A DNA stretch of 64,000 bases. Origin: Bacteroidales bacterium (GTDB lineage Bacteria > Bacteroidota > Bacteroidia > Bacteroidales > UBA3663). Made by a program: the position numbers and the translations under genes. The notes below the pieces were generated by a model. It saw only the letters and a program-made list of their open reading frames with translations. It was not told the origin of the DNA and ran no database searches. Below, piece after piece: positions 1 to 64,000 of the stretch; position 1 is the stretch's first letter; every line of letters starts with the position of its first letter. The stretch lies in contig JAZQBS010000036.1 of assembly GCA_045545875.1 (NCBI GenBank), positions 784 through 64,783 on the forward strand, read 5' to 3'.

Positions 1-127
1 CTTCGATGTCGGCAAAACGGTCCACACTCCAAGGCTGCACCTCGGGTGTAACCTCTTCCTTCTGATTCACAGCACATCCGGTCAACAGACCGGCTATGAG
101 CATTGATGACATTACTAAGCCTTTCAT
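1..127 (-). CDS. Dipeptidyl-peptidase III (M49) family lipoprotein, 5' part only (runs off window)
   Basis: Manual translation MKGLVMSSMLIAGLLTGCAVNQKEEVTPEVQPWSVDRFADIE: lipobox LLTGC; 'VDRFADIE' resembles the Bacteroidetes DPP III N-terminus. Confidence 0.6.
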   Translation of the reverse strand, partial: MKGLVMSSMLIAGLLTGCAVNQKEEVTPEVQPWSVDRFADIE

Positions 128-338
128 TATGATGATATACTTTTTCGTTGATAGACACGAACACGGGTGCGAAGATACTAAATTTTTCAATAAAATGGTT
201 CCAAATACCACAAAAATTGTCCTTTTTGCTGAAAAAAAGCACAATTTTGCACTGAGTGTATACTATATATTAAAATATGAGGCGTTTTAGCGAAGAATAA
301 TATTTCTTGCAGATACCAATCTGCTATCTTTATTTGAT

Positions 339-425
339 GCATACAGTTTTGAAACACGAAATATATATGCCACGGTCGAAGCATACAGTTTTGAATTACC
401 AAATATGTATGCTCCTACCGCATAG
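339..425. repeat. 42-bp-period direct repeat with internal palindromes (about 2 copies)
   Basis: GCATACAGTTTTGAA at 339 and 381; each unit closes with (A/G)TATGC; a partial third start GCATAG at 420. Confidence 0.75.
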
Positions 426-458
426 GTCCATTTTACGTTAGTGAATTGGACTCACGCC

Positions 459-492
459 AAAAAACAAGCCTCTCCATCAATTGGAGAGGCTT
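459..492 (-). terminator. Rho-independent terminator of the L-galactose operon
   Basis: AAGCCTCTCCA-TCAAT-TGGAGAGGCTT stem with a T-tract on the minus strand. Confidence 0.8.
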
Positions 493-520
493 ATGATGAA
501 ACGTGGAATCGCTTATTCGA

Positions 521-1543
521 TTATTCATCGAACTTCACTAGGATGCGGAACACCTTGCCGGGAGCATCGGCCCAAGCTTCGAGAGCCTGCTGGGCCTCTT
601 CGGGCTGGATGATGCCGCTGATGAAGGGTTCCATCTGCATCTGTGTGTGGTGCATATAATTCAGGACAGCACGGAAGTCGTCGGGTGTTGCGTTGCGCGA
701 ACCGCGGATGTCGAGTTCCTTCTGGACAAAATACTTGGTCTGGAAAGATACGTCGCTCTTGGCATAGCCGATGCAGACAACACGCCCAGTGAACGACACA
801 GCATCGATAGCCGAAACGTAGGTAATCGGCGAACCGACAGCCTCAATCACCACGTCGGCACCCATACCATCGGTGTATTCCATCACCTTGGTAAGAATGT
901 CCTCCTTGGTCGAATTGATGCCATAGGCTGCTCCTGCCTTAATGGCGAGGTCAAGTTTCTCCTGGCTCAAATCCACCGCAATGACGGTAGCACCACGCTG
1001 AACACTGCGGATGATAGCACCAAGACCCACCATACCACAACCGAGTACAAGCACAGTGTCGATGTCCGACACCTTACCACGGCTTACGGCATGGAATCCT
1101 ACCGACATTGGCTCGATAAGAGCTGCATCACGTGGGGTGACACCCTTTACAGGGATAATCTTCTGCCAAGGAAGGGCAATATATTCGCGCATCGCACCAT
1201 CGCGCTGCACACCGAGGGTCTCATTGTTCTGACAGGCATTGTAACGTCCATTGCGACACGAAGCGCAATGTCCACAATTGGTATAGGGATTGACGGTGAC
1301 CACCTGACCCATATGAAGATCAGCCGGGCAACCCTCTCCAAGTGCCTCGATCACAGCACCAATCTCATGGCCGGGGATGACGTTGGGCTTGGCCATAGTA
1401 TTGCGGCCAAGAAACGTATTGAGGTCGCTGCCACAGAAACCGACATACTTAAGCCTAAGCATCACTTCGCCTGCTCCTGCTACCGGCTTGGGGAGGTCCA
1501 CAACCTCAATCTTCTGTAACGAAGGTATTCGTAAAGTTTTCAT
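521..1543 (-). CDS. Zn-dependent alcohol dehydrogenase, probable L-galactonate dehydrogenase
   Basis: CGSD, GHE, CGHCASC..C and GCGMVG motifs; operon context. Confidence 0.85.
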   Translation of the reverse strand: MKTLRIPSLQKIEVVDLPKPVAGAGEVMLRLKYVGFCGSDLNTFLGRNTMAKPNVIPGHEIGAVIEALGEGCPADLHMGQVVTVNPYTNCGHCASCRNGRYNACQNNETLGVQRDGAMREYIALPWQKIIPVKGVTPRDAALIEPMSVGFHAVSRGKVSDIDTVLVLGCGMVGLGAIIRSVQRGATVIAVDLSQEKLDLAIKAGAAYGINSTKEDILTKVMEYTDGMGADVVIEAVGSPITYVSAIDAVSFTGRVVCIGYAKSDVSFQTKYFVQKELDIRGSRNATPDDFRAVLNYMHHTQMQMEPFISGIIQPEEAQQALEAWADAPGKVFRILVKFDE

Positions 1544-1561
1544 TTTTATTAAAGGGAAAAA

Positions 1562-2512
1562 CTATTCTGACATATTCTTTATGTAAGGTAACTCGGGAAT
1601 CTTGTTGAAACCATAAAGCGCCTGTGCATTGAGGCCAAGGAATTTCTCCTTCTCCTCTTCGGTGAGCAGATGCTCTGGGTCTTTGAGCACAAAGTCGTAC
1701 GACATCTTATAGGTGATGGCGGTGATAGTGCGCGGATAGTCGGAACCCCACATCAACTTGTCAGCACCTACCAGATCCATAGCTTCACGGATGGCGCGCA
1801 CAGCTCCACGGAACGGATAGAACTCCGAATTGAAAAGCCATGTGATGCCGCCGCTCTCCACATAGACGTTCTTGTTGCGTGCCAACTTGATCTGCTCCTG
1901 CCAACCCAGACGGGTGACCATGCCAAAATGTCCGATGATGACCTTTAGTCGAGGACAAGTCTGGATGATCTCCTCCATCTGCTTTACATGATAATCGCCA
2001 TCGTAAAGGCAAATCGAGAGGAAGCCTTTGTTGTCCTGCAGATAGTGATAGACGTCCATCATCTCGGGACTATTAATCTCCAGTTCCCCAGGGGCAAAGA
2101 GACGATGTCCCGGCAATGCTATGCCACGGAACCCGTTCTCAAATAGTTGCTTGGTCTGCGTCAGCGGGTCCATAAGGCCACGAGCACGTCGCTGCACAGG
2201 GCGCAACTCGGGCATTGCATAGCAGAAGAACCGATTGGGATGACGCTGCATCACTTCGAGCAGGTAGTCGTTCTGCATACCATCGATAATCTCCTGTACC
2301 ACCACGGCTCCGCCCACCTGGGCATAGTCCATGTTGCTGAGGAAGATTTCGGCACTGTTCTGTCCGTCAATCATGAACGGAGGAAGCATCTGCACCTCCT
2401 CGCCAAAGAATGTGCTGCGCGATCCATTGGGCGAAAGAGTGCGTATGGGCTGGCCATCAACAATCGTGTTCTGGCGCATCCACAGGTGGCTATGTGCATC
2501 AATAATAATCAT
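1562..2512 (-). CDS. Amidohydrolase-2 family, probable L-galactono-1,5-lactonase
   Basis: IDAHSH, GHFG and WGSDYP motifs; lies between the AKR and the Zn-ADH. Confidence 0.85.
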   Translation of the reverse strand: MIIIDAHSHLWMRQNTIVDGQPIRTLSPNGSRSTFFGEEVQMLPPFMIDGQNSAEIFLSNMDYAQVGGAVVVQEIIDGMQNDYLLEVMQRHPNRFFCYAMPELRPVQRRARGLMDPLTQTKQLFENGFRGIALPGHRLFAPGELEINSPEMMDVYHYLQDNKGFLSICLYDGDYHVKQMEEIIQTCPRLKVIIGHFGMVTRLGWQEQIKLARNKNVYVESGGITWLFNSEFYPFRGAVRAIREAMDLVGADKLMWGSDYPRTITAITYKMSYDFVLKDPEHLLTEEEKEKFLGLNAQALYGFNKIPELPYIKNMSE

Positions 2513-2526
2513 GCCGACAAACCAAC

Positions 2527-2558
2527 AATTGTTAATTGTTAATTATTAATTGTTATTT
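2527..2558. repeat. Heptamer tandem repeat arm (AATTGTT/AATTATT)
   Basis: caattgttaattgttaattattaattgttattt in the intergenic gap. Confidence 0.85.
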
Positions 2559-2563
2559 GAGAA

Positions 2564-3511
2564 TCAACTGTTCTTCCAGCGCACACGCATCTGGTCACCG
2601 ATGATGTCCTGAACCTCCTTGACAAGCTGCCAGTCAATAGGCTCCAAGGCATACTGCCAGTTCTTCTCGACATTGGCGGGATTGGCCGACGAGAAGAGTG
2701 TCGTGGCAATACGAGGAGACGAGATGGCATACTGGATGGCCAATTTCTCGATCGGATAACCCTTGGCATTGCAATGGGCAACTGCCTTCTGACAAGCCTC
2801 GACAAGTGCCTTGGGTGCGGGATGCCAGTCGGGCACACCACGTGCGCTCAGCAATCCCATCGAAAGCGGCGACGCGTTGATGATGCCCACATTGTGCTGC
2901 TCGAAGAAGTCGAAATATTCGTTCAGCAACTCGTCGTTTAGCGAATAATGACAGAAGCAGAGCGTAGCCTCAACCGTTCCTGCAGGAACGTGCTCGATGA
3001 CCCAACGGATGTTCTCAGGTTGCAGGTCGGTGATGCCTACATGGCTAACGACGCCTTCCTCGCGCAGTTCGCAAAGCGCGGGCAACGTCTCGTCGCAAAC
3101 CTTCTGCAGTCCACCCGGAAGATCGGCCTGGAACTCGATGTCGTGCACATTGATGAGGTCGATATGATCGATATTGAGACGCTCCATCGACTCATATACG
3201 CTCTCCTTTGCACGTTTAGCGGAATAGTCCCATGTGTTGACTCCATCCTTGCCGTAGCGTCCCACCTTGGTCGAAAGGTAATACTTGCCACGAGGAATGT
3301 CCTTGAGGGCCTTTCCTAGCACTGTCTCTGCCTTATAGTGGCCATAATATGGACTCACGTCGATGAAGTTCATGCCCAATTCAACAGCAGTAAACACTGC
3401 TTCAAGGGCATCAGCTTCCTTGACGCTATGGAACACACCACCAAGCGACGAAGCTCCAAAACTGAGTTGCGAGACCTTCATGCCGGTCTTGCCGATTTCG
3501 TTGTAGTTCAT
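2564..3511 (-). CDS. Aldo/keto reductase, probable L-galactose dehydrogenase
   Basis: GKTGMKVSQLSFGASSLG, IDVSPYYG, STKVGRYG and HDIEF motifs. Confidence 0.88.
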   Translation of the reverse strand: MNYNEIGKTGMKVSQLSFGASSLGGVFHSVKEADALEAVFTAVELGMNFIDVSPYYGHYKAETVLGKALKDIPRGKYYLSTKVGRYGKDGVNTWDYSAKRAKESVYESMERLNIDHIDLINVHDIEFQADLPGGLQKVCDETLPALCELREEGVVSHVGITDLQPENIRWVIEHVPAGTVEATLCFCHYSLNDELLNEYFDFFEQHNVGIINASPLSMGLLSARGVPDWHPAPKALVEACQKAVAHCNAKGYPIEKLAIQYAISSPRIATTLFSSANPANVEKNWQYALEPIDWQLVKEVQDIIGDQMRVRWKNS

Positions 3512-3566
3512 ACGTTAATTTTTTCAATTAACAAATAAGGGATTTATTGACAATCACTTAAAGGCA

Positions 3567-4415
3567 CTATCTTTTGTGCACAATGGGACTATAACCCTCT
3601 ACAGCAGGCGACTTCATACCGCGCCAGACGAGCCAGATGCCCAGCAGAACGAATGGGATGGAAAGGAGTTGTCCCATGTCGAGAAGCATATTCTCTTCGA
3701 AAGCCTCCTGCACGTTCTTCAGATACTCGATGAAGAAACGCGAGCCAAAGATGCCGATCATAAACGTGCCGAAGATGACGCCGCGATGCTTGCCTGCATC
3801 GGTGAACTTATACTGATACCAGCAGATAAAGAAGACAGCAAGATAGGCCAAGGCCTCGTATATCTGCGTAGGATGCGAGGGGTTGCAGAAGATGGGCTCT
3901 GCTCCGCGCTCCCACTGTGGAATATTCTGGATGAATCGGAAGCCCCAAGGCAGGGCTGTCTCGTGTCCGTAGATCTCGTGGTTGAAGAGATTGCCCATAC
4001 GAATCAGGCAAGCCACCGGAGCCACAGCTATCGAGAGTCGATCGAGCAACCACAGTTTCGACAGTCGGTCTTTGTTGGCATAATAGAGTACACACAGGAT
4101 CACACCGATGGTGCCACCATGCGAGGCGAGTCCGCCTTTCCATGTCTTGAAGATTTCAAGCGGATGAGCAAGATAATAATCGGGATCGTAGAAGAAGCAA
4201 TGCCCAAGGCGCGCTCCAACAATCGTGCCAATAAAGGTAGCAAGGAAAAGGTAATAGACACGCTCGGGATCGAGCCCTTCACGTCGATAGATCCACTCCA
4301 TGATCTTGATGCCGATAAAAAAGCCCACAATGAACATCAGGGCATACCAGCGCAAGGCAAACCAGCCAACCTGAAAGATGACCGGATGAGCAGTCCAAGT
4401 AATTTCTAATAACAT
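3567..4415 (-). CDS. lgt: Prolipoprotein diacylglyceryl transferase
   Basis: GARLGH, GGLASHGG, RMGNLFNHEIYG, HPTQIYE. Confidence 0.95.
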   Translation of the reverse strand: MLLEITWTAHPVIFQVGWFALRWYALMFIVGFFIGIKIMEWIYRREGLDPERVYYLFLATFIGTIVGARLGHCFFYDPDYYLAHPLEIFKTWKGGLASHGGTIGVILCVLYYANKDRLSKLWLLDRLSIAVAPVACLIRMGNLFNHEIYGHETALPWGFRFIQNIPQWERGAEPIFCNPSHPTQIYEALAYLAVFFICWYQYKFTDAGKHRGVIFGTFMIGIFGSRFFIEYLKNVQEAFEENMLLDMGQLLSIPFVLLGIWLVWRGMKSPAVEGYSPIVHKR

Positions 4416-4562
4416 TTCTTTTTTTTATTTTTCGTAAATTTTGGGGCAAAGATACACAATTTTTCAGTAATTGCAAAACTTTTGAACAAAATATTTGGCA
4501 GAACAAAAAAAAACCACTAACTTTGCCACACTTAAACATAATTTTAAGGTTTCATCTAAACC

Positions 4563-5177
4563 ATGCTCGAAAAAAAAGTAATCATCAGCCTGGGTCGCCA
4601 GTTCGGAAGCGGTGGCCAGCAGACAGGCAAACGACTGGCCGAAATCCTTGGCATAGACTATTACGACCGTGAACTCATCGACGAAATTGCACGCACCAGC
4701 GGCCTCGATCCCGAATATGTGGCCAAGCATGACGAGAAGGCTCCCGGCTTCTTCGACTATGCCTTGGCAGGGCGCATCGGTTCGCCTCACCTCTTCGGCT
4801 CTTCACAAAGTTTTGTAATGCTCAGCAACACCTTGAAGCAGTTGGCTGCCGAGAAGTCTTGCCTCATCGTAGGTCGTACTGCCGACTACATCCTTCGCGA
4901 AGAGCCTAACCTCATCAAACTCTTCATCCATGCGCCCTACAAATATCGTATCCGTTTCCTCTGCAAGGAGCGTGGCATCACCGCCGACGAAGCCGACGAC
5001 CTGATTGTCAAGAACGACCGCGAGCGTTCGCGATTCTACGACTTCTTCACTGACAAGACATGGGGACAGGCCGACTCATACGACCTTTGTGTCGATGTGA
5101 CCAAATTGGGCGGAGAAGAGAATACTGCCCAGTTCCTGGCCGACTACGTACGTAGGCGCATGGAGCGCTTCGAATAA
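4563..5177 (+). CDS. Cytidylate kinase-like family protein
   Basis: IISLGRQFGSGG P-loop variant, GRTADYIL, YDLCVD. Confidence 0.85.
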   Translation: MLEKKVIISLGRQFGSGGQQTGKRLAEILGIDYYDRELIDEIARTSGLDPEYVAKHDEKAPGFFDYALAGRIGSPHLFGSSQSFVMLSNTLKQLAAEKSCLIVGRTADYILREEPNLIKLFIHAPYKYRIRFLCKERGITADEADDLIVKNDRERSRFYDFFTDKTWGQADSYDLCVDVTKLGGEENTAQFLADYVRRRMERFE

Positions 5178-5182
5178 TCGCG

Positions 5183-6514
5183 ATGGCACTCCGGGCTTCA
5201 AAGGGGCAGCAGGGTGACGAGAAAGACCCGTTGTCGCTTCACGAACTCACCCGTCGCATTGCTGCTGTGGTGAACGAAAGCTTCGCCGATCCTCTTTGGG
5301 TCGTTGCGGAGCTTTCCGATGTGCGTGTTGCTGCCAATGGACATTGTTACATGACCCTCGTCGAGAAGGAGCCCCGACGTGGCACGACACTGGCTTCTGT
5401 GCGTGGAATGATATGGTCCAACCGTTGGTGGCTCTTGCGCGATAGTTTCGTCCAGCAGACGGGGCAACAATTTGCCACGGGTCTCAAGGTCATGATCCTT
5501 GTGCAGGTCACTATGCACGAGCAATATGGCCTCAGCCTAAACATCCTCGACATCGACCCCACCTACACCCTAGGCGAGATGGCACGACGCCGTATGGAAA
5601 TACTCCGTCAACTCAAGGAGGATGGCATCATCGACATGAACCGAGAACTCCCGTTCCCCGTTCTTCCTCAAAGAATTGCCATCATCAGTGCCGAAGGAGC
5701 AGCAGGCTATGGCGACTTTATGAAGCAGCTCGCCAATAATGCCTACGGTCTGAAGTTCTACGCCCACCTCTTCCCCGCCACGATGCAGGGTCAGCAGACC
5801 GAGCCATCGGTCATAGCTGCACTCGACCGAATCAACGAGGTCGAGGACCTGTTCGATGTAGTTGTCATCATCCGTGGAGGCGGTGCTACCGTCGAACTGG
5901 CATCGTTCGACAGTTATCTCCTTGCCTCCTACGTCGCACAATTTCCCCTTCCTGTCATTGTAGGCATCGGCCATGACCGTGACGAGACGGTGCTCGATCA
6001 TGTGGCCCACACTTCGGTCAAGACGCCCACTGCTGCCGCTGCCTTCCTCATCGACACCTTATACATGCAGATGCAAAAAGTCCTCGACCTCCAGGAAGAG
6101 CTCAAGGACAACCTGCAGCAAAGGATGGACCTCGAACGTCAACGCTTGCAACGTTTGGGCAATGCTGTCCGAAACACCCATGTGATGCTTACGCAACAGA
6201 TCAGCCGATTGGACATAATCGGTCAAAGGATTCAAAGTGCAAGTCGACAACTGCTCAGCAACGGGAACAACACACTCGACACGTTCCGACAGGCCATCAA
6301 AATACTTTCGCGTCAACGTATACAGCGTGAAAAAGACAAGCTGGAGTTCATCGATCGCACCATACAACTGGCACAACCCGACAACATCCTCAAGCGCGGC
6401 TTTTCCATCACCCGCCTCAACGGCCATGCCGTCAAGTCTGCAGCCGCCGTGCCCCCCGGCTCCACCCTGACAATCCAAACCTCCGACGGCAATCTCACCG
6501 CCCAAACAAAATAG
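5183..6514 (+). CDS. xseA: Exodeoxyribonuclease VII large subunit
   Basis: N-terminal OB fold (GHCYMTL), IIRGGG, GIGHDRD, TPTAAA, LKRGFSI. Confidence 0.93.
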   Translation: MALRASKGQQGDEKDPLSLHELTRRIAAVVNESFADPLWVVAELSDVRVAANGHCYMTLVEKEPRRGTTLASVRGMIWSNRWWLLRDSFVQQTGQQFATGLKVMILVQVTMHEQYGLSLNILDIDPTYTLGEMARRRMEILRQLKEDGIIDMNRELPFPVLPQRIAIISAEGAAGYGDFMKQLANNAYGLKFYAHLFPATMQGQQTEPSVIAALDRINEVEDLFDVVVIIRGGGATVELASFDSYLLASYVAQFPLPVIVGIGHDRDETVLDHVAHTSVKTPTAAAAFLIDTLYMQMQKVLDLQEELKDNLQQRMDLERQRLQRLGNAVRNTHVMLTQQISRLDIIGQRIQSASRQLLSNGNNTLDTFRQAIKILSRQRIQREKDKLEFIDRTIQLAQPDNILKRGFSITRLNGHAVKSAAAVPPGSTLTIQTSDGNLTAQTK

Positions 6515-6539
6515 GCAGCCGTTTTTGGCTGCCTATTTT
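6508..6539. terminator. Bidirectional terminator (REP-like GCAGCC hairpin) between convergent xseA and the helicase
   Basis: AAAATAGGCAGCC-GTTTTT-GGCTGCCTATTTT. Confidence 0.75.
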
Positions 6540-6579
6540 GTCCCGTATTTCTCGCCGCAGCCAAGTTTGGCTGCTCTGA

Positions 6580-8481
6580 TCACCTTTTTCCTCTCTTACG
6601 TCCCTTCTCTCCACGGAATTTCTCAAAAGGCAGGTGCTCAGCCTCATCCAAACGCTGGGCACGTTTCTTTTTCGATGGTTTTTCCTCGTCGTGATGTTCC
6701 TCATTCGCTGGCATAACCACCACCTTGCGTCCGTGCCAGTCGGCACCATTCATATCCTTGATGACGAAACGAGCATCCTGTTCCGGCACCTCGAAGTATG
6801 AGAAGTTGGTCAGTAGGTCGATACGTCCCATCTCGATGCGATGGTGCACGTTGGCATTCATCAGTCCGATGAGTTGCTTTGGGAAGATACCGTCGCGCTT
6901 GCCTAGGTTGATGAACAGTCTTGCATAGCCTGGCTCGGCCTGTGTATTCGCTCCATTATAGACACGTGCATATGAAGCATTACGTGCGCCTTCACCGGTG
7001 TGGGCAGTGGCCTTCTTCTCGCGCTTGGGTTTCTCTTCGGGAATATCGAGATTCTCCGAACCCTTGTAGAACTCGAGCATTCGGTTGAACTCAAGCGAGA
7101 CGATGCGCTTCACCAGATCCTCGGCCGAGAGCCATCCCAGTTTCTTGAGCACTGGATCGAGATATTTCTCAACCTCCTCTTCGTTCACGACCACCTTCTC
7201 CAGTCGGTCGGCAAGTCCGAAGAGCTGCTTCTCGATGATGCGCTCAGTGGTAGGCATCAATCCCTTCTCGAAGGTCTTGCCTATCATGCGCTCGATATCA
7301 TTCAGGCGACGACGTTCCTTGATATGAACGATACAGATCGATGTTCCCTTCTTGCCGGCACGGCCTGTACGACCCGAACGATGGGTATAGACCTCGATGT
7401 CGTCAGGCAAACCATAGTTGATGACGTGTGTCAAGTCATCGACATCCAGTCCACGTGCTGCCACGTCGGTGGCGACAAGCAGTTGCAGATGGCGGGTGCG
7501 GAACTTGCGCATCACCAGGTCGCGCTGCTCCTGCGAAAGGTCGCCATGCAGTGCGTCGCAGTTGTAGCCTTCGTCCATCAGGTTCTTGGCTATCTCCTGT
7601 GTCTCCAGTTTGGTGCGGCAGAAGATGATGCCATAGATGCTCGGATAGAAATCCACAATACGTTTCAGGGCAGCATACTTGTCCTTGGCATGCACGAGAT
7701 AATACACGTGGTTCACGTTGGCTGCACCCTCATTCTTGTGGCCGATGGTGACCTCGACGGGATTGTGCATATAGTTCTTTGCAATCTCTGCAATTGCCTT
7801 CGGCATAGTGGCACTGAAGAGCATCGTGCGATGCTTCTCGGGCAGGTTCGAAAGGATGGTCTCGATATCCTCCTGGAAACCCATTGACAGCATCTCGTCG
7901 GCCTCGTCAAGCACCAGCGTCTTCACTTCATTCAAGCGTACTGCTCCACGGTTCACAAGGTCAATAAGGCGGCCTGGTGTAGCCACTACCACATGCACGC
8001 CACGCTTCAAGGCTCCAATCTGGCTGCCTATCGATGAACCACCGTACACGGGAAGGATGGCAATGCCACGCAAGTATTTCGAATAGTCCTGCAAGTCAGA
8101 TGCAATCTGCAGGCATAGTTCACGAGTTGGGGCCAACACCAGCGCCTGTGGCTGCGGAGCATCCTCCGGGTCCATCCATTTGCCTGTTTTGAAATCCTTC
8201 TTGATCTGATAATCGCTGTAAATGGGAACAATATCGACGCTCTGCAGCAGAGGAAGGCCGAAGGCAGCGGTCTTGCCCGTACCCGTCTGGGCAAGGCCTA
8301 CCACGTCGCGTCCTTCTTCGCTCAAGATGACGGGAATGATCTGCTCCTGAATGGGCATAGGATGTTCGTAGCCAAGTTCCTCGATGGCACGAAGCAAGGG
8401 ATACTGGATGCCGAGTTCTTCGAACGACGAGAAACGGCTCGTAACTTCACTGGTTGATGTAGTATTCTGTATTTCTTCCAT
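6580..8481 (-). CDS. deaD: DEAD-box RNA helicase with DbpA-type C-terminal RNA-binding domain (DeaD/CsdA-like)
   Basis: AQTGTGKT, PTRELC, DEAD, SAT, HRSGRTGRAG, C-terminal LFINLGKRDG. Confidence 0.9.
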   Translation of the reverse strand: MEEIQNTTSTSEVTSRFSSFEELGIQYPLLRAIEELGYEHPMPIQEQIIPVILSEEGRDVVGLAQTGTGKTAAFGLPLLQSVDIVPIYSDYQIKKDFKTGKWMDPEDAPQPQALVLAPTRELCLQIASDLQDYSKYLRGIAILPVYGGSSIGSQIGALKRGVHVVVATPGRLIDLVNRGAVRLNEVKTLVLDEADEMLSMGFQEDIETILSNLPEKHRTMLFSATMPKAIAEIAKNYMHNPVEVTIGHKNEGAANVNHVYYLVHAKDKYAALKRIVDFYPSIYGIIFCRTKLETQEIAKNLMDEGYNCDALHGDLSQEQRDLVMRKFRTRHLQLLVATDVAARGLDVDDLTHVINYGLPDDIEVYTHRSGRTGRAGKKGTSICIVHIKERRRLNDIERMIGKTFEKGLMPTTERIIEKQLFGLADRLEKVVVNEEEVEKYLDPVLKKLGWLSAEDLVKRIVSLEFNRMLEFYKGSENLDIPEEKPKREKKATAHTGEGARNASYARVYNGANTQAEPGYARLFINLGKRDGIFPKQLIGLMNANVHHRIEMGRIDLLTNFSYFEVPEQDARFVIKDMNGADWHGRKVVVMPANEEHHDEEKPSKKKRAQRLDEAEHLPFEKFRGEKGRKRGKR

Positions 8482-8488
8482 AATTTTT

Positions 8489-8523
8489 CAAAAAAAGAGT
8501 CTGGACTATAGCTGTCCAGACTC
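8489..8523 (-). terminator. Rho-independent terminator after the 5S rRNA
   Basis: GAGTCTGGAC-loop-GTCCAGACTC followed by a T-tract on the minus strand. Confidence 0.8.
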
Positions 8524-8526
8524 CTG

Positions 8527-8637
8527 TAAGGTGGCGGCTTCCTACTCTCCCGCTTTCGCAGTACCATCGGCGTTACAAGGTTTAACTTCTCTGTTCGGAA
8601 TGGTAAGAGGTGGAGCCCTTGTGCTATAACCGCCTTA
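8527..8637 (-). rRNA. rrf: 5S rRNA (orphan copy)
   Basis: Minus strand contains CCATTCCGAACAGAGAAGTTAA, CGCCGATGGTACTGC and GGGAGAGTAGG..GCCGCC, all 5S hallmarks; no adjacent 23S. Confidence 0.95.
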
Positions 8638-8681
8638 TCTTTGACGTCACTCACGTGACAACTTTCTCTGTTTTAGCGGCG

Positions 8682-8689
8682 CAAAGATA
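8682..8689 (-). promoter_or_regulatory. Bacteroidetes sigma-A -7 box for the orphan 5S rRNA
   Basis: TATCTTTG on the minus strand (TAnnTTTG consensus) about 45 nt upstream of the 5S. Confidence 0.7.
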
Positions 8690-8794
8690 GTGCAAATTCT
8701 CCAATTGACCAAACAACGAACGGACATTTTTCAAAAACAGGACGATTTCCTATCTCTGTCACCATCGTTTGGCATTCTCACATAACATCTAAGA

Positions 8795-9340
8795 TTAATC
8801 CAAACTCAAATCTGGTGCCGCAGCAGCCTGTTCCTTGAGGTATTCGGCAGCCCAGTACTGATAGTGTAGCGGCATAGGGGTAATAATACGGTCGATCGCT
8901 TCCTGGTCGAGTTTCTTGATAAGTTTGGCAGGTACACCACCCCACAGTTCGCCCGGGCCAATATGGGTACCCGAAAGCACAAGCGCACCTGCTGCCACCA
9001 CCGATCCCGAGTCGACATTCACATTGTCGAGCACCGTCGCCCCCATTCCGATGAGCACATTGTCTGCAATCTTGCATCCATGCAGGCACACATTGTGGCC
9101 CACGGTCACATCGTTGCCAATCTCGATATAGGCTTCGCCTTCTGCACAATGAAGGCATGAGCAGTCCTGTATCGACACACGGTCGCCTATACGGATCCGG
9201 TTGACGTCACCGCGTATCACAGCGCTGTACCACACGCTGCTCTCGCGACCGATCACCACGTCACCAATCACGGCAGCTGTCTCTGCCACAAAGGTGCCCT
9301 CTCCAATCCTGGGCCAATAGCCATGAAGTTGCTGTATCAT
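8795..9340 (-). CDS. Gamma-carbonic anhydrase family (YrdA/CaiE-like) hexapeptide repeat protein
   Basis: IRGDVNRIRIG, QD..LH, VGHNVCLHGC, WGGVPAK; start chosen at MIQQLHG. Confidence 0.88.
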   Translation of the reverse strand: MIQQLHGYWPRIGEGTFVAETAAVIGDVVIGRESSVWYSAVIRGDVNRIRIGDRVSIQDCSCLHCAEGEAYIEIGNDVTVGHNVCLHGCKIADNVLIGMGATVLDNVNVDSGSVVAAGALVLSGTHIGPGELWGGVPAKLIKKLDQEAIDRIITPMPLHYQYWAAEYLKEQAAAAPDLSLD

Positions 9341-9489
9341 GTTTCTTGTTTTTGGCTGCAAAATTAACAAAAAAATCCCAACCTACCAAAAAAAGTTATA
9401 CACAAATATAAATTATTACCCAATAATTTGGCCATATGGAAAGAATTGGCTATCTTTGCCGCCAAGTTATGGTTCACATCCTCATAGCC

Positions 9490-9741
9490 ATGATCACCAA
9501 GGAAAGTATCGAAACGGCCTATTGTCTCCTGCACCAGAAGTTGCGGGTTTATCGCTATTCCAACATGGACTGGCAGAAAGACGACATCGAATACGCCATT
9601 GCAAGTTTCGTCACCAGCATGCCCAAGGAACTCTACGATGACCTTTCGGAAGGCCGCCCCGACTTTCTCCTCGACCACAAGCGTTTTGCCGATGACATGA
9701 CCCTTGCAGTCAACCGCCTCGAGCAAATGTTGGGGATATAG
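9490..9741 (+). CDS. Small hypothetical protein
   Basis: 83-aa ORF with host codon usage; TATCTTTG promoter upstream. Confidence 0.7.
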   Translation: MITKESIETAYCLLHQKLRVYRYSNMDWQKDDIEYAIASFVTSMPKELYDDLSEGRPDFLLDHKRFADDMTLAVNRLEQMLGI

Positions 9742-9838
9742 CCCTCTTGTCCCCGTCAGCAGCAGTGTATGGCTGCCCCACGTTCCTGTCGCGGCCATCT
9801 ATGGCTGCCATCCTCAGTTCCTCACCCCCTTTCATCCC

Positions 9839-10609
9839 ATGCTTCTCATTACCCTAGCCGGCCTACTTCCCGCCGCACTCCTCGTCTATCATATCTACCG
9901 CGCAGACTTCCTGCAGCCCGAACCGCTCGACCAGCTCAAGCGGGCCATCATCTTCGGCATCGGCTCCATCTTTGTGTCTATGCTGTTCAGCACGCCCTTT
10001 GAAGTGCTTGGTCTCTTCTCTAAATCCTACTCCACGATGACGGGAGCATTTCGTCTCGCCCTCTTCGGCGCAGGCATTCCCGAGGAATTGGCCAAACTCA
10101 TCATGCTCTTCCTGGTAGTGCGCAATAATCCCTATTTCAACGAGAAGATGGACGGCATCGTCTATGCCGTCTGCGTGAGCATGGGTTTCGCTGGTTTCGA
10201 GAACCTGGCATACCTCGGTGCGGCAGGCGAAAACTGGTTCGGCGTGAGCGTCTCTCGTGCCCTTCTCGCCGTGCCTTGTCATTATTACAACGGTGTCTTT
10301 ATGGGTTACTTCTTCGCCAAGTACTGGTTCGAAAGTGAGAACAAGTTCAACAACCTCTGTTGGGCATTCCTCGCTCCTGTCATAACCCATACGCTCTACG
10401 ACTTCATATTGATGTATATGAACGTCGAGAATTCTCCGCTTGTCTATACGCTTCTCTTTGCTTTCCTCATCTACCTCTGCCTGCAGATGCTCAAATGGTC
10501 ACGAAAAAGAATTTCCGAGCATCTTGACGAAGATGCCCGGAATAAGGATGGTTATCAGAAGTCCGAAAGGTCAGCCCATGACTTTTACGACCGTAGTGAC
10601 CGAATCTAA
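9839..10609 (+). CDS. PrsW-family intramembrane glutamic protease
   Basis: EP, PEELAK, GFAGFEN and H..YD motifs; multiple TM segments. Confidence 0.88.
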   Translation: MLLITLAGLLPAALLVYHIYRADFLQPEPLDQLKRAIIFGIGSIFVSMLFSTPFEVLGLFSKSYSTMTGAFRLALFGAGIPEELAKLIMLFLVVRNNPYFNEKMDGIVYAVCVSMGFAGFENLAYLGAAGENWFGVSVSRALLAVPCHYYNGVFMGYFFAKYWFESENKFNNLCWAFLAPVITHTLYDFILMYMNVENSPLVYTLLFAFLIYLCLQMLKWSRKRISEHLDEDARNKDGYQKSERSAHDFYDRSDRI

Positions 10610-11598
10610 TAATTATACTCTTCTTCTTTCCCAATCGATTCGAACGCCCTAGCCTTTATGAACGGTGCCAGCAGCGAATCGATGCATTCAGACACTGTGT
10701 TACCCACGGGAACATCGGTCACTGCCATGCCCGCATCAGTCCTGTTTACCACAATACGGCACATCTCACCCTTTTCATTCCGATAGAAGTCGTTACGCGA
10801 GATCGACCCATTCTCCTTGCCCAACAGTTTTTTAATCGCTGTGGCATAGGTGGTCTTGCTGCTGTTGAGCGCCTTGATGGCATATTGCCCCGCAGCTGCT
10901 GCCGTGGCAAATTGCTCTTGCTCCATCTTATGAAACTCCAGTCCGCACTCCAGCGATTTCATAGCTCCTTCTTCTGTACCGTCGGTCGGAACGAGATATC
11001 TTCCATCAGGAAGGTCAAGCCACGAATGAATCGAAGCTGCCTTGCCTTGCTGAATGATGCCAAACAAATAATCTCCACTTGCCAATGGGTCGGGCAGACA
11101 AAGGAAATCGAACCAGTTCAGGAACCGTCCTCCTGTCTTCTGCTTCAAGTCACGGCCAAACGGACTGCCCATATCGATCTCGGCATTCCACCGGTCGATT
11201 AGTTCGACATACCAATAGGTGACTTCAATCTGCCTACGGATGGCACCCAGCGTCTTATGATGCACGGCAATATTGGTATTGGCCAGGCCTTCGGATGTAG
11301 CGGGCTTTTCGTTCACATCCATCAGATGAATACGTTGGTCCTTGTCAACAATATCAATACCCGAGACGACTTTCTCACCGTCGTCTTCGTTCAGCACCAG
11401 TTCATATTTGTTTGCCGTGGCTTTGCTTATCCATTGATTACTGCCAATACGGCGAAGGCCGAACTTAGCCAATTCGGCACGAAGTTCAGCATTGTAGTTA
11501 CGTCCTTTTGCGAGGCTCAATAGGTCTTGCCCTTCCATTGTTGTTTTTAAGAATGAATGACGATCAGGAATCACGTTTTCCCATGGAACGCATTTCAA
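10606..11598 (-). CDS. Hypothetical protein
   Basis: 330-aa ORF, no recognised domain; start uncertain. Confidence 0.65.
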   Translation of the reverse strand: MKCVPWENVIPDRHSFLKTTMEGQDLLSLAKGRNYNAELRAELAKFGLRRIGSNQWISKATANKYELVLNEDDGEKVVSGIDIVDKDQRIHLMDVNEKPATSEGLANTNIAVHHKTLGAIRRQIEVTYWYVELIDRWNAEIDMGSPFGRDLKQKTGGRFLNWFDFLCLPDPLASGDYLFGIIQQGKAASIHSWLDLPDGRYLVPTDGTEEGAMKSLECGLEFHKMEQEQFATAAAAGQYAIKALNSSKTTYATAIKKLLGKENGSISRNDFYRNEKGEMCRIVVNRTDAGMAVTDVPVGNTVSECIDSLLAPFIKARAFESIGKEEEYNY

Positions 11599-11804
11599 TG
11601 CCGCAAAAATACAGTCTTTTTTTCATATTTCCAAATAATCCTCAAAGAAAAAATAAGTTTTGTAGTCAAAAAATGACAAATAGGGGCATTTTTGCCAATC
11701 ATAAAGGAGAATAAAACAAAAAAAAGACAAATTCTTCCAATTATTTGGTGAATTTGGAAATAATTAGTATCTTTGCACCCGATAAAAAAATATATATAAG
11801 TAAT

Positions 11805-12434
11805 ATGATCATCGAACAAGGCAAGCATGTGGCCGTGTCCTATAAGTTGACAGGCTACGAAGCTCCGGAAAATCCCAACGAAGCACCAGAAATTGAAGAT
11901 ATCGAGGAGACCCATCCGGGTCAACCTTTTGAGTTTATCTTTGGAGTAGGGCAATTGATTCCAGGTTTTGAGAAGAATATCGAAGGCAAGCAGAAGGGCG
12001 ACAGTTTTGACTTTACCCTCGCCCCAGCCGAAGCATATGGCGAATACGACGACGAGAAAGTCATCGCCTTGCCAAAGCACCTCTTCACCGACCCCAAGAC
12101 GGGCAAATTCCTTGCCGACATGGTGCAGGAAGGTGCACAGGTGCCCCTCCAGAACCAGAATGGCGACATCGTCCCCTCCACCGTCCAGAAAATCACAGCC
12201 AAGGAAGTGATCTGCGACATCAACCATCCCCTCGCAGGCATGCATCTGCATTTCAACGGCCAGGTCGAAGAGGTGCGCGAAGCCACCGAACAGGACAAGA
12301 TTGAGTATATGCGCCAGATGACTGGCGGATGTGGTGGCGATTGTGGAGGTTGCGGTGGCGGTTGTGGTAGCAACTGCGAAGGTGGCGATTGCAGTAGCAA
12401 TGGCTGCAAGGGCGGTGGCTGCGGTTGTAAATAA
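11805..12434 (+). CDS. slyD: FKBP-type peptidyl-prolyl isomerase (SlyD-like) with Cys/Gly-rich tail
   Basis: [32 protein letters not shown]; GGCGGDC tail. Confidence 0.9.
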
Positions 12435-12445
12435 CGTTTTTTGAG

Positions 12446-13540
12446 GTGAATACTTTCGGCAACATATTCCGACTGACAACATTTGGCGAGAGCCATGGCC
12501 CTGCCGTAGGTGGCATCATCGACGGCATGCCCGCTGGCATCCCCGTCGATATGGAGTTCCTGCAGGCCGAGATGGCACGACGTCGTCCCGGACAGTCGGC
12601 CATCACCACGGCTCGTAGCGAAGCCGACCAGGTCGAAGTGCTGTCGGGTGTGTTCGAAGGTATGACCACCGGCACCCCCATCGGCTTCGAGGTACGCAAT
12701 TCCAACCAGCACTCGTCCGACTACGATGCCCTCCGTGATGTCTATCGACCCAGTCATGCCGACTACACTTACCAACAGAAGTATGGCCTGCGTGACCATC
12801 GTGGTGGCGGTCGCAGTTCGGCACGCGAGACGCTGAGCCGCGTTGTCGGCGGCGCCTTCGCCAAGATGGCTCTCCGTACGCTCGGCATCGATGTCAAGGC
12901 CTACACCAGCCAAGTTGGCAACATCTGTCTTGACAACGACTGGACGAAGTACGACCTCTCGCTCATCGAAACCAATGCCGTCCGATGCCCTGATGCCCAT
13001 TCTGCTGCGCTGATGGAGCAACTTATCCGCGAGGTCAAGGCCGATGGCGATACCATCGGAGGTGTCATCACCTGCGTCATCCAAGGTGTTCCCGCCGGTC
13101 TCGGAGAACCCGTCTTTGGCCGCCTCAATGCGGCCCTCGGTGCTGCAATGCTCAGCATCAATGCCTGCAAGGGTTTCGAATACGGTATGGGCTTTGCCCA
13201 ATGCGGTTGCCGTGGCAGCGAGATGATCGACACTTTTCTGCCCGCTTCTGCCATAGCCGACTCCGATCGAACTTTGCTCAAGACCGAAGCCAACCACAGC
13301 GGCGGCATCCAGGGTGGTATCTCCAACGGTGCACCTATCTATTTCCGCTGCGCTTTCAAGCCTGTGGCAACTCTCCTCAAGCCCATCCCAACTGTCAATC
13401 GCCAAGGCGAAGCAACCATACTCCAAGCGCGAGGTCGTCACGACCCATGTGTCCTGCCCCGTGCCGTACCCATCGTCGAAGCAATGGCCGCAATGACCAT
13501 CCTCGACTATTATCTCCTCAACAAGACAATACATATATAA
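12446..13540 (+). CDS. aroC: Chorismate synthase
   Basis: [31 protein letters not shown]; GTG start. Confidence 0.97.
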
Positions 13541-13545
13541 AAATA

Positions 13546-14883
13546 ATGTATTACACCAAGCACCCTCTCAAACGTCTGATGGCGGGCATTCTGGCAATGC
13601 TTGCCATCGTTGCATGTTCGTCATGCAAGCACGACGATGATGACGTGACGAAAATCGACTACGAGAAAGTGGCCGACCATACCGTCCTAATGTATATGGT
13701 GGGCGATAATAATCTTTCTTCCTTGCTCGAGAACAATGTCCGTCAGTCCCATAGGGCTATGCTTGACAGCGTCGAAGTGGGCTCGCTCAATCTCGTTGTC
13801 ATGAAGGACAACAAGCAGAGTGGCGACGACCTACCCAAACTCTACTGGGTGCATCGCAATGCAGCTCAAAGACTCGACACTGTCATGCTGCAAACATGGA
13901 CCGAGGATATCGACCTTGCCGATCCTGACGTTCTCGCGTCGGTTATCAAGACAACGTTCACACGTTTCAATACGCCCATCAAAGGCCTCGTCCTTGCATC
14001 CCACGCAGCAGGATGGGTACCTGTCACGACCAACCATCAATACGATTCCCCGCGTCGCAAGGCTTTCGGTTACGATCAGATTAACCAGAACAACCTCGTT
14101 GGAAGCATTGAACTGTGGGATCTGGCTGAAGCCTTGCGCCAAGGGCCAAAGTTTGACTACATCATTGCCGACTGCTGCCACATGGGCAATGCCGAAACCA
14201 CCTACGAGTTGCGCGATGTTACACGCTACCTCGTCGCCAGTTCGCTCGAAGTGCAAGGTGCAGGTATGCCCTATCGCAAGGTCTTCACCCGCCTCTCACG
14301 GGTTAAATCTCTGTCCGACCTTCCCGAGGCTCTCGACTATTCCATGCGTTGCTACTTCGACGAGAATGCACCCTACGGTGCCTCGAAGAAAGGTGCAAGT
14401 GTCTCGCTCTACGACCTCACCTTCATGCCCCAGCTTGCATCAAGTTATCAGCAACTCATACGCAGCAATGCCAGCCGCCTTGAGCCGCTTGCCGAAGCCG
14501 ATCCCTTGATCATCACCGACTGGCTCGACTATTTCCAGCCCCTCGGTCGCGAATCCACTGGCAGTGGTGGAAGCGTCCACTACAAATACTATTACTACGA
14601 TATTCTGGATGTAATCAACTGGTTGGGCGAAGTCGATGCAGCCAATGCCCATGCCGCAATTCAGGCTCTCCAGCACATCGTCCTCAAGGAGTATCACAGT
14701 TCGCAGTTCTATAGCGAAATCATCATCGATCACCACTGCGGAATGGCTGTCACCCTCCCAGAGACCCTTCACCTCGCCAACGAGCCCGGCTATCGCCAAT
14801 TCTTCAGCGCCTACGCCAGCAACGCTGCAGGCCTCCTCGCTGCCTACCACCTCACGGCATGGGGAGCCATGATGGGATACTAA
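13546..14883 (+). CDS. Clostripain-family (C11) cysteine peptidase lipoprotein
   Basis: Lipobox CSSC, VLMYMVGDNNL, LASHAAGW (His), ADCCHMGNAE..YEL (Cys). Confidence 0.8.
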   Translation: MYYTKHPLKRLMAGILAMLAIVACSSCKHDDDDVTKIDYEKVADHTVLMYMVGDNNLSSLLENNVRQSHRAMLDSVEVGSLNLVVMKDNKQSGDDLPKLYWVHRNAAQRLDTVMLQTWTEDIDLADPDVLASVIKTTFTRFNTPIKGLVLASHAAGWVPVTTNHQYDSPRRKAFGYDQINQNNLVGSIELWDLAEALRQGPKFDYIIADCCHMGNAETTYELRDVTRYLVASSLEVQGAGMPYRKVFTRLSRVKSLSDLPEALDYSMRCYFDENAPYGASKKGASVSLYDLTFMPQLASSYQQLIRSNASRLEPLAEADPLIITDWLDYFQPLGRESTGSGGSVHYKYYYYDILDVINWLGEVDAANAHAAIQALQHIVLKEYHSSQFYSEIIIDHHCGMAVTLPETLHLANEPGYRQFFSAYASNAAGLLAAYHLTAWGAMMGY

Positions 14884-14915
14884 AAAAGCATTGCTCCTAC
14901 TAGGGGCAATGCTTT
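14884..14915. terminator. Terminator hairpin between the C11 peptidase and the SRP RNA
   Basis: AAAGCATTGCTCC-loop-GGGGCAATGCTTT. Confidence 0.7.
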
Positions 14916-14927
14916 AAAACAAAAAAT

Positions 14928-15022
14928 GGATGAGCTCTTCACATCGCGCCGCTACAACCTCACGCCCTTGCTGCGGTCAAGCCCTGGGGGATTAGAAGGA
15001 GCATGCCGTATGACACTCATCC
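14928..15022 (-). ncRNA. ffs: Signal recognition particle RNA (4.5S)
   Basis: Long terminal stem GGATGAG...CTCATCC with central CCCCCAGG...GCAGCAAGGG; TACTTTTG promoter at 15028-15035. Confidence 0.85.
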
Positions 15023-15158
15023 GACTGCAAAAGTACATACTTTTTTCGGTTCTGCCAAATTTTTCAGACAAAAAAAGCTAATTCTAACCGAAAATTTCCT
15101 TTTTTACCCGCAATTTTGTATCTTTGCAGCACAATTTTCGAACATTCGAAGACAAAGT

Positions 15159-15725
15159 ATGAACACTCTTGCCACTATAGTCAACAATTATCTAATGAAG
15201 ATGGCCGTGCCCCTCGCGGCATGGTTCATCCTCGAATATCTGGTCAAGAACGCCATGTACAGCAACGTCGTGCTCAGCCTCCTCATCTTCCCGATGATGC
15301 TGGTCACCCCCGTTGCACTATGGTGGATTCTCCGCAAACTTCGCAAAGAAATCCTCTACGATGCCATTCGTGGCATCCAGGCTTGGTCGTTTGGCGTCCA
15401 GCTCATGTTCTATGCCAGCCTCATCGAGGCACTCTTCATCTACGTCTACAATCAGTACATCAAGCCCGGCAACCTTCACACCATTCAGAAAGCTGCCATC
15501 GAGCAATACGAAAACGTACAGCAGACACTTGCCGCATCAGGCAGTTTCGAGCGATACATGCCCCGACTCGAGGAAGCTATCAAGGCTCTGAAGGAGGCGC
15601 CCGTTCTCACCCCCATCGAAACGGCTATGACCACCCTCTCCAACAACCTCTTCCTCTCCATCGTCCTCATGATTCCCATCGCCCTCATTGTCCGCAAACG
15701 TCCCCAAGCAAGCACCCCCTCCTAA
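15159..15725 (+). CDS. DUF4199-like membrane protein
   Basis: 4 TM segments, 'MFYASLI..YVY.QYI.P' pattern; upstream of a GT2 as commonly seen in Bacteroidales. Confidence 0.7.
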   Translation: MNTLATIVNNYLMKMAVPLAAWFILEYLVKNAMYSNVVLSLLIFPMMLVTPVALWWILRKLRKEILYDAIRGIQAWSFGVQLMFYASLIEALFIYVYNQYIKPGNLHTIQKAAIEQYENVQQTLAASGSFERYMPRLEEAIKALKEAPVLTPIETAMTTLSNNLFLSIVLMIPIALIVRKRPQASTPS

Positions 15726-15736
15726 CCCATCCCTAT

Positions 15737-16690
15737 ATGCTAGACATTTCTGTTATCATTCCCCTCTATAATGAAGACGAGTCCCTCCCTGAACTCGCCG
15801 CTTGGATTGACCGTGTAATGCAGGCCAACAACTTCTCATACGAAGTCATCTTCTGCAACGATGGCTCCACCGACAACTCCTGGCAGGTCATCAAGCAACT
15901 ACATCAGCAATATCCCCAGATGCACGGTATGTCCTTCCGTACTAATCACGGAAAGTCGCCTGCCCTCCACGTCGGCTTCGGCATGGCACAGGGCGACGTC
16001 GTCATCACTATGGACGCCGACCTTCAGGACTCACCCGACGAGATTCCCGAACTCTACCGCATGATCAAGGAAGAAGGATACGACCTCGTCAGCGGCTGGA
16101 AGAAAAAGCGCTATGACCCCCTCTCGAAGACCATCCCCACCAAACTCTTCAACGCCACCGTACGCGCCGTCTCGGGCATTCATAACCTCCACGATTTCAA
16201 CTGCGGCCTCAAGGCCTATCGCGGAGAAGTCGTCAAGCACATCGAGCTCTACGGTGATATGCACCGATATATCCCCTATATAGCCAAGAATGCCGGTTAC
16301 AAGAAGATTGGTGAGAAGGTCGTCCAGCACCAGGCACGCAAATACGGCAAGACCAAGTTCGGTCTCGACCGTTTCGTCAACGGGTACCTCGACCTCATCA
16401 CACTCTGGTTTCTCAATCGCTTTGGAGCCAAGCCTATGCTCGTCTTCGGCCTCTGGGGCACCATCATCTTCCTCATCGGCTTCATTGCCGTCCTCTACAT
16501 CGTCTGCCACAAGATCTACGTGCTCAGCACCGCAGGTACTGGCACGCTCATCACCGATATGCCAGCCTTCTACGTGGCCCTCACCAGTATGATTATTGGT
16601 GCTCAACTCTTCCTCGCCGGTTTCCTCGGCGAACTCATCTCTCGCACATCGGCCGAACGCAACAAGTATGACATCGCTGAAACCATCTGA
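15737..16690 (+). CDS. Glycosyltransferase family 2 (ArnC/DPM-like)
   Basis: SVIIPLYNE, NDGSTD, TMDADLQD, HDFNCGLKAY, 2 C-terminal TM. Confidence 0.92.
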   Translation: MLDISVIIPLYNEDESLPELAAWIDRVMQANNFSYEVIFCNDGSTDNSWQVIKQLHQQYPQMHGMSFRTNHGKSPALHVGFGMAQGDVVITMDADLQDSPDEIPELYRMIKEEGYDLVSGWKKKRYDPLSKTIPTKLFNATVRAVSGIHNLHDFNCGLKAYRGEVVKHIELYGDMHRYIPYIAKNAGYKKIGEKVVQHQARKYGKTKFGLDRFVNGYLDLITLWFLNRFGAKPMLVFGLWGTIIFLIGFIAVLYIVCHKIYVLSTAGTGTLITDMPAFYVALTSMIIGAQLFLAGFLGELISRTSAERNKYDIAETI

Positions 16691-17180
16691 CACGTCCTCT
16701 CGTCCGCTATCTAGAGCCTTGCGCCTCCTCCTGGGTGCCTGCTGCATCCAGGCTTTGCTGTGCGCATGCGACAACGGCTGCGAACAGGTGCGCGAAGCCT
16801 ATATGACCACTACATTCACTTCTACCAGTGGCCGAACTATGCGTTCCATCAGCCTCATCTGTCTCTCTGACACCCTCGGCTACAAGACCTCCATCTCACA
16901 GTTCACCGATGTCGAACTTCAGCTCAATCCCAAGGGCAATCACACCACCATGATCCTCGATTGCTCCTACAGCGACTACGGAGATCTCTACACCACCTCC
17001 GACACCGTTGATATATCCTATACTGTCGAACCTCGGTTCCTCGATATGGAGTGCGGGTGCACCGTCCTCTTCCGCATCGACGACGTGCATTTCACCCGTC
17101 ACCTCATCAGCAACCTCATCATCAACAACAACAATGTTGTCGCCGATGGAGAGGCAACAAACCTCATTTTCGAATATTAA
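16668..17180 (+). CDS. DUF6452-like lipoprotein
   Basis: Lipobox-like LCAC; 'DTV.ISY..PRFLDMECG' motif; start uncertain. Confidence 0.6.
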   Translation: MTSLKPSDTSSRPLSRALRLLLGACCIQALLCACDNGCEQVREAYMTTTFTSTSGRTMRSISLICLSDTLGYKTSISQFTDVELQLNPKGNHTTMILDCSYSDYGDLYTTSDTVDISYTVEPRFLDMECGCTVLFRIDDVHFTRHLISNLIINNNNVVADGEATNLIFEY

Positions 17181-17189
17181 TCCACGGGA

Positions 17190-17960
17190 ATGTTCCATCC
17201 ACGCTACGCCATAACCCTGGCCCTCGCCGCACTATTACTCTCCAACAGCCCCATGCTGCTGGCGCAGGGACGTTCCATTCCCGTTTCGTCCGAAGTCAAG
17301 GCCGAAGAACAGAAGGAACTGCCCGATGTGCTGCCCGAAGGCCAGAAGTACCGATATCGCTTCTTCAACGGCCTCAATGTTTCGGTCGATATCCTCGACC
17401 CCTTACTCTATACGTTCTACTTCGAGCATGCCTCCTTCGAAGCTCAGGTGATGGCCGACTTCCACCACCGCTTCTTCCCCATGGCTTCCTTCGGTATGGG
17501 CATAGCCGACGAAACCTCCGACAACGGTCTGGAGTATGGCACAGGCAAGAAGCAGGAGTTCAACTTCAAGTCAAACCTCGCACCTTTCGGCAAAATTGGT
17601 TTTGCCTACAACATCGACTACAACAGCACCCGTCCCAACGACCTCTACCTCGTCTTCCTCCGCTACGGACTGTCGTTCAACAAGGCCGATATCTCCAATC
17701 TCTACTATGCCGACGAGCTGTGGGGTTCCCTCGGTCCCATCTCCATCAACGACCAGGAGTACACTACCCAGTGGGTCGAAGTTGGCGGTATGGTCAAGGT
17801 CCAGATCGTCAAGCATATCTCCCTCGGTTGGGACCTCTATTTTAAGGCCAAAATCACGCAGAGCGGAACCCAATATGGCACCCCATTCTTCGTACCTGGC
17901 TACGGCTCCAACAAGTCCCACATCGGATTCTCTTTCCGACTCTTCTACGACATTTTCTAA
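17190..17960 (+). CDS. DUF6048-like outer-membrane beta-barrel protein
   Basis: Signal peptide, beta strands, P.FVPGYG motif, C-terminal F. Confidence 0.7.
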   Translation: MFHPRYAITLALAALLLSNSPMLLAQGRSIPVSSEVKAEEQKELPDVLPEGQKYRYRFFNGLNVSVDILDPLLYTFYFEHASFEAQVMADFHHRFFPMASFGMGIADETSDNGLEYGTGKKQEFNFKSNLAPFGKIGFAYNIDYNSTRPNDLYLVFLRYGLSFNKADISNLYYADELWGSLGPISINDQEYTTQWVEVGGMVKVQIVKHISLGWDLYFKAKITQSGTQYGTPFFVPGYGSNKSHIGFSFRLFYDIF

Positions 17961-17971
17961 CCCCCTTTCCC

Positions 17972-19033
17972 ATGAGCAAGCGTACCGCCAAACTCCTCAT
18001 CTACATCGTCACAGCTATCTGTGTCCTCGGCATCGCCATGCATCGACAGTCGTCCACCAGGCAGGCCGACAATGAGCCCGGCTCCTTCACGCAACTCGAA
18101 GGCACGGTCTTCCACACCGTCTATCACATCCAGTACGAAGGCAGTGCTGACTATCACGACGACATCAAGCGGCTCTTCCGCGAGTTCGACGGCTCGCTGT
18201 CAATGTTCAACGACACGTCAATCATTACGCGCATCAACCGCTGTGACACCTCCGTCATCGTCAACGACTACGTGCGCACCGTCCTCGAGAAGTCTCTCCA
18301 GGTGAGCGAGCTCACACAGGGTGCTTACGACATCACCGTTGCTCCGCTTGTCAACCTCTGGGGCTTCGGCTTCAAGAATGCCGATGGTGTGTCGCAGCAC
18401 ACCGTCGATTCCATCCTTCAGTTCGTGGGTTACGAAAAGATACACCTTACCCCCGATGGACATGTCCTTAAGGACGACCCGCGTGTCATCCTCGACGCCT
18501 CATCCATCGCCAAGGGCTATATGTGCGATGTGGTAGCCGATTACCTGCGCAGCCGCGACGTCAGCAACTTTATGGTCGAAATTGGTGGCGAGATCACCTG
18601 TGGTGGTCACAACTCCAAGGGAAAGCTGTGGAGCGTGGGCATCAACGAGCCCATCGAGGATTCCCTATCTACCTCCAATGTCCTGCGTGACATTATGCAC
18701 ATCACCGACTGCAGCGTTGCCACCTCGGGCAACTACCGTAACTTCTACTACAAGGACGGTCGCCGTTATGCACACATCATCGACCCCCACACCGGCTACC
18801 CCGCGCAGTACGACATCCTGTCCAGCACAGTCGTCGCTCCCAACTGCATCACTGCCGATGCCCTCGCCACCTCGTTTATGGTGCTCGGAAGCCAGCGCTC
18901 CCTCCGCATCCTCGAGGCCGACACTACCCTTATGGCATACTTCATCTGTAGCGATCCCGACTCCGACCACTACAAGGTGATCTATTCGCCAAAACTCAAG
19001 AACATGCTTTCCAGTCAAAACAAATCCAACTGA
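17972..19033 (+). CDS. apbE: FAD:protein FMN transferase (ApbE family)
   Basis: [43 protein letters not shown]. Confidence 0.92.
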
Positions 19034-19049
19034 AAATAGTGCACATACT

Positions 19050-19964
19050 ATGCAGAACAACTTCATCTCCATCACCGATCTGAGCAAGGACGACATCCTC
19101 TCCCTGCTCCACGATGCCGCCCGTTTCGAGGCCAACCCCAACCAGCGCCTCCTCGAAGGCAAGGTCGTGGCTACGCTCTTCTTCGAGCCTTCAACCCGTA
19201 CCCGCCTCTCATTCGAGACCGCTGCCAACCGCCTCGGTGCACGTGTCATCGGATTCAGCGACCCCAACTCCTCTTCCACCTCTAAGGGTGAAACACTCAA
19301 GGATACCATCAAGATGGTGTCCAACTACGCCGACGTCATCGTCATGCGCCACTACCTCGAAGGCGCTGCACGCTATGCCTCCGAAGTAACCAACGTACCC
19401 ATCATCAATGCAGGCGACGGTGCCAACCAGCACCCCTCGCAGACCCTCCTCGACCTCTATTCCATCTGGAAGACTCAGGGCACCCTCGACGACCTCGACA
19501 TCACCATGGTTGGCGACCTCAAGTACGGTCGCACCGTCCACTCCCTTGTCCAAGCCCTCTCGTTCTTCAATCCACGCTTCCACTTCATCGCTCCCGACCT
19601 GCTGCGCATGCCCAACGGCTACCGCGACTTCTGCAATCGTCACAACCTCTATTTCGACGAGAGCGAGATCTTCGATGTCAACGCCATCGCCAACACCGAC
19701 ATCCTCTATATGACGCGCATTCAGAAGGAGCGTTTCAGCGATCTCCGTGAGTACGAGCAGGTCAAGAACGTCTACACCCTGCGCAATGCGATGCTCGAAG
19801 GCTCCAAGCCCAACCTCCGCGTGCTCCATCCGCTGCCACGCGTCAACGAGATTGCCTACGACGTGGACGAAAATCCCAAGGCTTATTATTTCCAGCAGGC
19901 CCAGAACGGACTCTATGCCCGCGAGGCCATCATTTGTCGAATGCTTAACATTGACCTGAAATGA
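19050..19964 (+). CDS. pyrB: Aspartate carbamoyltransferase catalytic subunit
   Basis: [37 protein letters not shown]. Confidence 0.97.
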
Positions 19965-20419
19965 GCGAAAAGAAAGAATTAGAAGTCAGTGCCATCAAGA
20001 ACGGCACTGTCATCGACCATATCCCCGCCAACGTGACGTTCAAGATCGTCCAGATCCTCGACCTCTACAACCACCCTGGCGCCATTACCATCGGTACCAA
20101 CCTCGATTCGATCACCCTCGGACGCAAGGGCATCATCAAGATTGCCGACCGCTATCTCTCTGATGAGGAAATCGGTCGTCTCAGCGTAGTCTCCCCCGAC
20201 GTCACCCTCAACATCATCAAGGATTACCAGATTGTCGAGAAGAAGTACGTCAAGTATCCCAAGCAGATCATCGGCGTCGTCAAGTGCACCAATCCCAAGT
20301 GTGTCACCAACCACCAGCCCATCCCAACCAAGATGGAAGTCTTCGACATGAACCAGAAGTCGCTGCGCTGCATCTACTGCGAACGCGTCATGCAGTATAG
20401 CGAAATCGAACTGCTTTAG
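19961..20419 (+). CDS. pyrI: Aspartate carbamoyltransferase regulatory subunit
   Basis: [23 protein letters not shown] zinc ligands. Confidence 0.96.
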
Positions 20420-20440
20420 GTCTTCCCGACCTGAAAGAAT

Positions 20441-20507
20441 AAAAAAAAGAGGGCCGTCTCACGACGACCATCTTCACTAACCTTAAATCTTATACCATGA
20501 AAAACAC
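20441..20507 (-). ncRNA. Candidate small RNA with its own promoter and terminator
   Basis: TATCTTTG at 20512-20519, then TGTTTTTCATGGTATAAGATTTAAGGTTAG, then GGTCGTC-GTGA-GACGGCC hairpin and T8. Confidence 0.6.
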
Positions 20508-20616
20508 ATTGCAAAGATACGGGGTTTTAGTCAACTCACCAAATATTTTTCTCACTTTTTCATCAAAATGGACGAAAAAATATGTTTTATAACATAAAAT
20601 GACTACCGAACCTATC

Positions 20617-20651
20617 AAAAAAAGGACTGTTGTAGTGTTGCAACAGTCCTT
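20617..20651 (-). terminator. Terminator of the rpmB-rpmG-DUF4295 operon
   Basis: AAGGACTGTTG-loop-CAACAGTCCTT with a T-tract on the minus strand. Confidence 0.8.
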
Positions 20652-20672
20652 AATATTTGGTGTTTTGCAAAT

Positions 20673-20825
20673 TTACTTTGCGATAGCGGCTTTAACCTGC
20701 TCGTTGGGAACCATTTCCTCCTCGAAGATGTAAGCACCGGTCTTAGGAGACTTAACCACACGGATGACCTTGCTGTAGGTACGGCCTTCACCAGTCTGGA
20801 GAGTGGCCACTGCTTTCTTTGCCAT
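20673..20825 (-). CDS. DUF4295 family small protein
   Basis: Manual translation MAKKAVATLQTGEGRTYSKVIRVVKSPKTGAYIFEEEMV...; typical position after rpmG in Bacteroidetes. Confidence 0.88.
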   Translation of the reverse strand: MAKKAVATLQTGEGRTYSKVIRVVKSPKTGAYIFEEEMVPNEQVKAAIAK

Positions 20826-20881
20826 AGTCTGTGAACTTTAATTTTTAACGATTAACTAATATTCAATATCCGTAGGATGGA

Positions 20882-21070
20882 TTACTTGATCTCCTTATGG
20901 ATGGTGTAGCGCTTGAGGAATGGGTTGTACTTCTTCAGCTCAAGACGCTCGGTTGTATTCTTACGGTTCTTGGTGGTGATGTAACGCGACATACCAGCTA
21001 CGCCGCTCGACTTCTGCTCAGTGCACTCCAGGATAACCTGTACGCGATTGCCCTTAACTTTCTTTGCCAT
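20882..21070 (-). CDS. rpmG: 50S ribosomal protein L33
   Basis: [34 protein letters not shown]. Confidence 0.97.
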
Positions 21071-21090
21071 AGTATTCTTGTAGCTTTAGA

Positions 21091-21321
21091 TTATTCAATA
21101 ACATAACCTGCATCCTTCAGGGCTGCAGAAATACCCTTTTTGTTGATGGTACGGATACCAGCTGCACTAACCTTGAGATAGATATAATCATCAAGCTCAG
21201 GAACGTAGAACTTCTTTACCTGCAGGTTGACGTTGAAGATGCGCTTTGTGCGACGCTTCGAATGTGAAACGTTATTTCCACTACCTGCCTTCTTACCAGT
21301 GATCTGACAAATCTTAGACAT
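21091..21321 (-). CDS. rpmB: 50S ribosomal protein L28
   Basis: [27 protein letters not shown]. Confidence 0.97.
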
Positions 21322-21545
21322 TGTTGTTCGTTTTTTTGTTTTTTGTAAATCTTTTTTCCAACCGCCGAAAGGCGGATGGAAGCCACCTTTGCAAAAAATC
21401 GGACTGGTTAATGGAAACCCTGACAGTCGGGCGGTCCAATTTTTAATTTGGTTGTTAAAATCGCTGCGCAATGAGTTTCACCCCTCAAAACGCGGGTGCA
21501 AAGATACTAATTCTCACGCGTGCGAACAAATTATCAACTCTCTTT

Positions 21546-22046
21546 TTATTCAATTTGCTGTAAAAGAGTAAGCAAAAGTTCCAAAGCGGCATCTGCGCTT
21601 TGCAAAATAACGGCCTCCCGGCTCCCTTTGAAGTGGTAGGTCGAGCTCACGCACTGGTCTTTGCAGATGGCTGCAATGCACACCGTACCCACCGGTTTGC
21701 CTGGCTCTGCACCGCCTGGTCCGGCTATGCCTGTGGTGGCTACTGCGCAGTCACTCTTCAGCAGGCGAGCCACGCCCATAGCCATCTGCTGTGCCGTGCT
21801 TTCACTCACCACTCCGCCGACGTTCACGTCTACGCCCAACACCTCTTCTTTCACGCTCACCGCATAACTCGTCACCGAGCCCTTAAAGTATGCCGACGAT
21901 CCAGGTATCTGCGCTACCATCGACGCAATCGTGCCTCCCGTCAGCGACTCTGCCGCCGACACCGTCAGTCCCTTCTCAAGCATGACACTCTTCAGCCGAC
22001 GCCCCAGCGTCGAGAACTTTCGTTCCTCTGATCCTTTATATCTCAT
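21546..22046 (-). CDS. CinA C-terminal domain protein (NMN deamidase, PncC-like)
   Basis: AESLTGG, PGSSAYF, GVVSE..A..MA, TTGIAGPGG, KPVGTV. Confidence 0.9.
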   Translation of the reverse strand: MRYKGSEERKFSTLGRRLKSVMLEKGLTVSAAESLTGGTIASMVAQIPGSSAYFKGSVTSYAVSVKEEVLGVDVNVGGVVSESTAQQMAMGVARLLKSDCAVATTGIAGPGGAEPGKPVGTVCIAAICKDQCVSSTYHFKGSREAVILQSADAALELLLTLLQQIE

Positions 22047-22402
22047 ATTCTATATTATTTTAAAAGAATAATTATCAAAAAAAACATCAAAATCACCCCG
22101 CAAAAATACGCAAAATTCCCCATCCCACCAAACATTTCCCCCATTTTCCGCCCATTCACCCCCCCAATCTTCCTAAAATCGCCCGAAATCGCCTGACCCT
22201 ACAAAAAAAATACATCCTCTCAATAAACCTTTCCCCCTCCTCACCGTCAAAATATAGAGAGCGGCTCCCAACAGCCGCCTCTCATTTATGTCCCCTTGGG
22301 CCGTCCCCATCCGTGGCAGCCCCCTTGTCCCCTTCAACAGCCATCTATGGCTACCGACCTCACCACTCTTGTTTGACTGTACTCATCCCTTCCCGCCCCT
22401 CT

Positions 22403-23083
22403 ATGAATCGCCTCCTCCCCCTTCTCTTAGCCCTCCTCTCCCTCCCGCTCTTCGCCCAGCAGCAGGGCGTCCCCTTTAATGGCATCGTCTCCGACATCTC
22501 CGGCACCCCCGTTAAGGGCGCCCGCATCTATATCTCCAAAGGTCGAGTAGCCCGCTCCGATAAACAGGGACGTTTCGGACTCACCGACGTCGCAGCCACC
22601 GACACCATCCACATCTATTACAAGAAACGCACATATGACATCCCCGTCGAAGGCCGTAGGAGCCTCCGCGTTCGTCTCGGCGACCAACTGCAGGCACAGG
22701 AAGATCAGGAACTCGTCAACTGGGGATATGGCTTCGTGAAGAAACGTGAGAGCCTCGAGATTAGCAGTGGCATCTCTGGTGAAGACCTAGTCCGCTCTGG
22801 TTACACCAACATTACCATGGCCCTCCAGGGGCGTGTTCCCGGCCTCGTCGTCAACCAGACTGGCCGTCCTGGTCAGGACGCCGAACTTAACATCCGAGGC
22901 ACCAACAGTTTCTATGCCGACCAGACACCTCTCTTCGTCGTCGATGGCATGATAGTCGAAAGCCTTGACTTCATCAGTGTTTACGACGTCGATCACATTG
23001 AGGTCCTCAAGGAAGCCTCCATCTATGGCTCCCGAGGTGCTAACGGCGCCATCCTCGTCACCACCAAGCGCGGTCCCAAATAA
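22403..23083 (+). CDS. TonB-dependent receptor plug-domain protein without a barrel
   Basis: Signal peptide, carboxypeptidase-regulatory-like N-domain, LQGRVPG, IRG, PLFVVDG, IEVLK..SIYGSRGANGAILVTTK, then stop. Confidence 0.85.
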   Translation: MNRLLPLLLALLSLPLFAQQQGVPFNGIVSDISGTPVKGARIYISKGRVARSDKQGRFGLTDVAATDTIHIYYKKRTYDIPVEGRRSLRVRLGDQLQAQEDQELVNWGYGFVKKRESLEISSGISGEDLVRSGYTNITMALQGRVPGLVVNQTGRPGQDAELNIRGTNSFYADQTPLFVVDGMIVESLDFISVYDVDHIEVLKEASIYGSRGANGAILVTTKRGPK

Positions 23084-23176
23084 GGTTCCCAGCTTTTCTC
23101 TGCAAGCAGCAGTTCAACCGCTGCCCTAGTCCTTTTATTCAGTATGCAGCCATGTCATGGTTGCCCATCCATCCCT

Positions 23177-23593
23177 ATGAAACACGTCATTCCCCTCCTT
23201 CTTTCCCTCCTGTTGCTCATGTCTGCCCCCCTCGAAGCCCAGACCCTTCGCAACGCCAACAATGCTACCATCGGAAAAGTTGAGAGCAACGGCACCATCC
23301 GCAACGCTAACAACGCAACCATCGGCAAGGTCGAATCCGACGGCACCATCCGCAACGCCAACAACGCCCGCATCGGCAAGATCGAGTCCGACGGCACCAT
23401 CCGTAACGCCAACAATGCCACCATCGGCAAAATCGAATCCGATGGCACAGTTCGCAATGCCAGCAACGCTACTATCGGTAAAGTCCAGTCCGACGGCACC
23501 GTTCGCAATGCCAACAACGCGACCATTGGCAAAGCCGAAGGCGTCGATCGCAAAATCGCCGCAGTCCTCTTCTTCATGCACCTCCTCGAATAG
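23177..23593 (+). CDS. Secreted 17-aa repeat protein, probable beta-flower family
   Basis: Signal peptide, about 6 x TIRNANNATIGKIESDG (51-bp DNA repeats), hydrophobic C-terminal helix. Confidence 0.75.
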   Translation: MKHVIPLLLSLLLLMSAPLEAQTLRNANNATIGKVESNGTIRNANNATIGKVESDGTIRNANNARIGKIESDGTIRNANNATIGKIESDGTVRNASNATIGKVQSDGTVRNANNATIGKAEGVDRKIAAVLFFMHLLE

Positions 23594-23661
23594 CTACCCC
23601 CCTTTTGTTCTGTATACAGCCATTATATGGCTACTCTTATCACTCTTAACCCCCATCACAC

Positions 23662-24693
23662 ATGACCCGCAACACACTTCTCCCCCTCGTGGCTGCCGTC
23701 CTTCTACTCAGCTGCAGCAACGAAAAGCGTCCACCCCATCCCGAGTTCGATCCCACCTATCCCGACGTACATGACCCCGTCCTCGCCATCGGCGAAGACG
23801 GACGCTACTACATCTTCTCCACCGGTGTAGGTGTAGGCGTCATGTCGTCCGCTGACTTGAAGACCTGGCGTCAAGAACTCTCCGTCTTCGACCGTGAAGC
23901 CATACCCCAATGGGCCAAAGACACCGTCCCCGGCTATTGGGGCCACACCTGGGCACCCGACATCAGCTACCGCAACGGCCAGTGGTACCTCTACTACTCC
24001 TGCTCCACCTTCGGCAAGAACGGCAGTGCCATCGGCCTCGCCGTCAACAAGACCCTCGACCCCAAATCTCCCGACTTCCGGTGGCGTGACCAAGGTCCCG
24101 TTGTCGTCTCACACAAAGGCGTCACCAACTGGAACGCCATCGACCCCAACCTCTGCGAAGACTACCTCGTCTGGGGCTCGTTCTGGGACGGCATCCAGCT
24201 CCAGCAGCTGGCTCCGGACCTCCGCACACCTCTCGGCGAACCTGTCACCGTAGCTCGTCGCATCAATCGCCATCGTGAAATCAGCGAGGTCCCCATCACC
24301 GTCGAAGGTAAGGATACCATCGAAGCCGGCGATAACGCCATCGAAGCACCCTTCATCTTCAAGCGCGGCGATTGGTACTATCTCCTCGTGAGCCACGACT
24401 ACTGCTGCCGCGGCAAGAACTCCACCTACAAGGTCGCCTACGGTCGTAGCCAGTCCATCACTGGTCCCTATCTCGACCGCGATGGCAAAGACCTCGCTTA
24501 TGGCGGAGGAACCCTCCTCGTAGGCCCCGACGAGCGCTACTACGGTGTCGGCCACTGCTCTGTCTATCAGTTACCCGACGGCAATTGGTACTACATCTCC
24601 CACGCCTACGACTCCGAGTTCGGTGCCCGCGCCAAACTCTTCATCCGTCCCCTCCAATTCTCCCCCGACGACTGGTTCACCCTCGCCGAGTGA
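23662..24693 (+). CDS. GH43 arabinanase-type lipoprotein
   Basis: Lipobox LLSC, VHDP, WAPD, NAIDP, WGSFWDGI, AIEAPFI. Confidence 0.9.
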   Translation: MTRNTLLPLVAAVLLLSCSNEKRPPHPEFDPTYPDVHDPVLAIGEDGRYYIFSTGVGVGVMSSADLKTWRQELSVFDREAIPQWAKDTVPGYWGHTWAPDISYRNGQWYLYYSCSTFGKNGSAIGLAVNKTLDPKSPDFRWRDQGPVVVSHKGVTNWNAIDPNLCEDYLVWGSFWDGIQLQQLAPDLRTPLGEPVTVARRINRHREISEVPITVEGKDTIEAGDNAIEAPFIFKRGDWYYLLVSHDYCCRGKNSTYKVAYGRSQSITGPYLDRDGKDLAYGGGTLLVGPDERYYGVGHCSVYQLPDGNWYYISHAYDSEFGARAKLFIRPLQFSPDDWFTLAE

Positions 24694-24715
24694 GTCCTAC
24701 GTATCCGTATTCGCC

Positions 24716-24763
24716 AAAAAGCCCCTCTATCTCCCCAAACAAGTGGATAGAGGGCCTCTTTTT
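24716..24763 (+). terminator. Terminator after the GH43 gene
   Basis: CCCTCTATC...GATAGAGGG followed by a T-tract. Confidence 0.65.
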
Positions 24764-24945
24764 CATTATTCTTTAATTCTCAAATTCGACACAGGGCGGA
24801 GACCAGAATCAAAATATCATGAGGAATTCGAAAAGAATCCAGTCTGCGGAGAGCTCGGGAAGAGTCAGATTTTTCCAGTTTTTATTTGTGTATATCAAAA
24901 TAAATCCTTATCTTTGCCGCATCATTTCAATAGAAATAAAAGAAA

Positions 24946-25716
24946 ATGGAAGAGAATGGAATAAACAATAATCAAGCAAAGTATAACCAAGCATCTACGG
25001 AAGAAATGAATCTCGAACTGAATGAGGACAAAGGGCCTAAAGAGGGTTTTTCATTCAATTGGATTTCCTTTGCTTTGGGTGTGGCTTTCTGGTATTGGTG
25101 GTGTGAAGGAAATGTTGACTGGATATTCTACATCTATATAGCCATTGTGGTTCTTATTCATGAACTGGGCCATGTGATCATAGGTACGTCATTCGGATGC
25201 CGCATCAAGGTGATGCAGGTGTTCTTTATCCCGTTTCTGACCTATAGGCCAAAACATGTATCAAGAGGTGTTTGGTGGCGTGATATCATATGGAGTCTGG
25301 GAGTGCTTCCCTTGGGTGGTGTCACTATGTTCACGACCGAGGGGGAGGGTAATATCAGAGATAAGCCTGCGTGGCAACGTCTGCTCATCTCGGCAGCTGG
25401 GGTGCTGTTCAATTTCGCCACATTTCTCATTCTGTATATTGCTATGCAATTTATGTCGAGAGGCGGAAATGAAATATTGATGCCATTGGCATCCGTATCT
25501 CTAATTCTGGGGATACTGAACATTATCCCCATCTATCCGCTTGATGGCGGGGCTATCGTGTTTGCGCTATTCGAGATAATTACGGGCAAGAAGCCTTCTC
25601 CAAAGTTCACTATGATTTGCGGAAAAATAGGGTTCATCTTCATCATCATTTTCTTCTGGTTCTTTCCAGAGTGGCTGAATAGAATTTTGGATATCATATT
25701 TGGTGCATTATTTTGA
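24946..25716 (+). CDS. Site-2 protease (M50) family membrane protein
   Basis: HELGH, LPLGG, AAGVLFN, NIIPIYPLDGG. Confidence 0.88.
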   Translation: MEENGINNNQAKYNQASTEEMNLELNEDKGPKEGFSFNWISFALGVAFWYWWCEGNVDWIFYIYIAIVVLIHELGHVIIGTSFGCRIKVMQVFFIPFLTYRPKHVSRGVWWRDIIWSLGVLPLGGVTMFTTEGEGNIRDKPAWQRLLISAAGVLFNFATFLILYIAMQFMSRGGNEILMPLASVSLILGILNIIPIYPLDGGAIVFALFEIITGKKPSPKFTMICGKIGFIFIIIFFWFFPEWLNRILDIIFGALF

Positions 25717-25787
25717 TTTCATATAAAATGGTACATAAGGTAAAATTCATGATCTATTGCCGGGTTGCGAAAAAGGCTAGTGAAGGC

Positions 25788-26048
25788 ATGAAAAAAAGTG
25801 TTTCATGGTATTGCTTCAACAAGAGGAATGACGAAACATATGAAGCGGAACTAGATGAGTCGTGGACTGAAGGAAGTCACTATGGGGGTGGTACCATCAA
25901 CAGGGAAATACCTACTGAATGGTTCGACCTCTCGTATGACGAATTCCTTGAACGCGTCATCACGCTGGCTTCTGCTTCAAAATATGGCTTCACCATCGAT
26001 GACCTTAAAGAGAAGAAAGGGCTGAAGGAGTTCTTTGGGTTCGAATAG
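25788..26048 (+). CDS. Hypothetical protein
   Basis: ORF 25713-26048; start uncertain (MKKSVSWY chosen). Confidence 0.6.
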   Translation: MKKSVSWYCFNKRNDETYEAELDESWTEGSHYGGGTINREIPTEWFDLSYDEFLERVITLASASKYGFTIDDLKEKKGLKEFFGFE

Positions 26049-26182
26049 AAACAAAAGACTCCTTGGGCCTACCCCTCTCCACTATTCCACAAACAACAGG
26101 AGCAGAATACCTTTGACACTTGATTATACTTTATTACTAACTGTACTGAAATGTGAGACGTCCGAGAATACTTTCCCTATAA

Positions 26183-27088
26183 TTACCATTTAATATTATC
26201 ATGACTTAGAGTCATTTGTGCGAGAGGATGCCCTAGCCTTGCAGCCTTTTTGAGCAATTCAATGCCATATTCTTTCTCGGTTGTCGTATTTTTGTATATA
26301 AAACCAAGATTATTTAGAACTACCGGGTCCTCATTATCTATTTCGAAACATTTCTCCAAGTACCGTATGGCTTCCTTTTGATTTCCTGTAGCTATTTCCA
26401 CATGGGATAACAAATAATAGGCATCAAAATCATTTTGATGTGTGCTCAACATTTTCCGTGCCCATATTTTAGCCATGGAGTAGTTTTTTTGCTTCATATG
26501 AATGATGGCTAACAAATACATAACATCCTCATTATTGGAATCGTGCGCAATTAACTCATTTGCAATCTCAAGAGCATCCTCAAACTTAGATTTATCTACA
26601 CATAAAATACAATATTTATGCAAAATAACGTAACAAGAAAGACTATAATCTGAAAAATCGATATCTTTCCGATTCGGGTTTGTAGCAACAAAATCCTTTA
26701 AAGAAGAGTATGCGGCATCCCTGACACCATAATTGTTTTTCTCTCTCTCTTCACTTTCTTCGTATTGGAGATATAATATATACCCTTTCAAGCCGTATGC
26801 TTCGTAACCTTGTCTAAGAGCCAATGCTTTGTTACAATAAGAAATAGCCGTCTTCGGCTTATTGAGCAGAAATGAAGAGTAAGCAGCATCCAAGTATTCA
26901 AGATATTTTCCCTCATAACCCAAAGAAGCCAGATACTTATCATACCAATTCTCAATAGGCTTGTCAATTTTGATTTTTACAGAACTGTCTTGAAGAGTAT
27001 CCTCGCTTTCATCGAATGAAACATCATTCGATTGCGTTGTACAACTGACTAAAAGAAACAAACCGATGATAATGGTATAAAAATACAT
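26183..27088 (-). CDS. TPR-repeat lipoprotein (AT-rich)
   Basis: Lipobox LVSC, TPR-like helices, C-terminal Sel1-like KKAARLG. Confidence 0.75.
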   Translation of the reverse strand: MYFYTIIIGLFLLVSCTTQSNDVSFDESEDTLQDSSVKIKIDKPIENWYDKYLASLGYEGKYLEYLDAAYSSFLLNKPKTAISYCNKALALRQGYEAYGLKGYILYLQYEESEEREKNNYGVRDAAYSSLKDFVATNPNRKDIDFSDYSLSCYVILHKYCILCVDKSKFEDALEIANELIAHDSNNEDVMYLLAIIHMKQKNYSMAKIWARKMLSTHQNDFDAYYLLSHVEIATGNQKEAIRYLEKCFEIDNEDPVVLNNLGFIYKNTTTEKEYGIELLKKAARLGHPLAQMTLSHDNIKW

Positions 27089-27117
27089 AAAATGATTAAA
27101 AGCTATATTGAATAATT

Positions 27118-27567
27118 CTACGTCGCGGGACCGTCTTGAGGAATTTCGGGGATGGGCTTGAAGATGACTTCGATGCCGGCACGGCGGAGGAGATCGACAC
27201 CGTCGGTGAGACGGTACTCACGGGCGTAGATAACGCGCTTGATGCCGCACTGGATGATGAGTTTGGAACACTCGATGCAGGGGCTATCAGTGACGTAGAG
27301 GGTGGCGCCATCACTCGAATTGTGGCTCTTGGCGACCTTGGTGATGGCATTTGCTTCGGCATGGAGGACGTAGGGCTTAGAACGATTGTCTTCAGTCTCG
27401 CAATCGTTCTCGAAGCCTGTGGGTGTACCGTTGTAACCATCGCTGATGATCATCTTTTCCTTGACGATAAGACAACCTACCTGACGGCGCTTACAGTAGG
27501 AGTTTTCGGCCCAGATGGCGGCCATGCGCAGATAGCGGTGATCGAGAAGTTCTTGTTTGGTGGGCAT
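27118..27567 (-). CDS. dCMP deaminase family protein
   Basis: SYCKRRQVG, DGYNGTP, HAEANAI, SPCIEC. Confidence 0.93.
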   Translation of the reverse strand: MPTKQELLDHRYLRMAAIWAENSYCKRRQVGCLIVKEKMIISDGYNGTPTGFENDCETEDNRSKPYVLHAEANAITKVAKSHNSSDGATLYVTDSPCIECSKLIIQCGIKRVIYAREYRLTDGVDLLRRAGIEVIFKPIPEIPQDGPAT

Positions 27568-27670
27568 GGGAGGGATTTTTTAGGAGCAGCCAAAGATGGC
27601 TGCTGACGTTAACACGAGGAATGAAAGAGCTCAAAGATAGGCGCGACGGGGGACATGAGGGGACCGCTGG

Positions 27671-29302
27671 CTATTCGCTGAAAAGGGAAAGGCCTTTGAG
27701 GTAGGTCTTGTCGCTGCTGTTAAACTCCTGATAGAAGTAGTTCTCGTCCTTGCATTGGCGCATGATGTAGGCGATGATGAGACGCTCCATCTCGGCACCG
27801 CTACGCTGCAGTTCGCGAGAAGTGGGACGACCAATCTTTGGAGCTGCGAAGTTGATGAAGGAATTGAGAAGACCCTGGCCTTCGAGATAATTCTGCAACG
27901 ACTTGAAATCCTTGTAGGAGGTTACCGTTTCGCGATGATTGTCGCTGTATTGGAACGCGAAGGAATACATCAGGCTGATGGACTTGTTGTAATAAGCTGA
28001 GACGTAGGTGGTGTCGCTGGGGACGAAGTAGTCGGGCATGATGCCACCGCCGCCATAGACCGTGCGTCCGCTCAAAGTAGTATAGACGAGCGAATCGGCG
28101 AAGTGGATGGAGTCCTGGTTGTAGAACTCGCCACGTTCGTAACGATTGATGAGGTCCATCTGATAGTCTTCGCCCTCCCCCATCGAATATGGCTTCTGGA
28201 TGCAGCGGCCCGAGGGGGTGTGGTAGCGTGCGATGGTGAGGCGCAAGGCTGAACCATCATAGAGATCAAACTGCTGCTGGACGAGACCTTTGCCGAAGGA
28301 GCGACGACCTACAATCTGGGCACGATCGTTATCCTGCATGGCTCCGGCAAAAATTTCGGAAGCCGAGGCAGACCATTCGTCGATGAGGACGACGACAGGA
28401 TCGTTCTGGAAGTTGCCACGTCCGTCGGCATTGTGGTCCTGACGTGGTTGCGAACGGCCTTCGGTATAGACGATGAGTTGATTGTTGCCCAGGAACTCGT
28501 TGACCATGGCGATGCAAATCTCAAGATAGCCGCCACCATTGCCACGGAAGTCGAGCAGATAGCCCTTGGCTCCATGGGCACGCAAGTTGACGAGAGCGGT
28601 GAAGAACTCGTTGTAGGTGTTGCGTCCGAAGTTGTCAATCTTGATATAGCCAATATTGCCCTCCATATATTGAGCAACGACGCTATTGACAGGAATCTCA
28701 CCACGCTCCACGTCGAAATGGAGCAAATCGCTTGCTGTATTACGACGAATGCCGAGTTTGACTACAGAGCCCGTCTCTCCACGCAGGGTCTTGAGCACCA
28801 CGTCGTTGTTGATCTTCTTGCCGACGAAGAGGGAGTCATCAACGGTAACGATGCGGTCTCCGGGCTGAATACCCACCTTTTCGGAGGGACCACCCGAAAT
28901 GACCTGGATGACCATGACGGTATCCTGCTGGATATTGAACTGGATGCCCACGCCACTGAACGAGCCTTCGAGCTGTTCGGTGACGGCGGTCATGTCTTCG
29001 CGTGAGATGTAGGAAGAATGCGGGTCAAGTTCCTCGACGATAGTGGGGATGGCATCCTCAACGAGGTTCTGGAGGTCGAGAGTATCGACGTAGCGGTCGC
29101 GTAGGAGGTCGAAGAGATAGACAAGCTTGGCAGAGGCCTCGCTGCTGGTGAGGCCGCCACGGCTCATCTTGTTGAGGTCGTGATGTTCGGATTGATAGAC
29201 ATGTATCTCGTTGGCCATACGGGCTTCGCCGAGCTTGATGCCGACGAAGAGGACGGCGGCTACGAGGAGGCTGGTGATAAAAGGAATCCAGTATTTTTTC
29301 AT
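27671..29302 (-). CDS. S41 family carboxyl-terminal processing protease
   Basis: LDPHS, PDZ domain, DFRGNGGG, SASASEI, FGKGLVQ, GGGI.PD. Confidence 0.93.
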   Translation of the reverse strand: MKKYWIPFITSLLVAAVLFVGIKLGEARMANEIHVYQSEHHDLNKMSRGGLTSSEASAKLVYLFDLLRDRYVDTLDLQNLVEDAIPTIVEELDPHSSYISREDMTAVTEQLEGSFSGVGIQFNIQQDTVMVIQVISGGPSEKVGIQPGDRIVTVDDSLFVGKKINNDVVLKTLRGETGSVVKLGIRRNTASDLLHFDVERGEIPVNSVVAQYMEGNIGYIKIDNFGRNTYNEFFTALVNLRAHGAKGYLLDFRGNGGGYLEICIAMVNEFLGNNQLIVYTEGRSQPRQDHNADGRGNFQNDPVVVLIDEWSASASEIFAGAMQDNDRAQIVGRRSFGKGLVQQQFDLYDGSALRLTIARYHTPSGRCIQKPYSMGEGEDYQMDLINRYERGEFYNQDSIHFADSLVYTTLSGRTVYGGGGIMPDYFVPSDTTYVSAYYNKSISLMYSFAFQYSDNHRETVTSYKDFKSLQNYLEGQGLLNSFINFAAPKIGRPTSRELQRSGAEMERLIIAYIMRQCKDENYFYQEFNSSDKTYLKGLSLFSE

Positions 29303-29438
29303 TAGAGACTTTAAAAGGGAAATGAGGCAGCCGAGAAGGGATGCTTAGCAGCCAAACACGGCTGCTGTCGGAGACACAGAGGGTGACAAAGGAACGTGGA
29401 GAGGCGCGATGGCAACGCGCCATACAGGACGAGGGGAA

Positions 29439-30518
29439 TTACTGGGCGTCAGTTTGTTCGAAAAGCTTGATGGCGCCAGTAGAGGGAACGAAGAGGGCGG
29501 AACAAGGACGCTTCTTGTTGGTGAACTGGCCTTGAGGGAGCATCTCGACATGGCCGAACTGGGCCATAGGGATGTTGCCTTCAGCGAGGACAGATTTGGC
29601 GTTGTAGAGGGTTATGTGGGCCTTGCCGGGGACGCAGTATGCGATGCCCTTCTCGAGTTTTTTGCGAGCGTTGACATCCATCTCGGACATGCGGTTGTCC
29701 TCGAGGATGGAGACGCCGACGTAGAAGGGTGCACCAGAATAGTCATCATTAGAGACAAAGCCGAGTTCGCGCGAGAGACGGAAAACAAGTTCACGTTCCA
29801 CCTCGTCGTTGGGAATGTAGTCGAAAGTGCGTACCACGTCAGTCTCGGTGGTGGTACCGACGAAGAGGGAGAGCAGGGCATCCTCCTGGGCGGTGAGATG
29901 GTCGAGCATGAGTTGCAACTGTGCGCCATCGTTGGGCACATTGTCGGCTTCGCCACGGATGAGATCAGAACGACTCTCACGAATGCTGAAGATCTCTTCG
30001 GCAACCAGTTCGGCCTGCTTTGCCTTACTGCCGGCCTTGAGCAGATCGCTGGTCATCACATCGGTGGGTTTGAACTTCAGAGAAGTTGACTTTTGGAGTT
30101 GAGATGGCATCTCAACAGACGAAACAGGTTGTTCGGGCTTCTGGTTGATGGACCAGAGGCAGCGGTCGTCGGTGAGATAAAAGGTGGGAAGAGCAGCCTT
30201 GTCGCTGAAATAGATATGATAGGTACGTGCAGTGTCGGCCTGGGCAGCACCACGGAGTTGTATCTGGGTGATTTCCCAAGTGACCTGGTCCTGCTGGGGC
30301 ACATCCTTCAGGCCGAGATACTTCTCAGCATACATTGCGAACTCTCCGGCCACAACCTTGGTGCAGTGGGCAGAGACCTGAATCTGTATTTTGGTGATAG
30401 GCAGGCTATAGGTGAGACCATAGTCAAAATTGTCGCCGATGGTGACTTGCTGCACGTTTTGTGCGAGGGCGGTGGTGGTGATGAATGCGGTGAGGACCGC
30501 GAGGGGGAAAATTTTCAT
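29439..30518 (-). CDS. DUF4831-like secreted protein
   Basis: Signal peptide, GLTYSLP, GEFAMYAEKYLG, AQFG, TGAI. Confidence 0.75.
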   Translation of the reverse strand: MKIFPLAVLTAFITTTALAQNVQQVTIGDNFDYGLTYSLPITKIQIQVSAHCTKVVAGEFAMYAEKYLGLKDVPQQDQVTWEITQIQLRGAAQADTARTYHIYFSDKAALPTFYLTDDRCLWSINQKPEQPVSSVEMPSQLQKSTSLKFKPTDVMTSDLLKAGSKAKQAELVAEEIFSIRESRSDLIRGEADNVPNDGAQLQLMLDHLTAQEDALLSLFVGTTTETDVVRTFDYIPNDEVERELVFRLSRELGFVSNDDYSGAPFYVGVSILEDNRMSEMDVNARKKLEKGIAYCVPGKAHITLYNAKSVLAEGNIPMAQFGHVEMLPQGQFTNKKRPCSALFVPSTGAIKLFEQTDAQ

Positions 30519-30676
30519 TGGAATCATTATGATGAGAGCAGCCACGGACGGCTGCAACAGGGACGCTGGGGACGAGAAGCAGCCAAACTTGGCTACGACG
30601 AAACAGGGAGGAAGGCCAAAGGACGACCGGGGACAACACGGAGGACGACCAGGGGGCGACCAGAGGTCCACGAGGG

Positions 30677-31330
30677 TTAATAGGTGGACGCAGGGCTCTG
30701 AAGGGAGAATGGGGTGCGGTTGAGGATGCTGCGGCCTAGCGTAACGGCGTCGGCATATTCAATCTCGTCACCTACGCTGACGCCGAGGGCGAGAGTGGTG
30801 ACCTTGAGATGAGGGAAGCGCTGAAGCTGGCGGAAGATGTATCCGTTGGTGAGATCGCCTTCCATGGTGGTGGAGAGGGCGAGAATCACCTCGTTGATGG
30901 GCGATTGACCTTCGGCCTGACTTTGGCGGATACGCTCAACGAGGCTATCAATCTCGAGTTGTTGGGGGCTGATGCCATCCATCGGGGAAATAAGCCCACC
31001 GAGGACGTGATAGAGGCCCTGGAACTGACGTGTGGCCTCGATGGCCATCACTTCCTTAACGTTCTCGACCACACAGACGGTGGCAGCATCACGCTTGGGA
31101 TTGGCACAGATCTGACAGAGGTCGGAGTCGCTGAGGTTGTGACAGCACTTGCAGTAACGCACCTCCTTGCGCAGACGTATGAGCGATTCGCCAAGGTGAA
31201 TGGCTCGCTCGGGCTCCTGACGAAGCAGGTGGAGCGTTAGGCGAAGCGCCGTCTTACGACCGATGCCGGGCAGTTTGGCGAACTCGTCGATGGCGCTGGT
31301 CAGCAATTGTGAGGGATACTGTTCCATCAA
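30677..31330 (-). CDS. recR: Recombination mediator RecR
   Basis: [12 protein letters not shown]4 zinc finger, [19 protein letters not shown]. Confidence 0.95.
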
Positions 31331-31818
31331 TATTTACCGTAATCTTTGCGCGCACGATCCATCGCACGCTGGTCTTCCTTATCCTTCATTGTGTCGCGCT
31401 TGTCGTACTGCTTCTTGCCTTTGCAGAGTGCGATATCAAGTTTGGCAAGCCCCTTCTCGTTGATGAAGAGCCGAAGGGGGACGATGGTCAATCCAGGTTC
31501 CTTCGAACTGTTCTGCAGGCCACGCAATTCACGTCGAGTGAGAAGCAGTTTGCGGTCGCGATGGGCGTTGTGGTTATTATAGGTACCGTAGAAATATTCG
31601 GCTATATATACATTCTTTGCCCACAGTTCACCATGGTCGAAAAGGCAGTAGGAGTCGGTCAGTCCGGCCTTGCCTGCACGCAACGACTTGATCTCGGTAC
31701 CTGTGAGCACCATGCCGGCGGTGTAGGTATCGAGAATCTCATAGTCGAAGGTAGCACGTTTGTTGCGGATGTTGACGGCCGCGTTGCCTGCCCCTTTCTT
31801 CTTATTGTTGTTTGCCAT
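31327..31818 (-). CDS. smpB: SsrA-binding protein
   Basis: [35 protein letters not shown]. Confidence 0.97.
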
Positions 31819-31845
31819 AGTTCAATCAAAAACGTAAAAATCGGC

Positions 31846-32430
31846 TCATCCCTGCAGGAACTGCAGGAGGTGCTGGATGAGACTAGGCGAGAAAAAGATG
31901 ACGAGAAACGACATAAAGCCGAACAACCAACGCCTCTTCTCGGCCACACGAATATAGGTATGCGAACCGTTCCAGGTGATATAGACAAGATACAACGCGA
32001 TGAACTCGAAGAACCGGAAAGCCGGGAAGACCGCCATCAGCATCTCGATAGCCATGAGGAAACTGGTGCTGTAAAACACGAAGTTGGTGAGTCGGTCCTT
32101 GTCGGGATGGGGTAAATCGAAGATGTTGACAAGCATCGTCTTGATGAGCATCATGGCCAAATAGGGCCCCACGAAGTAGGCTACAAGGACGGGCACCATC
32201 TTCGTCATGCCGTACTGGAAGTCGAAACTCACCTCGGGATTGGGACTGCGCCATCCTGCAAAGAGGAAGATGACAAACGACATGATGCCCAACAAGGGAT
32301 AGAAGTAGTTCCTCAGCATGTATGCAGGCTTTGATTCCCTAGTCTCGGCGTTGGCAAGGTAGCTCCATGCCTGGTCGGACTGAGTAATCAAAGCTATCAA
32401 GAACTTGACTATGTATTTGAATTGGTTCAA
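31846..32430 (-). CDS. Yip1-like multi-TM membrane protein
   Basis: About 5 TM segments; TTG start uncertain. Confidence 0.65.
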   Translation of the reverse strand: MNQFKYIVKFLIALITQSDQAWSYLANAETRESKPAYMLRNYFYPLLGIMSFVIFLFAGWRSPNPEVSFDFQYGMTKMVPVLVAYFVGPYLAMMLIKTMLVNIFDLPHPDKDRLTNFVFYSTSFLMAIEMLMAVFPAFRFFEFIALYLVYITWNGSHTYIRVAEKRRWLFGFMSFLVIFFSPSLIQHLLQFLQG

Positions 32431-32446
32431 GGGAGGATTTATTTTT

Positions 32447-32580
32447 GAGATATTTGGGGATATTAAGGGATATTTGAGGATTTTTAGGGACGTTAGTATC
32501 GCCTAGATAAGAACTGGAACCAAGGAACAATCGTCCCCTAATATCCCTTCAAGTCCCTTATAATCCCTTATAATCCCTTA
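32447..32580. repeat. Inverted pair of 10-mer tandem arms (AAGGGATATT...AATATCCCTT)
   Basis: Forward arm 32447-32495 ends AGGGACGTTA; reverse arm 32533-32580; about 40 bp between them. Confidence 0.8.
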
Positions 32581-33822
32581 GTCGAGCGAATGAACCACGA
32601 GACCAGAGCGGAGTTTGGGCTCGAACCAGGTGGTCTTGGGTGGCATGATGTTGCCCGAATCGGCGATGTTCATAAGTTGATCCATCGAAACAGGATAGAG
32701 GGCAAGAGCCACACGCATTTCGCCGCTATCGACACGACGCTTGAGTTCACCAAGGCCACGCAAACCACCTACGAAGTCGATACGCTTGTCGCGACGAAGG
32801 TCCTTGATTCCGAGGATACGGTCGAGAATAAGGTCGGAAGAGACGCTTACATCGAGCACGCCGATGGGATCGTTGTCGTTGTAGGTGCCCGGCTTGGCAG
32901 TGAGGCTGTACCAATAGCCATCGAGGTAGAGGCTGAAGTTGTGGAGACGAACGGGATGATAAATCTCGGTGCCCATCTTTTCAACCACAAAATTCTCAGC
33001 CACCTTGGCCAGAAACTCCTCGCTAGTAAGACCGTTGAGATCCTTCACTACGCGGTTGTAGTCCATAATCTTGAGTTGGCCAGCAGGGAAGCACACTGCC
33101 AGGAAGAAATTGTACTCCTCGTCGCCCGTATGATTGGGGTTCTGGAGGGCACGCTCCTGCCCTACTCGGGCTGCAGCAGCCGTGCGATGATGTCCGTCGG
33201 CCACATAGAGATAAGGGATGGCAGCAAAAGCTTCGGTGATGGTCTGGATGGTGTCGGGATTGTCGATTACCCAGAACTCGTGGATGAAGCCTTCGGCGGA
33301 AGTGAATCGCTCAACGCTTGGACGAGCAGCCGTCTCGCGAATGACGCGATCGAGCACCTCGTTGTCGGGGAATGCGAAGAACACGGGTTCCATATTGGCC
33401 GAGAGACAGCGCACGTGCTTCATGCGATCCTCCTCCTTGTCGGCACGGGTGAGTTCGTGCTTCTTGATGACGCCGTTAAGATAGTCATCGACATTAGCAG
33501 CAACGACGAGACCATATTGGGTACGGCCATCCATGGTCTGGCTATAAAGATAATAATAAGGAGCAGGGTCCTGGACGAGCCAACCGTTCTGCTTGAATTT
33601 CTTGAACTGCTCGACAGCAACATCATAGACCTTGGGGTCGTGCTCGTCAGCAATCGGGTCGAAATTTATCTCGGGTTTGATGATGTGATAGAGCGACTTC
33701 TCATTGCCCTTGCACTCATCGTAGGCCTCTTGCGAAGACAGGACATCGTAGGGACGTGAAGAAACGACGGGTGCGAGCTCAGGGGATGGACGAAAACCTT
33801 TGAAAGGACGAACTTTTGCCAT
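32578..33822 (-). CDS. DUF1015 family protein
   Basis: PYDV, IKKHELTR, YVADGHHR, MPPKTTWFEPKLRSG; typical serC-serA neighbour. Confidence 0.92.
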   Translation of the reverse strand: MAKVRPFKGFRPSPELAPVVSSRPYDVLSSQEAYDECKGNEKSLYHIIKPEINFDPIADEHDPKVYDVAVEQFKKFKQNGWLVQDPAPYYYLYSQTMDGRTQYGLVVAANVDDYLNGVIKKHELTRADKEEDRMKHVRCLSANMEPVFFAFPDNEVLDRVIRETAARPSVERFTSAEGFIHEFWVIDNPDTIQTITEAFAAIPYLYVADGHHRTAAAARVGQERALQNPNHTGDEEYNFFLAVCFPAGQLKIMDYNRVVKDLNGLTSEEFLAKVAENFVVEKMGTEIYHPVRLHNFSLYLDGYWYSLTAKPGTYNDNDPIGVLDVSVSSDLILDRILGIKDLRRDKRIDFVGGLRGLGELKRRVDSGEMRVALALYPVSMDQLMNIADSGNIMPPKTTWFEPKLRSGLVVHSLD

Positions 33823-33828
33823 ATTAAC

Positions 33829-33884
33829 TAAGGGATATTTAGGGATTCTTAAGGATACAAAGGGATATTAAGGGACGTTACCTT
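33829..33884. repeat. 10-mer tandem arm (AAGGGATATT type)
   Basis: Five degenerate units ending AAGGGACGTTACCTT. Confidence 0.8.
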
Positions 33885-33893
33885 GGATATATC

Positions 33894-35465
33894 TTACTTC
33901 AGATATTTCTTTATCATCAGATTAACCTTGCGTAGCGACAAGGGGTTGTTGAGGAGATAACGTGCCCCTAGCTGCTGGACGCGCTTGTGGAGAGCACGCT
34001 GTCCGTAATCATCGGTGATGATGATAGGGGTCTCGGGTGCCTTGTCATGCATATATGAGATGAGGTCGAAGACCATCATTTTGCCAGGCAGACTTGAGTC
34101 GAGGAAGACGATGTCGGGGTCAAGTCTGTCAAACTCCTCGCGGAACTCATCGGTAGTTGCTGTCACGGTGACGTCGAAGAGGTGCTGGTTGCTGTACAAA
34201 CTGGCATTGTCACGCATACCGATGAGGACATGGGGCAAGGACGCACGGCTCTGAAGCAACTCTTCAGCCTCGGCATCGTGTTCACGATTTAATTCGTCGA
34301 GTACATCTTCCTGCTTTTCTCCATCGTGGTGATCAATATGCTTAAACGACAACTGATTAGCTGCCTTTCGTGCATCAAGGGGAAGGGTGATAACGTACTT
34401 CAGTTTGCCCGTCTCCTGCTGCATGACCTGCACTTCGCCAAACAATCGCTTGGCCATAAGCCTGCAAACACTCAGCACTAGCCCCGACTCGGTGTAAGAA
34501 GTGTGCGTCTCAGCCTCTGTGGTGCTGGTGCCCACACAAGTCACCGAAATGGCCAATTCCTCCCTCGCCAGATCGACGACATAACTCATAGTGGTTGTGC
34601 CTGCAACCTGCGACTGGAACTGCGGATTGATGAGATTATCGAGCAGCAGGTCGAGGAGTTTCACATCAACGTAGATGACCTGATTGTCGTAGAGGTTGGC
34701 GAAATAGAACTTCACACGATTGCCAGCCCTCAAAGAATAGACCTGCTGAAGTTCGGCAAGGTGTTCCCACAACACGAGAGGCCGCACGTCATAACTGTCG
34801 GAGTGATCATTACCTCCGACGGTGAACTTGAACTTGTCGGTGAGTTCGAGAAGGTGACTGACCTTGTCCTTGAGCGAGGAAAGATGCATCAGCATATCCT
34901 CGGACTTCGAAATGCCATCGGACGAGATGAAGAGATTGGCATTCTCGGCTAGATTGCGGAAGAAGACGCCCACCTCCTGGATGATACCCGTGGAATAGTC
35001 GAGTTGCTGACGTGCATGCTGCAACTGATGTTCCTTCTGGTTGATGAGTTTCAGTTGGGCACGATAACGCTGGTCGAGATTGATGGCGATGCCGTGGACA
35101 TAGGTGGGACGACCCATACGGTCGCGCTTCACAGTCTTGCCGCGAAAGCCATACCACTCGTATTCGCCCGAACTCTGTCCATCGGGTTTCAGTTCGGCAG
35201 CCACATTGATGCGGATGTCCACCTCGAACATCTTGTCACTCTTGTAGAGAGGCGAAGTATGACGAACGAGGACCTTCTGGATATCGTCGGGATGAACACG
35301 CTCGAGCATAGTGTCGAGCTTGATGTTCTTCTCCTTGTCTTCGAGCCATGGGGTATTCAACGAAGGTATCCCGAAGCGTACCTTGTGCTCCGGGATATAC
35401 CATTCCCAAACGTATGTTTCGCAATCGTTGAGGAACGGCTCGAATTCGTTGAACAGTTTGGCCAT
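33894..35465 (-). CDS. Degenerate hybrid sensor: PAS-like, pseudo-HisKA/HATPase and receiver-like domains
   Basis: VWEW..VHPDD PAS, remnant G2 box SGLVLSVCR, receiver PDIVFLD; start overlaps the serA stop (TGATG). Confidence 0.75.
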   Translation of the reverse strand: MAKLFNEFEPFLNDCETYVWEWYIPEHKVRFGIPSLNTPWLEDKEKNIKLDTMLERVHPDDIQKVLVRHTSPLYKSDKMFEVDIRINVAAELKPDGQSSGEYEWYGFRGKTVKRDRMGRPTYVHGIAINLDQRYRAQLKLINQKEHQLQHARQQLDYSTGIIQEVGVFFRNLAENANLFISSDGISKSEDMLMHLSSLKDKVSHLLELTDKFKFTVGGNDHSDSYDVRPLVLWEHLAELQQVYSLRAGNRVKFYFANLYDNQVIYVDVKLLDLLLDNLINPQFQSQVAGTTTMSYVVDLAREELAISVTCVGTSTTEAETHTSYTESGLVLSVCRLMAKRLFGEVQVMQQETGKLKYVITLPLDARKAANQLSFKHIDHHDGEKQEDVLDELNREHDAEAEELLQSRASLPHVLIGMRDNASLYSNQHLFDVTVTATTDEFREEFDRLDPDIVFLDSSLPGKMMVFDLISYMHDKAPETPIIITDDYGQRALHKRVQQLGARYLLNNPLSLRKVNLMIKKYLK

Positions 35466-36382
35466 CAATTTACGCGGAAGCGGTCGATGCCCTCCTTCAG
35501 ATAGCCACAAGCCTGCTTGGCTGCGGCAATGCCTGCGTTGCTATTGGCCTCAGCAGTCTGCGCGCCGCTCTTCTTGGGAGTGAAGAACACACGAGTGCCG
35601 TACTTAGCCACAAACTCATCAGCTGCACCTGGCTTCACGTCAGCAATGTAGCGGAAGTCGGGACGCTCGTCCATGAGTTTCATCAGACCAGCCTCATCGA
35701 CCACCTCCTTGCGGGCGGTATTGATCAGGCAAGCGTTCTTGGGCATATCCTTGAGCAGGTCGTAGTTGATGCTGCCGATGGTCTCCTTGGTAGCAGGGCA
35801 ATGGAGGCTGACATACTGGCAGGTGCTGTAGAGTTCGGCAAGCGAATCAACAGCCTTGACGCCACCTGCCTCAATCTGTTCGCGGGTGAGGAAGGGATCG
35901 TAGGCATAGACATCCATGCCGAAGCCCTTTGCGACACGAGCCACATTGCGAGCCACGTTGCCGAAAGCATGCAGACCCAGGGTCTTGCCCTTGAGCTCGG
36001 TGCCGGCAGCACCGCTGAACTGGTTGCGGCACTGGAAAAGGAGCATACCGAAGACGAGTTCGGCAACTGCATTGGCATTCTGGCCAGGAGTGTTCATTGC
36101 CACAACGTTGTGGGCTGTAGCAGCAGCCAGGTCGATGTTGTCGTAACCTGCACCGGCACGAACCACCACGCAGAGGTTCTTGGCAGCATCGAGCACCTCG
36201 GCATCGACTTTGTCGGAACGGATAATCATACCCTCGACATCAGCCACAGCATTGAGGAGCTGCTGCTTCTCGGTATATTTCTCGAGTTTTACCACTTCGA
36301 TGCCAGCACCGGTGATAATCTCTTCCATCGCCTTTACTGCTGCCGCAGCAAAGGGCTTTTCGGTTGCAATAAGAATCTTCAT
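35465..36382 (-). CDS. serA: D-3-phosphoglycerate dehydrogenase
   Basis: MKILIATEKPF, RAGAGYDNID, NTPGQNANAVAE, INTAR; next to serC. Confidence 0.9.
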   Translation of the reverse strand: MKILIATEKPFAAAAVKAMEEIITGAGIEVVKLEKYTEKQQLLNAVADVEGMIIRSDKVDAEVLDAAKNLCVVVRAGAGYDNIDLAAATAHNVVAMNTPGQNANAVAELVFGMLLFQCRNQFSGAAGTELKGKTLGLHAFGNVARNVARVAKGFGMDVYAYDPFLTREQIEAGGVKAVDSLAELYSTCQYVSLHCPATKETIGSINYDLLKDMPKNACLINTARKEVVDEAGLMKLMDERPDFRYIADVKPGAADEFVAKYGTRVFFTPKKSGAQTAEANSNAGIAAAKQACGYLKEGIDRFRVN

Positions 36383-36490
36383 TGACTTTGGATAATTGTA
36401 TTCAAACAACGGAATAGACTTGGTTTCACGTCCGGGAGTCCCCAGGATGTTGGGGATATCAATCTTCTGAACGATACCCATAATAAACTA

Positions 36491-37552
36491 TCAGATAGTT
36501 GCCTCGAATTCCTTCATGCAAGCTACGAGAGCCTCTACGCCCTCCTTTGGCATAGCATTGTAGAGCGATGCGCGGAAACCGCCCACTGAACGATGGCCCT
36601 TGATGCCTACCATACCACGCTCGGAAGCGAACTTGAAGAAGGCGTCGTTGAGCTCCTGGTACTCATCGTTCATCACGAAGCAGACGTTCATGCGGCTGCG
36701 GTCCTCGGCAACAACGGTGCCACGGAAGAGTTTGTTGCGGTCGATCTCGTCGTAAAGTATGGTCGACTTCTCGATGGCACGCTGCTCCAGGGCCTTGAGG
36801 CCGCCGAGTTCCTTGTACCACTTGAGGGTCTGAAGCACGGTGAAGATGGGGAGACATGGAGGGGTATTGAACATCGAACCCTTCTTGATGTGGGTCTGAT
36901 AGTCGAGCATGGTGGGAAGACCCTCCTTGGTGACCTTGTCCTTCTTGATGATTACGATGGTGACACCTGCAGGACCTGCATTCTTCTGGGCACCTGCATA
37001 GATGCAATCATACTTGCTTACATCAACGGGGTGAGAGAGGAAGTCAGACGACATATCGGCGCAAAGGGGCACGGCAACGTCGGGAGTCTCGATCATCTCG
37101 GTACCATAGATGGTATTGTTGGAGCAATAGTGGAAATAATCGACATCAGTAGGTACGGTGAAGCCCTTGGGGATATAGGTGAAGTTCTTGTCCTTGGAAC
37201 TTGCTACAACCTCCACCTCGCCGACAAACTTGGCCTGCTTGATGGCATTGGAAGCCCATGTACCGGTCTCGAGATAAGCAGCCTTGGTCTTCAACAGATT
37301 GAGAGGCATCATATAGAACTGGAGGCTGGCGCCACCGCCGAGGAAGAGGACCTCGTAGCCCTCGGGAACGTCAAGCAGCTCCTTCACGAGCGCATTAGCC
37401 TCGTCGACAACAGCCTGGAATTCCTTGGATCGGTGTGAGACCTCAAGGATAGAGAGGCCAGTGCCTGCGAAGTTCTGTACTGCCTTAGCGGTCTCATTGA
37501 TTGCAAACGGACTCAGGATGGATGGTCCGGCATAGAAGTTGTACTTTTTCAT
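36491..37552 (-). CDS. serC: Phosphoserine aminotransferase
   Basis: [43 protein letters not shown]. Confidence 0.97.
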
Positions 37553-37708
37553 ACTTTTAAGTTTATTGTATGTTTGAAATTGTCAATATAAAAAGTAGTT
37601 TTAGGGGTTTGTATTGACACGCAAAAATACGAAACAAATTCGAGATTGTCAAGTTTTTTCGAATAATATTAAGAAAATGGGGGAAAAATGAATATTTTTA
37701 GCCACTAT

Positions 37709-39085
37709 TTATTTGAATCTGTCACCCCAAAATGCCGAAAGTTGCGCCTTCAGTCTGTCTTCTTGCGCATTAGGCTGAGGATGATAGAATAACGACTGCT
37801 GCATTCCTCCCTCAGCGACAAGGGCATCGGGCAGATACTGCTGATAGGCGAAGTGTCCGGGGAAGTCGTGGGCATACATATACCCCTTGCCGTAACCCTC
37901 CTGTGCCATCAGTTTGGTGGGTGCATTGCGCAAATGGAGGGGCACAGGCAGATTGCCCGTCTCGCGCACCTTCTGCAAAGCAGAATCGATGGCAAGGTAG
38001 GAGGCGTTGCTCTTGGGCGAAGAGGCAAGATAGACACAAGCCTCGGCCAAGGGGATGCGCCCCTCGGGCCAACCTATCTTCTGTACGGCATCGAAGGCAG
38101 CATTGGCCAGAAGGAGGGCATTGGGATTGGCCAGACCGATATCTTCGCTGGCCGAAATGACCAGACGACGGGCGATGAAGACGGGATCCTCCCCTCCTTC
38201 AATCATGCGGGCCATATAGTAGATGGCGGCATCGGGATCAGAGCCACGGATTGACTTGATCATAGCCGACACCAGGTCGTAGTGCATCTCGCCATCCTTG
38301 TCATACGCCATCGGATTGGCCTGGAGCTTTTCGGCAACCAAGGCATCGGTGATGACAATGGTGGGTTCTTCTTTCGAAGCGCCAGCAGACTCGTCGTCTT
38401 CATTATCAGTTGGTTCGTCGTCGTCATTGTCATCGGCATAGTCGAAATCATCGTCGGCATACTCACCGCAGACGAGGTCGAGGATATTCAGGAACTTGCG
38501 GCAGTCGCCTCCTGCATAGCGAAGCAGGGCACTAGTCTCCTTTACCTCGACTTTTCGCTTCGAGATGATGGGGTCTTCCTTCAGGACACGTTCCATAAGG
38601 CCCAACAGGTCGTCGTTGCTGAGTGGCTGAAGGGTATAGACCTGGCAACGGCTCAGCAAGGGGCGAATCACCTCGAACGAAGGGTTCTCGGTAGTAGCAC
38701 CGATGAGGGTGACGACACCACGCTCGACGGCATCGAGCAGCGAATCCTGCTGCGATTTCGAGAAGCGATGGATTTCGTCAATGAAGAGGATGGGTGAAGC
38801 GTTGGGCAGGAAGAAACGATCCTTCTTGGCACGCTCGATCACTTCGCGCACCTCCTTGACGCCGCTGCTTACGGCTGAGAGCGTGTAGAACGGCAGATCG
38901 AGGGTCTGTGCGATGATTCGTGCCAACGTGGTCTTGCCGACGCCAGGAGGTCCCCAGAGGATGAACGAGGCGATGCGTCCCGATTCGATCATCCGACGCA
39001 GCACAGCGCCCTGTCCCACCAGGTGCTTCTGTCCGATATATCCGTCGAGGCTCTTTGGCCTCATTCTTTCTGCTAAGGGGGTCAT
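37709..39085 (-). CDS. rarA: Replication-associated recombination protein A (MgsA/RarA)
   Basis: [49 protein letters not shown]. Confidence 0.95.
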
Positions 39086-39091
39086 TGTTTA

Positions 39092-40438
39092 TTATTTTTT
39101 GTTTTTAAAATCCCTTGCCTTATTGATGTCCAGTGACATGGTGAAGGCGGCGCCGCGGCAGGTCATATCGTCGAAGCCGACAGCGACGCCGAATTTCCAA
39201 AAACGGAAAAGGTCGATGCCATACTGCAGTTCCCAATACGGACGATGGGTGGGAACCTTCACTACGTGGGCCTGCACATATTCCTTGAGGAACATCCCGT
39301 TGCGGGTGAGCCAGGTGAGCAGCATACGGTCGGACGCCCATTGGATATGGCCTTCCATCCAGGAACGGTCGGTGGATAGTTCGTAATTGTCGAGCAAAAC
39401 GAAACGCGACAGCGCATTGTCCTTCTGCCACCAGAATCGCGAGGCGTCGAGGTGATGCCAATCGGTGAGACTGAGGTCGCCGTGCTTGTAGATGGCACCT
39501 CCACTGACGAGATAACTCAGTTCATCCTCGCCGCGCGATAGGTTGTTGTCACCACTGATGCGCAGGTCGAACGATGCGAAGTGCCATTTGCCCATACCCA
39601 GGTCGGTGAGCAGCGAAAAGCGTGGATAGGACGAACGGCTCAGGCAGGTCATATCGTCAAAGACCACATGCTGCTGGCCGAACTGGTAATTGAACTCCAG
39701 GTTGAGCAGTGCCATGTCGCCATCGGTTTCGCCCTCGTAGAGCATCAGTTCGCTGGCCGTCTTGCCTACCCTCAATCGGGGCACATTGTCCTGTCCATGC
39801 GTACCGAAGATGGTGGTCAACTTATGATTCTCCATCTCGCGACGACGTTCCCAGGCAAGGTGCATCTTCATGTCAAGGTCGTTGCCCACGGGGAATGACA
39901 GGCGCAAACCGGCATCGGTGCGTTCGAGCAGCTTGTAATGATTCCATCCGAAGATACCTGTTGCGAGCAGCGACTGCGACATCGGCATCGTCGGGTTGTG
40001 GTCGTAATCCTCGGTATGACGTCCGCCATGCAGTTCGACCATCACGGCACGTTCGACGGGGGAATACCAGCGCAAGGCACCTTTGGCAAGCCAGGCTTCA
40101 CGGCTCACTGCCCAACGCACCGTCTCCTCCACCTCGAATCGCTGACGCGAGGGCGACATATAGCCGAAGATGGCATGGGGACCAAAACTGTAGCCATCGA
40201 CGAAATTCATCACCGAAAGGTCGTTGATGCCTTCGGGGATCTCCATATACCATTGGCCGCTGGCTGTGCGTGTCATTCCTCCATCGTAGAGCATCTTCCA
40301 CCATTTGACGCCTTCTTTGGGCCTGACGCGTGGGTAGCGAGGGGTATGCGACTCCGAAAATGCAGTAGTCTGCCCCCAGGCTACCACCGGCAGCAGAAAG
40401 AGCAGACTACATATTATAAATAATAGATATCGTTTCAC
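39092..40438 (-). CDS. Outer-membrane beta-barrel protein (DUF5686-like)
   Basis: Signal peptide, NFVDG motif, amphipathic beta strands; GTG start. Confidence 0.6.
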   Translation of the reverse strand: MKRYLLFIICSLLFLLPVVAWGQTTAFSESHTPRYPRVRPKEGVKWWKMLYDGGMTRTASGQWYMEIPEGINDLSVMNFVDGYSFGPHAIFGYMSPSRQRFEVEETVRWAVSREAWLAKGALRWYSPVERAVMVELHGGRHTEDYDHNPTMPMSQSLLATGIFGWNHYKLLERTDAGLRLSFPVGNDLDMKMHLAWERRREMENHKLTTIFGTHGQDNVPRLRVGKTASELMLYEGETDGDMALLNLEFNYQFGQQHVVFDDMTCLSRSSYPRFSLLTDLGMGKWHFASFDLRISGDNNLSRGEDELSYLVSGGAIYKHGDLSLTDWHHLDASRFWWQKDNALSRFVLLDNYELSTDRSWMEGHIQWASDRMLLTWLTRNGMFLKEYVQAHVVKVPTHRPYWELQYGIDLFRFWKFGVAVGFDDMTCRGAAFTMSLDINKARDFKNKK

Positions 40439-40462
40439 AGCGTGTTCATTCGTTCGTTTGCA

Positions 40463-40978
40463 TTACGCATCAAAAAACACCTTTCCGCTGGCATCCTCGG
40501 GTCGTTCGACTCCCGGATATTCCGAACAGAAGTGATTTCTCAGCCTTTCGAGGTAACGCTTTGCCTCATATTTGGCCATGGGCAGATCGTGCATCAGATA
40601 ATTGCCGCAGGTGGCCGGTGTGGTGCCGGGAACCTCGTCGTCGTAGTCACGCACATATTCGAACGCGCCGATCATCAGTTGTCGAACTTCCTCACAGGAA
40701 TAATATCCCTTCATGATGAGGTAGTTGCCTGTCAGACAACCCATCGGCCCCCAATAGATGATGTTCTCCTTCCAGCCATCGAGATTGCGCAGATAGGTTG
40801 CCACGAGATGCTCGATGGTGTGGATGGCCGCAGGATTGAGGCACGGCTCATGGTTGGGCGCAGTCATACGGATGTCGTAGGTGGTGATGACGACACCTCC
40901 TGCCTCGTCCTGACGGCTCACGTAGATGCCAGGTTGCAGGTTGGTATGATCGACGGCGAAACTGGGGATGAGGTCCAT
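40463..40978 (-). CDS. luxS: S-ribosylhomocysteine lyase
   Basis: SFAVDH, HTIEHL, GPMGCLTG, CGNY. Confidence 0.95.
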   Translation of the reverse strand: MDLIPSFAVDHTNLQPGIYVSRQDEAGGVVITTYDIRMTAPNHEPCLNPAAIHTIEHLVATYLRNLDGWKENIIYWGPMGCLTGNYLIMKGYYSCEEVRQLMIGAFEYVRDYDDEVPGTTPATCGNYLMHDLPMAKYEAKRYLERLRNHFCSEYPGVERPEDASGKVFFDA

Positions 40979-41017
40979 TAATCAATTAACAATTAATAAT
41001 TAACAATTAACAATTAA
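40978..41017. repeat. Heptamer tandem arm (AACAATT/AATAATT)
   Basis: Fills the pheS-luxS gap and includes the pheS stop codon. Confidence 0.85.
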
Positions 41018-42033
41018 TGGGCGGCTGCAAACTCGTTGAGGAAACGCTTGTCATTCTCGGAGAAGAGGCGAAGGTCCTTCACGCGGTACTTGAGGTTGGC
41101 GATACGTTCAACGCCCATGCCGAAAGCATAGCCGGTGTAAACCTTCGAATCGATGCCGCAAGCCTCGAGGACATTAGGATCGACCATGCCGCAGCCCATG
41201 ATCTCGAGCCAACCGGCACCCTTGCACATCGAGCAGCCCTTGCCACCGCACAACGTACAACTTACGTCCATCTCAGCCGATGGTTCGGTGAATGGGAAGT
41301 AGCTTGGACGAAGACGAATCTGGGTGTTTGGACCAAACATCTCGACAGCAAACTGATGGAGCACCTGCTTGAGGTCGGCAAACGACACATCCTTGTCGAT
41401 ATAAAGGCCTTCGACCTGATGGAAGAAGCAGTGAGCACGTGCCGAAATGGCCTCGTTACGATAGACGCGACCTGGACAAACCACACGGATAGGTGGCTTC
41501 TGCTGGTTCATCACACGAACCTGCACCGAAGAGGTGTGGCTGCGCAGTACGACGATTGGGTCCTGCTGCACGAAGAACGTATCCTGCATATCGCGTGCCG
41601 GATGATCGTCGGCAAAGTTGAGCGCGCCATAGACGTGCCAGTCATCCTCCACCTCGGGACCCTCGGCAATCGAGAAGCCCATGCGGGCGAAGATGTCAAC
41701 GATCTCCTGGCGAACAAGGCTCAGGGGGTGACGTGTGCCCACCTCGTCGGGATAGGCAGGACGAGTCAGGTCAATATTCGTATCGATGTGGTCTTCTGAC
41801 TGATATTCTGCCTTGAGGGCCTCGATCTTCTCGGTAGCAGCAGCCTTCAATGCATTCAGCTTCTGACCAAGTTCGCGCTTCTGGTCAGCAGCCACATTGC
41901 GGAACTCTGCCATCAGGCCAGTGATCTCGCCCTTCTTGCTAAGATACTTGATACGCAGCGCCTCAATGTCTTCTGCGTTGTTTGCCTTCAGGGCCTGAAT
42001 CTCGGCCATCATGGCGTTAATCTTCTCTATCAT
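41014..42033 (-). CDS. pheS: Phenylalanine-tRNA ligase alpha subunit
   Basis: HPARDMQDTF, HTSSVQ, FHQVEG, YFPFTEPS, AFGMGVER. Confidence 0.97.
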   Translation of the reverse strand: MIEKINAMMAEIQALKANNAEDIEALRIKYLSKKGEITGLMAEFRNVAADQKRELGQKLNALKAAATEKIEALKAEYQSEDHIDTNIDLTRPAYPDEVGTRHPLSLVRQEIVDIFARMGFSIAEGPEVEDDWHVYGALNFADDHPARDMQDTFFVQQDPIVVLRSHTSSVQVRVMNQQKPPIRVVCPGRVYRNEAISARAHCFFHQVEGLYIDKDVSFADLKQVLHQFAVEMFGPNTQIRLRPSYFPFTEPSAEMDVSCTLCGGKGCSMCKGAGWLEIMGCGMVDPNVLEACGIDSKVYTGYAFGMGVERIANLKYRVKDLRLFSENDKRFLNEFAAAH

Positions 42034-42158
42034 ATATGCAGTTTTTATATTTTTTCTTGAAAAATGCGCGGCAAAGATAGTTAATTTTTTCGAAATAGTG
42101 AAATTTTCACGATATTTTTTGTATTTTTGCAGCGAAAAATCAACGAATCGCCAACATC

Positions 42159-43598
42159 ATGAGCCAAAAGAGCCAACATATATTACAACGCGTCGCCGAA
42201 TTCATCGAAAAAAACGAGCTTCTAATGCCTCCCCCTATGCAGGTATTCTGCCCCCGCTGTTCGGGGGATAGAGGGGGTGCGGAGGATGGAGGGGGTCTTT
42301 ACGTGGCTCTCAGCGGCGGCCCCGACTCCGTAGCCCTGCTGCACATCCTGCACACATTGGGCTACAAGTGCAAGGCCTTGCATTGCAACTTCCACCTGCG
42401 TGGAGCCGAATCGGACCGCGACCAGCAGTTCTGCGAAGCGCTCTGTGCCTCACTCGGCATTCCCCTGGAGGTTCGTCACTTCGACACCTTTGCCTATATG
42501 GAGCAACACCATCTCTCGGTCGAAATGGCAGCACGTGAACTTCGGTACAATTGGTGGCAAAGCCTCACCGATGGTGAGGGGTTAAGAGAGGTTAAGAGAA
42601 GTTCGAATAGTTCGAAAGGTTGTTTGCCTCCCACAACCCCCTCGAACCTCTCGAACCTTTCAAACCCCTCGAACCCCATACTCGTTGCCCTCGGTCATCA
42701 CCAGGACGACAGCATCGAGACGATGCTCATGAACCTGATGCGAGGCACGGGCATCCATGGGATGACAGGCATCGTGGCCCGGAATGAAGCGAAACACATC
42801 ATCCGTCCCCTCCTTTGCCTCAGCCGGCAGGACATCGTCGATTATTTGAGCGACAATGGCCTGAGTTACGTCATCGACAGCACCAATGCCGAAAACGAAA
42901 CGTTGCGTAACCAGATTCGCAACCAGCTCCTCCCTCTGATGGAGCAGATGGTTCCACAGGCACGACAAGGCATCACTCGCACGATGGAGCATCTGCAGGG
43001 CACCGAATGGTTTGCCGATCGTTACCTCGGGCTTTTCGAAGCGCTGACCGAACACCACAGCCAATGGGGCATCGAATGGGACGAACTGAACATCGCCAAG
43101 GCGGCACGACAGTTTCCCGAGCATCTCGAAGACTATCTGCACGAATGGACGGCCGAACACACCATCCCTTCGCGCACCCAGGTCGTTCGCACACCCAAAC
43201 TGCTCTATACAATGCCTTTCGACGAGCAGGAACTGGATAGCCATCGCCCCCAACTCACATTCGAGGAGAAGACACTCGACGCCCCGATGCGACTGGTGCC
43301 TCGCCCTTCGTCGCCTTTCGAAAACACTTTCGATGCCGACACCCTCACCCATCCCCTCACCTTGCGCCGATGGAAGGAAGGCGACCGCATTGCCCCATTA
43401 GGAATGAAGGGACGGACGCGCCTCATCTCCGACCTGTTCACCGATGCCCACTACAGCCCGATGCAGAAGGCCACAACCTGGCTGCTGTGCGATGCCACGG
43501 GCGACATCGTTTGGGCAATCGGGCTGCATATGAGCAATCGTCACAAGGTCACCCCTGCGACGAAAAGAATCATTAAAATAAAAGTCACTACTTCTTGA
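42159..43598 (+). CDS. tilS: tRNA(Ile)-lysidine synthetase with two repeat-derived in-frame insertions
   Basis: SGGPDS, HCNFHLRG, ARELRY, HHQDD, RPLL, DSTN, RNQIR. Confidence 0.93.
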   Translation: MSQKSQHILQRVAEFIEKNELLMPPPMQVFCPRCSGDRGGAEDGGGLYVALSGGPDSVALLHILHTLGYKCKALHCNFHLRGAESDRDQQFCEALCASLGIPLEVRHFDTFAYMEQHHLSVEMAARELRYNWWQSLTDGEGLREVKRSSNSSKGCLPPTTPSNLSNLSNPSNPILVALGHHQDDSIETMLMNLMRGTGIHGMTGIVARNEAKHIIRPLLCLSRQDIVDYLSDNGLSYVIDSTNAENETLRNQIRNQLLPLMEQMVPQARQGITRTMEHLQGTEWFADRYLGLFEALTEHHSQWGIEWDELNIAKAARQFPEHLEDYLHEWTAEHTIPSRTQVVRTPKLLYTMPFDEQELDSHRPQLTFEEKTLDAPMRLVPRPSSPFENTFDADTLTHPLTLRRWKEGDRIAPLGMKGRTRLISDLFTDAHYSPMQKATTWLLCDATGDIVWAIGLHMSNRHKVTPATKRIIKIKVTTS

Positions 43599-45423
43599 TA
43601 ATCACCGTACCATTGCAGGCCGAAGACACCGCCTTGCGGAATGCAACCCATTGCTCGAAAAGTTCGGCGGAATAGACTCCACTCTTGATCTTGAACGTGG
43701 TGACAAGTTTCACTTCGTTGCCTTCCACTTGGCTTTCCAACGTATAACTGCCGAACTCCGACATCACAACCTGGGTTTTCGGAACCGACTCGATGGCATA
43801 GCCTTCGGGCAGCACCATGGTGATGCTGTCGGTCGAAGTATATCCCACATTCTCCAGGTCTATCACGTGCGCCTGTTCCTTCGGGTTGCGAAGTGCCGAA
43901 TACGGATGGATGGAGAACGGGATGAAGATACGCGACCCGCTCACACGTCCATAGCCTGTGCTCGTGGCCTCCATGTTGAAGAACAGCTGCTTACCTTCCG
44001 ATTTGATGTTCAGATCGGAGATTGACGCCTTGGGCATTCTGAACGATTCGAGGATGGCCTTGCGCTGTTCGCTTGCACTCATCAGCGCCAATGGCAGGTC
44101 GTGTTCGAAGCAACGGTTCTGTTCCACACCCTGCCAGCTTACGGTCGCATTTCCATTTGCCTCGAGGGCAATTCGAATCCTGTTGTCCTCGGTGTTTTCC
44201 TCATCGGGAATGACCGGCACACGGGTCAGCTTGCCGCCATCGGCAGTGATGAGCAGCGCCTCGTGGCCCGCCCAGTTGGAGGGTCGGTAGTCGAAGGGGA
44301 CACGCGGATTGGTGCATTCCACCCAAAGCGTATCGTCCGGCAATGGCACGTGCGCTATGACGTGATTGAGCTGGCTGAAACTCGGGAAGTCGGGGAACAA
44401 ATCCTTGTATTCGGTCGAAATCAGGGCATAATGTGCGGGAATACCCACTTCGCCAAGCAAGGCGCAGAAGTAGTTGGTCAAAGCCTTGCAGTCGCCCATT
44501 CCCTTCTTCACCACGTCATCCACGGTCATCGTCTGATAGCCGCCGATGCCCAGCTGGATGCTGATATATCGCGTATTTTCGCCCATGAACTGACGCAGCA
44601 CGTGCACCTTGCTTCGGTCGGAAGTGCAGGTGTCGGTCAGGGTATGCACCTTCTGTCGGATGGCTTCGGGCAGGACGTCACGCCCCTGCTGGAGGTTATA
44701 GACCCATTTGCCGAAGGTTTCCCAGTTGGTCATGTCGCAGGGATAGCCTTCCATCGTGAACGAAAGTGGCGAAAAGATGACGGCAGGCACCTGCTCGTCC
44801 AGATCCTGGGCATAGGTGTAGCGCTTCACGGCAGGCAGGTTCTCCAGCTTGAATTCCGTAATCTTCTTGCCTCCTTCCTCACGTGTCACGACTTCGGGTT
44901 CGAAGTTGCGTGCATGCCATCGCATGGTATTTTCGGGCGTCGCGATGAAGCGATAGCTCGCCTCGCGTACATCCACCTCATACCTTGTCTGGGGAGCGAA
45001 CGGAGGATAGGCACGAAGCCCGCCCGTGAACTTCTCCTCCCATTCGTAGGTCACGGTGACGGGATAGGAAATGGGACTGTACTGATAATAGTAGAAGAAG
45101 TCGTCCGACTTGAACTCGGTGGAGTATTCGCTTCGCGTCAGTTCGCTTTTCTTGATCTTCTTGATGACCTTGCCCTGTGCATCAGCGACCTCTCCGCTGA
45201 ATCGGCTCAGGTCGTCGCCAGGGCCGCACCAGCAGTGGAAGATGGCAAGGTCGTCGCCATGTGCATTGTGAATCACGATCACGCGACGCTCGCGCAGGGT
45301 AGCAGTCTTGGCGCCGGTACATTCGAATTCGGTGTTCGACTCCACGATTGTAGCCACCTGCGCATCAGCGTTTTGCGAAATCAGGCATCCGCCCACAAGC
45401 AAAGAGAACAGAAGTCTTCTCAT
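43588..45423 (-). CDS. DUF3857 + transglutaminase-like protein (catalytic Cys present)
   Basis: Signal peptide, RYISIQLGIGG, GDCKA, NHVI, WVECT. Confidence 0.85.
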   Translation of the reverse strand: MRRLLFSLLVGGCLISQNADAQVATIVESNTEFECTGAKTATLRERRVIVIHNAHGDDLAIFHCWCGPGDDLSRFSGEVADAQGKVIKKIKKSELTRSEYSTEFKSDDFFYYYQYSPISYPVTVTYEWEEKFTGGLRAYPPFAPQTRYEVDVREASYRFIATPENTMRWHARNFEPEVVTREEGGKKITEFKLENLPAVKRYTYAQDLDEQVPAVIFSPLSFTMEGYPCDMTNWETFGKWVYNLQQGRDVLPEAIRQKVHTLTDTCTSDRSKVHVLRQFMGENTRYISIQLGIGGYQTMTVDDVVKKGMGDCKALTNYFCALLGEVGIPAHYALISTEYKDLFPDFPSFSQLNHVIAHVPLPDDTLWVECTNPRVPFDYRPSNWAGHEALLITADGGKLTRVPVIPDEENTEDNRIRIALEANGNATVSWQGVEQNRCFEHDLPLALMSASEQRKAILESFRMPKASISDLNIKSEGKQLFFNMEATSTGYGRVSGSRIFIPFSIHPYSALRNPKEQAHVIDLENVGYTSTDSITMVLPEGYAIESVPKTQVVMSEFGSYTLESQVEGNEVKLVTTFKIKSGVYSAELFEQWVAFRKAVSSACNGTVIIKK

Positions 45424-47411
45424 AGCTGCTTCTTCAAAACTATCATCTCGCCGAGCTTCAGCTCAGCCGTGGCCCAGAAGTCACGCAGATAGGAATAATT
45501 ATCGGTGTCGTAGAGCAAGGTCTTGCGACTGAAATTATAGTTGATCACAAGCGTATTGCCCGATTGGCGCACACGCATGCGGGCATTCATATCCTCGTTG
45601 GGCATCACCAGCGTGAACGACGAAGGCAACTCCTCTACCACATAGCCATCGGGCAGGGTGAGCTGGATGGTTTGACGATTCATCGTATTGTACATGAATT
45701 CGACGGGCAGGTCACGCGTCTCGGCCTTGAAGGGGTTGGTCGCATCGATGAAGAGGAACGGGTTGAGGTAGATGTGCTCGTCGTCGGTGTTGAGACTGCG
45801 GCTGAACGTGAGGTCCTCCCTCACCTCGTCGCTGTTCGAATCAATACCCTTCAGTTCAAACGATTCGATCTCGACATTGTTCGAAGTGGCGAAATGCTCG
45901 ACATACGCCACGCTGTCAGTCACATCACGATAGACGTCACGATAATGACCGGCCGCTACGCCGTGATAGACGGCATTGTAATTGCCTTGCAGCATTCCCT
46001 CGGGCGTGATGGTAGCCTTGGCCAAAGTGATGACCTTGCCATCGCAGCAGTCGCGCAGATCCACCCAGCGGGCGTTGCCGCTCTTGGTGAGCATTCGTCC
46101 GCGGTCCACCAGTTCATTGGCTGTCAGGGTGCCCACAGGATAACCCTTGGCGGCAGCATCGACATAGAACACCGTGCTGTCGGCAGCGTCGGCCACAGCC
46201 AGCACCATCGTATTCAGCGCAGCCACACTCGGATGGGCATAGGGCAAGCGTCCCTTGCTCCTGCGGCTCAGCACTACGGGGCAGGCTGTGATACCTGCAT
46301 CGCGCAGCATGCTCATCAGGGCGAAGTTGAGTGTGCCGCTGTTGGCGGTACCCTCCTTCTGCAGTTTCTTCGCCGAAATGCCGTAGAGTCCATAGTTCTG
46401 GTCCCAGGTATAATAGGCCAGCAGCAGGTCACGGAGCTTCTCGGTCTTCTCCTTGGCAGTAAGTCCATCTAGCTTGAGGTCGGCCTGTTCCTTGGCCAGC
46501 GGGTTGTCCATGTTGAAGTACTTTCCGAAGTCCTCATCGCCCATCATCATCTTGTCAACGTCCTCCCACGTGCTTTGGAAGTTCTTGTAGTAGGAGCCGG
46601 TGATGTTGATCGAACGCAGGTCGTGCTCTACCTTGGTCATGAAGTCATCGACGCACCAGATGTAGTCATCGTCCTTGACCGCAGGCAACTCTTTTCCTTC
46701 GAAATGATGAGCAGTGGCAGCACAGGTCAGCAGTCCACCGGGCAGAACCGCCTTGAAGGTGTCGTCCTTGCGCGAGCCGGTGATCGTAGCGCGGCCATGC
46801 ATCGCGGTGTTGAAGTTGAACCACTCGGGGATGGTGATGGTGTATTCGGTGAAGAACACGGGCATGGCGCACTGGGCATCCCAGTCGGAGATGGTATAGA
46901 TGTAGGGGCTCTGACGCTGGAACTCGTATTCGATCACCGTGCCGACCTTGACGTTCGGGATCGAGAACTTCACCTGGCTATAGTATTTATCGACGCGCTC
47001 CTTGCTCTTGAGGTCTCCGGTGAGTTTCGAGCGCACCACCTTGCCGTCCTCCAGGTTGTAGGCCGAACCCTTGACGCCCGAGATGCGGTCGCCGTTCGAC
47101 GAACCCTGCGGATCGTAGAACACTATCGTCACATCGGCAGCCGAAACGCCCTCTGGCTTGAGGACCTTCACACGCTCCTTCACGCGATAGACCACCCAGA
47201 AATCGTCGGCCATGAAATCAAACTGCACGTCGGTATCGCTGTAAAGCTTCACCGCATCCGCGTCAGGATCGGGTGCATAAACGGTCATCGACATCTCTTC
47301 GTCGGTAGGCTTGCCGAACTTCTTGTTCACATCCAAAGCCATAGCTTCCAGTGGCAGGATGAGTGTAAGCAGAATCAGAAGAATTCTGAAAGAATAGTCA
47401 TTTACTGACAT
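45420..47411 (-). CDS. DUF3857/transglutaminase-fold paralog (no catalytic Cys)
   Basis: KFGKPTDEEM, PNVKVGTVIEY, ANSGTLN, P.GY.VEELP. Confidence 0.82.
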   Translation of the reverse strand: MSVNDYSFRILLILLTLILPLEAMALDVNKKFGKPTDEEMSMTVYAPDPDADAVKLYSDTDVQFDFMADDFWVVYRVKERVKVLKPEGVSAADVTIVFYDPQGSSNGDRISGVKGSAYNLEDGKVVRSKLTGDLKSKERVDKYYSQVKFSIPNVKVGTVIEYEFQRQSPYIYTISDWDAQCAMPVFFTEYTITIPEWFNFNTAMHGRATITGSRKDDTFKAVLPGGLLTCAATAHHFEGKELPAVKDDDYIWCVDDFMTKVEHDLRSINITGSYYKNFQSTWEDVDKMMMGDEDFGKYFNMDNPLAKEQADLKLDGLTAKEKTEKLRDLLLAYYTWDQNYGLYGISAKKLQKEGTANSGTLNFALMSMLRDAGITACPVVLSRRSKGRLPYAHPSVAALNTMVLAVADAADSTVFYVDAAAKGYPVGTLTANELVDRGRMLTKSGNARWVDLRDCCDGKVITLAKATITPEGMLQGNYNAVYHGVAAGHYRDVYRDVTDSVAYVEHFATSNNVEIESFELKGIDSNSDEVREDLTFSRSLNTDDEHIYLNPFLFIDATNPFKAETRDLPVEFMYNTMNRQTIQLTLPDGYVVEELPSSFTLVMPNEDMNARMRVRQSGNTLVINYNFSRKTLLYDTDNYSYLRDFWATAELKLGEMIVLKKQL

Positions 47412-47464
47412 ACTACTGAAAAATTTACGTTAATTCGTGATAATTCGTGTTAAAAGAAAAGTAA

Positions 47465-49444
47465 TTATTGTTCAGTTTTCTTGAGCACAATCATTTCGTT
47501 GCACTTCGACTCAAGCTTCGACCAGAAGTCGCGCAACGAGGGATAATACTCATTGGGATACAACATGGATTGGCGGTTATAACTGATTTGGATATTGAGT
47601 TTCCGGCCTGCCAGACTCGTCATTATGCGGCAGTTCATGCCGCCATCGGTCATCTTCACCTGGATTGATTGTGGCAACTCCTCCACCTCATAGCCTTCCG
47701 GCAAATCAATCTGGATGACGTGGCGTTCACGCACGGCATAGGGGAATTCGACGGGCAGGACACGCTCCTCGGCCTTGAAAGGTGACTCCATGTCGGCGAA
47801 CAGGAACGGATTCAGATAGATGTGTTCTCCATCATTCTCGCAGGAACGTGAGAATCTGATGTTCTCCCTTACCACCGGGCCGTACCCTTTGACATCGCTG
47901 ACATGATATTCCTCAATCTCCACCTTATTGCGATTGGCAATCTTCTGGACGAACTCCGTGCTGTCCTTTGTCGTAAAGAAGTTGCGACGGAACACGACCG
48001 AGGAATTGTCGTGATAATCCACATCACGTGTTCCCTCCAGCTGGCCGTCAGCCGATAGCGTTCCCCTCGAGAACGAGGAAATCTGGCCGGAGCTGACATG
48101 GGTCAGGTCAACCCATTCGGCAGAGTTTTCACCACGAATCACGCGGGCTCGCTCCACGAGCAGATTGTCGGGCAGCACACCCACGGGACAACCTGGGGCA
48201 GCAGCATCGATATAGAACGGCTCGCCATCTTCCCCGATCACCTGCAGGCACATCGTGTTAAGCGACTCTCCACTGGGATGCAACTGTGGCAGACGTCCGC
48301 GTGTACGACGACTCATCACGACGGGATGTGCCTGGATGTTGGCATCGCGCAGCATGCTCCTCAGGGCAAAGTTCAACGTGGCACTGTTGGCCGTGCGTTC
48401 CTTTTGCAGTTTTCGTTCCCCGACGGCATAGATCCCGAAGTTGCCGTTCCACGCGAAGTTGTTCTTCAGCAGTTCCCGAAGCCGGGCGGTGCGCTCCCTC
48501 ACTGGGAGGGTGTCGGGCAGATTGAGGGCGGCCTGTTCCTGTGCCAGTGGATTGTTCATCTTGTAGAACTTGCCGAAGTCCTCATCCTGTATCAGAACGC
48601 TATCGACCTTCTCCCACGTCGTCGTGAAGCGTCTGCGCCCGCTGTTGGGGAATTCTATCCAGTTGAGGTCATGCACCACCTTTGTCAGGAAGTCCTCCAC
48701 GCAATATACCCAGTCATCATCCTTGACAACGGGAAGACGGGAGCCGAAGAACTTGTTCACGCCAGCCTGTACCGTAGCCGAACCCTTCGATGTCGCGAAT
48801 GTGAATGACGTGATGTCAACATCCTGGTCGAGCAGGATGATGCCGCTGTTTTCGATATGGAAATTGAACCATGCAGGAATCACCAGGGAGTATTCGGTGT
48901 AGAAGACGGGCATCTCCTGGCTCTGGGCATACCAGTCGCTGATGGTGAAATAGTAGTCGCTGTGGCGTTCGTATTCATATTCGATCACCGACCCCACCTT
49001 GACATTGGGGATTGAGAACTTCACCTGGCAATACTTTTCGTTGATGCGCTCCTTGTTCTTCAGGTCGTTGGTCATCTTCGAACTCACCACCTTGCCGCCT
49101 TCCAGGTTGTACGACGTGGCCTTGATGCGCGACACGCGTTCATTGCGCGTCTCCTTCTCAGGGTCGTAGAAGACCACCTTCACATCGCCCTGCTCGATGC
49201 CTTCGGGCTTGAGGATCTTGATGCGCTCCTTTACCTTATAGACGATTCCGAAATTCTCACCCGCCTGTTCAAACTTCGCTTCCGTGTGGCTATATAGAAT
49301 CACGGCCGCAGCTTCGGGATCATCCTCATACACGGTCATCGACATCTCCTCTGCGGTAGGAGCACCGAACTTCTTGTTCACATCCAGGGCCATGGCTTTC
49401 AATGGTAGGATGAGAGAAAGCAGAATCAAAAGGAAATACTTCAT
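47465..49444 (-). CDS. DUF3857/transglutaminase-fold paralog (no catalytic Cys)
   Basis: Closely similar to 45420-47411 (ALDVNKKFG, PNVKVGSVIEY, ANSATLN). Confidence 0.82.
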   Translation of the reverse strand: MKYFLLILLSLILPLKAMALDVNKKFGAPTAEEMSMTVYEDDPEAAAVILYSHTEAKFEQAGENFGIVYKVKERIKILKPEGIEQGDVKVVFYDPEKETRNERVSRIKATSYNLEGGKVVSSKMTNDLKNKERINEKYCQVKFSIPNVKVGSVIEYEYERHSDYYFTISDWYAQSQEMPVFYTEYSLVIPAWFNFHIENSGIILLDQDVDITSFTFATSKGSATVQAGVNKFFGSRLPVVKDDDWVYCVEDFLTKVVHDLNWIEFPNSGRRRFTTTWEKVDSVLIQDEDFGKFYKMNNPLAQEQAALNLPDTLPVRERTARLRELLKNNFAWNGNFGIYAVGERKLQKERTANSATLNFALRSMLRDANIQAHPVVMSRRTRGRLPQLHPSGESLNTMCLQVIGEDGEPFYIDAAAPGCPVGVLPDNLLVERARVIRGENSAEWVDLTHVSSGQISSFSRGTLSADGQLEGTRDVDYHDNSSVVFRRNFFTTKDSTEFVQKIANRNKVEIEEYHVSDVKGYGPVVRENIRFSRSCENDGEHIYLNPFLFADMESPFKAEERVLPVEFPYAVRERHVIQIDLPEGYEVEELPQSIQVKMTDGGMNCRIMTSLAGRKLNIQISYNRQSMLYPNEYYPSLRDFWSKLESKCNEMIVLKKTEQ

Positions 49445-49659
49445 ATTTTCTATATAATAACTCGGCAAAGATAACAACAAAATCCTAAGCTTGGAATCAA
49501 ACAAAAGGGATAATCATTATTTTTCACAATTATTGCATCGTTATTTGCCGAAATGACACTTGAACTTTGAATTTGGCATAAAATATTGCCGGAAAATTTG
49601 GAGAAATGTGCATTTGTTTATATCTTTGCAGCGAAATCCATAAAATTATCTGACCTGTC

Positions 49660-50808
49660 ATGAAAATACGACTCTTTCTCTTGTTCTTCCTTCTGAGCTC
49701 CTCGCTCTCGGCACAGCGAGCCCTGTTTCCCGACTCGGCAGGAAACATCAACGCCGTTCCCATCAGGGAAATTGTGGAGACCGATCCCTACCAGCGGCAG
49801 TTCTCTCTCTCCTGCACAAGCAAACTCGACAACAAGCCCCTGGTGCTCACCCCCGACAATGCCATCGGCTACCAGCTGTCCTCTCGCGGAATGTATGTCA
49901 GCCACACCTTTGAATATGCCGGCGAAACCAAGCACCTCTTCCTGCGTCGCGTCGGCTTCTATCAGGACAGCCTCTTCTTCTTTGTCTATTTCGACGACGA
50001 GGCTGCGCGCCATCCCATCTATTACGTGCAGAAGAACGGCGAAAAGCAGCTCTACCCCTTGGCCGACGATCCCGCCACGGGCTATGTCTCGCCCCTTCAC
50101 ACCCTGCTGCTCTCCTATCCCATCGCCCAGGACCCCGACGTGCGAGCCTATTTCGACCAGCTGCCGCCCACGCCCGAAGCCTTCCAGGATGCCCATCGCC
50201 TTGCCCTGTCGGGCTATGCCTCCCACCTGCCTCGCTTCAAGTGGGGCGTGCACCTCGCGATGCCTTTGACCAAGGTGCTCGCCGAGGGGTACACGATGGA
50301 CCTCGCCGTGAGTGTCGCGCCAGGCGTCTTTGCCGACATTCCGTTCATATTCGGGCTATCCTATCACCCCGAACTCACATTCGAGAAATACGCAGCCAAC
50401 GGTTCCCTCTCGTCCGAAACGGCGCTCTATAGCGACGTCGCCTACAACGTCACCTCGCTCTCGTTGCCCCAGATGCTTCGCTACACGTCCATCACCCGGC
50501 CGTCGCGCGTGCTGCCCTATTACGAATTGGGAGCACAGGCTTCGTTCAACTTGAGGCGTTCGATGGACTACAGATACTTCCGTCGGGACTTCCTCGACTA
50601 TATCGACTATCACAACGCCATCAATTTCCTGAAGGAAGAGGTTGGCGAGGAGTCCATCCCCGCCGTCTCGTTCGCCGTTCTGGCTGGATTTGGCGTCGAA
50701 TGGCAGTATTCGCGCCGTCATTCCTTCTATTTCTCGGGCCGATTCATCTGGGAATTGGGCCACGTCGGCCGCATCGGCGGCATGTTGCAGGTCTCCTATA
50801 ACCTCTGA
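49660..50808 (+). CDS. Secreted protein with C-terminal porin-like outer-membrane beta-barrel
   Basis: Signal peptide; C-terminal beta strands (YHPEL, LSLPQMLRY), ends VSYNL. Confidence 0.65.
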   Translation: MKIRLFLLFFLLSSSLSAQRALFPDSAGNINAVPIREIVETDPYQRQFSLSCTSKLDNKPLVLTPDNAIGYQLSSRGMYVSHTFEYAGETKHLFLRRVGFYQDSLFFFVYFDDEAARHPIYYVQKNGEKQLYPLADDPATGYVSPLHTLLLSYPIAQDPDVRAYFDQLPPTPEAFQDAHRLALSGYASHLPRFKWGVHLAMPLTKVLAEGYTMDLAVSVAPGVFADIPFIFGLSYHPELTFEKYAANGSLSSETALYSDVAYNVTSLSLPQMLRYTSITRPSRVLPYYELGAQASFNLRRSMDYRYFRRDFLDYIDYHNAINFLKEEVGEESIPAVSFAVLAGFGVEWQYSRRHSFYFSGRFIWELGHVGRIGGMLQVSYNL

Positions 50809-50857
50809 TCGTCCAACCCTCGAAGAAGAATAAACCATTTTGACAAGGAACACCACT

Positions 50858-52621
50858 ATGAAAACTAATTGGTTTCTCTCACTCCTCGTTCTTTCAGCAG
50901 CGCTCCTCACGGGATGTGCCGATGCCGAACTGACCAGTTACCCGCAGATCCATGTCGCCCTGCAGATGTCGCTCGTCGATGACAGTCCGCATTATGAGGT
51001 GATGGTCGAGAACGGTTCGGGCATCAGCATCCAGGAAGTGGGCATCGTCCAGAGATATCAGGACAACAACAATGTATCCCAGGAAAGAAACCGATCGCGC
51101 ACCGACATCCTCAAGGTCCATGCCTTCGAGCCTATCACCTATACCGACGAGAGCCTGAATGCCTACGCCAACGACGTCATCACCGCCTGCGCCTTCATCC
51201 GCACCGAACTCGGCACTTTCCGCAGCGATGAGCAGACATTGGTTGTCCCCGGCACCAACGCCATCCAGATCGAGTCGGCACGTTTCGACTTCGACGAGCC
51301 GACGGGCAACAAGGGTACGCTGCGCATCTTCGGCAGTAACTTCTCCACGTCGGGCGGCGCCATCTCCATCAGCGGCACCGAGGGTCTCGACACCAGCGGA
51401 GCAAGGTTGAAATGCTATCACGACAGCATCGTGGCAAGTGGCGTGAAGTGCAATGCCTATGGAACCCTCAAGGCGAACCTCAGGCAATATGCCGGCAGTT
51501 ATCCCTTGGATGTTTATGTCGAGGGCTTGCTCATCGATAGCATTGTGCCCCTGCAATCAAAGGTCGGCGAACCTCTCACCATCTACATTTCCCATGCCAC
51601 ACCTGGCGTGAATTATACGGCCTACCCGGGTTTTCATTCATATTCCACCTACTCCCGTGTATTGGACCAGGACGAGCATCATATCTCCCTGTTGCCCGTC
51701 CCATATCGTTCACAGTCCCTCTCTCAGGCCAGCGGCCCCATCGTCGTCAAGGACCCGCGACGCGATATCACGATCATATCAAACGATTCGATTGTCATCA
51801 CACGCGACCCTTGGAGCAGTTGGGGCAATAGTGCCTCCAACCACAATTGCCGTGTCGGCGATCGTCTCTGCTCCTACATCGATGGCCTCTTCGCGAGTTT
51901 CAACCTCGAAAAGCACAGGACCGACATTTGGAAGAATGTCAATGCGGCGGGTCCCGACAATTCCGTCGATACACGCATGTTCGGCATTGGCGGTCGCTAT
52001 GCTTATGCCCTGTATTACTACTTGACCTTATGGACACCCGATTCTGCTTTTCTCTCCCGCTACGACCTGGTGGAATCCAAGTGGGAAAACCTCACTGCCC
52101 ACAAGCCGGTGCTGCGCAATGCATGGTTCGAGGACGACAACACCTTCCGAGGCATTTCGGGCACGACACTCTATACCTATCATCCCGACACCGACACCTG
52201 GGATGCTCCCTCTTCCACGCGTGAGAGCAGGAATGAGCAAGGCATCAGGCTCACCGAAGAATGCCAGTTCTGCGGCACTTACAAGGATTACGTGTATTTA
52301 GCACTCGACGGAAGTGTCTATCGATATCCTGTAGGCGACCCTACGGACATCCGGTTCGTAAACCGACCCAAAATCACGCTCACTGTTCCTTATCAGATCT
52401 ACAACGACACCTTCACTTATGGATACCATGAGAACGACGGAATCGGTTACTTCCTCTATGTCTATCAGATGCCAATGTCCTCGCTGCTCGAAGGCACCGA
52501 CGAGGTCACCTGTGTCGGCAGTCCAGAGGATGTCCCTGCCTTTCTGTATTCGCACTACTACGAGACAAGCGATTATCACGTGATCACCATCAACGGCGAA
52601 ATAAAATATCTGAAGAAATGA
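50858..52621 (+). CDS. Lipoprotein with IPT/TIG-like and kelch-like beta-rich regions
   Basis: Lipobox LTGC, 'LRIFGSNF' IPT-like motif, YDLVESKWE and YHPDTDTWD kelch-like motifs. Confidence 0.6.
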   Translation: MKTNWFLSLLVLSAALLTGCADAELTSYPQIHVALQMSLVDDSPHYEVMVENGSGISIQEVGIVQRYQDNNNVSQERNRSRTDILKVHAFEPITYTDESLNAYANDVITACAFIRTELGTFRSDEQTLVVPGTNAIQIESARFDFDEPTGNKGTLRIFGSNFSTSGGAISISGTEGLDTSGARLKCYHDSIVASGVKCNAYGTLKANLRQYAGSYPLDVYVEGLLIDSIVPLQSKVGEPLTIYISHATPGVNYTAYPGFHSYSTYSRVLDQDEHHISLLPVPYRSQSLSQASGPIVVKDPRRDITIISNDSIVITRDPWSSWGNSASNHNCRVGDRLCSYIDGLFASFNLEKHRTDIWKNVNAAGPDNSVDTRMFGIGGRYAYALYYYLTLWTPDSAFLSRYDLVESKWENLTAHKPVLRNAWFEDDNTFRGISGTTLYTYHPDTDTWDAPSSTRESRNEQGIRLTEECQFCGTYKDYVYLALDGSVYRYPVGDPTDIRFVNRPKITLTVPYQIYNDTFTYGYHENDGIGYFLYVYQMPMSSLLEGTDEVTCVGSPEDVPAFLYSHYYETSDYHVITINGEIKYLKK

Positions 52622-53254
52622 AAAAACAAAAAAAGAAAAAAAGTTTTTCGTGGGGTGTACTCCATGTAATCGTCTAAATTGAATTTGTAATTTATTGATT
52701 CCCAAGGCTTATTCCAAAATGGAACAAGCCTCCTCTTAGCGTATTCTGTTTCTTCAAGGAAAAAATTTTTGTAAAATAATTGGAGAAAATACTCTCACGG
52801 CCGACAGAATGCTTCCTCATTTCGCGCAAGTATCGTGACGGGCGACAGAGTACTTTATGCTACGAGATGGAGTACTCTCACGGCCGACAAAGTACCTTAT
52901 GCTGCAGGAAGAAGCACTATGACGGCCGACAGAGTACTTGCTACAACTGCGGAAATACTACGACGGCCGACAGAGTACTTCCGCATTTTGCGCAAGCATC
53001 GTGACGGCCGACAGAGTGCGCGATACTACAGGAAAGAGTACTCTCACGGCCGACAGAATACCTTATGCAGCAGAATGAAGCACTATGACAGCCGACAGAG
53101 TACATTATACAACTGCAGAAACACTCCGACTGCCGACAGAGTAATTCCGCATTTTGCGCAAGCATCGTGGCGGCCGACAGAATATTCAAAGTGATTATTA
53201 TAGATTATTGGTAAAATTGGTAAAATCTTTTTTTCTTTTTTTGTTTTTTCATTT
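52616..53254. mobile_element. Putative non-autonomous element bounded by perfect 28-bp inverted repeats, containing a palindrome array
   Basis: AAATG-A6-C-A7-G-A7-G at 52616-52643 is the exact reverse complement of 53227-53254; no credible ORF inside; no clear target-site duplication. Confidence 0.5.
52788..53186. repeat. Array of 10 quasi-palindromic 26-bp repeats, 41/42-bp period, 166-bp higher-order period
   Basis: Core (G/C)ACGGCCGACAGAGTAC with its A at 52797, 52838, 52880, 52922, 52963, 53004, 53046, 53088, 53129 and 53170 (G at this position in the last copy). Confidence 0.95.
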
Positions 53255-53352
53255 TTATTTGTCAAGACATATCCCCAAAACCTTACTTGCTGGCCAATCT
53301 CTTGGGAGTTTGAATTTCACGCTCACCTCCACCTCATCCATCTCTAGTAGTA

Positions 53353-54816
53353 TTAGAAATCTTTCTCGATGAAGTAAACGGGTTCGGTGAAATAAAGTCC
53401 CTCTTTCTTGTCTTCGTCCCTGAGCATGTAATCGACGAAAGCATTCTCGTCGGCACGCCAAAGGATTTTGTAAATCCTTGGGTTACTTTCATTAGTGTCG
53501 CTGTCGGCATCACCCTCTTTTTCTTTTGAATCTGAATCGTCGGTTCCTCCTAAATCAAACAATCGGCCTGCTCCTTCATAAATCATGCGTCCAATCTGGG
53601 AACATCTGAGGTAGTAGAGTTCTCCATTAGGGTTATCCAGATGTTCGGAACACATTGATGCAAATAGGTTTGCAGCAAGGCTTGCCGGATGCTTTTCAAG
53701 CGTTTCTTCACAGACTTTGAGGAGCTCCTCGTATTTCTCATTTCGCAGAAGGCTGTCGGCGTTGATGTCCCAAAGCTGTGTGCTGTTACATTCTGGAGTA
53801 AGCGCATGTCCGAAATAGACGATGCTGAGATCGCGCAGACTCATTCTTGGATCTCCTTCAATAAACCTTTTCTCGATGTCGCGATAGTCTGCTTCATGAT
53901 CCTTCATGTATTCTTTGATCTCATCGAAATCCACTTTGACGGTTTCGAATCTCCTCATGATATCCTCCGTCCTTGGTGCATATTGTTCATCAATGGCGAT
54001 GGCCTTGTCGCAGTATTCCCTGGCCTTATCTTCATTGCCGGAATCGGCGTACAATTGTGCCAAGGAGATGATGCAGTATCCTTCCTTGGGATTCTCTTTC
54101 TCAAGCAAAAGAAACTCTTCGATGGCTTGATCGGTGTTGCCCATAGCTGCATGAATGGCTGCATGATTGGTTCGGAACATAAAGGTTTGAGGATAGGCAG
54201 CGATGAAGCTTTCGACGTAGGTCATGGCATTCGCAAAATCGTCGGAATTCCAAAAGGATCCAATTTCCTCATTCATGTATAGCTCGAATTCCTCAAATCC
54301 ATCTTCGAGAGGCAGGTCGTGTCTGGTGAGCCAATTCTCTTTGATTTGCTTGGAGTAAGAGATTGTCTGAAGGAGCGTCTCAAGTGCCCTGTCATTCTCA
54401 TGACTAATAAATAATGTATATACACGATTTAGTCGGAGATCCAAGCGGTTCGGATATTTGGCAATACCTTCGTCAAGGATTTCAAAGGCCGAATCGAAAG
54501 CTCCAGGCTGGAAATCCTTTACAAATTGAAGACCCATATAGTCACCCATTTTTTGTGGCGAAACAGACAAATTCCTTCCTTCCTGAATTATTTTCGAGGA
54601 TTGGTAAAAGAATCGTAGATAAAAGAGATCTGCATCGTTAGGAGAATCCTTCTCCCAATCTTCGATAAGTACACGAATTGCTGCCGTGTCGGGCTCTTCT
54701 GCCTCCGTGATTATGTCGTACCTTTCGTAAATCTGTTCGACGGATTCCGTCTGAGCCATGGCAAATGAAGCCAACGATACGATGGCGATAGTGAGTAATG
54801 GTTTGATGTGAGTCAT
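53353..54816 (-). CDS. Secreted TPR protein with C-terminal DUF4919-like domain
   Basis: Signal peptide, YPNRLDLR, TPR helices, 'RFIEGD..SLRD...VYFG' motif. Confidence 0.7.
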   Translation of the reverse strand: MTHIKPLLTIAIVSLASFAMAQTESVEQIYERYDIITEAEEPDTAAIRVLIEDWEKDSPNDADLFYLRFFYQSSKIIQEGRNLSVSPQKMGDYMGLQFVKDFQPGAFDSAFEILDEGIAKYPNRLDLRLNRVYTLFISHENDRALETLLQTISYSKQIKENWLTRHDLPLEDGFEEFELYMNEEIGSFWNSDDFANAMTYVESFIAAYPQTFMFRTNHAAIHAAMGNTDQAIEEFLLLEKENPKEGYCIISLAQLYADSGNEDKAREYCDKAIAIDEQYAPRTEDIMRRFETVKVDFDEIKEYMKDHEADYRDIEKRFIEGDPRMSLRDLSIVYFGHALTPECNSTQLWDINADSLLRNEKYEELLKVCEETLEKHPASLAANLFASMCSEHLDNPNGELYYLRCSQIGRMIYEGAGRLFDLGGTDDSDSKEKEGDADSDTNESNPRIYKILWRADENAFVDYMLRDEDKKEGLYFTEPVYFIEKDF

Positions 54817-54993
54817 AGTAGTAAGATATTGATTTGACGGGACAAAGATAAGGAATACTCTGCATTATTCAAAATATTTGCGAAGAAAAATACCAATTCA
54901 TGCCGAATATTCCACAAAAGTTGTGGAGATATTTGGAAGTGGAGAGAAATATCCTTATCTTTGCGCCGCATTTAGAAAAAGATTAAAGAACAA

Positions 54994-56118
54994 ATGAAGA
55001 AAGCCATAGCCGCACTGGCAATCATCGCCGCGCTCATCGCAGCAATACTTATGTTCTCATCGCGCTTCAAGGTGACGGAACACATCTACGTGGAATGGAA
55101 TGGAGAACGTGTCGGCATCAGAGGCGAGGGCTCGGCAGGTCTGAAATGGACCATCGACCGAGGCTTCCTCTCGATGACTGCCAACGAGACCGTGGGCAAG
55201 AGTCTGAAGATTCACTTGAGTGGAGAATGTGAGAACGGACAGTTCGAACTCACGGCCGCGAAAAGGACCTTCATCCTGCTCGAAGGCCTGAAGCTGCTGA
55301 ATCCTACCGGCGCAGCCTTGGTGCTGAAGGGCGACAAATCCACTTTTCTTACCTTGGCCGACAATACCGAGAATACCCTCGGCGATGCGGGCATCACAGC
55401 CGCTGGTGACCTCACCATCGGCGGCGACGGCTCGCTGACCATCGTCGCTCAAGGAACAGGACACAAGGGCATCAACATCGACGGGAACCTCAAGATCAAG
55501 GACGACCCGACTATCACCATCACCACCAGCGGACAACCCGAGCACATGCAAGTGCTTCCCCAGTCGGTATGGCTGGGCAAAGGTCTGGGCCTCCCTCAAA
55601 CTTCTCAAACCTCTCAAACCCCTCAAACCCCTCAAACCCCTCCCCTTCCACCTCCCGGCTTCGAGCGCTACGACTTCTCGGGCACAGCCAAGGCCATCAA
55701 GGCACAGGGTACCATCCTCATCGAAGGCGGCACCATCACGCTATCGACCTGCACTCCGGGAGCTGAAGGCCTCGAATCGAAAAGGGACATCATCATCAAC
55801 GGCGGCATCCTGAACGTGGAAGCCTACGACGATGCCATCAACGCCCTGATGACAATGACCGTGAATGGCGGCATCGTCAATGCCGTGAGTTCCCACAACG
55901 ATGGCATCGACATCAACGGAGGCCAACTCAAACCCTGGGCTACCTCCATACCCAAAAACTTCGATTCCCAGCGTGCCAAGGAGCTGGAAGGACAGCCCAC
56001 CTACTACCAGACGGGCGGCAGCGTCACGGCACGCACCACGGCAGGCTTCCCCGAGGAAGGTCTCGACACCGACAATGCTCCTATCAGTCACACGGGAGGA
56101 GAGTTGGTAATTTATTAG
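54994..56118 (+). CDS. Cthe_2159-like carbohydrate-binding beta-helix protein
   Basis: LTLADNTENTL, AEGLESK..I.INGG, DDAINA, NDGIDING. Confidence 0.8.
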   Translation: MKKAIAALAIIAALIAAILMFSSRFKVTEHIYVEWNGERVGIRGEGSAGLKWTIDRGFLSMTANETVGKSLKIHLSGECENGQFELTAAKRTFILLEGLKLLNPTGAALVLKGDKSTFLTLADNTENTLGDAGITAAGDLTIGGDGSLTIVAQGTGHKGINIDGNLKIKDDPTITITTSGQPEHMQVLPQSVWLGKGLGLPQTSQTSQTPQTPQTPPLPPPGFERYDFSGTAKAIKAQGTILIEGGTITLSTCTPGAEGLESKRDIIINGGILNVEAYDDAINALMTMTVNGGIVNAVSSHNDGIDINGGQLKPWATSIPKNFDSQRAKELEGQPTYYQTGGSVTARTTAGFPEEGLDTDNAPISHTGGELVIY

Positions 56119-56170
56119 GGATTCTAAGGGATTTTAAGGGAATCTAAGGGATTTTAAGGGACAAATGTTC
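56116..56170. repeat. 10-mer tandem arm (TAAGGGATTT), left arm of a cognate inverted pair
   Basis: Five units ending AAGGGACAAATGTTC; contains the stop codons of both convergent genes. Confidence 0.85.
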
Positions 56171-57133
56171 TTGGGTCTCATTTTCTATAGGCGCTTCTCT
56201 CGGACGTGACCGAACGGGAACAAGATTCCCAATCGCCTCCTTCACCTGTGCGACATTGCTGCGCGACACGGGAATGGAGTCGTGACTGTGCCTGATGAGC
56301 AGATGCATCGCTCCCGAACGGGTGACAATCTGCTCGACCTGCTGCAGGTTGACCAGAAAGGCGCGATGACAACGCACTACCGACCGGCTTGCCTGCAGAT
56401 CACCTTCGACCTGCTTCATCGTAGCGCGAATCATATCGGTTCGCAGCTCGTTGTCGTGCCATTGATATACCTTCACATAGTTACCTACTGCCTCGGCATA
56501 CAGAAAGTCGGCAAGGGGAATCGTCACCGAGTCGCTGGTCGTTCCTTTCAGCACGATTGCGCCAGGGACGGGTTCCCTCGACAAAGTTTCCTTCTCAATC
56601 GTCTCGACCGATGGTGCAGCATCAACACGTTGCACGGCATCCTGCTGCAGTTGCTGCAACTGTTCGTTCAAAAGACGTGTCTCCTCAAGTTCGGCAGCCA
56701 GATAACGACTACGGAACTTGAATCGCCAGTACAGGCCGATGGCAAACGAACAGAAAGCGATGATGACAAGCGTCTCGAAGAAGTTGCTCCACGACAGCCT
56801 GTTGCCCTCCACCCGATCGCTGAGCAGGAAGTGCCGATAGAGGCAGATCATCACTGTGACGAGCAGCGTGTTGATGAGCTGGAACCACAGATTGCGTCGG
56901 ATGATGTATTCCACTCCATTGTCCGAACGCCTCGGCATCCTGACCACCCATTTCAAGATCAGTTCGGTGAGCATACAAACACACACACCCAACAAACCGA
57001 CCATCAGCAGGTGGGCATAAGCCTCCCACTGCCACGCATCGAGTCCAAAGGGCTTGAAGACCGCAAGTGCCAGTATCGTGAAGCAGACGCTGATGATTCG
57101 CGTCCGCAAAGTTTCATTTTGTCCATTCTTCAT
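56144..57133 (-). CDS. Membrane-anchored LytTR-family transcriptional regulator
   Basis: 4 N-terminal TM; C-terminal LYAEAVGNYV, RCHRAFLVNL, IPVSRS. Confidence 0.9.
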   Translation of the reverse strand: MKNGQNETLRTRIISVCFTILALAVFKPFGLDAWQWEAYAHLLMVGLLGVCVCMLTELILKWVVRMPRRSDNGVEYIIRRNLWFQLINTLLVTVMICLYRHFLLSDRVEGNRLSWSNFFETLVIIAFCSFAIGLYWRFKFRSRYLAAELEETRLLNEQLQQLQQDAVQRVDAAPSVETIEKETLSREPVPGAIVLKGTTSDSVTIPLADFLYAEAVGNYVKVYQWHDNELRTDMIRATMKQVEGDLQASRSVVRCHRAFLVNLQQVEQIVTRSGAMHLLIRHSHDSIPVSRSNVAQVKEAIGNLVPVRSRPREAPIENETQEHLSLKIP

Positions 57134-57173
57134 GATGGGCGCAAAGATACACTTTTTCGGTCATTTCTCCAAA

Positions 57174-57281
57174 CCATTCGTCACATTTAGACCTTTTATC
57201 CCATCATTTTTGGCCATTCGTCACAAAACCCTGCAGAATATCCCAGAATTTTGCAGGTTTTTGCATAACATTATATCTTTG
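57174..57281 (+). promoter_or_regulatory. Probable LytTR operator repeats plus -33/-7 promoter of the liaF-like operon
   Basis: CCATTCGTCACA at 57174 and 57214, degenerate CCTTTTATCCCA at 57192; TTTG 57250-57253 and TATCTTTG 57274-57281. Confidence 0.65.
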
Positions 57282-57319
57282 CAGCGAGCAATTTTGATTA
57301 AAAATAATCTGCAAAGAAT

Positions 57320-57895
57320 ATGAAAGCAAGGACATTCGTTGGAATCACACTTTTCGTAGCCGGCATACTCAAGCTGGCAAGCATCTGGGACATCATCCAT
57401 CTGGACTGGTTCGAAAACCTTTTCGCACAACGCTGGATGATCTACCTCACTCCTATTCTATTAATATATGTAGGCATAAAACTGCTGATCGAAAGCTTTA
57501 TGCGCGACCGTGACCAATGGCTTCGACGCCCCCTGCCTATCGGTGACGAGGGAAAACGCATCCACTGTTCAATTCACTACGGTGCCGACGAATATGTGTA
57601 TCAGGGAGAGACGTTCAAGGGAGCCCGGCTGGATGCCTTCTGCGGCGGCATCAGCATGGATCTGCGCAAGGCTGTCATCACCGAGGACGAGGAGATCGAC
57701 ATCCACACCTTCCTGGGCGGCGTGGAGCTTTATGTTCCTTCCACAGTGAACGTAGTGGTCAAGAGCCGAAGCTTCATTGGTGGTGTGGGGAATGAGACAG
57801 ACAGAAATCCAAAGCCCAACGTCCCCAGCCTTCACATCGTGGCAAGCAACTTCTTTGGTGGAGTAAGCATCAAGGAAGGGAAATTAACAATGTAA
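57320..57895 (+). CDS. LiaF-related (DUF2154-like) cell-envelope stress protein
   Basis: 2 TM followed by FCGGISMDLR..FLGGVELYVP..FIGGV..FFGGVSIK. Confidence 0.82.
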   Translation: MKARTFVGITLFVAGILKLASIWDIIHLDWFENLFAQRWMIYLTPILLIYVGIKLLIESFMRDRDQWLRRPLPIGDEGKRIHCSIHYGADEYVYQGETFKGARLDAFCGGISMDLRKAVITEDEEIDIHTFLGGVELYVPSTVNVVVKSRSFIGGVGNETDRNPKPNVPSLHIVASNFFGGVSIKEGKLTM

Positions 57896-57930
57896 ATTAA
57901 CAATTAACAATTAATAATTAACAATTAAAA
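57881..57930. repeat. Heptamer tandem arm (AACAATT/AATAATT)
   Basis: acaattaacaattaataattaacaatt; overlaps the end of the liaF-like gene. Confidence 0.85.
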
Positions 57931-57941
57931 AATTCAAGAAT

Positions 57942-58145
57942 ATGAAAATTAAAACAATCTTCGGTATCATCTTTATTGTCGCAAGTCTGATCAAACTGGC
58001 AAGTCTGCTTCACCTGATCCACGTGAGTTGGCTCGAAAGAGTCTCCGACGAACCCGAGTCGGTCTATTTCGCCCCCATTCTCCTGATATTCATCGGTAGT
58101 TCATTCATCATTGACGACATCTGCAACAGAAGCAAGAACAAGTAA
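57942..58145 (+). CDS. Small 2-TM protein paralogous to the N-terminus of the upstream LiaF-like protein
   Basis: KLASLLHLIHVSWLE..YFAPILLIFIG vs KLASIWDIIHLDWFE..YLTPILLIYVG. Confidence 0.75.
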   Translation: MKIKTIFGIIFIVASLIKLASLLHLIHVSWLERVSDEPESVYFAPILLIFIGSSFIIDDICNRSKNK

Positions 58146-58157
58146 CTGACCATCACA

Positions 58158-60584
58158 ATGCTTTACAAATATCTTAGAATGGCAGCTGCAACTGCTGTCA
58201 TAGCCATAACTATGCCCTTATCGGCCATGAACCAGGACGTCGATGGCAAAGTAACCGACGAAAATGGCCAACCTCTGCCCAACGTGAATGTGGTGCTTCT
58301 ATCGCCCGACTCAACCTTTGTGCAAGGCGCCGTCACCGACGAGCAAGGTATGTTCAAGATCATTTCGAGCGAGAACGGAAGCCTCCTGAAACTGACAAGC
58401 ATCAGCTACGAGACCCGCTTCATCCCCCTAACGCCTTCAACATCGTCCCTGTTGGACATACAGATGAAGGAAGACACCGAGATGCTCGACGAAGTGGTGG
58501 TGAAGAGCCAGCTGCCAAAGACGCTGGTCAAAGGTGATGCCATGCGCACCACCGTGGCAGGAACCATCCTCGAGAAGGCAGGATCCGTGAGCGATGCCCT
58601 GTCGAAAATCCCTTCGCTCGAAGCCGAAAGCGACGGCGCCGTGAAGGTGCTGGGGCGCGGCGATGCCGAAGTGTATATCAACGGCCGACGTGTGCAGGAC
58701 ATGAAAGAACTCACGCGTCTGCGCTCCGACCAGATACAGCACGTGGAAGTGGTGCAGAACCCCGGTGCACGCTACTCAGCCTCGACGAAGGCCGTGGTCC
58801 GCATCACGCTCAAGAAGGCGCAGGGCGAGGGCATCAGTTTCCAGGACAACCTCACTGGAATATATCAGTATGGCCACACGCTGACCAACAACCTCGACGT
58901 GAACTATCGCACGGGAGGTCTCGACATCACAGCCTCGTTCTGGGCTGGCCGTTATGGTCATACCGGGGGAGTCCAGGAAAACGACATGTACTACCTTTGC
59001 GGCGATGAGGTTTACAAAGGCATCACCAAGCAGGAGAGGATAAAAAACGTGTGGAAGGGCTGGTCTCCACAGTTGCAAATCAACTATATGGTGAACGAGA
59101 ACCACAGTTTTGGTGCGTTCTACAAATACGATCGTCACCCCAGCGACAACGTGATCGTCGATTACAATACCGACAACTACAAGAACGGCTGCTACATCGA
59201 ACGTTCGGAGAGTCGCATCAATGAGAATGACAATTTCCGCAAGCACATCTTCAACGCCTATTACAATGGAAAGGTGAGGCAACTGGGTATTGATTTCAAT
59301 CTCGACGGACTTTTCGATGACACCAACGAAGATGGCAGCACCGACGAGACGATGACGCCTGTGGGCGACTATCTGGATGGTTCGATGTATGACAGTCCCA
59401 CCAGGCGCTCCATTGAGAGCAACACCGCCAGTGCCAACAACTTCTGGGCAACGAAGCTCATTCTCAGCTATCCCATACTGAAAGGCAACTTCTCGCTGGG
59501 TGGTGAATATTCGTACAATCATCGCACCGACGCCTACTCGTATATGGCATCTGACTACGTGCCTGTAAAAGCCACCGACACGGAGATCAACGAGAAATCG
59601 TCGGCCCTGTTCATGGAGTATGGTCGCTCTTTTAATCTCTCAACTCTAAACTCTAAACTCTCAACTCTATTTGTACAGATTGGTCTGCGCTACGAGCACC
59701 TGAAGAACGACTACTACGACTTTGGCAAACGTCAGGACGAGGTGTGCCGCAACTATGGTGACTGGTTTCCGACTGCCGTCATCGCCGCCCCCATCGGCAA
59801 GGTACAGGTCTCGCTATCGTATCGTCGCGACATCGAGCGTCCGAACTACAGCAATCTGTCGAGTTCGACCATCTATCTGAACCGTTACAGTTTCCAGAGC
59901 GGCAACCCCTACCTGAAACCCACCTACACCCACAGCCTCGTGCTGAATACGAGCTATAAGTGGGCGAACATGACGCTGAACTACGGTCGCATCAAGGATG
60001 TCCTCACCATGTCCACCGAACCATTCCCCGGCTCGGAAGATCCCCTCATCAGCCTCGTACACCCCATCAACAGCGAGGAGGATTTCGACCAGCTAAGCAT
60101 CGGCCTCTCTGCCAGTCCCACCATTGGTCGCTGGCACCCGATGTGGTACGCCTTCTGCGTATTCCAAAACTACAAGACGCCGACCGCTGATGGCACGATG
60201 CTGACACTCGACCGACCGTACCTCACATTGGTTTGGCAGAACGCCATCGAGTTGCCCCACGGCTACCGGCTGAATGCCTCGATGCAAGGAGCCAACAAAG
60301 GTGACTACAACAACTTCCACATCATCGCCAATCGGTTCAATACCGATCTGGGCATCCAGCGTGACATCAATCTGCACCGGCTGGGTTCGCTCACCATCGA
60401 TGTGCGCTGCACCGACATCTTCAACACGAACAAGACGGAAGCCATACTCTATGGACCGCGCGAAATCACCGTCCGCAATCCCACCCGCCGCACCTTCGTG
60501 CTCGACCTGACCTGGAAGTTCAACGAGGCCCGTTCGAAGTACCGTGGCTCCGGCGCCGGCGAAAAGCAGAAGGCGAGGATGTGA
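58158..60584 (+). CDS. TonB-dependent-like outer-membrane beta-barrel protein
   Basis: Carboxypeptidase-regulatory-like N-domain, plug (YINGR, NPGARY), GNPYLKP, C-terminal SKYRGSGAG. Confidence 0.85.
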   Translation: MLYKYLRMAAATAVIAITMPLSAMNQDVDGKVTDENGQPLPNVNVVLLSPDSTFVQGAVTDEQGMFKIISSENGSLLKLTSISYETRFIPLTPSTSSLLDIQMKEDTEMLDEVVVKSQLPKTLVKGDAMRTTVAGTILEKAGSVSDALSKIPSLEAESDGAVKVLGRGDAEVYINGRRVQDMKELTRLRSDQIQHVEVVQNPGARYSASTKAVVRITLKKAQGEGISFQDNLTGIYQYGHTLTNNLDVNYRTGGLDITASFWAGRYGHTGGVQENDMYYLCGDEVYKGITKQERIKNVWKGWSPQLQINYMVNENHSFGAFYKYDRHPSDNVIVDYNTDNYKNGCYIERSESRINENDNFRKHIFNAYYNGKVRQLGIDFNLDGLFDDTNEDGSTDETMTPVGDYLDGSMYDSPTRRSIESNTASANNFWATKLILSYPILKGNFSLGGEYSYNHRTDAYSYMASDYVPVKATDTEINEKSSALFMEYGRSFNLSTLNSKLSTLFVQIGLRYEHLKNDYYDFGKRQDEVCRNYGDWFPTAVIAAPIGKVQVSLSYRRDIERPNYSNLSSSTIYLNRYSFQSGNPYLKPTYTHSLVLNTSYKWANMTLNYGRIKDVLTMSTEPFPGSEDPLISLVHPINSEEDFDQLSIGLSASPTIGRWHPMWYAFCVFQNYKTPTADGTMLTLDRPYLTLVWQNAIELPHGYRLNASMQGANKGDYNNFHIIANRFNTDLGIQRDINLHRLGSLTIDVRCTDIFNTNKTEAILYGPREITVRNPTRRTFVLDLTWKFNEARSKYRGSGAGEKQKARM

Positions 60585-60588
60585 GAAA

Positions 60589-60753
60589 TTAGGGATATTA
60601 AGGGATAATAGGGATATTTGGGGATATTAAGGGACGTTACCTTTGCCTTGAAGAAATTGGGGCAAGCAAACAATTGTTATTTGTTAATTATTAATTGTTA
60701 ATTGTACATATGTCCCTTAGATTCCCTTAGAATCCCTTAAAATCCCTTAGAAT
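60589..60753. repeat. Composite repeat junction: forward 10-mer arm, reverse heptamer arm, reverse 10-mer arm
   Basis: 60589-60643 AGGGATATTA units ending AAGGGACGTTACCTT; 60671-60705 AATTGTT units; 60704-60753 ATCCCTTAG units. Confidence 0.85.
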
Positions 60754-60833
60754 TATTTGGATAGTTCACGATTATGTAATATCTTTGCAGCGCCAAATAC
60801 ATTACCTTTTGAAGCCATAAAAAGAATCAAGAA

Positions 60834-61460
60834 ATGAACATAAGATTAGAAACTCCCAAAGATTATCGTGAGGTTGAGAACCTTACACGCGAGGCATTCT
60901 GGAACGTCTATCGCCCAGGATGCACCGAGCATTACGTGCTCAATCAGTTCAGAACGAATCCCGACTTCATCCCGGAACTTGACCTTGTGATGGAGGAAGA
61001 TGGAAAGATCATCGGCCATGTGATGTTTTCGAAGGCTGAAATCATTCTTAATGATGGGACCAACTTTCCTTCATGGACATTCGGTCCCATCAGCATCCAC
61101 CCCGACTACAAGCGCAAAGGCTATGGCCTGAAACTACTGAATTATGCCTTAGAAAAGGCCAAGGAAATGGGCATCGGCCTCCTGCAGATGGAGGGAAACA
61201 TCGAGTTCTATAAACACGCAGGCTTCGGCTTGGCCAGCAAGATGAAGATTCACTATCATGCAGAACCGAGAGAGTCTGAAGTGCCTTATTTCCTTGCCCA
61301 GGAGCTGATTCCTGGCTATTGGGGCAATCGTGAGGGAACCTATTGTCCTCCCAAAGGCTATTTCGTGGCCGACGAGAATCCTCAGGCCTTCGAAGCTTAT
61401 GAGGCAACCTTCCCGCAGAAGGAAAAACTCCGCCTGCCAGGACAGCTGACAGAGCAATAA
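60834..61460 (+). CDS. GNAT N-acetyltransferase (YhbS-like)
   Basis: IRLE...REAFWN, GHVMFS, GPISIHPDYKRKGYG, FYKHAGF. Confidence 0.9.
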   Translation: MNIRLETPKDYREVENLTREAFWNVYRPGCTEHYVLNQFRTNPDFIPELDLVMEEDGKIIGHVMFSKAEIILNDGTNFPSWTFGPISIHPDYKRKGYGLKLLNYALEKAKEMGIGLLQMEGNIEFYKHAGFGLASKMKIHYHAEPRESEVPYFLAQELIPGYWGNREGTYCPPKGYFVADENPQAFEAYEATFPQKEKLRLPGQLTEQ

Positions 61461-61487
61461 CATTGATAAAAAATAGAGTAAAAGTTA

Positions 61488-62483
61488 ATGAAGAAGATTA
61501 TTCCTATTTGTTTGTTAGGATTTGTCATGGCCGTTACAACCACCATGATTGCATGCTCGCCAAAACAGGAGGCTGACGAAATCAAGATACTGATAGAGAT
61601 TCGCCCGGAGGTAAACTATGTAACGCATCTCTACACACTTGCAGAGCTGGGATTCTCTGACTCGGAATACGCTGCGAAATATGGTAATACGCTTCCAAAG
61701 GCAGCTATTGACACCCTGCAGAAATACAAAGAGTATCTAACCTTCGGGCAAGGCGAGGGAGGCCCCCTATCCTGGTTTTTCTTCAGAGTTGCCCAAGAGA
61801 CGTTTGCTGATGCTGATGCTCTGAAAGCCATCATGGACGACTATCGCGAAGAGGCCCTAAGACTGGGCATCCCTGCAGACGAAATGGCTATTCCTACTGC
61901 CATTGCCAATGTGTACGTGGAAAACTACGACCATTACCTGCGGGATGTCTATCCTCAAGCGAAGGCAGATATGGAGGAACGTCGGCAGCTGTTGAGTCAG
62001 AAAATGCAGGAGCAATCGTTTGTTAAGGATTGGGAGCGTGTGACGGGTTACAAATGGAATCGAGGCGATTATCACTGGCTGCTATATCGTGCTGGTCAGA
62101 AAGGCCCCTCGTACAACAATCTGAACGACAGCACCAACACCGTCTGGTACAATCAGTACATCGACTACCAGGTGGCGATGTTCAGTCATGAGTTCGGCAT
62201 CTTCCTGATGCAGGACAGCATCGATCCCATCGTGGAGGAAATGAAGGAGTACACACGGAAACTTGATTCAGAGCGAGACCTGACTTACGTTCCCTGGGCA
62301 GCCTTTGAGAGCCTTGCCTGCTGGTACAACTGCAAGATTGCTGGCCGTGAGACAGCCGATTACCATGGTTTCGGCAATGCCGACGTGCAGACTTTCTGCC
62401 AGATATTCGACCGCCTTTCGAAAAATGGCATCAGCGATCCCGCAGAACTCTATCGCAAGGGCATTATTGAGTATTTGAAATAG
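61488..62483 (+). CDS. Hypothetical lipoprotein
   Basis: Lipobox MIAC; HEFG motif (possible degenerate HExxH). Confidence 0.7.
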   Translation: MKKIIPICLLGFVMAVTTTMIACSPKQEADEIKILIEIRPEVNYVTHLYTLAELGFSDSEYAAKYGNTLPKAAIDTLQKYKEYLTFGQGEGGPLSWFFFRVAQETFADADALKAIMDDYREEALRLGIPADEMAIPTAIANVYVENYDHYLRDVYPQAKADMEERRQLLSQKMQEQSFVKDWERVTGYKWNRGDYHWLLYRAGQKGPSYNNLNDSTNTVWYNQYIDYQVAMFSHEFGIFLMQDSIDPIVEEMKEYTRKLDSERDLTYVPWAAFESLACWYNCKIAGRETADYHGFGNADVQTFCQIFDRLSKNGISDPAELYRKGIIEYLK

Positions 62484-62488
62484 TTACT

Positions 62489-63010
62489 ATGGCAATAACG
62501 AGCGAGAGACTGAGACAGACGTTTTCCGAAGGCGGAGCTCAGGAGATATATCACGAAGTGAGGGCTGAAGGTGATTTCCTCGGCTTCGCACAACAGTATG
62601 TCTTTGATCCTGACTATCGGGTGGCGAGAAGCGCCTTGTGGGGACTGACCAAAGCCACCGACGAGGAACTATCTACACTGCAGGTGTTACTCGATGAACT
62701 GATAGAACAAGCCATACAGACGGAGAACTCATCCTTGAGGCGTTTGACCCTGAACATCATCGAGCGATTGAAGATGAACGAGGAAGACCTTCGAACAGAC
62801 TTCCTTGACTTCTGTCTCGAGCATATGGTCAGCATCGAGGAGTTCCCTGGCGTCCAGACACTCTGCATGAAGCTCGCCTATCGCATGTGCAGTTTTTATC
62901 CGGAACTGAAAGACGAGTTGAAGCGCACCCTCGAAACGATGGAGATAGAGTATTACAAGCCTGCCGTGAAAGGTCTGCGCCAAAAGATTCTCAGCGGGAA
63001 ATTCAGATAA
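62489..63010 (+). CDS. Hypothetical helical-repeat (HEAT-like) protein
   Basis: 173-aa ORF, alpha-helical pattern (RVARSALW, RRLTLNII). Confidence 0.7.
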   Translation: MAITSERLRQTFSEGGAQEIYHEVRAEGDFLGFAQQYVFDPDYRVARSALWGLTKATDEELSTLQVLLDELIEQAIQTENSSLRRLTLNIIERLKMNEEDLRTDFLDFCLEHMVSIEEFPGVQTLCMKLAYRMCSFYPELKDELKRTLETMEIEYYKPAVKGLRQKILSGKFR

Positions 63011-63022
63011 AAGTATAATTAA

Positions 63023-63547
63023 ATGGAAACTAATAGAATCATATTGCGCCCTTGGCGAGACAGTGATGCGGAGACGCTATTCAAGTGGGCATCCGATCCA
63101 GATGTCGGACCTCGTGCGGGATGGGCACCCCATAAGAGTGTGGAGGAGAGTCTGGAGATAATCCGTACTGTATTCCAAGATGCCACCAATACTTGGGCTA
63201 TCGAACTCAAGGAGACAGGCGAGGCCATTGGTGCTATGGGCTATGGTCCCTCGTGTGAATGTGATCTGCCCGCCCGCGAGGGGGAACCTCTCATTGGATA
63301 TTGGGTGGCAAAACCTTACTGGAATCAGGGCATCTGTACAGAGGCACTTCGACTGATGTTGGACCATATTCGACAAACGACCGATATCAAATCACTTATC
63401 AGTGGTCATTTCGTAGATAACCCGGCCTCAGGCAGAGTGATGGAGAAATGTGGCTTTGTACCTACAGGCGAAACCTGCATCGATGAAAAGCAGTATCAGG
63501 GTAAAGATCGGCCCATCAGAGTATTGAGATTAGAACTTAACAAATAA
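63023..63547 (+). CDS. GNAT acetyltransferase, RimJ/RimL family
   Basis: ETNRIILRPW, IGYWVAKPYWNQGICTEA, NPASGRVMEKCGF. Confidence 0.92.
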   Translation: METNRIILRPWRDSDAETLFKWASDPDVGPRAGWAPHKSVEESLEIIRTVFQDATNTWAIELKETGEAIGAMGYGPSCECDLPAREGEPLIGYWVAKPYWNQGICTEALRLMLDHIRQTTDIKSLISGHFVDNPASGRVMEKCGFVPTGETCIDEKQYQGKDRPIRVLRLELNK

Positions 63548-63554
63548 AGATATT

Positions 63555-64000
63555 ATGGAACAGAGATTTTGTCAGAGTTGCGGAATGCCGCTAACAGAAG
63601 ATATCCTCGGCACGAATGCCGACGGCAGTAAGAACGAAGATTACTGTATATATTGCTACAGGGATGGACATTTCCTGCAGGACTTCACCATGGACGAGAT
63701 GATTGAACATTGCGCTCAATTTGTGAATTCCGTGAATGAAGGGTTAGAGAAACCCATCACCAAAGAGGAATATATCGGCATGATGAAAACATACTTCCCC
63801 CAGCTGAAGCGTTGGCGCCAAACGTTGGATGTTAGTAACGATGAAGTCATGAATGTTAACCCCGCTTTGGCAGGCATTAAAGTACTCATTGCACAGATGG
63901 CCGACAAACTGCCCATCGCTTACATTTCATCCGTAGACCAAGAAGGTTTTCCCTGGACCAAGGCCATGTTGAAGCCGCGCAAACGTGAGGGTATCAAAAC
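63555..64000 (+). CDS. Zinc-ribbon domain fused to a pyridoxamine-5'-phosphate oxidase-like domain (3' truncated by window)
   Basis: Manual translation MEQRFCQSCGMPL..GTNADGSKNEDYCIYCY...FPQLKRW...ISSVDQEGFPWTKAML. Confidence 0.8.
   Translation, partial: MEQRFCQSCGMPLTEDILGTNADGSKNEDYCIYCYRDGHFLQDFTMDEMIEHCAQFVNSVNEGLEKPITKEEYIGMMKTYFPQLKRWRQTLDVSNDEVMNVNPALAGIKVLIAQMADKLPIAYISSVDQEGFPWTKAMLKPRKREGIK

Follow-up and report, generated by a model that had tools for sequence, protein, structure and literature searches.

Interspersed palindromic repeats are well studied in Proteobacteria, and their function is still disputed. REPs and BIMEs are many short imperfect palindromes, extragenic and mostly placed after genes or between convergent genes, that combine palindrome types and fixed linkers in mosaic clusters and are restricted to clades; BIMEs are bound by gyrase and IHF. 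The pneumococcal BOX elements (boxA-boxB(n)-boxC) and the mycobacterial MIRUs are also dispersed and intergenic, with variable tandem units of ~40-50 bp. Among REPs of the GTAG/CGTC kind head-to-head dimers predominate and head-to-tail arrangement is negligible, and the CGTC repeats of Bacteroidetes are mostly head-to-head dimers without a dedicated transposase, according to the accessible sections of PMC3733652. Within the Bacteroidales, BrickBuilt of Porphyromonas gingivalis is a 23-nt minisatellite-MITE that is always intergenic and has 19 copies per genome (PMC4596501, in its available part).

A new clade-specific interspersed mosaic repeat family of BIME-, BOX-, MIRU- and BrickBuilt-like character is represented by an array of ten palindromic units in a 64,000-nucleotide stretch of DNA (the window) from a Bacteroidales bacterium. 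The family shares with REPs and BIMEs the features listed above; e.g. it is likewise extragenic, mosaic and clade-restricted. However, its units stand head to tail at a fixed 41/42 bp and number up to 10-12, its logos (166 and 150 units) carry no GTAG or CGTC end tag, CGTC only adjoining the centre in T-variant units, its stems show no overall covariation, and no RAYT (Y1 transposase, PF01797) was found in the array's own genome, where absence is unproven at 82.8% completeness; the same search detected RAYTs in 6 of 14 control genomes. Unlike BOX and MIRU elements it has no boxA/boxC-type ends, and it possesses full dyad symmetry, a register held strictly at four helical turns, two palindrome types that can replace each other and a linked DNA-binding gene. 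With BrickBuilt it has in common a dispersed, intergenic tandem array in Bacteroidales, a variable unit number and a narrow host range, whereas BrickBuilt, in the part of PMC4596501 available, has 23-nt units not described as palindromic, and leader and tail segments with IS5-like terminal inverted repeats and some target duplications. The element goes unmentioned in the accessible portions of a satellite survey (PMC6749651), RepRanger (PMC12306157) and an RNA-motif catalogue (PMC8040213), whose supplementary tables might list related motifs, and no account of such a family in Prevotellaceae, or with such an anatomy, was found in a literature search that covered subscription journals thinly.

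The array occupies positions 52788-53186 of the window, without assigned strand, as delimited by motif scan, TRF, repeat search and unit logo. Each 41/42-bp unit is composed of an 11-6-11 quasi-palindrome centred on CGGCCG and a 14-16-bp linker; the centre hexamers, which include the variants CGGGCG, CAGCCG and CTGCCG, start at 52798, 52839, 52881, 52923, 52964, 53005, 53047, 53089, 53130 and 53171. A scan with the core ACGGCCGACAGAGTAC (up to three mismatches) finds ten plus-strand matches in 52788-53186, starting at 52797, 52838, 52880, 52922, 52963, 53004, 53046, 53088, 53129 and 53170, and reproduces exactly the ten copies and the spacings of 41,42,42,41,41,42,42,41,41 listed in the initial annotation. 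Two additional matches appear on the minus strand because the core is palindromic; the total of 12 was reached by 0 of 100 dinucleotide shuffles (mean 0.30, maximum 3). The 166-bp super-period reported at the same time is confirmed by TRF (period 166, 2.3 copies, 86% matches over 52797-53181), which also returns a period of 42 over 52838-53143, and by a direct-repeat search that aligns 166 nt at 52787-52952 with 52953-53118 at 83% identity; 166 is not a multiple of three. By these two methods, neither of which assigns a strand, the higher-order repeat consists of a first copy of four units with linkers A'-B-C-D (52787-52952), a second copy of four units A-B-C-D (52953-53118) and a partial third copy, read also from the sequence itself, comprising the end of unit D, unit A and the last palindrome (53119-53186). 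The linker TCCGCATTTTGCGCA reappears one super-period away. The proposed A-B-C-D linker cycle is thus upheld by TRF and by linker recurrence; the notion of the linkers as spacers, i.e. variable inserts, is not, since they are part of a 42-bp palindromic unit.

Gene calling and Pfam/NCBIfam scans of the neighbours bear out that the array is non-coding, lies between convergent genes and has no cas gene nearby. A codon-usage gene caller places no gene over 52788-53186, and the three open reading frames that cross the array have no Pfam match at E<=0.1; a repeat-protein pseudogene is therefore ruled out as its origin. The upstream gene (50840-52621, plus strand; ORF call and profile scans) encodes 593 aa without a Pfam or NCBIfam match, and its product is only 57-58% identical to the syntenic counterparts in two related genomes, G024 and G010. 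The downstream gene (53353-54816, minus strand; ORF call and Pfam) encodes a 487-aa TPR-repeat protein that matches DUF4919 weakly. Ahead of the array, comparison with G024 and G010 defines a non-repeat leader (52665-52787, plus strand) that is homologous in both but far less well preserved than the array, with 94 matches, 27 mismatches and 3 indels, and contains a hairpin at ~52700-52735 whose pairing is kept through changes on both sides. Leader and array are bracketed by a 33-nt A-rich inverted repeat, found by repeat search, with its left arm at 52616-52648 (plus strand), overlapping the stop codon of the upstream gene, and its right arm at 53222-53254 (minus strand); the arms are 97% complementary with 573 nt between them, the right arm is kept in G010 and degenerate in G024, and blastn-short found only these two arms in the genome.

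The wider surroundings are those of an ordinary Bacteroidales chromosome: a small SRP RNA of Bacteroidales type, FopS, 5S rRNA, pheS, serC and pyrB. No Cas family was found among the neighbours (6 scanned against Pfam, 25 against NCBIfam), and the unique, repeat-length spacers with cas genes that distinguish a CRISPR are not found at the window array; the scanned window neighbours include no rep or par gene. An Rfam search of the whole window at the gathering score, and of 52550-53350 at E<=1, yields nothing above threshold at the array, the only nearby matches being to mir-2483 and Fibrobacter-1 at chance level. Restriction avoidance of GGCC was considered and rejected; the observed/expected ratio of 0.74 is unremarkable.

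The window array is one of some thirty copies of a dispersed repeat family. In its own genome (G000; 3.70 Mb, 227 contigs, 82.8% complete) blastn with the array gives 49 matches on 27 contigs, and a scan for the palindrome with the CGGCCG centre (P1), which relies on centre hexamer and arms and makes no use of spacing, finds at least 192 units; they form 44 clusters, of which 25 contain at least three units. Centre variants across the family are CGGGCG and CGCGCG, and the unit counts are lower bounds because CGCGCG-centred units were not counted. A second palindrome, P2 (ATGACCAATCTTGGCCAAGATTGGTCAT), has the same 11-6-11 layout around TGGCCA and the same 42-bp register; its 76 units in G000 form arrays of their own or alternate with P1. 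The unit logo shows that the whole 42-bp unit is palindromic, with conserved GGA and TCC triplets of the linker mirrored about the centre, so that arrays match themselves on both strands; the 14-bp linker is itself a small palindrome, and the units follow each other head to tail. Seven "type I" arrays of G000 (C36, C13, C74, C106, C81, C42 and C9) are collinear from first to last unit, with cycles of four or five linker types, and therefore the dispersed entity is the whole array and the A-B-C-D cycle is a family trait. Neighbouring centres are 41 or 42 bp apart in 130 of 130 cases in G000 and 431 of 432 at loci of other genomes (561 of 562 in total), and all 58 P2-P2 spacings are multiples of 42. 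The linkers, by comparison, differ widely between array types and are shared between loci; as detection was free of spacing, length is thus held far tighter than sequence. The search for a conserved period in the genome and its relatives, called for in the initial annotation, has accordingly turned up dozens of arrays that keep the 41/42 spacing with differing linkers, and a plain drifting minisatellite confined to a single locus is not what was found, the period being kept at dozens of loci and in related species.

Among 40 relatives searched in all, arrays were found in 5 of 24 genomes of the same genus, with dozens of matches each, and in 0 of 16 genomes of other families. By pheS no other genome is closer to G000 than these five carriers (98, 98, 91, 86 and 85% identity, the next being 83%), and the array-carrying genomes look like one clade. 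An exact two-core pattern, searched in one genome per species (185,579 species), occurs in 50 stretches of eight MAG records, all labelled Bacteroidales or Prevotellaceae, which may overlap with the compared genomes; five of the eight record names indicate reindeer, or the rumen or omasum of sheep or buffalo, and the sequencing runs in which the window locus is present come from ruminant gut metagenomes. The family is confined to a single clade of uncultured ruminant-gut Bacteroidales/Prevotellaceae MAGs. Viral contigs contain no stretch with the pattern, and neither phages nor plasmids gave a blastn match to the array.

Arrays are intergenic, and none overlaps a called gene except one weak open reading frame on C153. 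Twenty arrays are flanked by genes on both sides, and the gene pair is convergent for 14 of them, co-directional for 5 and divergent for 1, as compared to a background of 225 convergent pairs in 1877 (12%) by the same crude caller (binomial p 2e-9, a value limited by array loci that are not fully independent). Apart from a helix-turn-helix (HTH) gene described below, which neighbours 7 of the 25 arrays, no conserved neighbour was seen; specifically, no toxin or reverse-transcriptase gene recurs beside the arrays, and no transposase or recombinase is linked to them.

Comparison between species documents both persistence and gain or loss. The window locus is syntenic in G024, with serC, pheS, the 593-aa homologue and then the array on one contig; the orthologous array has ten units and is identical at 372 of 399 positions with no indel. 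In G010 the orthologous array has nine units, exactly one 42-nt unit fewer. The window array diverges from G024 by 6.8% and the four-fold degenerate sites of serC and pheS by ~8% (an identity of ~92% for this genome pair), and sequence constraint is therefore modest at best. The contigs of G015 and G021 that carry relatives of the TPR gene have no array match among the matches listed. At other loci, C151 is empty in G015 and in the non-carrier G005 and filled with 3 units in G000, 5 in G010 and about 12, mostly of the P2 type, in G013; G000, G010 and G013 carry arrays at C153 and C22, where G015 and G021 have empty sites whose flanks are 13-91 nt apart. In the place taken by the C153 array, the unoccupied sites of G015 and G021 have a two-way terminator hairpin; C22 and C151 keep ordinary terminators next to the array. 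The array at C138 is kept in G010, G015 and G021. Comparison of filled with empty sites at three loci (C151, C22, C153) reveals no target-site duplication, and the arrays have no terminal repeats beyond the palindromes themselves, so that the combination of terminal inverted repeats and target-site duplication characteristic of a MITE is not seen there; arrays start and stop at unit boundaries and lack a distinct leader or tail as well as any duplication.

As a test of hairpin against duplex, covariation was examined in 150 distinct units drawn randomly from 482, with an 11-pair stem and 500 shuffles. Stem cells are paired in 70.8% of cases as observed against 71.9 +/- 0.5% as shuffled, 498 of 500 shuffles reaching the observed value, and the stem covariation score lies below the shuffled mean. 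A single stem pair covaries, that of columns 7 and 28 (CG 51, UA 43), and an A-A mismatch next to the centre is the commonest state (115 of 166 units). The palindrome arms therefore drift independently around a palindromic consensus, as fits a dyad-symmetric recognition sequence or plain descent, unlike a selected hairpin. Both strands are predicted to fold strongly as RNA (-0.26 to -0.57 kcal/mol per nt); in 17 of 25 arrays stability is greater for the strand antisense to the core orientation and lower for the one sense to the linked HTH gene. Contigs of three metatranscriptome libraries from three studies contain pieces of the array, but these are strandless and may reflect DNA carry-over; contigs of RNA library X16 cover 53140-53213 with 0-1 differences, i.e. 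the last unit and unique flank. The common stop of the RNA contigs at 53264 coincides with a stretch that the alignment tool skips and is unusable as evidence, as are the short-sided alignment "skips" inside the array. The 593-aa gene is uncovered in the three RNA runs, for which contigs only were used, and this carries no evidential weight.

The search for a co-occurring gene, also proposed in the initial annotation, led to a 138-aa AraC-type gene beside arrays. In G000 six arrays lie directly 3' of paralogues of this gene and a seventh lies 3' of a paralogue fragment; in two copies of the gene the stop codon falls inside the first palindrome. All 19 homologues of at least 62% identity, from six genomes (G000 6, G024 6, G010 4, G013 1, G015 1, G021 1), are followed by an array that starts 12-250 nt past the stop codon. 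More distant paralogue sites checked for cores have an array in 2 of 9 cases (G000 C171, G013 C33) and none in the other 7 (G024 C30 and C44; G010 C8 and C30; G021 C12; G000 C121 and C97); the paralogue site at G015 C20 also has no array. Array subtype tracks paralogue type at five loci from other genomes, two of which have the same sequence and could represent a single genome sampled twice. At E<=1e-10 the protein family occurs in exactly the 6 array-bearing genomes of 41 searched; since the six carriers are one clade, this co-occurrence counts as one event. Upstream of the 138-aa gene lie either an Amidase_2 gene or uncharacterised genes of 272 and 507 aa, none of them a transposase, and PHROGs and PADLOC searches with the HTH protein and its upstream neighbours gave nothing but a chance-level DpdH (E 6e-4).

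The 138-aa protein scores 18.0 bits against Pfam HTH_18, below the gathering cut-off of 33.6, and has no NCBIfam match. Its 183 relatives are nearly all metagenomic; three are named "AraC-like DNA-binding protein" by JGI, and PF12833 is precomputed for 10 of 120 listed relatives. An AlphaFold model built from 26 sequences (pLDDT 89, pTM 0.81) predicts a pair of helix-turn-helix motifs connected through one long helix, and Foldseek's ten best PDB matches are all AraC-family DNA-binding domains, among them AdpA, MarA, SoxS and ToxT (TM 0.56-0.77, or 0.50-0.64 by query length; probability 1.00; E 6e-3 or weaker). The homodimer prediction gives no support for a dimer (0.14 against a mark of 0.42), a score that carries no weight in either direction. 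In predicted fold and approximate size the protein is like MarA and SoxS, the stand-alone domains of the AraC/XylS family, from which it differs by falling below the HTH_18 cut-off, by the lack of an NCBIfam match and by its confinement to one clade; to our knowledge no repeat array following the gene has been described for MarA or SoxS.

The arrays may work as double-stranded DNA, i.e. as a row of dyad-symmetric putative sites four helical turns apart, such that a protein on each unit would face one side of the helix. This phased row of binding sites is the reading that we prefer, although our confidence in it stays somewhat short of even. It is suggested by the four-turn register, by the absence of compensatory change and by the invariable linkage of gene and array, and also by the array being less diverged than neighbouring non-coding DNA and free of small indels. 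The initial annotation had offered phased binding sites or processed hairpin RNAs; the near-invariant 41/42 period together with the differing linkers favours the former, and the latter are disfavoured by that period and by stem arms that show no compensatory change. The organiser, partition or iteron role special to this locus that went with the proposal is contradicted by its being one copy among at least 25 arrays. Weighing against a requirement for phasing, recombination in unit register, by which the arrays would grow and shrink, could alone keep the period; weighing against an exclusively duplex role are the RNA-library contigs with array sequence and the one covarying stem position. The binder could be the clade-specific 138-aa, MarA/SoxS-like AraC-type protein, a possible though doubtful candidate on the strength of linkage and predicted fold: gene-linked arrays would then be the stable copies and the other arrays sites acted on in trans, and arrays might be insulators or roadblocks where transcription converges. 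Against this candidate, the linkage of gene and array may stem from a duplicated gene-plus-array module, about 18 of the 25 arrays are away from the HTH gene, and no array lies upstream of a promoter, where the site of a classical AraC-type activator would be. An extended version, rather unlikely as a whole, is a cognate protein-repeat system in which the MarA-like family would coat the 42-bp units as tracks at convergent junctions, forming insulators, roadblocks or topological barriers. About 21 bp is the footprint of one AraC-type domain, and the 42-bp unit might thus comprise two 21-bp half-sites; the arrays on the protein's own genes would be stable master copies and the source of the others.

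Other explanations account for parts of the same evidence. A REP-like RNA element, with arrays in the 3' ends of transcripts where their hairpins block 3' exonucleases or act as two-way terminators or insulators, is a minor but real possibility, in keeping with the position of arrays at gene 3' ends and mostly between convergent genes, with the replacement of the two-way terminator hairpin at C153, with the failure to find any terminator-like site in the window at 52300-53600, with the strong predicted folding of both strands and with the array pieces in three RNA libraries; REPs, too, are generally found 3' of genes, and an action at the RNA level is ascribed to them in the accessible sections of PMC3733652. 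Yet hairpins lacking overall compensatory covariation, and without U-tracts, fit poorly with such a role and do not explain the strict linker length; in the majority of arrays stability is lower for the strand that is sense to the HTH gene, ordinary terminators remain at C22 and C151, and the library contigs are strandless with possible DNA carry-over.

A dispersed minisatellite of the MITE, BOX or BrickBuilt kind, selfish or neutral and without host function, could have been copied as arrays by an unknown enzyme, its register kept solely by recombination between units, either unequal homologous exchange or the action of a tyrosine recombinase on the 11-6-11 sites; the 11-6-11 layout resembles recombinase core sites. 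To this explanation we give some, if limited, credence. The clean empty sites at C151 (G015, G005) and at C153 and C22 (G015, G021), the variable unit number (3, 5 and about 12 at C151; 10, 10 and 9 at the window locus), the split flanks of a further locus, C12, in all four carrier relatives examined, the end-to-end collinearity of the seven type I arrays, a substitution rate near that of four-fold sites and the narrow taxonomic range are all as it would have them. It is opposed by the three filled/empty comparisons without target-site duplication, by the lack of terminal repeats beyond the palindromes, of a RAYT and of any linked transposase or recombinase, and by the 41/42 period common to arrays with unrelated linkers; moreover, the retention of all 19 HTH-linked arrays down to 62% protein identity, and of the C138 array in G010, G015 and G021, is steadier than expected of junk. 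The phased, dyad-symmetric sites would also suit a locus-specific organiser, a parS-like centromere or an iteron array, which is nevertheless very improbable for a sequence with at least 25 arrays per genome on 27 contigs, in a window of housekeeping chromosome with no rep or par gene among the scanned neighbours and no plasmid or phage match. Hardly credible is a CRISPR-like, other guide-RNA, ToxI-type or UG27-type RNA array: palindromic repeats with short intervening segments are indeed regular here, but the linkers are 14-16 bp, cyclic and common to several loci, there is no cas gene among the scanned neighbours, no toxin or reverse-transcriptase gene as conserved neighbour and no matching Rfam family, and UG27 units are ~150 nt and lie beside a reverse transcriptase in the available part of bioRxiv 10.64898/2026.09.22.753630.

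The family has value as a test case for interspersed palindromic repeats, in that it combines a four-turn unit length maintained across hundreds of units, arms that do not covary, which points to duplex DNA and away from hairpins, and a candidate binder gene whose close homologues all adjoin an array. It also has a bearing on genome reconstruction. Many arrays of G000 lie at contig ends, and therefore the repeats evidently break assembly, disrupting short-read assemblies of abundant rumen bacteria. The arrays mark at least one rearrangement breakpoint as well, locus C12, whose two sides fall on separate contigs in each of the four carrier relatives examined, in some of them with an array at the break.

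The 593-aa gene upstream of the palindromic array (window 50840-52621) is hypervariable: its product shares 57-58% protein identity with its syntenic counterparts, the genomes that carry these counterparts having pheS genes that are 98% identical in DNA, and 41-45% identity with its paralogues. An A/T-rich inverted repeat of 33 nt encloses the array together with the non-repeat leader that precedes it, with arms at window 52616-52648 and 53222-53254 that are 97% complementary and separated by 573 nt. The right arm (53222-53254) is conserved in the related genome G010, and a search of the whole genome found no further copy of the inverted repeat; the repeat may delimit an invertible segment, or it may have arisen by chance. 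Within the leader, a hairpin at window ~52700-52735 retains its stem despite changes on both sides when the source genome, G000, is compared with the related genomes G024 and G010. No T-run follows the hairpin, and an Rfam match to Fibrobacter-1 that overlaps it (E 0.38) is far under threshold.

Among the other arrays of G000, the two flanks of the one designated L086 (contig C12:37176-37628) are found on separate contigs in G010, G013, G015 and G021, and the array thus sits at a G000-specific synteny breakpoint. Four G000 arrays are adjoined by a separate repeat family, on contigs C46 (~29100-29270), C89, C72 and C13, the units of which are tandem palindromes of ~40 bp with ACGTTCGT flanked by GCATGTCC and GGACATGC. 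On contig C81 (~60100-60190) an additional palindromic insert of ~90 nt, rich in CCCCC/GGGGG, lies between the stop codon of the AraC-type HTH gene and the array that follows it; this insert is confined to the C81 copy.

The window also contains other short tandem repeats. Intergenic arrays of 10-bp units based on AGGGAT / ATCCCT occur at 32449-32580, 33827-33875, 56117-56161 and 60590-60753, and such units form 42 runs of at least three units genome-wide, counting both strands. Recurrent 7-bp tandem repeats (AATTGTT, ATTAACA, AATTAAC) are likewise located between genes, at 2527-2559, 40977-41018, 57882-57928 and 60672-60705. A 51-bp tandem repeat (23249-23538; 5.7 copies, 81% matches) lies within the ORF at 23144-23593 and, 51 being divisible by three, probably encodes a 17-residue protein repeat.
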